From contig CAXWPL010000002.1 in assembly GCA_963666215.2 (NCBI GenBank), forward strand, positions 128,001 to 192,000: a stretch of DNA of 64,000 nucleotides. The letters are read 5' to 3'. Shown piece by piece: positions 1-64,000 of this stretch (positions are counted from its first letter, which is position 1; each line of letters begins with the position of its first letter). Origin of the DNA: Acidobacteriota bacterium. Its GTDB lineage: Bacteria > Acidobacteriota > UBA890 > WLXD01. The notes under the pieces were generated by a model, which was not told the DNA's origin, searched no databases, and saw only the letters and a program-made list of their open reading frames with translations. The translations under genes were made by a program, and so were the position numbers.

Positions 1-8529: not shown

Positions 8530-8927
8530 CTCCGCACTCGCCGCGAACGTTCTGCGGCGAGCGCTTCGTCGCGGTCCATCTGGACGATCTGGTCTTCTTC
8601 GGCCGTCCCGTAGGCCTCGCGAATCCGGACCACGAGCGCCAGACCGACGGCGGTCGTCGCCACGCCGACGACGATCGCGGTCAACATCAGGACGTGGGGG
8701 AGCGGGTTGCTGAAGTAGGCAAAGCCCTCGGCCCCGGGGCCCAGGATCGGCGGCGTCCCTCCGATGATCTTGCCCAGTGCGACGTAGAACATGATCACCG
8801 AGACCTGGAAGATGTTGAGGCCCATGAGCTTCTTGACCAGGTTGTCGCGGCTGATGACGGCGTACAGCCCGATCATCATCAGCGCGATGCTGAGCCAGTA
8901 CACCCAGTGGCCAGCAAAGCTGCTCAT
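8526..8927 (-). CDS. mrpC: Mrp antiporter subunit C
   Basis: NLVKKLMGL, NPLPHVLMLTAIVVG. Confidence 0.92.
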   Translation of the reverse strand: MSSFAGHWVYWLSIALMMIGLYAVISRDNLVKKLMGLNIFQVSVIMFYVALGKIIGGTPPILGPGAEGFAYFSNPLPHVLMLTAIVVGVATTAVGLALVVRIREAYGTAEEDQIVQMDRDEALAAERSRRVRR

Positions 8928-9367
8928 CGGGCCCTCGCCGAGAAGTAGTAGAACGCGGCCGTCATCGCGGACGCCACGGTCAGGCCGACGCCGAGCTCGA
9001 CGAGCAAGATGCCGAGGTGCTGGCCGTGCATCGGCTCGTGGGCGCTGAGCACGTTGTAGTCGAGGAAATTCCCGCCGAGCAGGAGGCAGACCACCCCAAC
9101 ACCGCCGTAGATTACGACCCCCAGCGCCGCCCCGCGCTCGACCATGATCGGCGGGATCAGTCGCTGGATCGCGTCGAGCCCGAAGATGATCCCGTACAGC
9201 ACGAAGCCAGCAGCGAAGATCACCCCGGCCTGGAACCCGCCGCCGGGCCCGAAGTCGCCGTGAAACTGCACGTATAGCGCGAACAGGAGGATGTACGGGA
9301 TCAGGCCCTTCGACGTCACCCGCAGGATCGCGTTCTCGCGCATCCGCATCGGATTGTCGTGGCTCAC
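8924..9367 (-). CDS. mrpB: Mrp antiporter subunit B (MnhB domain)
   Basis: HGDFGPGGGFQAG. Confidence 0.9.
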   Translation of the reverse strand: MSHDNPMRMRENAILRVTSKGLIPYILLFALYVQFHGDFGPGGGFQAGVIFAAGFVLYGIIFGLDAIQRLIPPIMVERGAALGVVIYGGVGVVCLLLGGNFLDYNVLSAHEPMHGQHLGILLVELGVGLTVASAMTAAFYYFSARAR

Positions 9368-9942
9368 TCTTCCCCCTCCTCCGAGCGAGGTCCGGTGGAC
9401 GCGTCGTCCTCGTCGTCCTCTTCGCGGCTACGGCGACCCCCGAGGAGCAGCATGACCCCGATCGCGGCGGTGAAGATGACCGTCGTCTCGCCGAACGTGT
9501 CGTAGCCGCGGTAACTCGCCAGGACGGCGGTCACGACATTCGGGATCCCAACCTTGTGTTCGGTTCCCTCGATGTACTCCTTCGTGATGTCGTTGTTGAC
9601 GGGCGCGTTCGGGTCTCCGTAGGCCGGCATGTCTGCCGTGCCATACAGCAGGGCGGCGCCAGTCAGCCCCACGACCAGAAACGGCATGACACGCCACGGC
9701 TGCTGGTTCTCACGTCTATCGGTAAGCGCGAGGGTGCCGAGGAACAGGATCGTCGAGATCCCGGCACCCACGGAGGCCTCCGTGAACGCAACATCGACAG
9801 CGTCCATCAGTGTGAACAGTCCGGCGCTGACGAGGCTGAAAATCCCGGTGAGCATCGCCGCCGCGAAGAGATCGCGCATGCGCACGATCGCCACGGCGGT
9901 GGCGACGAGCAAGAGGAACAGGAGGAGTTCGAACGAGACCAT
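9364..9942 (-). CDS. Mrp subunit, DUF4040/MrpA C-terminal part
   Basis: AVDVAFTEASVGAG and NVVTAVLASYRGYDTFGE. Confidence 0.88.
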   Translation of the reverse strand: MVSFELLLFLLLVATAVAIVRMRDLFAAAMLTGIFSLVSAGLFTLMDAVDVAFTEASVGAGISTILFLGTLALTDRRENQQPWRVMPFLVVGLTGAALLYGTADMPAYGDPNAPVNNDITKEYIEGTEHKVGIPNVVTAVLASYRGYDTFGETTVIFTAAIGVMLLLGGRRSREEDDEDDASTGPRSEEGEE

Positions 9943-10277
9943 CAGTTGTCGCCCTCCTCGTCGTCCACGATCGGCGTGGCGACAACCGGCCAGCGAACGC
10001 CTGTCGCTGCGGCCGCTTTCACGAGCGCATGGCTCGATGTCGGGCTGGTCACGAACAGGAACGCACCGATCAGCACCAGCTTCACGCTGACCAGATTGGG
10101 GCCCGCCTGCAGCATCAAGCCGAGGAGAACCATCGTCGCGCCGAGCGTGTCAGTGAGCGAGGCGGCGTGCATGCGGGTGTAGAAATCGGGAAAGCGCAGC
10201 GTTCCGACGCCTCCCACGATGCAGAACAGGCTGCCGCCCATCAGCAGCGCCCACGATGCGAAATCGAGAGCGCTCAT
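9942..10277 (-). CDS. mrpG: Mrp antiporter subunit G
   Basis: RFPDFYTRMHAAS, TSPTSSHAL. Confidence 0.92.
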   Translation of the reverse strand: MSALDFASWALLMGGSLFCIVGGVGTLRFPDFYTRMHAASLTDTLGATMVLLGLMLQAGPNLVSVKLVLIGAFLFVTSPTSSHALVKAAAATGVRWPVVATPIVDDEEGDN

Positions 10278-10555
10278 CGCCTCCCCCTTCCGTCATCGTC
10301 GGCGAGGTTGCCGAATCGGGCGAACTTGGCGACCGCGATCGTCCCAATGAAGTTCACCAGCACGTAGACCAGCGCGAGATCGAGCCACTCCGGTCGTTTC
10401 ATGAAGAAGCCACCCACCGCGATCAAGAGCACAGTCTGGGTCCCGAACATGTTCACGGCGAGGATCCGATCGACGACGCTCGGGCCGAGCGCCGCCCGGA
10501 TGAGGGCCAGCACCATGGTCACCACCACGCCCACCATGGCCGCCGCAAACATCAT
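10274..10555 (-). CDS. mrpF: Mrp antiporter subunit F
   Basis: GPSVVDRILA, LDLALVY, NFIGTIA. Confidence 0.92.
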   Translation of the reverse strand: MMFAAAMVGVVVTMVLALIRAALGPSVVDRILAVNMFGTQTVLLIAVGGFFMKRPEWLDLALVYVLVNFIGTIAVAKFARFGNLADDDGRGRR

Positions 10556-11028
10556 GGTTCTAGCTCCAGCGCTGTGAGGTGTCGGTTCATGTCACCGCTG
10601 GCGAGCCCGTCCGCGCTTTCTCTGGTGAGCGCGTGCACGAGGAGCTTTCCGTCGCGGATATCCAGGGTGATCGTGCCGGGCGTCAGCGTGATCGAGTTCG
10701 CGTAGATGACCTGGGCGAGCTCGGTACGCTGACTGGCGTCGATCGCCATCAGGCGGGGCTGGATCGGCATGTCGGGGTCGAGGATCACGCGGGCGACATG
10801 CAGGTTCGACTTCGCGATCTCTTTCAACAGCCAGACGACATAGGACGCCAGCCTCAGCGGGTGAAGCCGAAACTCGGACGGCTGCTTGTCGATGGCGTCC
10901 ATCCGCCGTGCGAGCCAGGTGACCAGAAGAACGGATGCGGCGCCAAAGCCGAGAATCAAGGGCTCGGAGTGCCCTGACCACAGGAGCCAGATGCCCGCGA
11001 GCAAAACCATTCTCACGACACTGCGCAT
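10552..11028 (-). CDS. mrpE: Mrp antiporter subunit E
   Basis: ANSITLTPGT; start MRSVV at 11028 with a GGAG RBS. Confidence 0.92.
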   Translation of the reverse strand: MRSVVRMVLLAGIWLLWSGHSEPLILGFGAASVLLVTWLARRMDAIDKQPSEFRLHPLRLASYVVWLLKEIAKSNLHVARVILDPDMPIQPRLMAIDASQRTELAQVIYANSITLTPGTITLDIRDGKLLVHALTRESADGLASGDMNRHLTALELEP

Positions 11029-11105
11029 CGTTTCTCCGACGTCGGGCCAACGATTCTGCCAGGCAAACCGCCAGATCCCCTTGGTCTGCAAGAACTTGCG
11101 AGTAG

Positions 11106-11189
11106 TGCCCAAGAGAGGACTTGAACCTCCACGGGCCGAAGCCCACTAGGTCCTGAACCTAGCGCGTCTGCCAATTCCGCCACTTGGGC
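11106..11189 (-). tRNA. tRNA-Leu(CAG)
   Basis: GCCCAAGTGGCGGAATTGGCAGACGCGCTAGGTTCAGGACCTAG...GGTTCAAGTCCTCTCTTGGGCA; long variable arm; followed by CTA, so CCA is not encoded. Confidence 0.95.
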
Positions 11190-11203
11190 CCAAAGCGGCG
11201 CTC

Positions 11204-11212
11204 ATTATAACA
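11204..11212 (-). promoter_or_regulatory. Extended -10 promoter of tRNA-Leu (TGtTATAAT)
   Basis: Perfect TGnTATAAT 14 nt upstream of the tRNA. Confidence 0.7.
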
Positions 11213-11255
11213 AGGTGGGGTAGCGCGGAAGCGTCGGATTTCTGTGCGAGCTCCA

Positions 11256-13148
11256 TCAGGAACCACGCAGTGGTCGGGCCGGTTGGACGCTGGGCTCGAC
11301 GAGCAGTCCGAGTGGTCGCTTGTCGGTGCTGATCTCGGCTGCCTGGCCTGGTTCGACGGAGTCGAACATCGGCATGCCGCCGGTCTCGGAGTACACGCTG
11401 AAGCGATACAGGAACATGTCCTTGTAGAGGTGGGCACGGCCTGCCGGCAGGACGATCTCGATGCGCTCGTCGGGCTCGAGGGCCCGATCGAACACGTGGC
11501 CTCCCATTCGCACGATCGCGCGATTGGGTCGGCCGCGATTGCGCAGCCGCAGGGTGATCGTGTCGATAGGCTCGCGCGTCCGCAGAATGACTTCGGCCTC
11601 GTGCGCGGCGCCCAGCCAGAAGCCGGTCGCGTCGGGCCGTTCTTTGCGGTACGTCTCGTCGTCGATGAAGTAGGCGTCGAACGTGGCGGGACTGTCAAAC
11701 TCCACCAGGCGCGAGCGCGCGTGGACGTTGAACGGCAGGTCGTGGAGCATCGTCAGCTCCACCGGCAGCAGGGTGTACGGCAGTCGCTTGGTGTGGAACG
11801 ACGGGTTGAACGACGAGAAGAAGGGCGACATCACGATCTGCGCGACGAAGGTCGACCAGACAATCCCGATCGCCAGAGCCGGGCCGAGGCTGGCTGTCGC
11901 CGGAAGCAGAAAGAACGCCGCGGGATAGGCATTGACGAAGTAGCGGCTGCCCACCGTACCGCCGCCACCGATCCAGTTGGTTTTGACAACGATGACGATT
12001 GCCACCACTTCGAGCAGGAAGCCGGCGGCCAGGAAAGCGTGCGGACTCCACATTCGCTCGCGGCCGCGAGAGGAGACGAGGAACAACAGCAGCGCCAGGA
12101 CCGCTGGAAACATGTAGGGAATCATGCCTCCGTTGCGGCCGATCCAGATGTAGATCAGGTCGCGCGCCAGGTTCCCGGCCTCGGGAATCCGCTCGGCGTA
12201 GTCCGACAGGTTGGTGACCATCGAGATGCCGACGTCCTCGAACCCGATATCGGGCGTTTGCAGCGGGTACCCGGTCCCCGAATGGAACGTCTTGCGATCG
12301 CCGCCCATGTAGTTCCAGTCGCCGATCGCCAGCCAGGTGGCGCCGAACAGTGCGGCGATGATCATGGTGGCCGTGAGCCCGAGCGCGAAGCCGCGAAGCC
12401 AGCGGCCGCGGTAGGCCTGCCACGCCAGCAGCGGCAGCAGCAGGATCGCGTTCGGTGGCTTGGAGTAGATCGCCAGGCCGTAGAGCATCGCGGCGAGGAA
12501 ATCGGTCGACGGCGCTCGTAGCCAGGCGGGGCCCGCTCCCACGGTCGTCGCGGTGGGGCCGTGCCAAGCCGGCGGCCGCTCTTTGTAGAGCCAGAAGAAG
12601 GTCGCCAGGAACACCAGGCTCAGGTTGAACCACTCCGGCGTCAGCCAAAAAAAGTACAGGGCGGCAACCGACCCGAGCACATAAAGCACGGTGTACAGTG
12701 CAGCGAGCCCCGCCGCCGCAACACGCAACAGGTACAGATAGCCCGCGGCGAACATCGCCGCCAGCAGAAGGGCATGCAGAACAAAGAACCCGTTGTCTCC
12801 CAGCAGGCGGACGAACGGCGCCGCGACGAGCGCGTAAACAAAAGCCTTGGCGAAGTAGATGCGCCCGTTCTCGGGGTTGCGGACCAAGAACACACCGGCC
12901 GGGCCTGAGGCGTATCCGGCCGCGTAGATGCGCTCCAGGTCGTGGCGCTCGTAGGTGATATCGCCGTCGAACGCGAGGCTGTAGGCCATCGCTGCATAGG
13001 TCGATTCGTCGCTCCAGAACGTGCCCTTGTTCTTGCTCTCGGGGACGCGCATGGTGAGCGCGGTGCCGAGGGCGCCGAGTGCGATCAAGGTCAAACAGAT
13101 CGCCGGAAGGCGCGCGACTGAGAGCGTTCTCACGGGTGGGGTCGACAT
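11256..13148 (-). CDS. Polytopic membrane protein, GT-C (ArnT/PMT-like) glycosyltransferase candidate
   Basis: N-terminal TM followed by FWSDESTY (DE motif); about 12 TM segments; KPPN; GSRY; soluble C-terminal domain. Start assumed at ATG 13148. Confidence 0.65.
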   Translation of the reverse strand: MSTPPVRTLSVARLPAICLTLIALGALGTALTMRVPESKNKGTFWSDESTYAAMAYSLAFDGDITYERHDLERIYAAGYASGPAGVFLVRNPENGRIYFAKAFVYALVAAPFVRLLGDNGFFVLHALLLAAMFAAGYLYLLRVAAAGLAALYTVLYVLGSVAALYFFWLTPEWFNLSLVFLATFFWLYKERPPAWHGPTATTVGAGPAWLRAPSTDFLAAMLYGLAIYSKPPNAILLLPLLAWQAYRGRWLRGFALGLTATMIIAALFGATWLAIGDWNYMGGDRKTFHSGTGYPLQTPDIGFEDVGISMVTNLSDYAERIPEAGNLARDLIYIWIGRNGGMIPYMFPAVLALLLFLVSSRGRERMWSPHAFLAAGFLLEVVAIVIVVKTNWIGGGGTVGSRYFVNAYPAAFFLLPATASLGPALAIGIVWSTFVAQIVMSPFFSSFNPSFHTKRLPYTLLPVELTMLHDLPFNVHARSRLVEFDSPATFDAYFIDDETYRKERPDATGFWLGAAHEAEVILRTREPIDTITLRLRNRGRPNRAIVRMGGHVFDRALEPDERIEIVLPAGRAHLYKDMFLYRFSVYSETGGMPMFDSVEPGQAAEISTDKRPLGLLVEPSVQPARPLRGS

Positions 13149-13437
13149 GGACGGCAAGCCTACAACGCCGCCGCCTGCCGCAGCAGCAAACCGTTAGCTT
13201 GTCGACCCGGTGGGTGTTACCGTTAATCCGGTCGCCGCAAGCAAGCGGCTGAAGACCAGCCGGATCGACGGATCAGGCCGCGTGCCCCGCCCTATTCGCC
13301 GGGAGCCGCCGCCCCCCGTAGGGCACAGCCCCTCCGGCACACGCGCAGGCCGCGCGGTTCGCAAGCGCGCCCCTACCACGGGCACTACTCGAACCCGCCC
13401 CACCTGCGCATCCGTTCACGCGAGCAGTGAGATCTAC

Positions 13438-16400
13438 ATGGCAAGCGAAGTTACCCCCCCCGAAGCAAACACCGAACCCACCGCCGACGCTCCAGTCGAT
13501 GCGACACCAACGCCGTCCGAATCGACGGCCGCCGCGGAATCCACCGCGGCCGTAGAAGTAGAACCCGTGGGCGCAGAGGAAACTCCTGCCGCCGCGGAAG
13601 CGACCGACACGGGCGAACCCACCGCCGCCGGTGAACCCTCCAACGCCACAGCGGCGGTCACCGAAGAGCTCGCGGCCGCCGTTGAAGAAGCCGCCGTCGT
13701 TGAGGAAGTCGTGGCCGCCGTTGAAGAACCCGCGACCGTTGTTGCCGAAGCCGCAGTCGTCGTAGAGGAACCCCCGTCGGCCGCGGAGCCCGTTGCCGAC
13801 AAGCCGCTCGATGCCAACAGCGTGCTCGCGTTCATGCGCGGTCCTGCTGGCCGCCCGGTCGATGCCACCGCGCTGGCGCGCGAGCTCGATCTGGCCGATA
13901 GCCAGGGTCCGGCGCTCGATCGATTGCTCGCGAAGCTCACCAAGAAGGGCCGGTTGATCAAGACTCGGGAAAACCGCTACGGTCTCCCCGAGAAGATGAA
14001 TCTTGTTGTTGGCACGCTGAGCGCGCACGCCGATGGCTACGGCTTCGTGGCGCACGACGGTGAGGGTCGCGACCTGTTCGTCACCGGGCGCAAGCTCTCG
14101 GGTGCGATGCACGGCGACCGCGTGGTTGCTCGCATCGAGCACCTGCGGCGCAGCGGCAAGGCAGAAGGCCGCGTCATCCGAGTTCTAGAGCGCGGCCGAC
14201 AGACTCTCGTGGGTCGACTGACGAGGGGCAAGAACTTGACCTATGTGGCGCCGCTCGACGCGCGCCTCGGCGACCACGTGATGATCTCCGACGAGGGGAT
14301 CGACGAGTCGCACTTCGGTCACCTCGTGCTCGCCGAGATCACCGAGTATCCGCGCGGCATGCGCGGCCCGATGGGGCGCATCGTGGAGCACCTCGGCGAC
14401 CCGGCCGATCCCAAGCTCGACGTCGAGGTGATCATTCGCGAGTTCGAGCTGCCGCACGAGTTTCCGGCGGCGGTTATTGCCGAAGCCGAAGCGGTGGCCA
14501 CCGAGGTCAGCGAGGCGGAGCTCGAAGGTCGCGAGGACTACCGCGAGCTGCCGATCGTCACCATCGACGGCATCAATGCCAAGGACTTCGACGACGCGGT
14601 CTACGTCGAGATTCTGCCGAGTGGTCACTACCGGCTGCACGTGCATATCGCTGACGTGGCGCACTACGTGCCGGTGGGCTCGGCAATCGATCGGGAGGCC
14701 GAGCTGCGCACCACTTCGGTCTACTTCCCCGACCGGGTCCTGCCGATGCTGCCCGAGTCGCTGTCGAACGAGGTTTGCTCGCTCAAGCCCGGAGTGGATC
14801 GCCTTGTGCAATCGGCGTTGATCGACATCGACCGCGAGGGACGCACGGTCAACTTCGAGTTCCACGACGGGGTGATCCGCTCGGCGGAGCGTATGACCTA
14901 CGCCGATGTCGCCGCGCTCCTCACCGAGAGCGATGGCACCAAGGAGGAACGCTCGGAGCTCAGCGAGCGCTATGCCGACCACACGCCGCAGTTCAGACGG
15001 ATGCGCGAGCTCGCGACGATTCTGATGGAGGCGCGTCGGCGGCGCGGCAGCATCGATTTCGATCTGCCCGAGCCTGAGCTGGTGATCAACCTCCGCGGTG
15101 ATGTCGAGGACATCGTGCGCTCCGAGCGCAACGTCGCGCATCGGATTATCGAGGAGTTCATGATCCGCGCCAACGAGGTGGTGGCGAGCCATTTCGTTTG
15201 GGAGAGCGCCTCGACCTTGCTGCGCGTCCACGAGGGCCCCGATCCGGAACGGGTGGCGAGCTTCCGAGAGTTCATCTCGGGCCTCGGTCACTCGCTTGAA
15301 GGCGGCCAGCGTCCGACCCCGCAGCACTTCTCTCGCTTGCTCGGGCGGCTCGCTGGTCGGCCCGAGGAGCGCGTGGTCTCGATGCTGATGCTGCGAACCA
15401 TGAAGCAGGCACGCTACGAGGCCCACACCGCGTCCGCCGCAGGCAAGGGCGACGGCGGTGGCCACTTCGGCTTGGCGTCGCCGCGCTACGGACACTTCAC
15501 GTCGCCGATCCGCAGATATCCCGATCTGATCGTGCACAGGTTGTTGAAGGCCGATCGCGACAGCAGTCATGTACCGGACTTCGACGCGGCGGGCCTTGTT
15601 GCCCGTCTCGAGACCATTGCGCTGCGGAGCTCGCAGGTGGAGCGTCGTGCCGAGAAGGCCGAGCGGGAATACTGCGGCTGGAAAAAAGTGAAGTTCATGG
15701 CCGACAAGGTCGGCTCCGAGTACATCGGCTACATCACCGGCGTCCAGTCGTTTGGTTTCTTCGTCGAGCTCGAGGAGGTTTTTGTCGAGGGTCTCGTACC
15801 CGTGTCGACGCTCGAGGACGACTACTACCGCTTCGACGAGCCCAATCACGAGCTCCGCGGCGAGCACACGCGCCGGCGCTTCCGGCTGGGTGATCGCGTT
15901 CGGATTAACGTCGCGAAGGTCGACGAGGAGCGCCGACGTGTCGACTTCGGGCTCGTAGAGGGTCCGCTGGCCGTCGATCGGCCTGCCGCGGTCAGCGAGG
16001 ACGCACCGTCGACTTCGGCGGGGCGCGGACGTCGCGGACGTCGTGGACGTCGCGGTGGCCGAGGCGGCCAAAAGCGTGGCCAGCGCCCAACCGATGCCGC
16101 GGACAAGAATGCGCCCGCGATCGCCGCAAGCGCAGCGAGCCCGGCCGCAGAGGGCGGCGCCGAGCAGAGCTCCGGGGCAGAGCAAACGACCGGCTCCAGG
16201 AGCTCGCGCGGTTCGCGGAGTCGTGGCGGACGGCGTCGGCGCGGCCGCGGTTCCTCCTCTTCCTCGCCCTCGGCGCCGGCTGCGTCGTCGAGCGCCGGGG
16301 AGTCCGGCGAACAGGCTTCCGCCGCCGGTGGGCGGAAGAGACCAGAGCCGTCGACCGAAGAATCGTCGAGCGCACGGTCTCGATCCGGCAGGGGTGGACG

Positions 16401-16767
16401 TGGCGGGCGTGAACCGTCGCGAAGCAGAGGTCGCGGCCGCTCAGGTGGCCAGGCCGAGGCCGATCGTTCGAAGGCGACGGGCGCCGACGGTAGCAGCGCC
16501 AGGGGACGCGACAGCGGCGGTTCGGCGGCAAGCTCTGGTAGTCGTGGTCGAGGTGGCTCTGCTCGCTCGGGCCGGTCGTCAGGATCGAGCCGACCGGGCG
16601 CATCGGGCGGCGCGTCTGGAGCGGGCGCGGCGCCGGCCCCGACGGCGTCTGGCAGTTCTCGCGCTGATGGCGCCGACAAGCGTGAAGTGGCCAAGAAGGG
16701 CGCGTCTGAAGCGGCCAAGCCGAAGACGCGCAAGGTCAACCCTTACCTGACCGACATCGATCCCTAG
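13438..16767 (+). CDS. rnr: Ribonuclease R with long N- and C-terminal low-complexity extensions
   Basis: HADGYGFV cold-shock domain; TIDGINAKDFDDAV; HFTSPIRRYPDL; S1 domain. Start probably ATG 13438. Confidence 0.93.
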   Translation: MASEVTPPEANTEPTADAPVDATPTPSESTAAAESTAAVEVEPVGAEETPAAAEATDTGEPTAAGEPSNATAAVTEELAAAVEEAAVVEEVVAAVEEPATVVAEAAVVVEEPPSAAEPVADKPLDANSVLAFMRGPAGRPVDATALARELDLADSQGPALDRLLAKLTKKGRLIKTRENRYGLPEKMNLVVGTLSAHADGYGFVAHDGEGRDLFVTGRKLSGAMHGDRVVARIEHLRRSGKAEGRVIRVLERGRQTLVGRLTRGKNLTYVAPLDARLGDHVMISDEGIDESHFGHLVLAEITEYPRGMRGPMGRIVEHLGDPADPKLDVEVIIREFELPHEFPAAVIAEAEAVATEVSEAELEGREDYRELPIVTIDGINAKDFDDAVYVEILPSGHYRLHVHIADVAHYVPVGSAIDREAELRTTSVYFPDRVLPMLPESLSNEVCSLKPGVDRLVQSALIDIDREGRTVNFEFHDGVIRSAERMTYADVAALLTESDGTKEERSELSERYADHTPQFRRMRELATILMEARRRRGSIDFDLPEPELVINLRGDVEDIVRSERNVAHRIIEEFMIRANEVVASHFVWESASTLLRVHEGPDPERVASFREFISGLGHSLEGGQRPTPQHFSRLLGRLAGRPEERVVSMLMLRTMKQARYEAHTASAAGKGDGGGHFGLASPRYGHFTSPIRRYPDLIVHRLLKADRDSSHVPDFDAAGLVARLETIALRSSQVERRAEKAEREYCGWKKVKFMADKVGSEYIGYITGVQSFGFFVELEEVFVEGLVPVSTLEDDYYRFDEPNHELRGEHTRRRFRLGDRVRINVAKVDEERRRVDFGLVEGPLAVDRPAAVSEDAPSTSAGRGRRGRRGRRGGRGGQKRGQRPTDAADKNAPAIAASAASPAAEGGAEQSSGAEQTTGSRSSRGSRSRGGRRRRGRGSSSSSPSAPAASSSAGESGEQASAAGGRKRPEPSTEESSSARSRSGRGGRGGREPSRSRGRGRSGGQAEADRSKATGADGSSARGRDSGGSAASSGSRGRGGSARSGRSSGSSRPGASGGASGAGAAPAPTASGSSRADGADKREVAKKGASEAAKPKTRKVNPYLTDIDP

Positions 16768-16923
16768 CACGGAGTCGGAGCTCGATCCCGGGCTGCAGGG
16801 CGCCGGGCGGGCCGTGCGACGAGTCGACCTGCCGGGTTGGCCCGACGGATCTGGCTGGCAAGCGTTGCACGAGTCGGCTCGAGGCCTCCGAGCGTGGGCC
16901 GGCATCGTCGATACAATGGCGCG

Positions 16924-18440
16924 ATGACAGGCACGGGCGGGGGGGCGGAGTTCGAGACGGTTATCGGCCTCGAGATCCACGTGCAGCTGGCCACCCGGTC
17001 GAAGCTCTTTTGCGGCTGCTCGACTCGTTTCGGGGCGCCGGCCAACACCCAGACCTGTCCCGTTTGCCTGGGCCTTCCTGGCGCGCTGCCGGTGCTGAAC
17101 CGGCGCTCCTGGCAACTGGCGCTGAGCGTGGGGTTGGCGCTCGGTTGTCGCATCAATCGTCGATCGCGCTTCGCTCGCAAGAACTATTTCTACCCCGACT
17201 TGCCGAAGGGCTATCAGATCTCGCAGTTCGACCAACCGCTCGCCGAGGACGGTCGTTTTGACTACTTGCTGGGATCTGAGCGCCGCAGCGTGGGCATTGT
17301 GCGGCTGCACCTCGAGGAAGACGCAGGCAAGTCGACGCACAGCTCTGGTGCGACCCCAGGAGCCCCCCCGCGGACCCTGATCGATCTCAACCGTTGCGGC
17401 ACGCCTCTGATCGAGACGGTTACCGCGCCGGAGCTGAGCTCGCCCGAGGAAGCAGATGCGTTTCTCAACGCTCTGCGCTCCACCTTGCTCTACCTGGGTG
17501 TGACCGATGCCAACATGGAGGAGGGGAGCCTGCGCTGCGACGCCAATATCTCTGTCCGTCGGCGCGGCCAGGTAGAGCTCAATCCCAAGACCGAGCTCAA
17601 GAACCTGAATTCGTTCCGTTTCGTGCGTCGCGCGCTGCGCTACGAACGCGCCCGGCAAGAGGCTCTGCTGCGGCAGGGCCAACCGTCGAAGCAGGGGACG
17701 CGACTCTGGGATGAGCGCGCCAATCGCTCCGTGCCGATGCGCAGCAAAGAAGAGGCGCACGACTACCGCTATTTTCCCGAGCCCGATCTGGTACCGATCG
17801 AGGTCTCCGATCCCGACCTGGCAGCAGCGCGGCAGGCGCTTCCGGAGCTCCCCGTTGCCCGACTCGAGCGTTTTGTCGTCCAGTACAAGTTGCCGGTCGG
17901 CGAGGCGGCAGTGCTGGTGGAGGAGCGTCGGCGAGCCGACTATTTCGAGGAACTGATTACCGCCGGCACCCCGCCGGGTCCGGCGAGCAACTGGGTGCGA
18001 GGGCCCTTGCTGCGGGCGCTCAACGAGCGTGGCAGCGCCGCCGATGCCAGCGGCGATACCATGCCAGTACCGGCGGGCCAGCTCGCCGAGCTCCTCCAAC
18101 ACGTCGATACCGGGGCGATCTCACACGCCGTCGCCAAGAAGGTCTTTGCTCGAATGATCGAGACGGGGCTTGCCGCAGCAGCGATCATCGCCGAGAGCGA
18201 ACTGGTGCAGATCAGCGACACCGCCGAGCTCGAACGAATCGTCGACGAGACGCTGGCGGCGAGTCCGGATGAAGTGGCGGCGTTCCGCGCCGGTCGCACG
18301 CAGGTCGTGGGCTATCTGATGGGGCAGGTGATGCGCGCCTCGGGCGGTGCCGCCAATCCGCAGCGTGTGCAGGAGGTACTGCACGAACGCCTTCGACTGC
18401 GACAGTCCGTCGACACGGTCCGAGCGCTGGATGAGTCGTC

Positions 18441-18444
<4 letters not shown>
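16924..18444 (+). CDS. gatB: Asp/Glu-tRNA amidotransferase subunit B
   Basis: VIGLEIHVQL, RKNYFYPDLPKGYQISQ, HLEEDAGK, YRYFPEPDL. Confidence 0.95.
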
Positions 18445-19120
<676 letters not shown>

Positions 19121-19121
<1 letters not shown>

Positions 19122-20050
19122 TGGCGGCTCCCGAGCGCGCCTGGCGCCGCTACGCGCAGTTGTGCACCGAAGAGGCGGTTCGCGGGCTGTGGTTCAACCG
19201 TCGGACGGTACTCCCCGCGCTGGTCGTGATGACGACGTCGCTCATTGTGCTCGGCGCATTTCTCCTGGTCTCCGAGAATCTCGGCGCGGTCCTGGCACGC
19301 TGGCGCGAACGTGGCCAGATGCAGCTGTTCCTCGACGACGCGATCACCGAGCAGCAGCAGGACGCCATTGCCGCCGTGTTGGGCGAGAGCGAGGAGGTTG
19401 CCCTTCACAGGCTGATCACGTCGGCCGAGGCCGCTGAGCTGTTCCGCACCGACTTTCGCGAGCTCGGCGACGTTCTCGCGATGCTCGATGAGAATCCGCT
19501 GCCGTCGTCGTTCTCGGTGTCGATCGCGTCGCAGATGCGCAGCGAACGCCTGCTGCAGCAGCTCGCTGAGGAATGGGGTGCGCTCCCCGGTGTCGACGGC
19601 GTGCAGTACGACCTGCAGATCATTCGCCGGCTCGAGCTGGGCGTGCGCGCGGTGCGATTCGTGGCGTTGTTGCTCGGCGGCACGGTTCTGCTCGCCGCCG
19701 TCATCACGACCGCCAACGTCGTCCGCGTTCTGGTGGTGGCACGGGCTCGCGAGATTGACGTGATGCGGCTCGTGGGTGCTCCCGACGCGGTCGTCGTGGG
19801 TCGCTTCCTGTTCGAGGGGGCGTTGCAAGGCTTGGTTTCGGGCGTGCTCGCCGTGGGGCTGCTGTACGCGGCGTTCAGCATGGGCCTCTCGTACGTCGGT
19901 GGCGATGCCTTCGGGCTCCTCGCCTCGGTGCCGCTACGCTTCTTGCGCGCTACCTTGGTCGCCGGCCTGATCGGCGGCGGCCTGGCTACCGGGCTGCTCG
20001 GGTCATGCCTGGCGTTCGGCCCGGGCGGCGGGTTGCGCAGCGAGATCTAG
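19121..20050 (+). CDS. ftsX: Cell division permease FtsX
   Basis: ENPLP, REIDVMRLVGA, FLFEG; 4 TM segments. Confidence 0.9.
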
Positions 20051-20056
20051 CCGGCC

Positions 20057-22777
20057 GTGAGCAGATCAACAACCGCGGGTGCTGGCTCGCCGCCGACCGA
20101 CGCGAACCTCGATCGTGTGGTCGATCCGGCGACCGCAAGGGTTCTCGAGATCGATGCGCTACTCGACCTGCTGGCTGGCGGCGCGCAAACCGAGATGGGC
20201 GCGGGGCGGGTCGGCGGGCTGCAACCTTCAACCCAGATCGATGAGATCGAGGCGCGTCTCGACGCCGTTGAGGCAACGCGCGATTGGGCCGCCAAGAACG
20301 GCTACCTGTCGCTCTCGGCGGCGAGCCCGCTGGAGCCGATTCTGCGGCGGCTGCATACCGCCGGTATCGTGCTCCACTCCGAGGAGCTCCTCGCGGTTGG
20401 CCGCACCGCAGGCGTTGCACGAGAGCTCCGGCGGCGACTTGCGGACGCGGGCGCGTCGGCGCTCGGTCGACTCGCCCGCGCGACGCCCGATCTGTCGCAT
20501 CTCGTCGGCCACATCGATGGCTTGTTCGACCCCGACGGCGAGGTTTGCGACGACGCCTCCCCGGCGCTGGCGCGGGCCCGACGACGCGGCGGGCGGCTGC
20601 GCAGTGAGCTGCGCACGCGCATGGACAAGCTGGCGCACGACGATCGTCTTCGTGACGTCCTCAGCGAATCTCTGGTCACCGAGCGGGCCGGACGATATGT
20701 GCTGCCAGTCCGGTCGGGTCGGCGCGAGGCGGTGGAGGGCATCGTACACGACTCGTCGTCGTCGGGGCAGACGGTGTTCGTGGAGCCGCTCGAGCTGGTT
20801 GAACCGCAGAATCGGTTGGCGGAGGTGGTGCGCGATGAGGCCCGTGAGGTCCAGCGCTTGCTCGCCGAGGCAACCGCGCACGTGGCGGCCGCCGCTCCTG
20901 GGCTGGAGCAGGCAATCGAATGCATCACCGAGCTCGACGGGCTGCAGGCTCTGGCGCGCTACTCGAACCGCGCCGAGGCAGTGCGACCACGATTGATCGT
21001 GGCCGCCACAGCAGCCTCGGAGGCCCGTTCTGACGACCAGGCGGTGGTAGTCGAAGTCGACGGCCGTGTCGATGCCGATCCCGATAATGATGCCGATTCC
21101 AGGGTCGGGCTGCGCTTGCGCGGTGGCCGACATCCGTTGATGGAGACTGCGGATGCAGCGGATGGACTCGATGTTCCGAGCTTCGTCCCTCTTGATCTCG
21201 AGCTTTCGAGTCACCAGCGTGCCCTCGTGATCACCGGCCCCAACACCGGCGGCAAGACCGTCCTGCTCAAGTCGATCGGGCTACTGACTTTCATGGCGCA
21301 GTGCGGAGTTCCAGTGCCGGCCGTCGAGGCCTGGTTGCCCGTCGTGCCACGGCTGTACGCCGACATCGGCGACGAGCAGAGCATCTCGGCGAGCCTGTCG
21401 ACCTTCTCGGGGCACCTCGAGCGTATTACCAGCTTCCTGGCCGACTGCCCTGCCGGCAGCCTGGTGCTGCTCGACGAGCTCGGCACCGGAACCGATCCGG
21501 CCGAGGGTGCGGCGTTGGCGATTGCAGTGGCGGAGCGCTTTGTCGAGCTCGGCGCGCTCTTGATGCTCTCGACCCATCACGACGCGTTGAAGTCGTTTGC
21601 CCACTCGCACCCGAGCGCAGTCAACGCGGCCATGGAGTTCGACGCCGCCAGCCTGGCGCCGACCTACCGGGTTCGCGTCGGCCGGCCGGGGCGCAGCAGC
21701 GCGCTGCTCGTCGCCGCCGGACTCGGGTTGGATGCCGAGCTGGTGGCTCGGGCTCGAGGACTCCTGAGCGGCGACGCGGTGCAGCTCGATCGCGTCATCG
21801 AGCGTCTCGAAGAAGAGGCCGCCGAGGCCGAGGAGTCGCGGCGGCGTCAGGAGGAAGATCTCGACGCGCAGCGCGTCGAGCTCGAGAGCTCGCTGCAACG
21901 GCTGAGAGCGGCTGATGCCGAGCACAAGAAGCGGGCCACGGAGCTTCAAGCGCAGCTCAAGAACGCCATCCGCGATGTGGCCGAGTCGCTGCGTGAGCGC
22001 GGCGAGCAGAAGCTGGCCGAGCTCGGTGACGTTGCACCGGCGACGGGGCAGCGAACGCCGAGTGTGAGCAAGAGGACGGCCGACAACCGTCGCGCGCGCT
22101 GGCGTTCGGTCGTCGGGACGCTGGAGGCCGAGGCACACCAGAGTGCCCGAGAGCGATCTGGAGCTTCGAGCTCGAGCCTGGCGCCCGGCATCCACTCAGA
22201 GCTGGACGAAGAGGAACAGGCTGACGCGGTGGGCCCGTTGGCGCGTGGCCAGCGGGTGCATGTTGAGCCGTTCGGTATGCGTGGACGGGTCCTGCATGAG
22301 TGGACGCCGCGGGGTCGAAGCGCCGGTGAGACTGACGTCGAGATTGACGTCGGCGGGAAACGCATGCTGGCGCCACGCCAGCAGGTCAGGCCGCTCGGTG
22401 TTGCCACGGGCACAGGCGCCGGCGACGGCGGCGTCCAGACCCGAGCGTCGAAGCGCCGGGCCCGAGCACAGCGCGGAGCTTCGGTGGCTCGGGGCGGTGG
22501 CACCAGCTTCGAGCGGCGCGAGCGCTTCAGCGTTGCCACCGAGCTCAAGCTTGTGGGCCAGACCGTTGACGACGCGCTCGCGATGGCCGACAAGTACCTC
22601 GACGATGCGTTGCTCGCCGAGCTGACCGCTGTACGCTTGATCCACGGCTACGGCAGCTTCAAGCTCCGAGACGCGCTCCACGAGTGGCTGCGCGATCGCC
22701 CTGGCGTCTCGGGATTCGGCTCCGCCGGGCCCAGAGACGGTGGGGCCGGCGTCACGATTGTGAACCTCGGGAGCTGA
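20057..22777 (+). CDS. mutS2: MutS2 with Smr domain
   Basis: ITGPNTGGKT, IGDEQSI...LSTFSGH, DELGTGTDP, C-terminal IHGYG Smr motif. Confidence 0.93.
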   Translation: MSRSTTAGAGSPPTDANLDRVVDPATARVLEIDALLDLLAGGAQTEMGAGRVGGLQPSTQIDEIEARLDAVEATRDWAAKNGYLSLSAASPLEPILRRLHTAGIVLHSEELLAVGRTAGVARELRRRLADAGASALGRLARATPDLSHLVGHIDGLFDPDGEVCDDASPALARARRRGGRLRSELRTRMDKLAHDDRLRDVLSESLVTERAGRYVLPVRSGRREAVEGIVHDSSSSGQTVFVEPLELVEPQNRLAEVVRDEAREVQRLLAEATAHVAAAAPGLEQAIECITELDGLQALARYSNRAEAVRPRLIVAATAASEARSDDQAVVVEVDGRVDADPDNDADSRVGLRLRGGRHPLMETADAADGLDVPSFVPLDLELSSHQRALVITGPNTGGKTVLLKSIGLLTFMAQCGVPVPAVEAWLPVVPRLYADIGDEQSISASLSTFSGHLERITSFLADCPAGSLVLLDELGTGTDPAEGAALAIAVAERFVELGALLMLSTHHDALKSFAHSHPSAVNAAMEFDAASLAPTYRVRVGRPGRSSALLVAAGLGLDAELVARARGLLSGDAVQLDRVIERLEEEAAEAEESRRRQEEDLDAQRVELESSLQRLRAADAEHKKRATELQAQLKNAIRDVAESLRERGEQKLAELGDVAPATGQRTPSVSKRTADNRRARWRSVVGTLEAEAHQSARERSGASSSSLAPGIHSELDEEEQADAVGPLARGQRVHVEPFGMRGRVLHEWTPRGRSAGETDVEIDVGGKRMLAPRQQVRPLGVATGTGAGDGGVQTRASKRRARAQRGASVARGGGTSFERRERFSVATELKLVGQTVDDALAMADKYLDDALLAELTAVRLIHGYGSFKLRDALHEWLRDRPGVSGFGSAGPRDGGAGVTIVNLGS

Positions 22778-22783
22778 TCGCCA

Positions 22784-24691
22784 GTGAGCTGGCCGCGGGA
22801 CTTCATCGACGAGGTACGAAGCAGCGCCGATGCGGTGCAGCTGATCGGCGAGGTGGTGGGCCTGGCGCGCCGCGGCACACGCTTCCTGGGCCTGTGTCCG
22901 TTTCACACCGAGAAGACGCCCTCGTTCGGAGTCAACGACGAGGGCCTGTGGTACTGCTTCGGATGCCAGGAGGGGGGTGACCTCTTCAAGTTCGTCATGC
23001 AGTACGAGGGTGTTGGCTTCAACGACGCCGTCCGCAGTGTTGCCGAGCGCGCGGGGGTGTCGGTTCCGGCGCAGGAGCAGCGCTCGGCTCGGCGCTCCGG
23101 CCAGGATCAGCCGCAGGTTGGACGCGACCGCATCGCGGCTGCGGTCGCGGCGGCGCAGGCTTTCTATCGCGAGCAGCTCGCTGCGTCTTCGGGGCAGGCG
23201 GCCCGCGAGTATTTAGCCGGGCGTGGTCTCGGGCCGGAGGTTATCGAGTCCTTCGGCTTGGGATTCGCCCCGCCCGGGTGGGACGTATTGAGTGGCCGCC
23301 TGGCGCGGCAGGGGTTCAGGCCCGAGGAGCTGGTTGCCGCCGGCCTCGCGAAACACCGCGATGCTGGACGCAGCAGAGATCGCGACGCCGGCAGCGTGTA
23401 CGACCTGCTGCGCGATCGGGTCTCGTTCCCGATTCGCGACATTCGCCGGCGTCCGATTGCGTTCGGCGGCCGCATTTTCGGCCCCGCCGCCAACGACGAT
23501 CAGCCCAAGTACATCAATTCACCGGAGACCGAGCTCTTCAACAAGAGCCGCACACTGTACGGCCTTGGCGAGGCTCGGGCCGCGATCAAGGCGGTCTCTT
23601 TTACTCTGCTCGTCGAGGGGTATCTCGACGTCCTGGCCTGTGTGCAGCATGGATACGGCAACGTGGTCGCTCCCATGGGCACCGCCTTCGGGGCCGAGCA
23701 CGCGCGCCTGCTGTCGCGTCATGCCACCAAGGTCGTGGTTGCCTTCGACGGCGACAGTGCCGGTCAGGCCGCGGCCGAGCGTACGGTGGGTGTGTTCCTC
23801 GGATCCGGCTTCCAGGTCAACGTGCTGCCGCTGCCGGCGGGGCAGGATCCCGATTCCTTCCTGGCGGACAAAGGTGCCGAAGGCCTGGCCACGGCCCTGC
23901 GCTCGGCACTGCCGGCGCTGGCCTTCTTGCTCAGTCGTGCCGGCGAGCGGGCCGATCTACGCTCGCCACAGGGCAAGGCACAGGCACTGCAGTCGCTGCT
24001 CGGTTTCGTCCTGCACATCGAAGACCGTGTTGAGCGCGCCGGATGGATCGGTCGCATCTCCCACGAGCTCGACGTCCAAGAACCGCTGGTGTTGCAGGCT
24101 CTCGACGAGCTCAACGCCCGCCAGCGAGGAAGCCAAAGAGGTCAACTGCAGGGCCGTGGTGCCAGCGACGGTCACGGCCGGAGCCTGGCCGCAGCGGCTG
24201 GCGACCTGAATGTCACGCAACGCCTGGAGGAGGTTTCGCACGCCGAGCGCGAGCTTCTTCGGGGCACGCTGCATCACCCGGAGTGGCATCAACGTCTGGT
24301 CCAGATCTGCGGTGTCGATGTGCGCGACCCACGTGTCGCCGGCCTTCTGCAGGCGATCTCGGTGGCCTACGCTCAGGACTCTTCGCAGAGGTCGACGAGA
24401 AAGGCCGACTCCATTTCAGGCCACGGGTTAACCGGCGAACAGATCTTGGCGCACTGCGACGTGGACGGGGCCGCTGCCTTGTTATCCCGCCTGCTGCTCG
24501 ATCAGGAGCCGATTCCCGACTGGGACGGGGCCCGCGGCGCGGCGGAGGCGGTTCGGCGCGGCGCCCTCGAACGACAGCTGCGCGAGCTTCAGCAGCAGGT
24601 CAACCTCGCCGTCCGGGGGGGGGATCGCCAGTTGGCGGACGAGCTTACCGCCAGGAAGCTTCAGATTGTCCACGAGCTCCGCGGGCTCTGA
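22784..24691 (+). CDS. dnaG: DNA primase
   Basis: CPFHTEKTPSF, CFGC, PKYINSPET, VEGYLD, FDGDSAG. Confidence 0.95.
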   Translation: MSWPRDFIDEVRSSADAVQLIGEVVGLARRGTRFLGLCPFHTEKTPSFGVNDEGLWYCFGCQEGGDLFKFVMQYEGVGFNDAVRSVAERAGVSVPAQEQRSARRSGQDQPQVGRDRIAAAVAAAQAFYREQLAASSGQAAREYLAGRGLGPEVIESFGLGFAPPGWDVLSGRLARQGFRPEELVAAGLAKHRDAGRSRDRDAGSVYDLLRDRVSFPIRDIRRRPIAFGGRIFGPAANDDQPKYINSPETELFNKSRTLYGLGEARAAIKAVSFTLLVEGYLDVLACVQHGYGNVVAPMGTAFGAEHARLLSRHATKVVVAFDGDSAGQAAAERTVGVFLGSGFQVNVLPLPAGQDPDSFLADKGAEGLATALRSALPALAFLLSRAGERADLRSPQGKAQALQSLLGFVLHIEDRVERAGWIGRISHELDVQEPLVLQALDELNARQRGSQRGQLQGRGASDGHGRSLAAAAGDLNVTQRLEEVSHAERELLRGTLHHPEWHQRLVQICGVDVRDPRVAGLLQAISVAYAQDSSQRSTRKADSISGHGLTGEQILAHCDVDGAAALLSRLLLDQEPIPDWDGARGAAEAVRRGALERQLRELQQQVNLAVRGGDRQLADELTARKLQIVHELRGL

Positions 24692-24909
24692 ACGTGACGC
24701 TGGCTGATGACTCATCGTGTTCGATCGCGACAGCGCTGCGAAAGGGTCGGCTGCTAGGGGTGGCCGCCGCAACCGTCGCACTCGATCCTGCGTACGTGCA
24801 GCTGTCCGGCGCGCGCGCGCGTCAGTTCGCCGGAGCGCATTACAATCACTCGGGGAGCTGCCGAGTCGGTTCACCGCTCCGGCATCGTGATTCTGGCGCG
24901 AGCCTGGGT

Positions 24910-24986
24910 GGGCCCTTAGCTCAGTTGGTCAGAGCCGCCGGCTCATAACCGGTAGGTCGCAGGTTCGAATCCTGCAGGGCCCACCA
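24910..24986 (+). tRNA. tRNA with CAT anticodon, most likely tRNA-Ile2 (lysidine)
   Basis: GGGCCCTTAGCTCAGTTGGTCAGAGCCGCCGGCTCATAACCGG...GGGCCCACCA; paired 1-72 and no triple G-C anticodon stem, so not an initiator; resembles ileX-type genes. Confidence 0.9.
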
Positions 24987-25009
24987 TATTCAGCCGCGAT
25001 TGGCCGCAG

Positions 25010-25039
25010 ATGACAGGCGTGGTCCCGAGCGGCTAAGAT
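25010..25039 (+). promoter_or_regulatory. Sigma70-like promoter ATGACA-N18-TAAGAT
   Basis: Near-consensus boxes just downstream of the tRNA. Confidence 0.5.
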
Positions 25040-25216
25040 GTCGCGTCCGGGCGGCAGCACGATCGCCCGATCGTATGGAAGCGGGTGGAACCGGATGCGA
25101 GACGACGGAACGGCCAGGTTGGCACATCGAGGAACGACGGCCGACGCGTGGCGGCACGCGGTCAGAGCGCATCTAATTGTCACCGGGGGCAGCTCCGCCC
25201 CTCGGGGGCGGCGAGC

Positions 25217-25244
25217 GGGTGGGCCTACGCCCGCCCTTTTTCTT
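25217..25244 (+). terminator. Intrinsic terminator
   Basis: GGGTGGGC-ctac-GCCCGCCC followed by TTTTTCTT. Confidence 0.75.
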
Positions 25245-25303
25245 GTGCTCAGAGGCATTGGGTCAAGGCGTAGCGCTCTCGAGTGGCGAGCAAGGAAGTC
25301 AAT

Positions 25304-26056
25304 GTGAACGTAAGCGACCAGCTGCGGGTATTGATCGAGTTGCAGCGTAAGGAGCTGGATGCGGCTCGGGTCGACGCTGAGCGGGCGACGTTGCCGGCGC
25401 AGAAGGAAGCATTGCAGGCGAATGTTGCGGTGGTGAAGGCGGAGATTGCGGTGGCCGAGGCACGGCTCGAAGAGTCTGCCGCCGACCGCAAGCTGCTCGA
25501 GCGTCAGGTCGAAGATCAGGAGGCCAAGGCCGAGAAGTATCGCGAGCAGGAGCTCCTGGTCAGGACGAACGAGCAGCTCTGGGCGCTGCAGAAGGAAATC
25601 CAGCAGGCGCGCGACGCCATATCGGGGTTCGAGGAGAAGATCCTCGAGCACATGGAGGGTTCCGAGGCGCTCAACACCGAGCTCGCTTCTCGGCGGCAAC
25701 GGCTTGCCGAGGTCGAGACGCTGGTCGCCTCGCAGGTGCGTGAGATCGACGCCCGCGCCGCGGCGCTCGCCCAAGAGCGCGAACAGCTGAGCGCGGAAAT
25801 CGGCGATGCCGAGCGCCAAGCCGATCACGATCTGCTGCGGCTCTACGGGCGCGTCAAGAACATTCGCCGCGGGGTTGGCGTGGCCGAGGCTCTCGAGGAA
25901 ACGTGCTTGGGCTGCAACACACGAATCCGGCCGCAGCTGTACGTGGATGTCATGAACATGGAGCGCATCGTGCAGTGCGACTCGTGCAAGCGCTTGCTGT
26001 TCTCGCGCAAGGCGCTCCAGCTGCCCTCCTCTGTGGAGATCGAGCAGCCTGCCTGA
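25304..26056 (+). CDS. C4-type zinc-ribbon coiled-coil protein (COG1579-like)
   Basis: Long coiled coil followed by CLGC...CDSCKRLL; GTG 25304 preceded by AAGGA. Confidence 0.88.
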   Translation: MNVSDQLRVLIELQRKELDAARVDAERATLPAQKEALQANVAVVKAEIAVAEARLEESAADRKLLERQVEDQEAKAEKYREQELLVRTNEQLWALQKEIQQARDAISGFEEKILEHMEGSEALNTELASRRQRLAEVETLVASQVREIDARAAALAQEREQLSAEIGDAERQADHDLLRLYGRVKNIRRGVGVAEALEETCLGCNTRIRPQLYVDVMNMERIVQCDSCKRLLFSRKALQLPSSVEIEQPA

Positions 26057-26057
26057 C

Positions 26058-26480
26058 ATGGAAGGCCCGTTGATCGCGTACGTCGACGGGGCCTCTCGTG
26101 GCAATCCCGGAGCCGCCGCGTTCGGTGTCTGCGTTTGCGCCCCCGACGGCAGCGAGGTGGCCTGTTTCGGTGGCTCCTTGGGGCGCCAGACCAACAACTA
26201 CGCCGAGTACCGCGCTCTGATCGCGGCTCTGCGCTGGGCGTCCGAGCAGCGGGTGACGGAGTTCGAGGTGCGCTCTGATTCGCAGTTGATGGTGCGGCAG
26301 ATGGAAGGGCGTTACCGAGTCAAGTCTCCCGGGCTCAAGCCGCTACATGCCGAGGCGAGGGCCCTGGTGTCGTCCTTCGAGAGATTCCGCATCGTGCACC
26401 TGCGCCGGGAGAACAACGCCGAGGCCGACTCGATTGCCAACCGCGTGCTCGATGGCGATCCGGACCTGGAGCTGCGCTAG
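26058..26480 (+). CDS. rnhA: Ribonuclease HI
   Basis: DGASRGNPG, TNNYAEY, SDSQL, RENNAEAD. Confidence 0.93.
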   Translation: MEGPLIAYVDGASRGNPGAAAFGVCVCAPDGSEVACFGGSLGRQTNNYAEYRALIAALRWASEQRVTEFEVRSDSQLMVRQMEGRYRVKSPGLKPLHAEARALVSSFERFRIVHLRRENNAEADSIANRVLDGDPDLELR

Positions 26481-26540
26481 CTGGCCGATGCGGCCAGCTA
26501 GCGGAGTTGTCGCCGTTTCACCAACCGGCGAGAGCTCGGC

Positions 26541-27422
26541 CTAGCCTGCTAGGCGTACGATGCCCGCGAGCATACGACCCGCGGCGTCGCCGTCGCGGCG
26601 GTACGAATGGAAGCGACCGGGCTCGCAGTGCGTGCAGGCCTCGAAAACATCTATGTTGCTGGAGCTGAGGCCGGCCGTCACCAGCTGGTGGTGGGCCGCG
26701 GCGCCGAGATCGCAAAGGTAACTCGGTCGCGTCGGCTTCCTGGCCCCCTCGACAAGATCGGCAGGATGCATACGATCGGACGCCGAGGGTCCACGGGCAG
26801 AATCAGCCAGCTCCGCCGACAGTCCATCGGGCTCGGGCTGCAGCAGCTCGGCGCTGAAGACGGTCTTGGGCAGGCCTGCCGCCAGGAAGCCCTGGCGTAC
26901 TTCCGGGCCGACGCGATAGCAGCAGGTGCCGGCTCGCGGGCCAACAGCTGCCACGAGGCTCGAGGGGTCGGTACCACTGACGTCGCACAGGCTCGCCACG
27001 GTCGCCCGCAAGACTCCCGCTGCGATGCCACGCCAGCCAGCGTGCGCCGCCGCCACCGAGCTGCCGTTGTCGACGGAAAGCAGTACGGGCACGCAGTCGG
27101 CCGTGGCGATAGCGATGGGTGTCTTGGCGCGGGCGGTGACAAGTGCATCGCCCTGCGGCCAGGAGTCGCGAGTCGGCGCGTGGTGTGGTGCCAAAACCCT
27201 GTCGGCCGCGTCGGCGTCAATCAGGATGACGCCACGCTCGTGGACCTGGCGCACTCGAGCTACGGGCGCTGGCAGTTGTGATTCGAGGCGCGAGCCGCGG
27301 GTCTCGAAGGCGTGGTCGATCGCTCGGATCTGCCTGAGCAGCGAGCTTTGCAGCAGCTCCGAGCGGTCGGCGCTCGCGGGCGACTCCATCGAGGTCTCGG
27401 AGGTGTCAGGCGGTTGACTCAC
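26541..27422 (-). CDS. pgeF: PgeF/YfiH family protein
   Basis: QVH, TADCVPVLL, HAGWRG, CT...SYRR. Confidence 0.88.
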   Translation of the reverse strand: MSQPPDTSETSMESPASADRSELLQSSLLRQIRAIDHAFETRGSRLESQLPAPVARVRQVHERGVILIDADAADRVLAPHHAPTRDSWPQGDALVTARAKTPIAIATADCVPVLLSVDNGSSVAAAHAGWRGIAAGVLRATVASLCDVSGTDPSSLVAAVGPRAGTCCYRVGPEVRQGFLAAGLPKTVFSAELLQPEPDGLSAELADSARGPSASDRMHPADLVEGARKPTRPSYLCDLGAAAHHQLVTAGLSSSNIDVFEACTHCEPGRFHSYRRDGDAAGRMLAGIVRLAG

Positions 27423-29413
27423 GTCGCGCTGCGGTCGGGTTCGCGGCGGCCGGCGTCGGAGCCGCCGGCGAGCTGGGCGGCGCTGGAAGCGGTCGGGTTG
27501 CGGAGGAGGCCGGCTGGCACTTCAACTTCACGACTCTCGCCGGCGCTGTCTTCACGTTGGGCGATGGCGCTGGCGCGCATCCACTGATTTGTCAGCGCGG
27601 CGTCGCTCGGCCCCGTTCGCAGATGCCCCCACGGCAGCGGCGCCACGGGCGAAAGGGCGCGCAGGTGGGCCTCCAGGCCAAGGCCTCCAGCGGCTTTCCA
27701 GTCGCGCATGGCGGCGCGGAAGCTACCGCCGCGATGCCACGTCTCCAGGAGATCGGCGGTGCGGCGGTCGCCACGCGAAAGCACCGCTTGCATCTCGGCA
27801 TCACGTGGTCGCATGGCGTCGATGATGACATTCGGGAGACCGCCGAGAGCTCTGCGGAGCCAACGCAGCTTCGCGCGGTACTCCCGCGCCGGGATCTGTG
27901 GGGCCCACTGCATGGGGGTGCTCGGCTTCGGTATGAGGCAGTTGATCGACAGTGTGATGGTGCCAATGCGGCCGCGAGATCGGCACTCGTCGAGCATGAT
28001 CGTGCGCATGTCGCGCGCCAGGTCGACAATCGCCTGCAGGTCGGCTTTTCTCTCGCCCGGCAAGCCAATGATGATGTAGTTCTTCAGGTTGACTGCCCCG
28101 GCGCGGAAGATCATCCGCACTTTCTCGAGAATCTCGTCATTGGTGATCTTCTTCATGATCAGCTCGCGCATCCGGTCGCTGCCGGTTTCGGGCGCAATCG
28201 TGATGGTCCGCTGGCCCGACTCGATCACGGCGTTGAGCAACGTCTCGCGCAGCGTCGAGATGATCAGGCTCGGACTGAAGACGCCGAAGCCCATGCGTCG
28301 TAGTCCGGCCGCGATGGCTTCGATGTCGGGGTGATCCAGAAGTGCCGTCGCCACCAGTCCGATACGGCTGGTGTGCTCGCGCCAGCGGTCGGCAACCGCC
28401 AGCACGTCGTCGACCGGATGGACGCGGAAGGGGAGGACGTTGTAGCCCACCCAGCAGTACCGGCAGCCCTTGGTGCAGCCACGTGCCACCTCGATGGTGG
28501 CCCGATCGCCGAACTCGGTGTGTGGCGTGAGGATCGAGGTGGCGGCGATGTGGTCGGGTCCGTGTGCTCCACCGAAGCGCGTGCGCACCTTGGTCACCGT
28601 TGGAGGCGCCCCGGGGCTATACAGCGGATCCGGCTCGAGGGCGGCAAATCTCTGAGTCCCTCGCTCCTGTTTATCGTCGTCGATCGCGGCGTGAGCTCCA
28701 CCCTGCACCGAAGTCCGGCGCTGTTCGGAGCCGGCTCTCTCAGATGAATAGCGAGCCCTGTAGAACTTCGGCACGTAGAAGCCCGGCTCCTGCGCCAGCT
28801 GCTCGAGCATCGCGTCGCGCGAGCACGCCGTTAGCGCCGCGTCGATAAGCGGGCCTGCCAGCTTTTCGCCTTCTCCGAGGCAGAAAATGTCGACGAATGC
28901 GGCGACGGGCTCCGGGTTGATCGAAACCGTGGCTCCGCCCATCACCACCAGTGGGTGCGTGGCGTCGCGGCTGGCGGCGCGCAAGGGAAGGCGGGCCAGA
29001 TCGAGAAGGCGGAGGAGATTGGGGTAGTCGTTCTCGAAGGAGGCCGAGATCGCCAGCAGGTCGGCATCGGCGATCGGGCGGCCGCTCTCGAGCGATGTCA
29101 GCGGCGAAGACCTGCTGTCGGCCCCACCGCGCCCGTGCCCGGATCCACGGCGCTCCCCGGGCTCCGGCGATGGCAGGAAGGCTCGCTCGCAGCACACTTC
29201 GGGGTGCAGGTTGAACAAGCGATACAGCGTATGCACGCCCAGGTTGCTCATCGCCACGGCGTAGGTGTTGGGGTAGGCCAACACCAGCCGCATGCGAGCG
29301 TCGAGGTTCGGCGAAACGAGCCGAATCTCGTCGTTGAGGCGGGGATCGCTGAATCGCACTAGTTTCCGGCGGCGGACGCGAGAACGCCGTGGCGGAAGTG
29401 TGGCCTGCCGCAC
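27419..29413 (-). CDS. Radical SAM protein (TIGR03960/COG1032-like); start may be GTG 29359
   Basis: YPNTYAVAMSNLG, EVARGCTKGCRYC, APETGS. Confidence 0.85.
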   Translation of the reverse strand: MRQATLPPRRSRVRRRKLVRFSDPRLNDEIRLVSPNLDARMRLVLAYPNTYAVAMSNLGVHTLYRLFNLHPEVCCERAFLPSPEPGERRGSGHGRGGADSRSSPLTSLESGRPIADADLLAISASFENDYPNLLRLLDLARLPLRAASRDATHPLVVMGGATVSINPEPVAAFVDIFCLGEGEKLAGPLIDAALTACSRDAMLEQLAQEPGFYVPKFYRARYSSERAGSEQRRTSVQGGAHAAIDDDKQERGTQRFAALEPDPLYSPGAPPTVTKVRTRFGGAHGPDHIAATSILTPHTEFGDRATIEVARGCTKGCRYCWVGYNVLPFRVHPVDDVLAVADRWREHTSRIGLVATALLDHPDIEAIAAGLRRMGFGVFSPSLIISTLRETLLNAVIESGQRTITIAPETGSDRMRELIMKKITNDEILEKVRMIFRAGAVNLKNYIIIGLPGERKADLQAIVDLARDMRTIMLDECRSRGRIGTITLSINCLIPKPSTPMQWAPQIPAREYRAKLRWLRRALGGLPNVIIDAMRPRDAEMQAVLSRGDRRTADLLETWHRGGSFRAAMRDWKAAGGLGLEAHLRALSPVAPLPWGHLRTGPSDAALTNQWMRASAIAQREDSAGESREVEVPAGLLRNPTASSAAQLAGGSDAGRREPDRSAT

Positions 29414-29545
29414 AACAGGACGCCGCCGACCGTGCGGGCGGTGCCCGTCATCAGGCTCAACGGCGCCGCTTTGTTGCCAGCGGCCGACGTCCTATTCGAG
29501 CACGCGGCCATTTCTACCCATGGGTGCTCGGCCGCGCTCCGCAGA

Positions 29546-30793
29546 TCAGCTGCGGTCGCTGTGTTGGCGCAGGAAAGCGGGGACATCGAGGTCGTCCTCC
29601 TCGAGGTCGACGCCGTGTTGCGCGACGCTGAGTTCCCGTTCGCCAACGGTGTAGCTGGCCGTGTCTTCGAGCGATGGCGCGGTGGGCGCCACACTTTCAT
29701 GCTCCGGGATGACCACCGGCTGCATGTGTGGGTACGCCTCGAACCCCGTAGCGATCACGGTGATCTTGATCGTCCCAGCGAGCGACTCGTCGACGACGGC
29801 GCCGAACAGGATGTTGGCGTCATCATCGGCCGCCTGCTGAATGATCAGTGCCGCCTCATTGACCTCGTGCAGCGTCATCTCCGGACCGCCGGAGATGTTG
29901 ATCAACACGCCGCGCGCGCCGTCGATTGAGGTGTCCTCGAGCAGCGGCGAGTTGATGGCAGCCGTTGCTGCCGCGCTGGCGCGGCTCTCGCCATCTCGCA
30001 TCGCCGAGCCCATGATCGCCATCCCCATCCCCGACATGACGGTGCGGACGTCGGCGAAATCGAGGTTGATCAGCCCTGGTACGAGGATGAGATCGGCAAT
30101 TCCCTGCACGCCCTGGTGCAGCACCTGATCGGCGTGGCGGAAGGCGTCGATCATTGACGTGTCGTTCGGGACCGTAGCGAGCAGGCGGTCGTTGGGCACG
30201 GCGATGAGCGTGTCGACCGATTCCTGCAGCTCGCGGAGCCCCATGTCGGCCTGCGCCATCCGCCGCCGGCCCTCGAAGCCGAACGGCTTGGTGACCACGG
30301 CAACCGTTAGTGCGCCGAGCTCGTTGGCAAGCCGCGCGATCACCGGAGCCGCACCGGTAGCGGTGCCGCCGCCCAGCCCGCCGGTGATAAAGACCATGTC
30401 GGCGCCCTCGAGCACCTCAACGATGCGGTCGGTATCCTCGAGTGCCGCCTGGCGACCGATCTCCGGGTTGGCACCGGCGCCAAGCCCGCGCGTCAGGTTG
30501 ATGCCGAGTTGCAGCTTGATCGGCGCGGTGTTCGACTCCAGCGCCTGTAGATCGGTGTTGGCCGCAATGAACTCGACCCCTTTGAGGCCCGCGAGCATCA
30601 TGCGCGTCAGCGCATTGCCTCCGGCCCCGCCCACACCGACAACCTTGATGTAGGCGTTGTGTCGGCGTGCCTCCCCCGGGAGGAGGGAGATCGGCGACGC
30701 GGCGAGAAGATCGAGGTCGTTGTCGATGGCGTCACCGTCGCCAGGTAGAAGCGAGTCGGCGTCGTGCGAGTAGTTATCTGGAGTCATCCCCAC
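29546..30793 (-). CDS. ftsZ: Cell division protein FtsZ
   Basis: [25 protein letters not shown]-terminal LDVPAFLR. Confidence 0.96.
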
Positions 30794-30879
30794 ATTCCTC
30801 CTGACCCCGCACGCTGCCTCCCAGAAGCGGAGATCGGTCGCGACTCGCGTCCGGTCCGCACTTCACAACGCTCGGGGTG

Positions 30880-32121
30880 CTAGAACAGTTCTCCAACCCA
30901 GCGCGCCACGCGGCCGCCGATTCTGCGGTACCACGCGGGGTCGCCGAGCTCGTAGTGTTCGTGGCCACCGCGATCGCGGAGACCATAGAGTGCCAGCCCC
31001 ACCGCAGTAGAATAGATCGGACTCGACACCACGTCGACCAAACCACCGACGTTTGCCGGCATTCCGAGTCGTACCGGGAGCCCAAACCGCTGCTCGGCGG
31101 CCTCGGGGAGCCCCTCGAGAAGCGCGCCGCCACCGGTCAGGACGATGCCGGCATGGAGGGTGTCGGCGAAACCCGACTTGCGGATCTCGTCGCGAACCAG
31201 GTCGAGCACTTCCACCGCGCGCGGCCTCAAGATCTCGGAAAGCTGGCGACGGGGCAACAGCCGGGCGCCGCGTCCGCCGATACCCGGCACTTCAACGGTC
31301 TGGTCGCTCGCGGTGAGCTCGGGCAGCACGCAACCCGCGCGGATCTTGATGTGCTCGGCTTCCAGCAGCGGTGTGCGCAGCCCGACTGCGATGTCGTTGG
31401 TGAAGTGCTCTCCGCCGGTCGGTAGCACCGCCGTGTGGCAAACGGCTCGATGGTGATAGCAGGCGATGTCGGTGGTGCCGCCGCCGATATCGACCAGCCC
31501 AACGCCGAGCTCGCGCTCGTCGTCGCTGAGCGTTGCCTCGCTCGAGGCGAGCTGCTCGAGGACCACGGCGCGTACCTCGAGGCCGGCGCGGTTGGCGCAA
31601 TTCACCAGATTCTGCACCGCCACAACGCCGCCCACCACGAGGTGGACGTTGACCTCCAGGCGCGAGGCCGACATGCCACCAACCGGATCGAGGATGCCGT
31701 CTTGCCCATCAACCAGGAACTCCCGCGGCAGCAGGTGAATGATCTCGCGGTCGTTCGGCAGGTCGAGGTTGCGGGCCGCGTCCATGACCCGGCGCACGTC
31801 TTCCTCGGTGATCTCCCGGGCCTTCCCTTCCAGTGTGAGCATCCCGCGGCTGTTGAAGCCGCGAATATGGCCGCCGCTGGTGCCGACGAAGGCGGCGTCG
31901 ACGCTGACGCCGGCCATGAGCTCGGCTTCTTCGACCGCGCTCTTGATGGCCTCGACCGTGCTCTCGATGTTAACAACGAGGCCCTTGCGCTGGCCTCCCG
32001 AGGGCGCCAAGCCCACACCCAGGACTTCGAGCCCATCGTCAGCGGTCCGCGCGCCGATTACCGCGCATACTTTGGTGGTGCCCACATCGAGGCCCACGAC
32101 GTAACGGTCGAGCCGTCCCAC
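30880..32121 (-). CDS. ftsA: Cell division protein FtsA
   Basis: LDVGTTK, DIGGGTTD, TGGG. Confidence 0.95.
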   Translation of the reverse strand: MGRLDRYVVGLDVGTTKVCAVIGARTADDGLEVLGVGLAPSGGQRKGLVVNIESTVEAIKSAVEEAELMAGVSVDAAFVGTSGGHIRGFNSRGMLTLEGKAREITEEDVRRVMDAARNLDLPNDREIIHLLPREFLVDGQDGILDPVGGMSASRLEVNVHLVVGGVVAVQNLVNCANRAGLEVRAVVLEQLASSEATLSDDERELGVGLVDIGGGTTDIACYHHRAVCHTAVLPTGGEHFTNDIAVGLRTPLLEAEHIKIRAGCVLPELTASDQTVEVPGIGGRGARLLPRRQLSEILRPRAVEVLDLVRDEIRKSGFADTLHAGIVLTGGGALLEGLPEAAEQRFGLPVRLGMPANVGGLVDVVSSPIYSTAVGLALYGLRDRGGHEHYELGDPAWYRRIGGRVARWVGELF

Positions 32122-32160
32122 GGTCCTTCTCCTGACAGGTTGAACTGTGGCGCGTTGCGA

Positions 32161-33075
32161 CTAGCTTCCGAGCGCCGCGAGATTGTCGCGCACGACCACC
32201 ATGTCGCGATAGCTGAGGTCGATGCGCTCGACTTCCGGCCCCAGCCTGGCGGCGTCGTTGCTGCGGATTGCGCGCAGGTTCAGCATCTTCTCCTCGAGGC
32301 GCTCGGCGCGGCCGAGAACGATCTCCCATGGCTCGTGTAGTGGAACGAGCACCACGCCCTCGCTGCCGAGCCGAAGGTAGGCGAGCACGCCGATTTCCGC
32401 GGGCGCTGTCCGCTCGAGCCATTCGACGATCGTAGCCGCATCGGGCAGCCAGGCAACTCCGGGAGCGCTAAGCGGAAGTCGATGCGTGCGCTCCACGTCG
32501 TCGGCGATCGAGGCGTCGAGATACAGCAAGGGCAGCGTGTCTGACCTTGGTCGAGCTTTCGCATCGGGCCGACCGGGCTCGGGATCTGCGAGGTTTCCGA
32601 TGGCGGACGGTTCCTCTGACAGCACAACGCCGTCGATGTCGACCACCCAGCGACCGTCGGTCGCTTGCAGCACTGCCCAGGGCGCGCGGGTCTTGGCCTC
32701 AACCTCGAGGTCGTGCGGCAGCAGACGGCGGATCGCCACCGATTGGAGTTGTGGGACCCGGTCCTCGACCCGCCGGCGCAGCGCCTCGAGGTCGAGCAGC
32801 AACAGGTTGTGACCCAGAGTCGGGAGCAGCTGGTCGGCGACGGCAGTGCGCAGCTCTCGGGGCACCTGTGCGAGGCTCACGCGGTCGACCACGAAGGCTT
32901 CGGACTCGAGCGCCCAGGTTGTTCCGACGTAGGCGAGCCCGCCGCCTACGCCGAGCCCCGCGGCCACGCCAACAAGACGCATGTTGAGGAGAAGCTGACT
33001 CTTGCGGCGCAGCGCCGGACGATTGTGCACGCGACGCAGAAACTGCGGTGAGCGACCTTTCGAGCTCCCTACCAT
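32161..33075 (-). CDS. ftsQ: Cell division protein FtsQ/DivIB
   Basis: Single TM, POTRA-like RRLLP segment, IDLSY, position in the cluster. Confidence 0.8.
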   Translation of the reverse strand: MVGSSKGRSPQFLRRVHNRPALRRKSQLLLNMRLVGVAAGLGVGGGLAYVGTTWALESEAFVVDRVSLAQVPRELRTAVADQLLPTLGHNLLLLDLEALRRRVEDRVPQLQSVAIRRLLPHDLEVEAKTRAPWAVLQATDGRWVVDIDGVVLSEEPSAIGNLADPEPGRPDAKARPRSDTLPLLYLDASIADDVERTHRLPLSAPGVAWLPDAATIVEWLERTAPAEIGVLAYLRLGSEGVVLVPLHEPWEIVLGRAERLEEKMLNLRAIRSNDAARLGPEVERIDLSYRDMVVVRDNLAALGS

Positions 33076-34187
33076 TGGCGAATCTCCGTTGACAGTTCGA
33101 CCTCGAAGCGCTCGCGTACCCGCGTGCGGACGCGTTGAATCAGCAGCTCGACGTCGTGCATCGTTGCCTTTCCGAGGTTGACGATGAAGTTGGCGTGCTG
33201 CTCTGAGACCTGCGCGTCGCCCTCGCGAAGGCCCTTGCAGCCTGCCTGATCAATCAGTTGTCCGGCGCTGCGTCGTTCGGGTTCCCGCGGCTGTCGCGCG
33301 CTCGGTTCGCCGTCAAGCTCCGAGCCCGAACGCGACGCCTCTGTGGGTGCGTCCGGATTGCGGAAAATACACCCCGAGTTTCGGGCTCCCATCGGCTGCC
33401 TCCGACGCTTGGTCGCTTGCAGCTTCTCGTAGCGAGCTACCAGTTCTTGCGCGTCGGCCGATTGCAGACGTATGTGGACGCGCACGATCGCAACGTGGGT
33501 ATCGCCTCGGCCGGCGTCACCGCCAACCACGATCGACTCCTCGCGCTCGGCGGCACCGGCGCTTGTGACGGTTGCCGGCATTCTCAGTTGACGGTAGCTC
33601 CAGCCGAGCTCGGAGCCGCTGAGCTCGCGAGCCTCACCGGCGCCGGTGATGACCTGCAGCCGATCGACGACCTCGGACATCTCGCCACCCCAGCAGCCCG
33701 CGTTGCCAGCCGCGGCGCCGCCGATTGTCCCGGGTAATCCCGCCGCCCACACCAGCCCATCGAGCCCCGCGGTGGCGGTGTGTCGCAGCGCCTGCGCCGT
33801 GGGCATACCAGCCGGCAGATCCGCTTGTTGTTGTGAGGCGTCGATGCGCGCGCCCTCGAGCAGGCTGGAGAGCGCGATCACCGCCTCGGCGACACCCTTG
33901 TCGGCAACCAGCAGGTTGCTGCCGCCTCCAAGGCAACGCCAGGGCAAGCCGCGGACCGCGAGCCAGGCGATGATGTGGCGGACGCTCGCCGGCCGCTGCG
34001 GCCACAGCATGACGGTGGCTGGTCCTCCTACTCCCATCGACGTGTGCCGAGCCATCGGCTCACCCTCGGAGTAGCGGCAACCTTCGCGCGCGGCGAGCTT
34101 CTGCAGATCGCTGCGCGCGCTGGCGCTCCACGGCTTCGCCGCACGGCCGCTTTCTGCGGGATGGACCTGGCTGTTGGTCATGAGCAT
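33069..34187 (-). CDS. murB: UDP-N-acetylmuramate dehydrogenase
   Basis: HTSMGVGG, GGGSNLL, GLPGTIGGA, GCIFRNP, HANFIVN. Confidence 0.93.
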   Translation of the reverse strand: MLMTNSQVHPAESGRAAKPWSASARSDLQKLAAREGCRYSEGEPMARHTSMGVGGPATVMLWPQRPASVRHIIAWLAVRGLPWRCLGGGSNLLVADKGVAEAVIALSSLLEGARIDASQQQADLPAGMPTAQALRHTATAGLDGLVWAAGLPGTIGGAAAGNAGCWGGEMSEVVDRLQVITGAGEARELSGSELGWSYRQLRMPATVTSAGAAEREESIVVGGDAGRGDTHVAIVRVHIRLQSADAQELVARYEKLQATKRRRQPMGARNSGCIFRNPDAPTEASRSGSELDGEPSARQPREPERRSAGQLIDQAGCKGLREGDAQVSEQHANFIVNLGKATMHDVELLIQRVRTRVRERFEVELSTEIRQW

Positions 34188-35662
34188 CAGCCGTTGTCTT
34201 TCCCTTTCGCTTCAACGGGCGGTTCGTGGCTGGGTTCCGCGCCCGTGGACCCTGCTGTCAGGCCGTCGGGCGAGGCGGAGCTCGACTTCTCTTCGGCGGC
34301 GAGCCAATCGGCCAATCGCCGCGACAACTTCCAAACGTCGCCGGCGCCGAGCGTGATCACCAAGTCGCCGGGCTGGACCATGGCGGTCACCCGCTCGAAG
34401 GCCTCTTCGAGTCCGTCGACGGAGGCGACGCACTTGTGGCCGTGCTCGCTCACCGCGGCTGCCAGGTCCTCACCGCTGACACCCGGAATTGGCTCCTCGC
34501 TGGCGGCGTAGATCGGCAGGATGAAGACGGCATCAGCCTCGTAGAAGGCGCGACCGAACTCCTCGCGCAGCAGCTGCGAACGGCTGTATCGATGCGGCTG
34601 GAAGCACACCACCACACGTCGGTTCCAGGCTGCCTTGGCCGCCGCGAGCACCGCGCGGATTTCGGTGGGGTGGTGGCCGTAGTCGTCGACCACGAGTACC
34701 TCGCGTGCCGAGCCGATTCTTTGGAAGCGGCGCGCCGTGCCCGAGTAGCCGGCCAGCGCCTCGGCCGTCGTCGCAAAGTCGATGTCGAGGTCGCATGCCA
34801 CCGCAACACAGGCCAGCGCATTGAGCGCGTTGTGATGTCCCAGCACCTGCAGCTGAATCGTGCCCAGCGCTCGGTCCGCGGCGCGACACTCCAGCCGCGT
34901 GCCAGCGGGTGTGACCTCGATGGCCGTCGCACAGATGTCGGCCTGCGGGTTGACGCCATAGGTCACCATCCGTCGAGTGACCCTCGGGATGACTTCTTGC
35001 ACCTCCGGGTCGTCCAAACAGACGACGGCGGTTCCGTAGAAGGGGACCTTGTTGAGGAACTCGACGAAGGCGTCGCGCAACGCGTCGAAGTCGGTGTAGT
35101 GGTCCAGGTGTTCGAGGTCGATGTTGGTGACCACCGCGATCGTCGGCGACAGTCGCAAGAAGGAACCGTCGCTCTCATCCGCCTCGGCGATCATGAACCC
35201 GCCCTTGCCGAGTCGAGCGTTCGTGCCCCAGGCCTCGAGCCGACCCCCGATCACCACCGTGGGGTCGAGGTCGGCGGCCTCGAAAACCGTCGCCATCATC
35301 GACGTGGTCGTGGTCTTTCCGTGAGATCCGGCGATCAGGATGCCGTGCCGCATGCGCATCATCTCGGCGAGCATCTCGGCCCGCGGAATTACCGGGATGC
35401 CGGCGGCCAGTGCTTGACGCACCTCCGGGTTGTCGGTGCTGACGGCCGACGAGGTCACCACCACATCCGCCTGCCCGACGTTCTCGGCGGCATGACCGAT
35501 GGTTACGACGCCGCCGAGTTGCTCGAGCCTCTCGGTGATCGGCGATGCCTTGAGGTCGGAGCCAGACACCCGATAGTCGAGGTTGAGCAGCAGCTCGGCG
35601 ATGCCGCTCATGCCGATGCCGCCGATACCGACGAAATGGAGCTGCTGCACTCGCTTGAGCAT
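34187..35662 (-). CDS. murC: UDP-N-acetylmuramate--L-alanine ligase
   Basis: GIGGIGMSG, GSHGKTTT, EADESDGSF, DDYGHHPTE. Confidence 0.96.
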   Translation of the reverse strand: MLKRVQQLHFVGIGGIGMSGIAELLLNLDYRVSGSDLKASPITERLEQLGGVVTIGHAAENVGQADVVVTSSAVSTDNPEVRQALAAGIPVIPRAEMLAEMMRMRHGILIAGSHGKTTTTSMMATVFEAADLDPTVVIGGRLEAWGTNARLGKGGFMIAEADESDGSFLRLSPTIAVVTNIDLEHLDHYTDFDALRDAFVEFLNKVPFYGTAVVCLDDPEVQEVIPRVTRRMVTYGVNPQADICATAIEVTPAGTRLECRAADRALGTIQLQVLGHHNALNALACVAVACDLDIDFATTAEALAGYSGTARRFQRIGSAREVLVVDDYGHHPTEIRAVLAAAKAAWNRRVVVCFQPHRYSRSQLLREEFGRAFYEADAVFILPIYAASEEPIPGVSGEDLAAAVSEHGHKCVASVDGLEEAFERVTAMVQPGDLVITLGAGDVWKLSRRLADWLAAEEKSSSASPDGLTAGSTGAEPSHEPPVEAKGKDNG

Positions 35663-35666
35663 CGTT

Positions 35667-36929
35667 CTAGAGCTCCATCTGCGGTGAGCGGCCCTGTGGG
35701 CGGGCCGCTTCTGCGCCGCGTTCGGCGTCGTTGGCGCTGGCGGGCGTGGGCACCGTGCGGATGCTCAATTCCGCGGTTTCGCCAGGCTCGCGCCCGGCCA
35801 GGCGCAGCGACAACCTGGCCACCGTGCCGGCGGCGTCGTTTTGGCCACACGCGGCCGCGGCAGCCTGCATGCGCGACAGCAACTGCGGATCGCTCGCCAG
35901 CTCGAGAATGGCCGCCGCCAGAGGTGCGCCGCTGTCGCCCTCGTGCACCACGCGAGCCGCTCCAGCGGCCTCCAGCGCTGCCGCGTTGGCATCCTGATGC
36001 CGCGCCGCGGCGTGGGGGAAGGGCACCAAGATCGAGCCCAATCCGACGTATGCGAGCTCAGCGATTGTCGTGGCGCCCGCTCGCGCGCACACCAGGTCGG
36101 CGCGCGCGTAAGCGTCGCCGATGTTCTTGATGAACGGCGTCACGATCGCGGGGATCCCGTGGCTGCGGTAGGCCTGTTCTAGCCGCTCGACATCGGCAGC
36201 ACCGGTCTGGTGAGTGACACTCAATCCTACCTCCGCCGCCGCGAGCCGCGGCAGAGCCATCTCGATCATGGTGTTCAGCCCGAGGGCGCCTTGGCTGCCC
36301 CCCAAGATCAGTAGGCGCACGTGGTCGCGTGTAGGCGATGGGAGGGGGCGTCCGTCGCGGCTGGACGCCGCCGGTAGCGACCCGCGGATTGGGTTGCCGG
36401 TGAAGACGGCCTTGTGACCCCAGTGCTCCACCGTGCTCTCGAACGACACTGCGGCTTTCGCGCAAAACGGGTAGAGAAGCCGATTGGTGAGTCCTGGGTG
36501 GGCGTTCTGCTCGAGCAGCAGAAGAGGGATTCGGCGCAGAGCCGCGGCCGCACCGGTGGGCCCGCTCGCGTAGCTGCCGCTGGCGATCACGAGGTCGGGG
36601 CCGAACTCGCGCAGCAGCAGCCGCGCCTTGGAAACGGTTCGCGGAAGCCCTGCAAGCGTGCGGAAGCGGCCCAACCAGCCGGTCCGCGCCAACGTTCCCG
36701 CTTCAACCTCGCGGACCGGGTACGGCACCAAGCCTCGCAGGCGCCGCTCCGACTCGCGCGTGCCGCCCACCAGGAGGAACTCCGCGGCAGTCTGTCGCTC
36801 GATCGCCTCCGCGGTGGCGAGCGCTGGCATCAAGTGACCACCGGTACCGCCGGCCGCCAGCACAACACGCAACGGGCGTGCGGCGTCGCTGTCGCGCTCG
36901 TGGGCGTTGCCAACGACGGGCGACGTCAT
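35667..36929 (-). CDS. murG: MurG glycosyltransferase
   Basis: GGTGGH, EQN, GNPIR, GGSQGA, RAGATT. Confidence 0.95.
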   Translation of the reverse strand: MTSPVVGNAHERDSDAARPLRVVLAAGGTGGHLMPALATAEAIERQTAAEFLLVGGTRESERRLRGLVPYPVREVEAGTLARTGWLGRFRTLAGLPRTVSKARLLLREFGPDLVIASGSYASGPTGAAAALRRIPLLLLEQNAHPGLTNRLLYPFCAKAAVSFESTVEHWGHKAVFTGNPIRGSLPAASSRDGRPLPSPTRDHVRLLILGGSQGALGLNTMIEMALPRLAAAEVGLSVTHQTGAADVERLEQAYRSHGIPAIVTPFIKNIGDAYARADLVCARAGATTIAELAYVGLGSILVPFPHAAARHQDANAAALEAAGAARVVHEGDSGAPLAAAILELASDPQLLSRMQAAAAACGQNDAAGTVARLSLRLAGREPGETAELSIRTVPTPASANDAERGAEAARPQGRSPQMEL

Positions 36930-36969
36930 CGCGCGGAGATGTGAGCCGCAAGGCTCGATCCGAACAGGC

Positions 36970-38067
36970 TCATGCGTGGCTATGCTGCGAGACGTTGAGC
37001 AAGATCCCGATGGCGGCGCAGCAGACCAAAAGCGACGATCCGCCGTAGCTGATCAGCGGCAGCGGTATGCCCGTGGTCGGCAGCAGATTCACCACGATAC
37101 TCATGTTCACGAGGGCCTGTATTACCAGCATCGAAGTCAATCCCAGCGCCAGGTAAAAGCCGAACCGATCGGGGGCTCGAACCGCGGTCCGCAGGCCGCG
37201 CCAGAAGATGACCAGGAAGGCGAGCACCACGATTGCGGCTCCGATGAGCCCGAGCTCCTCGGCAATCACGGCGAAGATGAAGTCGGTATAGGGGTAGGGC
37301 AGGAAGAACAGTTTCTGACTGCTGCTTGCCAGCCCCACACCTGTAACGCCGCCGCTGCCGACCGCGATGAGCGACTGAATGGTCTGGAACCCGGCACCGG
37401 TGGGATCTTCGAACGGGTTCAGCCACGTCATGAGCCGCCGCAACTGGTACGGGTGGCGGAACACCTCGATGGCGCCGAGAATCACCATTACGCTGGCGGC
37501 CTGCGCCACCAGCTTGTACGAAAGGCCTGCCACCCAAAGCATCGAGCCGGCGATTCCGACAATCACGATGGCGGTACCCAGGTCGGGCTCGATGGCAACC
37601 AGCAGGGTAATCAGCCCGACAACGGCAAGTCCGGGCAGAAGCCCGTGGCGCAGATCGTTGATGCGGTCTTCCTTGCGAGCCAGATACGAGGCCAGGAAGA
37701 GAACCACGACCAGCTTCGCGGCCTCGGATGGCTGTATCGAGAAGGGGCCGACAAAGATCCAACGCCGCACACCGTTGCCGGGGAGCGCCAGCACGAGCAC
37801 CAGCGCCCCCAACACCGTGGCGAGCGAGCCGCCAAGTACGAGGGGTCGGCGATAGTCGCGATAGTCGACTGACATGCCAACGCCGATCAATCCCAGCCCG
37901 AGCCCAGCCCACATGGCCTGGCGGGTCACGAAACGGTACCCGTCGTTCCACTGCCGCTGGGCCATCGGGAAGGACGCGGAATAGACCATCAGTAGACCGA
38001 GGCCCAACAGACATACGGCGGCGGGGAACAACAGCTTGTCGGCGCTGAGCCAACGGCTAGCGATCAT
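36970..38067 (-). CDS. ftsW: FtsW
   Basis: RWI, QPSE, PDLGT, TDFIF, EELG, LISYGGSS. Confidence 0.95.
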   Translation of the reverse strand: MIASRWLSADKLLFPAAVCLLGLGLLMVYSASFPMAQRQWNDGYRFVTRQAMWAGLGLGLIGVGMSVDYRDYRRPLVLGGSLATVLGALVLVLALPGNGVRRWIFVGPFSIQPSEAAKLVVVLFLASYLARKEDRINDLRHGLLPGLAVVGLITLLVAIEPDLGTAIVIVGIAGSMLWVAGLSYKLVAQAASVMVILGAIEVFRHPYQLRRLMTWLNPFEDPTGAGFQTIQSLIAVGSGGVTGVGLASSSQKLFFLPYPYTDFIFAVIAEELGLIGAAIVVLAFLVIFWRGLRTAVRAPDRFGFYLALGLTSMLVIQALVNMSIVVNLLPTTGIPLPLISYGGSSLLVCCAAIGILLNVSQHSHA

Positions 38068-38098
38068 TTTCCCGTGTCTTTCTCGGAACAGCCGCCTG

Positions 38099-39622
38099 CT
38101 AGTTACGAGCGGCTTCTCCGTGGTCCGTGGTTGATGAGGAGGCGCGGTCCACCAACTCTTTGAAGTGGCGGCCGCGGTGCTCGAAGCTGTCGTACTGGTC
38201 GAAGCTTGTGCAGGCTGGTGCTAGCAACAGGACGTGGCCGCTCGCGGCGGCGTCGAGTCCGCGCTTGAAGGCGGTGGAGAGGTTGCCGCAGATCTGCAGC
38301 GGTACCGCTCCTTGCAGCGACGCGGCGATTCGGCCGCTCGCCTCGCCAATCAGCAGGGCGCCGCGAACACGGTCACGCATCAGCGGCCTTAGCAGGTTGA
38401 AGTCGGAGTTCTTGTCGCGGCCGCCGAGAATCAACCAGATGGGTGCCTGGAGTCCCGAGAGCGCCGCGACCGTGGCGCCCACGTTGGTTGCCTTGGAGTC
38501 GTTGATGCACAGCACGCCGGAGATCTCGGCGCAGACCTCCATCCGGTGCTCGAGCCCGGCGAAGCTGCGTAGTGCCTCGGCGGCGGCGTCGGGCGTGGCC
38601 CCAGCCAGACAGGCGAGCCCGATGGCGGCGCAGGCATTCAGCTGGTTGTGACTGCCGACGATGCGCAGCTCGTCCGTCGCGAGAACCTCTACAGGCTGCG
38701 ATCCGGGTGCCTGCCAGAGTAGCCAGCCGCGCTCGACCCAGGCGGCGGCAGCTGTTGACGGCCGTCGCTCGCCGAACCCGACACGGCCTGGATCCATGCC
38801 GGGCACGCCGGCACGCTGGGCCACGAGCTGCGACAGCGGCGCGTCGTCGGCTCCGAAGACGATCCAATCGCCGGCGTCAACGTTATCGAGCAGTCGCAAT
38901 TTGGCCGCCGCGTAGTTCTCGAACGTGCCGTGGCGGTCGAGATGGTCGTCGCTGAGGTTGAGCATGCCCATCCAGCGCGGCTTGAAGTCAACAACCGACT
39001 CGGTCTGGAACGACGACAGCTCGAGCACGAAGCGATCGACAACGCGGCCCGCCAGCTCCTCGCGAACCAGGCGCGAGAAGGGGACGCCGAGGTTGCCGCC
39101 AGCCGGCGCGTCGAGGCCGGCAGCACGGAGAATCGCCGAGACCATCGTGGTCACCGTGCTCTTTCCGTTCGACCCGGTGATCGCCACCGCGGGTGCCTGG
39201 GCAAGTGCAGCCGCGACTTCGATTTCTGAGAGGATCGGCGATCCGGCCGCAGTCGCCGCGGCCAGGGGAGGCGCGGTCGGAGGGATTCCGGGTGAAGCGA
39301 CCACCGTCGTGTCCGCCTCCCAGAGCGACTCTGGGTGTCCGCCGAGCTCGAGCCGAACGCCGCTGCGCACGAGCTCGTCGAGCGCCGAGGCACCGACAAG
39401 CTCTTCGGCGTGGCGGCGATCGGTGAGGTGGACCTGGGCGCCCAGGGTTGCGAGCAGCTCAGCCACGGCGATGCCGCTGCGGCCGGCGCCGACAACAACC
39501 ACGCGGGCGCCGTCCCAGCTCTCGGGCGCATGTCGTCGTTTGCTGGCGCTCGTACGGCCCGGTGGGTCGGTGCGGCCTGTGGAGGGGGTCGAGCCCACGG
39601 CGCGCGAGTCGGAAGCACTCAT
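38099..39622 (-). CDS. murD: MurD ligase
   Basis: GSNGKST, ELSSFQ, DHLDRH, NDSKATN; start at 39622 by ATGA overlap with mraY. Confidence 0.94.
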   Translation of the reverse strand: MSASDSRAVGSTPSTGRTDPPGRTSASKRRHAPESWDGARVVVVGAGRSGIAVAELLATLGAQVHLTDRRHAEELVGASALDELVRSGVRLELGGHPESLWEADTTVVASPGIPPTAPPLAAATAAGSPILSEIEVAAALAQAPAVAITGSNGKSTVTTMVSAILRAAGLDAPAGGNLGVPFSRLVREELAGRVVDRFVLELSSFQTESVVDFKPRWMGMLNLSDDHLDRHGTFENYAAAKLRLLDNVDAGDWIVFGADDAPLSQLVAQRAGVPGMDPGRVGFGERRPSTAAAAWVERGWLLWQAPGSQPVEVLATDELRIVGSHNQLNACAAIGLACLAGATPDAAAEALRSFAGLEHRMEVCAEISGVLCINDSKATNVGATVAALSGLQAPIWLILGGRDKNSDFNLLRPLMRDRVRGALLIGEASGRIAASLQGAVPLQICGNLSTAFKRGLDAAASGHVLLLAPACTSFDQYDSFEHRGRHFKELVDRASSSTTDHGEAARN

Positions 39623-40704
39623 CGTAGTTTCAGCGTCGCCAGCGACAGTAACCCGAACACCATCGCCAGAATCCAGAAGCGAACGATCACCTTGGGCTCG
39701 GACCATCCGCCGAGCTCGAAGTGATGGTGCAGTGGTGCCATGCGGAAGACACGCTTGCCGCGCATCCGATAGCTGCCGACCTGCACGATCACCGACAGCG
39801 CCTCGAGGGTGAACACTCCGCCCACCAGCAGCAGGACGAGCTCTTGCTTGATCAGCAGTGCGATGAGGCCAATCGACCCGCCGAGTGCCAGCGATCCGGT
39901 ATCGCCCATGAAGACCGTGGCCGGGAAGCAGTTGTGCCACAGGAACCCGAGGCAGGCGCCGACGATGGCCCCGGCGAACACGGTGACCTCGCCGATGTCG
40001 CCGACGTGCAGGATGCCGAGGTAGTCGGCGATGATCGCGTGTCCGGCGAGATAGGCGAGAGCGGTGTAGGTCATCGCCGCCATGAGCACGCAGCCCGTGG
40101 CCAACCCATCGAGTCCGTCGGTGAGGTTGACGGCGTTCGAGGCCGCCACCAGCACCAGGACCGCGAAGGGCACGAACCAGATGCCCAGATGCGGGCTTAC
40201 GTCTTTGAAGAAGGGCAGCTGCAGCTGAGTCGTGAAGAGCCCCTCTTGCGCGAGCAGGAGCAGGGCAACTCCGAGGGCCGCCGACAGGGCGACTTGGCCG
40301 GCGAACTTGCTGCGCACCGAAAGGCCGCGGCGCCGTGGGTGCACCACGCCGAGGTAGTCATCGAGCGCGCCGAGGGCGCAGAACCCAACGAGGCCGGCCA
40401 TGCCGATCCACACGAACGGATTCGATGGCGAGGCCCACAGAAGCGTGCCGACGAGCACAGCTACGACCATGAGCACGCCGCCCATCGTTGGCGTCCCTTC
40501 CTTGCTGGCGTGCGTCGCGGGCCCGTCTGTGCGGATGATCTGGCCGATCTGTAGCCGGCGCAGTCTTGCGATGACCCAGGGACCGAGCGCCAATGACAGC
40601 AAGAACGCAGTACCGGCCGCGCCGGCGGTACGAACCGTCAGGTAGCGGAAAACGTTGAACGCGAACCATTGGTCGGCGAGCGGTATGAGCAGTTCGGCAA
40701 GCAC
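39619..40704 (-). CDS. mraY: MraY
   Basis: KEGTPTMGG, NLTDGLDG, FMGDTGSL, MAPLHHHFE. Confidence 0.96.
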   Translation of the reverse strand: MLAELLIPLADQWFAFNVFRYLTVRTAGAAGTAFLLSLALGPWVIARLRRLQIGQIIRTDGPATHASKEGTPTMGGVLMVVAVLVGTLLWASPSNPFVWIGMAGLVGFCALGALDDYLGVVHPRRRGLSVRSKFAGQVALSAALGVALLLLAQEGLFTTQLQLPFFKDVSPHLGIWFVPFAVLVLVAASNAVNLTDGLDGLATGCVLMAAMTYTALAYLAGHAIIADYLGILHVGDIGEVTVFAGAIVGACLGFLWHNCFPATVFMGDTGSLALGGSIGLIALLIKQELVLLLVGGVFTLEALSVIVQVGSYRMRGKRVFRMAPLHHHFELGGWSEPKVIVRFWILAMVFGLLSLATLKLR

Positions 40705-42203
40705 TACGGATTTCCTCCGCTCGTGTCGGCGCGCGATACGTCGCCTGAGCCGATCCCCGGCGTGCCCCCGCTCGGTCGATCTGGATTCGGTCGATGCAGA
40801 AGGGCCTCGCTGATGCGCTCCATGCGCACGCCCCGCGAGCCCTTCACGAGCACCAGGTCGCCGGCGCCGACCGTGGCGCCGAGAGCGGCCGAGGCCGCCG
40901 ACGTAGTGGCGTAGCTCTCGATGTGCTCGGTCGGCATACCGCCGAGCCGGGCACCCTTGCCAATGTCGCGTGCCAGCTCGCCGACGGTGACCAGAAGGTC
41001 GATGTCGAGCTGAGCGGCGTGGAGTCCGACTTCGCGATGGGCGTCCTCGGCCCAGCTGCCGAGCTCGAGCATGTCGCCGGCGACGAAGATGCGACGTTGC
41101 TCGGCCGGGAGCGCGACCAGCGTGTCGAGTGCGCGCAGCATGGCTTCGGGCGAGGCGTTGTAGCTGTCGTCGATAATCAGCGCGCCGGTCGGAGCGAGAT
41201 GCATCTGTCCGCGCATCACCGGCAGCGTCAGTGTGGGTACCGCGCGGGCAATGGCTGCTGCCGAGAGCCCGAGGGCGTGGGCCACCGCGGCGGCAGCAAG
41301 GAAGTTGGCAAGCGAGTGCGGCCCCGGCAGAGGCAGCTGCAGGTCGATGTCGTCGCCACCGGGGAGCGCCAGCTGCAGGGCCCAGCCCGTCGCGGTGGGG
41401 GAGGCGCGTAGAGCACGCACGTCGGCACTCTTTGCGAGGCCGAAAGTGAGTGCTCGCTCGATCATTGGGGCGCGACGCTCGGCCATCGCAGCGGTGCGCG
41501 GATCGTCGGCATTGACGATAAGCGTACCGCCGTCGGACAGCTCCGCAGCCAATTCTTCCTTGGCGGCGGCCACGCCCTCGAGGCTTTCGAAAAACTCCAT
41601 GTGCACCGGCGCGACGTTGGTGATGACGCCGATCGTTGGCCGCGCCAGTCGCGCCAGCTCGCGGATCTCGCCGGGAGCGCTCATGCCGAGCTCGGCCACC
41701 ATGACCCGATGGTGCGGCTCGAGCCCGAGCAATGTCAGTGGCAGCCCCCAGCGGTTGTTGTAGTTGCCCGGCGTGGCGTGGGTTGGAATCTCGGCAGCGA
41801 GCACGGCGTGGATGAGCGATTTGGTGGTGGTCTTGCCGATGCTGCCGGTCACCGCGACGACGGTCGGGTTGATCTGGTCGCGCACGTGCGCCGCGAGGCG
41901 TTGCAAGGCTCGAGTCGTGTCGTCGACGGCGATGATCGAGACCGGGCTGTCCTTCGGGTTGCCGACGGCCACATCACCCGCTCGTTCGCGCTCGACAACC
42001 AGGACGGTGGCGCCCGCCTCGACTGCCGAGGCGAGGTATCGGTGGCCGTCATCACGGGGCCCGACGATCGCCACGAAACAGTCACCGGACGACAGCGTGC
42101 GGGAGTCGATGATGACGCGGCCGAGCTTGACCTCGGCTCCGTTGCCGCCGGCGAGCTCCCCCTGCATGGCCGCGGCGGCGTCGGCAACACGTACCGCGAT
42201 CAT
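40704..42203 (-). CDS. murF: MurF ligase
   Basis: GSIGKTTTK, ELGMS, DDSYNASP, GDMLELG, KGSR. Confidence 0.94.
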   Translation of the reverse strand: MIAVRVADAAAAMQGELAGGNGAEVKLGRVIIDSRTLSSGDCFVAIVGPRDDGHRYLASAVEAGATVLVVERERAGDVAVGNPKDSPVSIIAVDDTTRALQRLAAHVRDQINPTVVAVTGSIGKTTTKSLIHAVLAAEIPTHATPGNYNNRWGLPLTLLGLEPHHRVMVAELGMSAPGEIRELARLARPTIGVITNVAPVHMEFFESLEGVAAAKEELAAELSDGGTLIVNADDPRTAAMAERRAPMIERALTFGLAKSADVRALRASPTATGWALQLALPGGDDIDLQLPLPGPHSLANFLAAAAVAHALGLSAAAIARAVPTLTLPVMRGQMHLAPTGALIIDDSYNASPEAMLRALDTLVALPAEQRRIFVAGDMLELGSWAEDAHREVGLHAAQLDIDLLVTVGELARDIGKGARLGGMPTEHIESYATTSAASAALGATVGAGDLVLVKGSRGVRMERISEALLHRPNPDRPSGGTPGIGSGDVSRADTSGGNP

Positions 42204-43828
42204 CGGTCGGTTCCTTCCGTTGCCGAGTCGCTACCAGCTTCGCCGTGGGCATCGCGGTCCTGGTGCCTGGGGAACCAGCCGAGCTCTGCCAGCGCCGCTG
42301 CCGCCACCACGCGGTCGTCAAAAGGAACGGCGCCGTCGGCGAATACCTGCTCGGTCTCGTGCCCCTTGCCCGCAAGCAGCACACAGCCGCCGGCGCGGCC
42401 GGCGGCGATTGCCCGGCAGATTGCGGCAGCGCGATCTGCCTCGATCGTCACTCGACCCCGCAGCTCGTCGGGGATGCCGGCAACGATGGCGGCGATGATC
42501 GCCTCCGGCTCTTCACCTCGCGGATTGTCGGAGGTGACGATCACCTGGTCCGCTCCGCGCGCCGAAATCAGGCCCATTTCGCCACGCTTGCTGGCGTCGC
42601 GGTCACCGCCGCAGCCGAAGAGAACGACGAGCCCGCCGTCGATTGTCAGCTCTCGGCTCGCTTCGATCGCCGACTCCAGGGCGCCGGAAGTGTGGGCGAA
42701 ATCGACGAGAACGGCGAACGGCTGGCCGCGGTCGACCCGCTCGAAACGGCCGGGCTCACCCGCAAAGCGCGCCACGACCGCGGCGATCTGCGCCTCGTCG
42801 ATGCCCAGTTCGAGAGCGATGGCCACCGCCGCGGCGATGTTCTCGGCGTTCACACGGCCGAAGAGCGGCGATTGCAGAGCCAGTCTGCCCGCAGCGTGCT
42901 CGATGCGCAGCCGCATGCCTCGTGGCCCGCAGGAATAGTCGGCGATGGCAAAGTCGAGGTTCTCGGTGGTCTGTCCGTCGGCCGAACTGTCGGCAGAGTG
43001 GGCCCAGCCGTAGCGTCGCGTGCGTCCTGCCGCCTTGTCGGCGAGCTCAGCGAGACGGGTGCAAGCGTGGTCGGCGGCGTTGAGAATCGCGGGCGCCTCG
43101 GCCGGGAGCATGGAAAACAACTTTCCCTTGGCCTCGAGATAGGCCTCCATGGTGCCATGGAAGTCGAGGTGGTCGGGGGTCAGGTTGGTGAATGCGGCGG
43201 CTGCGAAGCGCACGCCGTCTACCCGATGCAACTCGAGCGCGTGCGAGGAAACTTCGATCGCCGCGGCCCAGCATCCGGCGTCTCGCATTTCGGCAAGCGC
43301 CGCCTGCAGATCGGGCGCCTCGGGTGTGGTGCGCTCGGTGGGCTCCGATCGGCCTGCGATGCGCACCTGGGTCGTGCTCCAGCGCCCAACAGGCCCTCGA
43401 GTTGCGAGCATGGCCTCGCAGAGCGCTGTTACGGTGGTCTTGCCGTTGGTTCCCGTCGTCCCGACAACGCTCATCGAGCGGCTCGGATGATCGTAGAAGG
43501 CGGTGGCGACGGCCGCCAAGGCGGCGCGAGCGTCCGACACACGCACCCAGGTCGCCGGCCTGTTTCCGGCGTCGATGCCTCCGGGCTCCGACTCCGAGAG
43601 AACAGCCGCGGCACCGCGGTCGGTTGCTTGCGGTACGAACGACAGGCCATCCTGACGGAGGCCTGGGATGGCAACGAACAGGTCCCCGGCGCCCACCTGG
43701 CGAGAGTCGTAGGCGATACCGGTGATGTCGATGCCCGCGCCGGCACCGACTCCGCCGTCGATTTCTGCTTCGATGCCCACCAGCAGCGCCGCCAGCGGTC
43801 GCGATCGGGGTCTCGACGCGGTCGGCAT
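42200..43828 (-). CDS. murE: MurE ligase (DNPR motif, meso-DAP type)
   Basis: GTNGKTT, EVSSH, DHLDFH, SDNPR, AGKGHE. Confidence 0.95.
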   Translation of the reverse strand: MPTASRPRSRPLAALLVGIEAEIDGGVGAGAGIDITGIAYDSRQVGAGDLFVAIPGLRQDGLSFVPQATDRGAAAVLSESEPGGIDAGNRPATWVRVSDARAALAAVATAFYDHPSRSMSVVGTTGTNGKTTVTALCEAMLATRGPVGRWSTTQVRIAGRSEPTERTTPEAPDLQAALAEMRDAGCWAAAIEVSSHALELHRVDGVRFAAAAFTNLTPDHLDFHGTMEAYLEAKGKLFSMLPAEAPAILNAADHACTRLAELADKAAGRTRRYGWAHSADSSADGQTTENLDFAIADYSCGPRGMRLRIEHAAGRLALQSPLFGRVNAENIAAAVAIALELGIDEAQIAAVVARFAGEPGRFERVDRGQPFAVLVDFAHTSGALESAIEASRELTIDGGLVVLFGCGGDRDASKRGEMGLISARGADQVIVTSDNPRGEEPEAIIAAIVAGIPDELRGRVTIEADRAAAICRAIAAGRAGGCVLLAGKGHETEQVFADGAVPFDDRVVAAAALAELGWFPRHQDRDAHGEAGSDSATEGTDR

Positions 43829-43839
43829 GCGGTCGGCAG

Positions 43840-45663
43840 CTACATCCCCGGCGCGGTGATCGCCGTGCCGACCGCGTCGGCAGGCATCGACCGGGCAGGG
43901 GAGGCCGAGCGGTTGCCGAATTCGTCCGCGCCGAAGTCGTCCGGCTGGATGCGGAGCTTACGAATGGCGGCCAGTGCCACCTCGCGGAAAGCCGGAGCGG
44001 CGGCCTGACTGCCGCCGTGGCCGTAGCCGCGCGTCGGCTCGTCAATCATCACCAGAATCAGTATGCGCGGCGCGCTGACTGGTAGGAATCCCACGAAACC
44101 GGCGACGTACTTGGTATAGCGGCCGGTAGCGGGATCGATCTTCTGCGCCGTCGACGTCTTGCCGGCGACCCGGTAGCCCGGAATCGCCGCCGGCTTGCCG
44201 GTGCCGGCGCGCACGACGTCTTCCATGATCAGCGCCGTTCGTGTCGCGATCGACTCTTTGAGCACTCGCCGTCGCGCTAGCGGCTCGTTGATTACGGTCT
44301 CGTCGTCTTGGGCGCTGCTGGCGTGCGTGACCACGTAGGGCCGCATCAAGAGACCGCCGTTGGCGATGGCGGCGACGGCGGACGCCAGCTGCAGGGGCGT
44401 CGCACTGATTCCCTGCCCGAAGGCCATCGAAGACTGCGACAACGCCGACCACCCCTCCGGGTCCTGCAGCAGTCCGATGGTCTCGAAGGGCAAGTCGACG
44501 CCGGTGCGCTCGCCAAATCCGAAGTCGCGTACCCATTGAAAGTAGGTCTCGGGAGAGAGGCGCAGGCACACCTTGATGGTCCCGACGTTGCTCGAGTTCA
44601 TCAGTACTTCGCGGAAGCGCAGCAGGCCGAATCCGAATCTCCAGTCTTTGTAGATATGATTGGCCACCTGCAGGCGGCCGCCCTGACAATCGATGATCTC
44701 GTCCTCGCTCACGACGTTCTCGTGCAGTGCGGCGGCCGCCGTAATGACCTTGAACGCTGAGCCCGGCTCGAGCGGCGTTTGCACGGCGTGGTTGCGCATG
44801 TTGCGCAGCAGGGCTTCGTCGCGGCTGTTCGGGTTGAACGTGGGGTAGGACGCCATGGCAACGATTTCACCCGTGCCGGGGTCGAGCGCCACGATGCTGC
44901 CACTCACCGCGCGGTGCTTCGTCACCGCGTCTTTTAGCGCCCGTTCGGCTGCGAACTGCAGAGTCCAATCGATGGTGAGGTGGATGTCGCGGCCACGCGA
45001 GGGGTCGGTTCGACCCAGTCCACTGCCCGCGATGATGCGGTTCCAGCCGTCGCGCAACGTGTTGAGTCGTCCCGGCTCGCCACGAATCCGCTCGTCGTAG
45101 TACCGCTCGACGCCCGCCTGCCCCACGTTGTCGCGGTTGACGAAACCGAGCACGTGCGCCGCCAGCGTTCGGTTGGGGTAGTAGCGCGTCGACTCTTGGT
45201 GGATCCCGATGCCCTGATGCCAGCCGTTCGCTTTCACGACATCTCGCACTGCCGCCACCATTTCCGGCCGCGCGGCACGACGCAGATAGACGAAGCGACG
45301 CTGGGGGTTGAGCTCGCGCAGGAGATCGTCCTCGCGGAGTCCGAGGATCGGAGCAAGGCGCGCTGCCGCAGCGATGCGATCGGGGAGCAGATGGGGATGG
45401 GCGAAGATCGAGCCGAGGTCGATGCTGGTCGTCAACTTCTGGCCGTCGCGAGCATGGATGTCGCCGCGTTTGGCGACCAGGGGAATCACCGCGGTGCGCT
45501 GATCGCCGCCACGCGCCACCAGGCGCTCGTGCTGATTCACCTGCAAGTCGAACAGCCGCGCCAGCAGAAGCAACGACCAGCCACAGATCGCGGCCATCAG
45601 AAAGATCGCTCGGCGACGGTGGTAGGGCAGCTTTTCGTGGTTTTTCAGGCTATGGATGACCAT
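43840..45663 (-). CDS. ftsI: FtsI/PBP3 class B transpeptidase
   Basis: RGDI, RYYP, EPGSAFK, SSN, AGKTSTAQK. Confidence 0.92.
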   Translation of the reverse strand: MVIHSLKNHEKLPYHRRRAIFLMAAICGWSLLLLARLFDLQVNQHERLVARGGDQRTAVIPLVAKRGDIHARDGQKLTTSIDLGSIFAHPHLLPDRIAAAARLAPILGLREDDLLRELNPQRRFVYLRRAARPEMVAAVRDVVKANGWHQGIGIHQESTRYYPNRTLAAHVLGFVNRDNVGQAGVERYYDERIRGEPGRLNTLRDGWNRIIAGSGLGRTDPSRGRDIHLTIDWTLQFAAERALKDAVTKHRAVSGSIVALDPGTGEIVAMASYPTFNPNSRDEALLRNMRNHAVQTPLEPGSAFKVITAAAALHENVVSEDEIIDCQGGRLQVANHIYKDWRFGFGLLRFREVLMNSSNVGTIKVCLRLSPETYFQWVRDFGFGERTGVDLPFETIGLLQDPEGWSALSQSSMAFGQGISATPLQLASAVAAIANGGLLMRPYVVTHASSAQDDETVINEPLARRRVLKESIATRTALIMEDVVRAGTGKPAAIPGYRVAGKTSTAQKIDPATGRYTKYVAGFVGFLPVSAPRILILVMIDEPTRGYGHGGSQAAAPAFREVALAAIRKLRIQPDDFGADEFGNRSASPARSMPADAVGTAITAPGM

Positions 45664-46033
45664 CGGGTCCTCGTCCGCCGCCGCTGGTCAGCAGGAGCCG
45701 CTCTCCGCCGCTCTGCGGGCGTCCCAGGCTGGCAACCTGTTCGGGAAGGGGCTCGCCAAGTCCCGCGAGCTCGCGAGCCTTGTGTTGCAGCCGCCAGGGG
45801 TCGAGCTCGACCGCGCGCTCGATCAGCAGCTGGCCGCGGCGCTCGTCGAGGTCGGCGAGACGACTCTCGAGAGCGGCGATTTGGCCGCGGTTCTCGTGCA
45901 AGCGCGCGCGCTGAGAAGCGTAGAGGAAGCCCGGGATGATCAGCAGAAGGATCGCCACGATGAGCTGCCCGAAATAGGTGAGACGCTCTGGGTCGCTCGG
46001 CTTGGTCAGCTGCCGGTTGATGACACGTGGCAC
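45650..46033 (-). CDS. ftsL: Cell division protein FtsL
   Basis: TM plus coiled coil between rsmH and ftsI; GGGAG RBS. Confidence 0.75.
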   Translation of the reverse strand: MPRVINRQLTKPSDPERLTYFGQLIVAILLLIIPGFLYASQRARLHENRGQIAALESRLADLDERRGQLLIERAVELDPWRLQHKARELAGLGEPLPEQVASLGRPQSGGERLLLTSGGGRGPDGHP

Positions 46034-46120
46034 CGGACACTACTCCCAGCTTGAGCCGATCGGGCGTTTATGGCATGCGTGGCGGGACGATCTCTCCCGG
46101 TGGCGATTCGTGGACGCCTA

Positions 46121-46274
46121 AGAAGGAAGCGAGCGGGGAGAGTCGGGCATCTGTGGCTCCAAAGGCCTGGGGCGAAAGCTAGCCAGGGTTGTAAAGGGAG
46201 GCATGTTTACAACGCATGGGTTACTAGCTGGCCTTGGAGCCACAGATTCCCGACTCTCTTCGTCGCTCCTTTCT
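46121..46274. repeat. 154-nt imperfect inverted repeat / candidate structured RNA
   Basis: About 43-bp outer stem (e.g. ATCTGTGGCTCC/GGAGCCACAGAT and GAGAGTCGGG/CCCGACTCTC) plus inner stems AGCTAG/CTAGCT and GTTGTAAA/TTTACAAC. Confidence 0.85.
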
Positions 46275-47296
46275 CAGAGGTGCCTGACCGCGCGGAGACG
46301 GGCACTCCGTGCGCGCGGGTTGGCGCCGATCTCACGTTCGCTCGGTAGCATCGGTCGCGAGGTCAGAATCTCGACCTCGGCACGCTTGTCACATCCGCAG
46401 ACCGGCATCCGAGGCGGGCACTGGCAGTCACTCGCGAGGTAGCGGAAGGCGCGCTTGACCTGCCGATCCTCTAGCGAGTGGAAGGCGAGGGCGATGAGGA
46501 CTCCGCCCGGTGTCAGTAGCCGTGCCGCGGCGATGAAGAACTCTTCGAGCCGGGCGATCTCGTCGTTGACCGCGATGCGGAGTGCTTGGAAAGTGCGAGT
46601 GGCTGGGTGGATACGCTGCGGACCACGGCTTCCGGCCGCCGCCGCAACCACCTCGGCCAACTGGGTCGTGCCAAGTAGGGGAGAGGACTCGCGCGCTTTC
46701 ACGATGGCGCGCGCGATCCTGCCGGCCTTCGGCTCCTCGCCATAGTCGCGAATGATCGCCTTCAGCTCCCCAGCCTCCAGACGGTTGACCAGGTCGGCAG
46801 CCGTGCGAGGCTGCTTCCTGTCCATCCGCATATCGAGTGGGCCCTCGCGGCGGAACGAGAAACCCCGCTCTGCCGTTTCGAGCTGAAGTGACGAGGCGCC
46901 GAGGTCGACGAGGATTCCACCCACGTTCCCCCACCGGTGATGTTCGGAAAGTTCGCGCAAATCGCGGTAGTCGGAACGAATGAGCTCGTAGCGGCCATTC
47001 CACCGTGAAAGACGTAGATCTGCCATTGCCAGCGCATCGGCATCACGGTCGATGCCCACGAGCCGACGATCGGGCATCGCCTCGAGCAGAGCGTCGGCGT
47101 GACCGCCAAGTCCAACAGTGCCGTCGATGAGCAGGCCCTCAGCGCTATCGCGCAGCAACTCGACGACCTCGGCCAGCATGACGGGCCGGTGCAGGTCGGC
47201 GGGGCGGCTCTCTGCCTGAGAACGCGGGCGGATCGCGGCCGCCATGTCGATTTCGAGACCGATTTTCGCGACGGCACTACGAGCGCTCAACATCAT
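46274..47296 (-). CDS. rsmH: 16S rRNA m4C1402 methyltransferase RsmH
   Basis: HRPVM, DGTVGLGGH, DLGASS, PLDMRMD, FQALRIAVN, FHSLEDR. Confidence 0.96.
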   Translation of the reverse strand: MMLSARSAVAKIGLEIDMAAAIRPRSQAESRPADLHRPVMLAEVVELLRDSAEGLLIDGTVGLGGHADALLEAMPDRRLVGIDRDADALAMADLRLSRWNGRYELIRSDYRDLRELSEHHRWGNVGGILVDLGASSLQLETAERGFSFRREGPLDMRMDRKQPRTAADLVNRLEAGELKAIIRDYGEEPKAGRIARAIVKARESSPLLGTTQLAEVVAAAAGSRGPQRIHPATRTFQALRIAVNDEIARLEEFFIAAARLLTPGGVLIALAFHSLEDRQVKRAFRYLASDCQCPPRMPVCGCDKRAEVEILTSRPMLPSEREIGANPRARSARLRAVRHL

Positions 47297-47733
47297 TAGA
47301 CCCCCAAGTCGGCGAGAACACGGAAGCGATTGTCGGTGAATCGGCGTTGCTCGAGGCGGCTCTTGAGTGCGGTGTGGTTCCAGATCTCGAGGTGGTCCAT
47401 TTTGCCCATCACCGCAACCTCGCCGGTGGTTTGGGCGCTTTCACGCACGAGCTGGGGGATGAGCACACGGCCGGCCTTATCCATGGTCCCGGCCTGTCCG
47501 AAGTAGTTGACCCAGGTCAGCAGCTCGTCCCTCTCCGGATGCATCGATGCCACGGCCGACAACCGTTCCTCGAAAGCGATCCACGCGGGTAGCGGATACA
47601 GCAGCACGTTCTCGCCGGTGAAGCTGGTGAGGAAGACCTGCTCTCCGTACTTCTCGTGGATCTCCTTGCGGAAGGCGGCGGGTACCTTCAGCCGGTTCTT
47701 GGCGTCGACCGTTGCCGGGATATTGCCCCTCAT
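47296..47733 (-). CDS. mraZ: MraZ
   Basis: VDAKNRLKVP, MDKAGRVLIP, HLEIW; start at ATG 47733. Confidence 0.93.
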   Translation of the reverse strand: MRGNIPATVDAKNRLKVPAAFRKEIHEKYGEQVFLTSFTGENVLLYPLPAWIAFEERLSAVASMHPERDELLTWVNYFGQAGTMDKAGRVLIPQLVRESAQTTGEVAVMGKMDHLEIWNHTALKSRLEQRRFTDNRFRVLADLGV

Positions 47734-47785
47734 CCTGGGCCTGCCTGTTTTTCGAGGAAATTGGCATCGTTTTTGGGTGGCTAGA

Positions 47786-47844
47786 CCACTTTGATCCACT
47801 TCCGACCACGCGCGGAGTGTACGAACCGACCTGGAGGCTGTCAA
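47786..47844 (-). promoter_or_regulatory. dcw promoter TTGACA-N17-TACACT with three MraZ-type GTGG boxes
   Basis: -35 at 47844-47839, -10 at 47821-47816; GTGG starting at 47809, 47799 and 47789 (10-nt period). Confidence 0.85.
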
Positions 47845-47995
47845 GTGCCGGCGACGCTTTTCTCAAATCGCGTCGTGTGTGGGCTCTGAGCCCCCAGCGG
47901 CCGGATCGGCGCAAAGGTGGTCCGAAGTGGACCGTTAGCTCGCAGAGATCGGCGAGGCTGTCGCCCCGTGTCGCCTAGGCCGAGTGATTCGAGAT

Positions 47996-48838
47996 CTAGT
48001 GGCCTCGGAGGCGAGCGATGCGAGCCTCCATCGGCGGATGCGTCGCGAAGAGATTGCCCAACCCGCGGCCCGAGAACGGCTTGACGATGAACATGTGAGC
48101 GGTCGCGGGTGAGGCCTGCGTCGGCGCCACCCTGGCTACGCTGTCGAGCTTTTGAAGCGCGCTGATGAGACCGTGCGGCTGCCCGGCCATCGCGGCACCG
48201 GTGGCATCGGCTTTGAATTCGCGCGTGCGCGAGATTGCCATTTGCACGAGCATCGCGGCGAGCGGCGCGACGATCATCATGGCGATGGCACCGAGCGCAC
48301 CGCCGCCGTTTCGGTCGCGGCTGCCGCCGCCAATTCCACCACCGAACATGGCCGAGTAGCCGACAAAACGCGCCAGCATGGTGATCGCGCCGGCCACGGT
48401 CGCGGCGATCGACGAGATCAGGATGTCGCGGTTCTTGATATGCGCCAGCTCGTGGGCGATGACGCCTTCCAGCTCCTGCTCATCGAGGCGGTGCAGGAGG
48501 CCCGCGGTGATGGCGACCGCGGCGTGGTCAGGGTTGCGGCCAGTGGCGAACGCGTTGGCTCCGTCGGCGGGCAACACATAGAGCGCGGGCATCGGGAGCC
48601 CGGCGCGGCCGACGAGGTTGCGGGTGATGCGGTGGAGCTGTGGCTGGCTGTTCTCGTCTACAGGCTGCGCGCGGTACATCTTGAGCACGATCTTGTCGGA
48701 GAACCAGTAGCTCCCGAAGTTCATCACAACGGCGAGCCCAAAGGCGATGAGCATGCCGCTCTGGCCGAAAAAGGAGCCCACGGCGACCATGAGCCCGGTC
48801 ATGGTGCCGAGAAGCAGGACAGTCTTGATTCCGTTCAT
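47996..48838 (-). CDS. htpX: HtpX zinc metalloprotease
   Basis: NAFATGRNP, HELAH, SRTREFKAD, THPP. Confidence 0.95.
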   Translation of the reverse strand: MNGIKTVLLLGTMTGLMVAVGSFFGQSGMLIAFGLAVVMNFGSYWFSDKIVLKMYRAQPVDENSQPQLHRITRNLVGRAGLPMPALYVLPADGANAFATGRNPDHAAVAITAGLLHRLDEQELEGVIAHELAHIKNRDILISSIAATVAGAITMLARFVGYSAMFGGGIGGGSRDRNGGGALGAIAMMIVAPLAAMLVQMAISRTREFKADATGAAMAGQPHGLISALQKLDSVARVAPTQASPATAHMFIVKPFSGRGLGNLFATHPPMEARIARLRGH

Positions 48839-49071
48839 CTCGAGGTTCCTTGTCAGGGACTAGGGTGCTGCGTTCCAGGTCGTGTGCTTGCGGTCGGTCG
48901 GCATGCGCTCGACGCCGCTAGTCAGATTCTACAGACCCCAGAGGCGTGTTGCCCGGCCGCTGGTGCAGCTCGGTCGACGTCGAGACAGGCTGTCCACGCC
49001 GTCGAACGGGCTGCCGGCGCGGGACGGCTGAGTGCCGACCGGTGGCTGCTGAGAACGCCGCTGGCGGTCTG

Positions 49072-49920
49072 CTAGGGAAGGAAGGCGACGAGGGCGGCCG
49101 CACAAGCCGCGCCCACGGCGGCTATCGTCGCCGTGGTGATCAGCCGCCCGGTGGCGCTCGCGCGTGCTGGCGCGTCGATCGAGTCGGTGTCAGCGCCGGT
49201 GCTCGGGCCTGTGCTCGCAGTGAGACCCGCCGCAAGACGGGGTCCGATAAGAGCCCCGATAAGGGCGCCCAACGTGACCAAGCTGGCTTCGCCGGGCCCG
49301 ATCAGATGCCAGCGCATCGCCAGCGCCGGAAGGATCGCGGCAACGGCAAGCCCTCCGGCACCGCCTCGCAAGGTCAATCCGGCCGGCGTCGCAGCGCCCG
49401 GCGGCTCGGGCTGCAATCGCAAGAGATCGTAGCGAGTGGACGGGTCGAGCTCGGTGGTGGCCGACGCGACGACAGCCGCCGCGAGGCCGGTGAGGCCGGC
49501 TGACACGGCGGCCAGCCAGTAGCCCGGGAGCGGCCCGACAGTGGTGCCGAGCGATCCGGCCAACGTCAACAGGCCGATCAGCGCTGCCTCGGCGCTGGTG
49601 AAGGGCACGTACAGCCGAGACAGCGGCCCGCCAGCGTTGCCGACTGGCGACCCTGTTCCCGCGACGGCCGCCCGCCAGCGTTGCCCCCGAACGATCACAC
49701 ACGGCAATACCAGTGCGCTGCTGCCCAGCAGTCCGCCGGGGCCGCCGAGCAACGCTGCCAGCACCATCACGCTCGCGGAGGTTGGTAGAGCCGCCCAGAA
49801 CGGCAGCGACCGAGAGAGCCGTAGCAGGGCGAGAGCGGCGGCTCCCCAAAGCAAGGCATCGAAGGCTCGGGCCTGGATGATTGCGGCGAGCATCGTGAAT
49901 GAGCTCGCCGGCTCAGGCAT
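49072..49920 (-). CDS. Hypothetical membrane protein
   Basis: Overlaps the upstream SDR stop codon; several Ala/Leu/Gly-rich hydrophobic segments; no recognisable motif. Confidence 0.5.
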   Translation of the reverse strand: MPEPASSFTMLAAIIQARAFDALLWGAAALALLRLSRSLPFWAALPTSASVMVLAALLGGPGGLLGSSALVLPCVIVRGQRWRAAVAGTGSPVGNAGGPLSRLYVPFTSAEAALIGLLTLAGSLGTTVGPLPGYWLAAVSAGLTGLAAAVVASATTELDPSTRYDLLRLQPEPPGAATPAGLTLRGGAGGLAVAAILPALAMRWHLIGPGEASLVTLGALIGALIGPRLAAGLTASTGPSTGADTDSIDAPARASATGRLITTATIAAVGAACAAALVAFLP

Positions 49921-50938
49921 CGGGCGTCTCGCTTCCGTCGCTCGCGACGCGGTCGCGCCAGTGCTGAAGCGTGTCTGTCACGGTCTCGCTGAGTGGCCGC
50001 GCTGCTTCCCAGCCGAGCTCGCGCTTGGCGCGCCCGGGGTCTCCGACGAACAACGGAACGTCCGAGGGGCGAAGCCGTGAGTTGTCGACAACGATCTCGA
50101 TGGGCACTTGCGACAGCCCGACGATCATGTCGAGGAGCTCCGACATCGCGATCGCCCGCCCCGAACATAGGTTGTAGCCGGCGCCCGCCCGTCCGTGCTG
50201 GGCGATTGCGAAGAAGCCGGCAACCATGTCGCGCACATCGGTGAAGTCGCGTCTAGGCTCGAGGTTCCCCACCTCGATGAGCGGCGCGGTGAGCCCGGCC
50301 TCGGCGAGCGCGACACGACGCGACCATTCCGAGCAGGCGAAGGTGGGTTCCTGGCCGGGGCCGGCGAAGTTGAAAGGCCGAGCGACCAGGGTGGGCAGCC
50401 CATGGCCCCGCCACGCCTGTCTGCCGAGAACCTCGCAGCAGAGCTTGCTGGCCGCGTAGGGACTCACCGGTTGAGCGGGAGCGTCCTCGGTCGGCGGCTC
50501 AAAGCCGTCTGTCTCGGAGTTGCTCGGGTCGCGGTTGATGAACAGCTCGCCGTAGACCTGTCCGCTGGAGATCACGACAAACCGCGGCTTCGGGTCGAGG
50601 CTGGCAGCGGCTTCGAGGACAGTGTCGGTGCCCAGAACGTTGATCTCGAACGTGCGCCGGCGATGCGTCCACGATTCGCCTACGTGTGACGCCGCCGCCA
50701 GATGGTAGATGGTGGTCGGCCGGAGCTCGCCGATGACACGGCCCACCGCCTCGCGATCGAGGATGTCGCCGTGTACCAGCTCTACACCCGTGGGCAGCGG
50801 AATCGCCGCGCTGGCAGGAAGCGGCAGCGTGTAGCCGGCGACTTCGCCGCCGGCGTCGAGCAGCAGTTGGGCCAGATGTGCGCCCGCGAAGCCGCCGATT
50901 CCGGTGATCAGACTGCGCTGGCCGGCGGTAGATGTCAT
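49913..50938 (-). CDS. GDP-mannose dehydratase/RMD-family extended SDR
   Basis: ITGIGGFAG, HLAA, YAASK, GNLEPRRDFTDVRD. Confidence 0.85.
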   Translation of the reverse strand: MTSTAGQRSLITGIGGFAGAHLAQLLLDAGGEVAGYTLPLPASAAIPLPTGVELVHGDILDREAVGRVIGELRPTTIYHLAAASHVGESWTHRRRTFEINVLGTDTVLEAAASLDPKPRFVVISSGQVYGELFINRDPSNSETDGFEPPTEDAPAQPVSPYAASKLCCEVLGRQAWRGHGLPTLVARPFNFAGPGQEPTFACSEWSRRVALAEAGLTAPLIEVGNLEPRRDFTDVRDMVAGFFAIAQHGRAGAGYNLCSGRAIAMSELLDMIVGLSQVPIEIVVDNSRLRPSDVPLFVGDPGRAKRELGWEAARPLSETVTDTLQHWRDRVASDGSETPDA

Positions 50939-51010
50939 GCGAGGTTCCGTCTCCGATCGGCAAGTGCTGATGAGCGCGTCGCTCTGCCGACTCGGCTTCT
51001 TGGGGCTACT

Positions 51011-52009
51011 CTAGCGGGCCGACGTCGCCGCCGGCTGTGGACTGGTGGACCGATGTTCCACTCGCTGTCGCCAGTACTCGAGTGTTTCTCGAGCAGTCTG
51101 CTCGAACGGGATCTCCGGCTCCCAGCCAGTGGCCGCCTTCAAGCGACTGGCGTCGCCCAACAGCAGCTCCACGTCGGAGGGGCGCAGTCGGGCAGGATCC
51201 TCTCGGACCTCGATTGTCTGCTCCGAGAAGGACAGCAACAGCTCGAGCACGTCGGCGATTCGCCACGCCTTGCCGGTAGCGATGTTGTAGGCGGCGCCAG
51301 CCTCGCCCTTCTCCAGCGCCAGCCAGTAGGCGCGCACCACGTCGCGTACATCGGTGAAGTCGCGCTCAGCCTCCAGATTCCCGACGTTGATGACTGGCTC
51401 GCGCACTCCCGCCTCGATCTCGGCGATCTGCTTGGCGAAGTTGCTGACGACGAACACCTCGCCTCGCCGCGGGCCAGTGTGGTTGAAGCCTCGCGTGCGC
51501 ACGACGTGCATGCCATAGGAGCGGAAATACTGGTAGCCGAGCAGGTCCTGAGCGACCTTCGAGACGGCGTACGGTGATAGAGGCCGCAGCGGGTTGTCTT
51601 CGGTAATCGGCGTCTCATCGCGATGCACGAGGCCATACTCTTCCGACGAGCAGGCGAGCTGAATTCGAGCCTCGCAACCCGTGGCACGGAGCGCGTCGAA
51701 TATGTTGAGTTGACCGAGGACGTTGGTGGTGAAGCTCTCTGCCGGCGCGTGCCACGACGTTGGCACGTAAGACTGCGCTGCCAGGTGGAAGATACGATCC
51801 GGCCGCACCTCAGCGATGAGGCGATGCACCGACGTAGCGTCGCGCAGATCGCAGTCGATCATCGCCACTTCGTTGGCGAAATGGTCGATGTTCTCGGTGC
51901 GCGAGCGCCATCGGCGAGTGCCGAAGAGTTCCACATCCGGCATCCCGAGCGCGAGCTCGGCGAGGTGCGAGCCGGCAAAGCCTGTGATGCCGGTAATCAA
52001 GACACGCAT
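51011..52009 (-). CDS. GDP-mannose 4,6-dehydratase/RMD-family extended SDR
   Basis: ITGITGFAG, HLAAQSYV, SSEEYG, YAVSK, FNHTGPRR. Confidence 0.88.
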   Translation of the reverse strand: MRVLITGITGFAGSHLAELALGMPDVELFGTRRWRSRTENIDHFANEVAMIDCDLRDATSVHRLIAEVRPDRIFHLAAQSYVPTSWHAPAESFTTNVLGQLNIFDALRATGCEARIQLACSSEEYGLVHRDETPITEDNPLRPLSPYAVSKVAQDLLGYQYFRSYGMHVVRTRGFNHTGPRRGEVFVVSNFAKQIAEIEAGVREPVINVGNLEAERDFTDVRDVVRAYWLALEKGEAGAAYNIATGKAWRIADVLELLLSFSEQTIEVREDPARLRPSDVELLLGDASRLKAATGWEPEIPFEQTARETLEYWRQRVEHRSTSPQPAATSAR

Positions 52010-52084
52010 CGGACTACCTCCGGTGCTTCGAGTCGATGGTGATGGAGCCCGCGGCGCGTGTCCGTTGCTTGTCGCAACGGCCCG

Positions 52085-53074
52085 CTAGACCCCCGCCTGA
52101 GAGAGGAGTGGCTCCCACCAGCTTCGGTTGTTTCGGTACCAATCGATTGTTTGAGCGAGGCCATCGTCGAACGAGGTCTCCGGGCGCCAGCCCAGATCGC
52201 GCAGCCGTCCCGCGTTGATCGCATAGCGGCGGTCGTGCCCGGGACGGTCACTCGTTGGCCGAATCAAATTGGCACTCGCTCCGGCGAGCTCACAGATGCG
52301 CGCCGCCACGTCGCGGTTCTCGCGTTCCTGTTCGCGGGCGATGTTATACACGTCTCCAGGGCTCGCGTTTTCCGCGATGTGAATCAGTGCCGATACACCG
52401 TCGGCGACGTACAGCCAGTCGCGCTGCTGCCGCCCGTCGCCATACAGCGGGATGAGCTGCTCGCGGAGCGCCGACAGCACGCAGACGGGGATGAACTTCT
52501 CGATGTGCTGGCGCGGGCCGAAGTGATTGCTGGGGCGAACGACCACGGTCGGCAGCCCGTGTGTGTGCGCGTAGGCGCGGGCCAGCATGTCGCCCCCGGC
52601 CTTGCTCGCACTATAGGGATTGCGCGGTGTGAGCGGCGCCTCCTCGTCCACTCGGCCCAACCCGATCTCGCCGTAGACCTCGTCGGTCGAGATGTGGACG
52701 ATGAGCTCGGGGTGCCGCTGTCGAGCGGCTTCGAAGAGCACCGCCGTTCCCACAACGTCGGTTCGCGCGAACGGTACCCCTGCCTCGATGGAGCGGTCGA
52801 CGTGCGTTTCGGCGGCCAGATGGAAGACGACGTCGGCCTCAGCGACCACCGACTCGACAGCCACGCGGTCGCAAACGTCGGCGTGAACGAAGCGGTGCCG
52901 CGGGTTGTTTTCCACCTCGTGGAGGTTGGCGAGATTGCCGGCGTAGGTGAGAGCGTCGAGCGTGATCACGCGACAGCCCGGACGCTCAGATAGCAGCGCA
53001 CGTACAAGATGCGAGCCGATGAATCCGGCGCCGCCGGTCACCAGAATCGTATGGTCGTCGAGCGACAGGCTCAT
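52085..53074 (-). CDS. rfbB: dTDP-glucose 4,6-dehydratase
   Basis: TGGAGFIG, DALTYAGN, AAETHVDRSI, STDEVYG, YSASK, DRPGHDRRY; start by ATGA overlap. Confidence 0.9.
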   Translation of the reverse strand: MSLSLDDHTILVTGGAGFIGSHLVRALLSERPGCRVITLDALTYAGNLANLHEVENNPRHRFVHADVCDRVAVESVVAEADVVFHLAAETHVDRSIEAGVPFARTDVVGTAVLFEAARQRHPELIVHISTDEVYGEIGLGRVDEEAPLTPRNPYSASKAGGDMLARAYAHTHGLPTVVVRPSNHFGPRQHIEKFIPVCVLSALREQLIPLYGDGRQQRDWLYVADGVSALIHIAENASPGDVYNIAREQERENRDVAARICELAGASANLIRPTSDRPGHDRRYAINAGRLRDLGWRPETSFDDGLAQTIDWYRNNRSWWEPLLSQAGV

Positions 53075-54210
53075 TCGCCAATTCCAATCGTGCACGAGTC
53101 GCCAACGACCAGATGGTGGCGCGGCTGCGCGCGCACACTCTCGCCGTCGGATGCTACCTGCGCACCGTGTCGATGGGCGCCAGCTTGATCTCGATTGCCG
53201 CTGACTCGCGTGTGGCGCCCAATCAGGCTATCAACAACGCGACCCTGCAGGCCTCTCACCTGCGCGCCGCGGAGCAGGATGCTGTGCTCGATATGCGCGT
53301 TCTCGACCACGACGTCGGCTGCAATCGAGGCGTAAGGGCCGACGCGGGCATGGCTCAGACGGGCGCCGGCACCGATGACCACCGGACCACGGACGACGCA
53401 GCTTTCGATGCTGGCGCCCGACTCCAGCACGACGACGCCTTCGACGCTCGAGTCATGGTCGATGCTGCCGTCGATGCGGCGCTCGAAGCCGTCGAGCACG
53501 ACTCGGTTGGCCTCGAGGAGGTCCTCGGGCTTACCGGTATCCTTCCACCAGCCGCGCACGAGGCGCGAATCAACGCGGTCGCCCCGGTCGATCAGTGCCT
53601 GGATCGCGTCTGTGATCTCGAGCTCTCCGCGCCCGGAGGGTCGGATCGTCTCGATAGCCTCGAAGATGGAGCGATCGAACAGGTAGACGCCCACCAACGC
53701 CAAATCGGAGCGCGGCTCGCTGGGCTTTTCGACCAGGCGGACGATCCTATCGGGCTCGTTTGGATCGAGCTCGGCAACTCCGAAGCGCTCCGGATGCGGG
53801 ACGCGCGCCAGCAGAATCTGGGCGCGGGCATCGTTTTCGGCGAAGCCCTCGGCGACCTCACGGACGCCGTCGCGCAGGATGTTGTCGCCGAGGTAGACCA
53901 CAAACGGATCGTCGCCAACGAAGTCACGGGCGATCTTCACGGCGTGTGCCAGGCCCAGCGGCGCCTCCTGCGGAATATAGGTGGCGCGCATCCCCCAGCG
54001 TGAGCCATCGCCCACGGCCGCTTCGATCTCCAACGCGGTGTCGCCCACCACGATGCCGACATCGCGGATCCCGGCATTGGCCAGCTGTTCGAGCCCGTAG
54101 AACAGCACGGGCTTGTTCGCCACAGGAATGAGTTGCTTGGCCTGCGTGTGCGTCAGCGGTCGCAGGCGTGTTCCAGCACCGCCAGATAGCACAAGTCCCT
54201 TCATCGTCAT
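53071..54210 (-). CDS. rfbA: Glucose-1-phosphate thymidylyltransferase, long form
   Basis: GGAGTRLRPLT, KQLIPVANKP, EKP, RGELEITD, C-terminal hexapeptide region. Confidence 0.9.
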   Translation of the reverse strand: MTMKGLVLSGGAGTRLRPLTHTQAKQLIPVANKPVLFYGLEQLANAGIRDVGIVVGDTALEIEAAVGDGSRWGMRATYIPQEAPLGLAHAVKIARDFVGDDPFVVYLGDNILRDGVREVAEGFAENDARAQILLARVPHPERFGVAELDPNEPDRIVRLVEKPSEPRSDLALVGVYLFDRSIFEAIETIRPSGRGELEITDAIQALIDRGDRVDSRLVRGWWKDTGKPEDLLEANRVVLDGFERRIDGSIDHDSSVEGVVVLESGASIESCVVRGPVVIGAGARLSHARVGPYASIAADVVVENAHIEHSILLRGAQVRGLQGRVVDSLIGRHTRVSGNRDQAGAHRHGAQVASDGESVRAQPRHHLVVGDSCTIGIGE

Positions 54211-54283
54211 CTACGGGCTCGCCGAGCGGGGTGCGGAGTGCGGGGAGGGGCGCGGGGTGCTGGGCAGTCGCAGCCAGGGAAGC

Positions 54284-56647
54284 CTAGCGCCGCTGCGTCT
54301 CGAAGCCGATGTCCTTGCCTACCTGGGCGAGGTTGAGCAGGAAGGTGAACTGATTCTCTAGGCGGTCGGCGAAGTTGAAGCGGCGGAAGTTCACGCCGAG
54401 CGAGCAGCACTGTAGGTTCCACGCAAGCGAGCCGCCGGCTGTGCGTAGCTCGTCGGCGGTGAGGTCCATCTGCAGCTGCCCGCCGAGAGTAAGGTGCTGG
54501 CCGAACAGGTCGACCTGGCCGTTCGCCTCGATCGTGCTCGAGCTCGGCTCGATCAGGACCTGAGTCAGATCGAAGGGGTCGCGCAGCGCGAAGGAGCGCC
54601 GCGACCAGCCCACCCGAAGCCTGTCTTTCTCACCGTTCAGGGTGGCCCCCACGCGGATGTTGGCAGGCTGTAGCCCCGGGGTGAAGTCGAACTGGCTGTC
54701 GAGCGCCACTCGGGCGCTCGGCCGCAGTCGGAAACGCATGGTGTAGGGCAGCAGGATCCGCGGCGCTCCGATCGCTTCGAGGCTTTCGTCACTCAGAGGG
54801 TCGAGGTCGAACGTGCGGGCGACGGTGATTTCGCCCACTTCCCACACCTGACGCTCGTCGTCGCGTGGTGAGTTGAAGCGCTTCGCGAACAGCCGAGTGG
54901 TGAGCTCAGCGACCAGCTGTTGCTGATCGCGCACGCGGCTGTCGATATCGTCGAAGTCGATGATGCGGCCCTCGATGTCGAGCTGTCCCACAGGACGTAC
55001 CCGGCGATACGTGAGGCGCGGCTGAATCAGGTGCTTGAATCGCGGCGAGTACTCCATGCCCGGTGTCTCGACGATCTTGAAGAACGACGGACCGACCAGC
55101 TCGACGCCGGTCTGGAACGACTGGCGGAACGCGGTCTCCTCGAGCAGTGTGCCGTCTTTGTCGGCGGTGTTCGTGTAGTAGGTCGACCTCAGGCGCGCGA
55201 ACGGCTTGAAGGTGAGCCACGGAATCTGCGTCAGCGCCACCACGACATCTGGCGAAACATTGAACCGACCGTAGGAGCCGCCGATTTGAGTGTCGGTGGA
55301 GTCGTCGCGCACGAACTTCTCGAACCGACCTACCGACGTCGCCAGGCCGACGTAAACGGGGCCGGCAACCTGGGTGCTGCGCAGCTGATAGTCGATCTCG
55401 GGGAGCCGACGACCGATGTTCGATCGTGTGTTGGTGAAGAAGCTCTCACGCTGATCGACGACGACGGTCAACGTGCTCGATCCCCAGCTCTTGAGGATGT
55501 TGGCCGAGACGATCGAGTCGCGCTGGAGGAAGCGACTCACGTCGTCGCGGATGCCGCGAGCGAACTCCGTGCTGGTGAGGAAATCGGCGCGCGCGCGTAG
55601 GGCGAAGCCTCCGGGCAGCGCCTGCAGGTGCTGCCCGCGCACGCTCCAGCCCGACGCGAATGAGCGTTCGCCGAGCGCCTTCTCCTCGGGCGTCACCTGG
55701 CGGCCGCTCAGGTGATAGAGGCGCACGTATCCGTTAGAACCCTCGCTCAACGAGTGACGGAATTCGGCGGCGTAGGCGTTGCCGGCACTCGCGAAGCGCT
55801 CGTACGTGAGACTCACATCGGCGCTCCTGCCAAGGGTCGCGAAGAACGTCTGCGAGACCATGAAGCCGCGTAGGTTCGACACCCCGATGCTGGGCAGCAG
55901 GAGGCCGGTCTGCCGATGGGTGTCTTGAAGTGGCCAGTACAGGTACGGAAGTCCGATGATGGGAATTCCCTTCACACGCACGTTCGGCAGGCTCATGCTG
56001 ACGTGATGGCCGGGCTGAAAAACCATGGTGCGGGCGCGGAATTCCCAAATCGCCGAGGTCTGGTTGCACGGAGTCACCCTGCCCTTGTGAAGCCTGAACT
56101 TGCCGGGTTCGAGCTGTTCTACGCGCTCGGCGCGGAGGTAGAAGTCGCCAGCCGGTCCTTGAGCGATCCCCACCATGTCGAGCATCGTGAGCGTCTGGTC
56201 GTCGAGGTCGCCCTCCATGCTGGAGCCGTTGAGCAGCAGTTCCTTCTGCTCGAACGACACGTTGCCGGTCGCGGCGAAGATCTTCGTATCGGTATCGAAG
56301 CTGAGCTCGTCAGCGAGCAGCCGGACCCCGTGTTCGCTGTCGCTCAGATCGACGTCGCCGATCAGCGTGAACGTCGTGCCTTCGATGGCGATCGAATCCG
56401 AGCGGAGCTCGATGTTCTCGAGCCCGGGGAAGCCGGCGAGGCCCGCGAGCCCACCGGTGGGCTCCTGCTGCGCTTGCCTGGCCGGCGGCTCGGGAGGAGG
56501 TTCGGCCATGGGTTCCGCTGCGACCGCACCAGCAATCCCGAGTGAGGCTACCAGCAGGGCCGCGCAGCTTGGGGAGGAGGCGACGCTCACACGGAAGGCA
56601 TCTGGGTGTACGCCCCTCGCCGCGGCGCGAAAATGAGGCTGTGACAT
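54284..56647 (-). CDS. lptD: LPS assembly protein LptD (start uncertain)
   Basis: OstA-like N-terminal region, TPC, RQTGLLLPSIG, RLPE, C-terminal LQCC beta-barrel end. Confidence 0.85.
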   Translation of the reverse strand: MSQPHFRAAARGVHPDAFRVSVASSPSCAALLVASLGIAGAVAAEPMAEPPPEPPARQAQQEPTGGLAGLAGFPGLENIELRSDSIAIEGTTFTLIGDVDLSDSEHGVRLLADELSFDTDTKIFAATGNVSFEQKELLLNGSSMEGDLDDQTLTMLDMVGIAQGPAGDFYLRAERVEQLEPGKFRLHKGRVTPCNQTSAIWEFRARTMVFQPGHHVSMSLPNVRVKGIPIIGLPYLYWPLQDTHRQTGLLLPSIGVSNLRGFMVSQTFFATLGRSADVSLTYERFASAGNAYAAEFRHSLSEGSNGYVRLYHLSGRQVTPEEKALGERSFASGWSVRGQHLQALPGGFALRARADFLTSTEFARGIRDDVSRFLQRDSIVSANILKSWGSSTLTVVVDQRESFFTNTRSNIGRRLPEIDYQLRSTQVAGPVYVGLATSVGRFEKFVRDDSTDTQIGGSYGRFNVSPDVVVALTQIPWLTFKPFARLRSTYYTNTADKDGTLLEETAFRQSFQTGVELVGPSFFKIVETPGMEYSPRFKHLIQPRLTYRRVRPVGQLDIEGRIIDFDDIDSRVRDQQQLVAELTTRLFAKRFNSPRDDERQVWEVGEITVARTFDLDPLSDESLEAIGAPRILLPYTMRFRLRPSARVALDSQFDFTPGLQPANIRVGATLNGEKDRLRVGWSRRSFALRDPFDLTQVLIEPSSSTIEANGQVDLFGQHLTLGGQLQMDLTADELRTAGGSLAWNLQCCSLGVNFRRFNFADRLENQFTFLLNLAQVGKDIGFETQRR

Positions 56648-56660
56648 GCAGGGCCGGTCC

Positions 56661-56699
56661 ATTGTGTCGACAGATTGTGTCGACAGATCGGGTCGATTC
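56661..56699. repeat. Tandem 13-bp repeat ATTGTGTCGACAG x2 plus a degenerate third copy
   Basis: Exact copies at 56661-56673 and 56674-56686; each contains the palindrome TGTCGACA. Confidence 0.8.
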
Positions 56700-56829
56700 G
56701 TCAGGCTGCGGGCGGGTGGACTCATTGTAGCGGTTCGCCGGGCCTGCGGCCGCGCGGCTGGCTCGATGAGCGACGACGCAGCGGGATCCGTAGGAGATCT
56801 GGCGGCCTGTCTCGTCTGATCTCGCCGCG

Positions 56830-58281
56830 TCACCCTGGCAATGAGTCCAGTGAGTCTCTCGATTCGAGCAAAGGTCGCAGTCGACCCACAAGGTAGAGCG
56901 ATCCGGTTACGCAGACGACGTCATGAACCTCGGCCCCGCGCAGCGCTTCGAAGAACGCCGCGTCAGGGTCGTCGATGGCGACGATCTCCGGTGGAGAGTC
57001 GCCAAGGCTCGCCGCCGCGATCGCCGCCAGCTCTGCCGCCGTCGCGGCGCGTGGGGACGTGGCTCGCGTGGTGATGACGCGGGTGGCGAGCGGAAACAGC
57101 TGCGCCGTCATGCCCTCGATGTCCTTGTCGGCCATCGCTCCAAAGAGAAGGTGGAGCTGCGGTGTTCCTCTGTTCGCGGTGTTCTCGGCTGGTTTTCCGG
57201 CGGCCGAGTTGCCCGTATCGGCGGTCGGCTCAGGCTGTGCAGCGGCGCCGAGGGCTTCGCGTAGATAGTTGGCCAGAACCGTCGCGGCCGCCGGGTTGTG
57301 GGCGCCATCGAAAAGAACCGCCGGTGCGCCTTCGATCCACTCACAGCGGCCGGGCAAACGCGCGCGCCTGAGTCCTGCCCAAATGGCGTCCGAGCCGAGG
57401 CGGAGGCGATGTCGATCGAGCGCTTCTGCGGCGAGCACCGCACAACGCGCGTTGTCGAGCTGGTGCCGGCCGGGCATGGCGAGCTCCAGTCCGCTGTAGG
57501 AGCGCATTCGCGCGTCGAGATCGAAGGAGCATCGCACTCGGTTGTCAATCTCGCGCAGCGGCATCGCGTAGCGATCGGCATGTACAAGCGTCGCGCCGCG
57601 CTCCAGGGCGAGCGTTTCGAGATGTGCTGCAACCTCTGGCTGTTGCGGCGCGAGGATCGCCAGGCCGCCCGCAGGTACGACGGCGAACTTCTCGGTGGCG
57701 ATCCGTAGCAGGTCATCGCCGAGCCAATCTGTGTGGTCGACGGCGATTGGTGTAATGATCGCCACCCGTGGTCGCGTGACGTTGGTGGCGTCGAGTCGTC
57801 CGCCGAGTCCCACCTCGAGAACCACGAGCTCCACACGGGTCTCGGCGAAGGCGCGGAAGGCGGCGGCGGTCAGCAGTTCGAAGTAACTCGGATACGGCTC
57901 GAGGTGCCCGGATGCCTGGAGCCTATCGGCGGCGGCGAACACCGCGCGCAGCTGCGACTCGAGCGCGTCGTGCGAGATGGGATGGCCACCGATGCTGACG
58001 CGTTCCTCGAGCTGCGACAGATGCGGAGAGCTGTACGTGCCAACGCTGATACCCGCCGCATCGGCAATCGCGGCGAGCATCGTCGCCGTCGAGCTCTTGC
58101 CGTTGGTTCCGGCGACGATCGCCGTCGGGTAGGCGAGATGTGGATTGTCGAGAGCCTCGAGCAGCTTCTCGACGCGCTCCAGGCCGGGTGTGATGCTGCC
58201 GCTACCGATGGACTCGAGGCGCTCGAAGACCCCGAACATGTCGCGACGCTGTTCCGCTTCGCTGAAGGGAAACTCCGGCAT
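56830..58281 (-). CDS. folC: Folylpolyglutamate/dihydrofolate synthase
   Basis: GTNGKSS, YSSPHL, EVGLGGRLDATN, DGAHNP, TGSLYLVG. Confidence 0.94.
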   Translation of the reverse strand: MPEFPFSEAEQRRDMFGVFERLESIGSGSITPGLERVEKLLEALDNPHLAYPTAIVAGTNGKSSTATMLAAIADAAGISVGTYSSPHLSQLEERVSIGGHPISHDALESQLRAVFAAADRLQASGHLEPYPSYFELLTAAAFRAFAETRVELVVLEVGLGGRLDATNVTRPRVAIITPIAVDHTDWLGDDLLRIATEKFAVVPAGGLAILAPQQPEVAAHLETLALERGATLVHADRYAMPLREIDNRVRCSFDLDARMRSYSGLELAMPGRHQLDNARCAVLAAEALDRHRLRLGSDAIWAGLRRARLPGRCEWIEGAPAVLFDGAHNPAAATVLANYLREALGAAAQPEPTADTGNSAAGKPAENTANRGTPQLHLLFGAMADKDIEGMTAQLFPLATRVITTRATSPRAATAAELAAIAAASLGDSPPEIVAIDDPDAAFFEALRGAEVHDVVCVTGSLYLVGRLRPLLESRDSLDSLPG

Positions 58282-58412
58282 GCCCCGATTCTCGACGTTT
58301 CTGGGTGTGCTGCTGCCCGTAACTCGGAAAGCCCGTCTGCCGGTTATCTGTCGCTCGCGGTTGGCGGCGCGACTTAGCCGCTGCCGCTTCCCCGAGCCAC
58401 CTTTAGAGACGT

Positions 58413-59336
58413 TCAGTCGGCGCCGTGCTCCGCCACCGCGGGGTGTAGGTGAATCTTGGCGACCCCGCGCTCGTCGCTTGCTGCCGCTGAGCGGCCGGTA
58501 AGGAGACGTAGAACGCGCTCCAGCGTCGACTTGAGCTCGCTACGCTCGACAACCATATCGAGCATTCCGTTCTTCACAAGGAACTCGCTACGCTGGAAGC
58601 CCTCCGGCAGCTTCTCGCGAATGGTCTGCTCGATGACGCGTGGTCCGGCGAAGCCGATGAGCGCGCGCGGCTCTGCGATGTTCAGGTCGCCCAGCATGGC
58701 AAACGAGGCGGTGACGCCGCCCGTCGTCGGGTCGGTGAGCACGGAGATGAAAGGAAGGGCGGCTTCATCGAGGCGCGCTAGAGCCGCCGAGATCTTCGCC
58801 ATCTGCATAAGCGACTGTGTCCCTTCTTGCATTCGCGCGCCGCCAGAGCACGAGACGATGACAACCGGCATCCGCCGGCTGAGCGCGTGCTCGATGGCTC
58901 GAGTGATCTTCTCGCCTACAACCGAGCCCATGCTGCCGCCCATGAAGCCATACTCCATGGCGGCGATCGTCAGTGGCATGCCGCCCAGCCTGCCCTCGGC
59001 GGTGATCACCGCGTCCTTGAGGCCGCTGCGTTCCTGATAGTCGGCGATGCGGTCGCGGTAGCGTTTGGTGTCGACGAATGCCAGGCTGTCAACCGGTCTC
59101 AGCTCCGGATCGAGCTCCTGCCAGCGGTCGTCATCAAACAGGAGCGTCAGCCGCTCGCGGGCCGATATGCGAAAGTGATAACCGCATTTCGGGCACACAC
59201 TGTTGTTCTCGCGGATTTCCTTCTCGTAGACGATCTCGCGGCAGTTGGCGCACTTCTTCCACAGCCCGGCGGGGATGTCGAGCTTGCGCTCCCCCACGGG
59301 GCGTTTGGCGCGCCGTTGCTTGCGGAACCAGGCCAT
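58413..59336 (-). CDS. accD: Acetyl-CoA carboxylase carboxyltransferase beta subunit
   Basis: LWKKCANC...CPKC, GGSMGSVVGEK, GGARMQEG. Confidence 0.96.
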   Translation of the reverse strand: MAWFRKQRRAKRPVGERKLDIPAGLWKKCANCREIVYEKEIRENNSVCPKCGYHFRISARERLTLLFDDDRWQELDPELRPVDSLAFVDTKRYRDRIADYQERSGLKDAVITAEGRLGGMPLTIAAMEYGFMGGSMGSVVGEKITRAIEHALSRRMPVVIVSCSGGARMQEGTQSLMQMAKISAALARLDEAALPFISVLTDPTTGGVTASFAMLGDLNIAEPRALIGFAGPRVIEQTIREKLPEGFQRSEFLVKNGMLDMVVERSELKSTLERVLRLLTGRSAAASDERGVAKIHLHPAVAEHGAD

Positions 59337-59399
59337 CGTTAGTGTCTCGTGGGCGAGCCGCGTTTCGGACTGGAGGGGTAAAAGGAGGGTCGTAGGCGC

Positions 59400-64000: not shown

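Follow-up and report, generated by a model that had tools for sequence, protein, structure and literature searches.

FtsL is a dose-sensitive core protein of the divisome, and to our knowledge little is understood, model organisms aside, of how its level is set in the long dcw operon. RNase III processing stems occur in polycistronic RNAs such as phage T7 early mRNA and rRNA precursors, the mraW RNA motif (RF01746) of Actinobacteria lies upstream of mraW, and the prophage small RNA DicF blocks ftsZ translation. Ribosome-mediated attenuation is exemplified in Bacillus subtilis by bmrB, the leader of bmrCD (PMC4191407), translational coupling of a uORF by Sinorhizobium (PMC13285730), and a structured RNA of the dcw cluster by UpsM, an extended 268-nt 5′ leader found upstream of mraZ in Rhodobacter sphaeroides and belonging to Rhodobacteraceae (PMC5089854). 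A literature search revealed no description of an rsmH–ftsL intergenic hairpin, of a dcw structured RNA in Acidobacteria or of leader-peptide coupling of ftsL, and for RNA motifs of mraW or mraZ it yielded nothing that bears on the element.

The window analysed here is a stretch of 64,000 nt from an Acidobacteriota genome (contig CAXWPL010000002.1, positions 128,001 to 192,000). On its minus strand, the ORF list and tblastn to relatives placed rsmH, a homologue of the 16S rRNA m4C1402 methyltransferase gene, at 46274–47296 and ftsL at 45650–46033, with a GTG start at 46033 and GGGAG just upstream; the syntenic genes of relatives showed 54–67% (rsmH) and 35–52% (ftsL) protein identity. The gap between the two genes is 240 nt (46034–46273, minus strand). 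The initial annotation stated that rsmH and ftsL normally abut, and this is roughly true: the spacer was at most ~50 nt, or an overlap, in 21 of 25 other Acidobacteriota and 79–236 nt in the other four, all lengths being script estimates and two of the 21 loci (L172 and L178) coming from genomes flagged unpublished (G047 and G071).

The gap is occupied by a long hairpin. The inverted repeat reported to start at the rsmH stop was present, with arms at 46138–46162 and 46234–46258 that are 96% complementary over 25 nt, and the rod in full extends from the rsmH stop as far as 46118. On the mRNA strand (minus), the 5′ arm (46230–46276) is drawn from folds, the inverted repeat and covariation in relatives, and the 3′ arm (46121–46167) from folds and translation, as it also forms codons 13–28 of a small reading frame. 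The rsmH stop TGA (46276–46274) is itself part of the rod base, where CUGAGAA is paired with UUCUUAG in the fold. Between the arms lies a conserved core of 62 nt (46168–46229, minus strand; alignments A1 and A2) composed of AGCUAG, an internal loop, the P3 hairpin and CCUGGCUAGCUUUCGCCCCA. P3 (GUUGUAAA / UUUACAAC, 46188–46213, minus strand) closes a loop CAUGCCUCCC at 46205–46196, and its plus-strand reading at 46196–46205 is GGGAGGCATG, as had been claimed. The 162-nt element counted from the rsmH stop folded at −90.7 kcal/mol on the mRNA strand (z −12.1). A 257-nt stretch gave −116.4 kcal/mol on the minus strand (z −7.0, with none of 200 shuffles as stable) and −130.1 kcal/mol on the plus strand (z −5.9). 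Both of the mutually exclusive interior pairings proposed earlier, a rod extension and a side hairpin, exist in the sequence; on the mRNA strand the rod register was better than a slipped register by 2–5 kcal/mol and than the side hairpin by 7–12 kcal/mol. The gap holds a non-chance, functional-looking RNA structure, most likely cis-acting on the dcw mRNA.

Like the RNase III stems of phage T7 and rRNA precursors, the element combines an extended, almost perfect duplex between cistrons with a small loop inside it, lies within one operon and is found in phage and host. The predicted duplex of 25–43 bp with single-nucleotide interruptions is longer than the at least ~20 bp taken as the length criterion for an RNase III substrate, and RNase III processing of the rod is possible. 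RNase III sites, unlike this element, need neither a conserved apical sequence nor an embedded frame.

The element was not seen a second time in the window, and this extends to the whole 4.65-Mb assembly, where its own reverse complement is the sole other match and the remaining matches are 16–25-nt chance hits (E ≥ 0.77). Using model R1, we found a similar hairpin in 23 of 26 genomes of one Acidobacteriota order, including all 12 of those at least 90% complete; it was between rsmH and ftsL at each of the 20 loci having both flanks on the contig. Each of the 23 genomes contained one copy, the two matches of genome G013 representing one locus seen at two contig ends. The arms covary rather than stay conserved, and the earlier option of a MITE or REP sequence was not borne out, since the hairpin is single-copy in the genome. 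Among 138 other Acidobacteriota genomes sampled, the element was absent, with two weak chance matches, neither in the dcw cluster. The known range is narrow, namely two families of uncultured Acidobacteriota, hereafter the window's family and the sister family.

The Infernal/Rfam check that had been proposed, covering 6S RNA (RF00013) and the mraW motif, matched no family. In the Rfam 15 scan of positions 45500–47000, all that emerged was noise from miRNA-like hairpins, the best at E 0.023 and 27 bits where the gathering score is 99, and six further loci, including both phage copies, gave no matches at E ≤ 5. The element is a new RNA family without Rfam counterpart. Like the mraW motif, it is a structured RNA tied to mraW/rsmH in the dcw cluster; unlike it, it lies downstream of rsmH and in another phylum, and the motif was matched neither in the window (E ≤ 10) nor in the six further loci (E ≤ 5). 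With UpsM the element shares a clade-restricted structured RNA on the dcw cluster, a Rho-independent terminator and possible dual roles in cis and trans; UpsM differs in being a 5′ UTR for which no embedded ORF is reported, and the Rfam scans showed no sequence relation.

The apex of the element is the most conserved part. A 34-nt apical block (A2 columns 48–81) was 94–100% identical between the two families and the 62-nt core 79–83% identical, with ~65–70% identity in the alignable DNA of rsmH, ftsL and ftsI. By contrast, the zapA–rny spacer of the window's genome, used as query, found no match in 25 relatives. From these alignments, purifying selection is acting on the apical block. In the stem, double changes were observed at six pairs, and 97.6% of the cells in the stem alignment were paired, compared with 32–51% when the partners were slid. 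The lower six pairs of P3 were invariant across 33 distinct sequences, and its top pairs changed from A-U to G-U on the mRNA strand in several lineages. On the mRNA strand the invariant block translates as PPFTTLAS(F/I)RP. Its synonymous sites and unpaired positions did not vary, indicating that peptide coding is not the sole constraint and perhaps not the main one. With the apical 34–62 nt frozen at such positions, the RNA sequence itself must also be read, and the reader may be a partner, a tertiary fold or codon-specific effects.

The small reading frame in the window comprises 28 codons (MPPFTTLASFRPRPLEPQMPDSPRSLPS, 46118–46204, minus strand). It starts in the P3 loop with AUG at 46204–46202, followed by CCU CCC, and ends with UAG at 46120–46118, the 3′ base of the rod. 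The CCUCCC had been described as anti-SD-like; it does lie in the apical loop on the mRNA strand, and is at least as readable as two Pro codons right after the start. We compared 45 sequences (16 from the window's family, 27 from the sister family, and the phage contigs L065 and L070), all of which contained an in-frame start codon in one of three forms: AUG inside the loop (16/16 of the window's family), AUG located 15 nt upstream (27/27 of the sister family), and, in L065, UUG in the loop with the upstream AUG lost. The rod around these starts is very stable and carries them in its loop or an internal loop, and no Shine-Dalgarno-like sequence was found before either start codon form. An upstream AUG as the start in the window's family was rejected, because indels that change the length of the loop shift that AUG among all three frames. 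The 41-aa form of the frame shared words with no protein in a collection of 5.8 billion sequences, as would be expected of small ORFs that have not been called.

In the sister family the frame ended 1–2 nt before the ftsL start in all 27 sequences, with lengths of 33, 34, 36, 40 and 43 codons. Every indel within it was a multiple of 3, while the stop-start gap itself varied by 1 nt; the frame of the C-terminal half of the peptide is conserved and its sequence is not. Genus g3 of the window's family had the stop 5 nt before the ftsL start in 7/7 sequences. In total, the stop adjoined the downstream start in 35 of 45 sequences (27/27 of the sister family, 7/7 of genus g3, and phage L065). In the window's family the frame was not kept beyond the rod and diverged in 9 of 16 sequences, which had no such adjacency: the window has a gap of 84 nt, and the others ended 28–161 nt into ftsL out of frame or formed in-frame fusions. 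A U-rich tail following the stem on the mRNA strand was found in 26 of 27 sister-family sequences and in none of 16 from the window's family. A terminator scan flagged L020, and in the window no terminator-like site was detected, the best 8-nt stretch having 3 T.

Considering these features, we favour, as an evenly balanced call, that the element is a cis-acting translated leader combined with a structured RNA that gates ftsL within the dcw operon mRNA. Translation of the small frame, coupling and attenuation are what we infer from the compared sequences. The long stable hairpin would carry at its apex the start of M-PPFTTLAS(F/I)RP, with the body of the frame as its 3′ arm, so that ribosomes starting at the apex would unzip this arm. 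In most relatives they would stop 1–5 nt before the ftsL start codon, and we propose on this ground that ftsL translation is coupled. In the sister family, where the stem is followed by the U-rich tail, the same apex-started ribosomes would also block formation of the terminator-like hairpin, a putative ribosome-mediated attenuation. Without such ribosomes the rod would form, with three possible outcomes for the mRNA: a block, termination, or exposure to cleavage specific for double strands.

This arrangement resembles leader-peptide attenuators and coupled uORFs, in which a terminator-like hairpin is overlapped by a short ORF whose stop adjoins the start of the regulated gene, and the ribosome position decides the RNA fold. 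Unlike leader-peptide attenuators, the element lies in mid-operon between rsmH and ftsL instead of in a 5′ leader, its start codon is at the apex of a 25–43-bp rod with no SD before it, an obvious alternative antiterminator is lacking, the nucleotides are invariant at synonymous sites, and the terminator tail is present in only one of two families.

A more elaborate version, which we consider distinctly unlikely, is that the apex is a combined nascent-peptide and RNA sensor tying division to translation capacity. Ribosomes would pause on M-PPFTTLAS(F/I)RP, with its two early prolines and (I/F)RP motif, for a time that depends on the frozen codons or on how the RNA folds, and the pause duration would decide between re-formation of the rod (block, termination or exposure) and making of ftsL and the downstream division genes. 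A phage of these bacteria might have captured the module, so that its portal gene and late genes are controlled in the same way.

The same conservation could be read without any translation. A purely RNA-level, untranslated intercistronic element might serve as a processing site (e.g. for RNase III), a stabiliser or an attenuator separating mraZ–rsmH from ftsL onward; a protein would bind the invariant apex, or pairing would occur via the loop CCUCCC and the bulge CGCCCC, e.g. with the ftsL Shine-Dalgarno, and the frame would be a by-product of conservation. The freezing of synonymous and unpaired positions, the length of the duplex, the frame end that is not conserved in 9/16 of the window's family and the terminator-like tail of the sister family are all consistent with this, as are the stable hairpins, unrelated to the window element, that we found in the same spacer of other Acidobacteriota (L163 and L165, L166, L170). 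RNase III degrades mraZ mRNA in Corynebacterium glutamicum, according to the discussion section of a preprint. Such an element leaves unexplained the triplet-only indels together with the stop 1–2 nt before ftsL in 27/27 sister-family sequences, as well as the keeping of three different in-frame starts. Furthermore, the phage contigs L065 and L070 offer no clear SD for loop pairing, and the loop showed no covariation with SD variants. We regard this alternative as somewhat unlikely.

The two metagenome contigs L065 and L070 contained the element core in front of a phage portal gene. The stop of the small frame overlaps the portal start (AUGA) in L065; in L070 there is no stop at the portal start, and the frame is off by 1 nt. 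The phage arms were only 22–38% identical to the host arms and still pair over 15–19 bp. A related phage, L119 (portal 60% identical), does not contain the element, indicating acquisition in the L065/L070 lineage. Pattern scans of viral contigs for further phage copies gave no true matches (L122 was a chance match of an SD region), and three loci of portal relatives in viral contigs were without the element, the best model match being unrelated (E 0.06). The phage copy is located between the portal gene and an upstream ORF that had no Pfam or PHROG match and no BLASTP similarity to the L119 large terminase.

In host and phage alike, an invariant core is seated on stems whose sequence is arbitrary. 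This might also suggest that the apex is cut out of the operon transcript via stem cleavage to become a trans-acting small RNA, with C-rich strands (loop and bulge) that pair with purine-rich ribosome-binding sites; the phage copy would then manipulate the same host targets. The acquisition in one phage lineage fits this idea, and DicF would be a conceptual precedent. We think it quite improbable, as no complementary targets emerged apart from generic SD pairing and the idea leaves unexplained why the sister family conserves the frame.

The phage context of the same core, the wobble statistics without overall strand bias and the several MAG assemblies broken inside the element could instead point to a feature of the DNA, such as the relic of a mobile element, a site forming a cruciform or a single-strand hairpin, or a phage-host recombination or attachment site. 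The element occurs once per genome, at a locus that is fixed throughout an order, and its arms covary, unlike conserved transposase or recombinase sites. No integrase or transposase adjoined it in the stretches examined, and the phage copy is not at a phage genome end or attachment region; we hold a DNA-level role to be extremely improbable.

The initial annotation favoured the plus strand, citing G-U pairs and the GAAA loop. In the window the wobbles do favour this strand (4 G-U pairs against 1, and −95.6 against −85.3 kcal/mol), and the plus strand folded better in 31 of 41 sequences, with 197 G-U against 120 in the MFE folds; the window's family also keeps an A-C opposition on the mRNA strand. 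The preference is not general: wobble totals on the mRNA strand were balanced, at 71 G-U against 58 A-C, the top pairs of P3 and the inner pairs of P1 use G-U on that strand, and the GNRA loop is lost in the sister family, where it reads GAAU. The U-rich tail and the conserved frame belong to the mRNA strand, and the element has the same orientation as the flanking genes in all three contexts, which speaks against an antisense RNA.

As for a 6S-like RNA, the element is likewise rod-like, of 115–160 nt, with an interior asymmetric loop, and the RF00013 search showed no 6S RNA in 13/13 genomes of the order, against 91/138 other Acidobacteriota (one of the 91, G161, being flagged unpublished), which counts in favour of this reading. 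Unlike 6S RNA, it had no RF00013 match on either strand, is inside an operon, and has an apical part that is too short, with only ~14–17 bp beyond the would-be bubble (P2 5–6 bp and P3 8 bp). A better candidate is held by zapA–rny, the 6S locus in other Acidobacteriota, which retains a spacer of 199–348 nt at 13/13 loci of the order. In genus g3 this spacer gave a 6S-like fold (rod, bubble and internal stem); the family-wide consensus had no pairs on a poor alignment, and the fold was obtained for that genus only. A functional plus-strand molecule, whether antisense regulator or 6S-like RNA, has very little credence with us.

Three further resemblances were pursued and dropped. The CGCCCC bulge resembled the ACANCCCC bulge of the NAD+-I (nadA) riboswitch as given in PMC7297122, and was rejected because the bulge lies on the other strand and there was no Rfam match. 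The idea that the element mimics the RsmH target site or the 3′ tail of 16S rRNA was set aside, the matches being too short to count. Complementarity of the element to the genome's own 16S rRNA gave no signal, with a best duplex of −51.0 kcal/mol against a mean of −50.8 for 100 shuffles.

The element unites an extreme hairpin, an apical start codon and silent-site freezing, and is order-wide, single-copy and operon-internal. It looks like operon-internal leader-ORF control of a division gene that was borrowed by a phage, and gives a concrete means of testing how coupled translation controls division genes and how regulatory RNA passes from host to phage. The weight of the case is limited in that leader control is read from sequence and coupling is degenerate in the window's own genome. 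There the small frame ends at the rod base, 84 nt before ftsL, so direct coupling appears to be lost, and the start, the frame and the rod are intact. The 84-nt spacer (46034–46117, minus strand) is ~70 nt longer than in the rest of the family, and alignment A1 placed the extra stretch in the window's genome only. Within this spacer is a weak resemblance to the ribosome-binding region of ftsL (local alignment score 25, matched by 8 of 500 shuffles).

In the window, mraZ, rsmH, ftsL and ftsI are all located on the minus strand, and the ORFs of rsmH (46274-47296) and ftsL (45650-46033) are separated by 240 nt, the distance given in the initial annotation. Its statement that the two genes normally abut held roughly, as 21 of 25 other Acidobacteriota (two of the 21 genomes are flagged unpublished) have them adjoining or separated by about 50 nt at most. 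The gap contained the expected rod-like inverted repeat, a near-perfect hairpin with 96% complementary arms at 46138-46162 and 46234-46258. Fold z-scores of a 257-nt stretch were -7.0 on the mRNA strand (the minus strand of the window) and -5.9 on the plus strand. The 162-nt segment reaching from the rsmH stop codon to 46118 had a predicted fold of -90.7 kcal/mol (z -12.1), matched by none of 200 shuffles; at the base of the rod, the rsmH stop region pairs with bases around 46118-46124. In energy, the rod register of the interior was ahead, on the mRNA strand, of a slipped register (AGCUAG with CUGGCU) by 2-5 kcal/mol and of the side hairpin by 7-12 kcal/mol. The inner helices are invariant across the sequences and thus give no evidence either way on any given interior fold; with these energy gaps, a bistable interior is only possible. 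The spacer at 46034-46117 (minus strand) exceeds that of other members of the family to which the window genome belongs (hereafter this family) by about 70 nt. Within it, a stretch resembles the ribosome-binding region and first codons of ftsL and ends in a stop; this may be a decayed tandem duplication, with weak support (8 of 500 shuffles reached the alignment score).

The element was found in a single copy in the 4.65-Mb assembly of the window genome, which rules out a MITE, one of the options first proposed, as well as a REP element. Through BLASTN of the gap, we detected it in all ten genomes of this family, in 13 of 15 of the sister family of the same order, and in none of 35 genomes of other families. 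By tblastn of the window proteins, it was located between rsmH and ftsL in 20/20 loci with both flanks on the contig, and five loci truncated by contig ends kept the expected gene on whichever side remained. A covariance model built from 41 sequences (94 positions, 20 pairs) found one copy each in 23 of 26 genomes of the order, including all 12 of those at least 90% complete; the three missed genomes are 69-86% complete. In a phylum sample, the model matched 13/13 genomes of the order, and among 138 Acidobacteriota outside it there were two weak matches (E 0.08 and 0.15), neither near rsmH or ftsL. Scanning one genome per species for the exact pattern yielded 23 stretches, 22 from the same Acidobacteriota MAGs and one chance match, and a metagenome scan gave 31 loci, 29 of the rsmH-ftsL type.

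The flanking proteins showed 35-67% identity to relatives (tblastn), and the alignable DNA of rsmH, ftsL and ftsI 65-70%. Between the two families, identity was 79-83% in the core, which is the conserved apical part of the element, and 94-100% in an apical block of 34 nt. The zapA-rny spacer of the window genome, taken for neutral comparison, had no match in 25 relatives. The outer stem covaries, with double changes at six pairs. Comparison of the families shows U-A/C-G and A-U/G-C swaps, and inside the sister family C-G changes to U-G and to U-A. In this stem 97.6% of cells were paired, against 32-51% when the partners were slid.

On the mRNA strand the invariant block reads CCU CCC UUU ACA ACC CUG GCU AGC (A/U)UU CGC CCC, encoding PPFTTLAS(I/F)RP, and an in-frame start codon was present in 45/45 sequences in three forms: an AUG in the apical loop immediately 5′ of CCU (16/16 of this family), an AUG in the 5′ internal loop, 15 nt upstream (27/27 of the sister family and the metagenome phage contig L070), and a UUG in the loop of a second phage contig, L065, where the upstream AUG is lost. 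Stop-start adjacency with the downstream gene is present in most lineages. In the sister family the frame stops (UGA/UAA) 1-2 nt 5′ of the ftsL start in 27/27; five length classes (33, 34, 36, 40 and 43 codons) share this fixed end, so all internal indels are multiples of three, and the stop-start gap varies by one nucleotide. We read these triplet-only indels as selection for an open frame that is presumably translated. Genus g3 of this family has its stop 5 nt ahead of the ftsL start (7/7), and in L065 the stop overlaps the portal start codon (AUGA); L070 has no frame stop at the portal start. Nine of 16 sequences of this family lack the adjacency; some read out of frame into ftsL for 28-161 nt, and in two sequences the small frame is fused in frame to ftsL. 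The predicted 28-codon frame of the window (minus strand, AUG at 46204, stop UAG 46120-46118) stops precisely at the rod's 3′ base, which leaves 84 nt to ftsL. The frame could also be opened from a GUG of the 5′ arm (46243-46121, minus strand, 41 aa, MAPRPASNPCVVNMPPF...); this codon was rejected as the start, being in frame in only 3/16 of this family. In its C-terminal half, the peptide sequence is not conserved. The synonymous positions of the invariant block never change, even in the unpaired loop and bulge, so that coding cannot alone explain the conservation and the RNA sequence must be constrained too; these frozen codons point to a further function at RNA or codon level.

This reading frame decided the question of strand. 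The plus strand favoured in the initial annotation does give the better fold in 31 of 41 sequences, the fold energies of the window point the same way, and on the mRNA strand an A-C opposition is retained in this family. Overall, it was not supported: wobbles on the mRNA strand are balanced (71 G-U vs 58 A-C), with G-U used there by the sister family and by the top pairs of the tip hairpin P3, and the sister family has GAAU in place of the GAAA loop. Of the sister-family sequences, 26 of 27 have a U-rich tail 3′ of the stem on the mRNA strand, against 0/16 of this family, and the element has the same orientation as its flanking genes in all three contexts. Since it is the mRNA strand that carries the frame through the invariant block, we rejected the antisense option.

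In the two phage contigs, the core sits on stems of unrelated sequence which still pair over 15-19 bp; their arms have 22-38% identity to host arms, and the core 93% to the sister family. The gene 3′ of the phage copy encodes a portal protein (Phage_portal_3, 5e-37; phrog_146, 5e-70). The upstream ORF had no Pfam or PHROG match and no BLASTP similarity to the large terminase of L119, a viral contig with small terminase, large terminase and a 60% identical portal in order, and a 34-nt spacer without the element. It was thus the L065/L070 lineage that gained the module, whose most likely source is a sister-family host.

A 6S RNA, another early proposal, is unlikely at rsmH-ftsL. RF00013 found no 6S in 13/13 genomes of the order, compared with matches in 91 of 138 other Acidobacteriota (one of the 91, G161, is flagged unpublished), where 6S lies between zapA and rny. 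That spacer persists in the order (199-348 nt, 13/13 loci with both genes found), and in g3 it folds into a closing stem, central bubble and internal stem (GUGGAGG/CCUCCGC). The order therefore probably keeps at zapA-rny a divergent 6S that RF00013 misses. In the window genome this spacer lies outside the window (contig C2, 467655-467918). An Rfam 15 scan, the check first suggested for 6S and other families, matched no family on either strand of positions 45500-47000 of the window or of six related loci, and the element belongs to no described RNA family. In the other 4/25 Acidobacteriota the rsmH-ftsL spacers are 79-236 nt long with unrelated stable hairpins. Two loci of one other family (L163, L165) carry a G-rich rod of about 150 nt (AAGGGUGAAGGUU... 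/ ...AUCUUCACCCUU) that encloses the start and first codons of ftsL (MA..VGRSSPLF). Shorter hairpins were seen at L166 and L170. These hairpins suggest that structuring of the ftsL initiation region is a recurrent need; they support a cis role for the rod, but leave its invariant apex unexplained.

The feature described in the initial annotation was confirmed and its interpretation held in part: of the roles initially considered, that of a cis element remained. The most likely reading, to which we give about an even chance, is a translated leader plus structured RNA gating ftsL. Ribosomes would start at the apex and translate down the 3′ arm, thereby opening the rod. In the sister family, they would keep the terminator-like hairpin from forming and reach the ftsL start; in this family, with a longer stem and no U-tail, the rod may act by translation coupling (g3) or processing, and in the window genome the coupling would be degenerate. 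No leader ORF or structured element in the rsmH-ftsL gap was described in the literature that we searched. Leader-peptide attenuators and coupled uORFs (bmrB leader, PMC4191407; Sinorhizobium, PMC13285730) are nearest in working, and UpsM of Rhodobacter (PMC5089854) is nearest as a clade-restricted RNA on the dcw cell-division gene cluster. The RNA family and its operon-internal arrangement are new, with a narrow range.

Contigs of four genomes end in the element (G013 C366 and C86, G024 C237 and C485, G019 C136, G020 C7), these short-read MAG assemblies being broken in or beside the hairpin; the long inverted repeat has probably disrupted assembly there.
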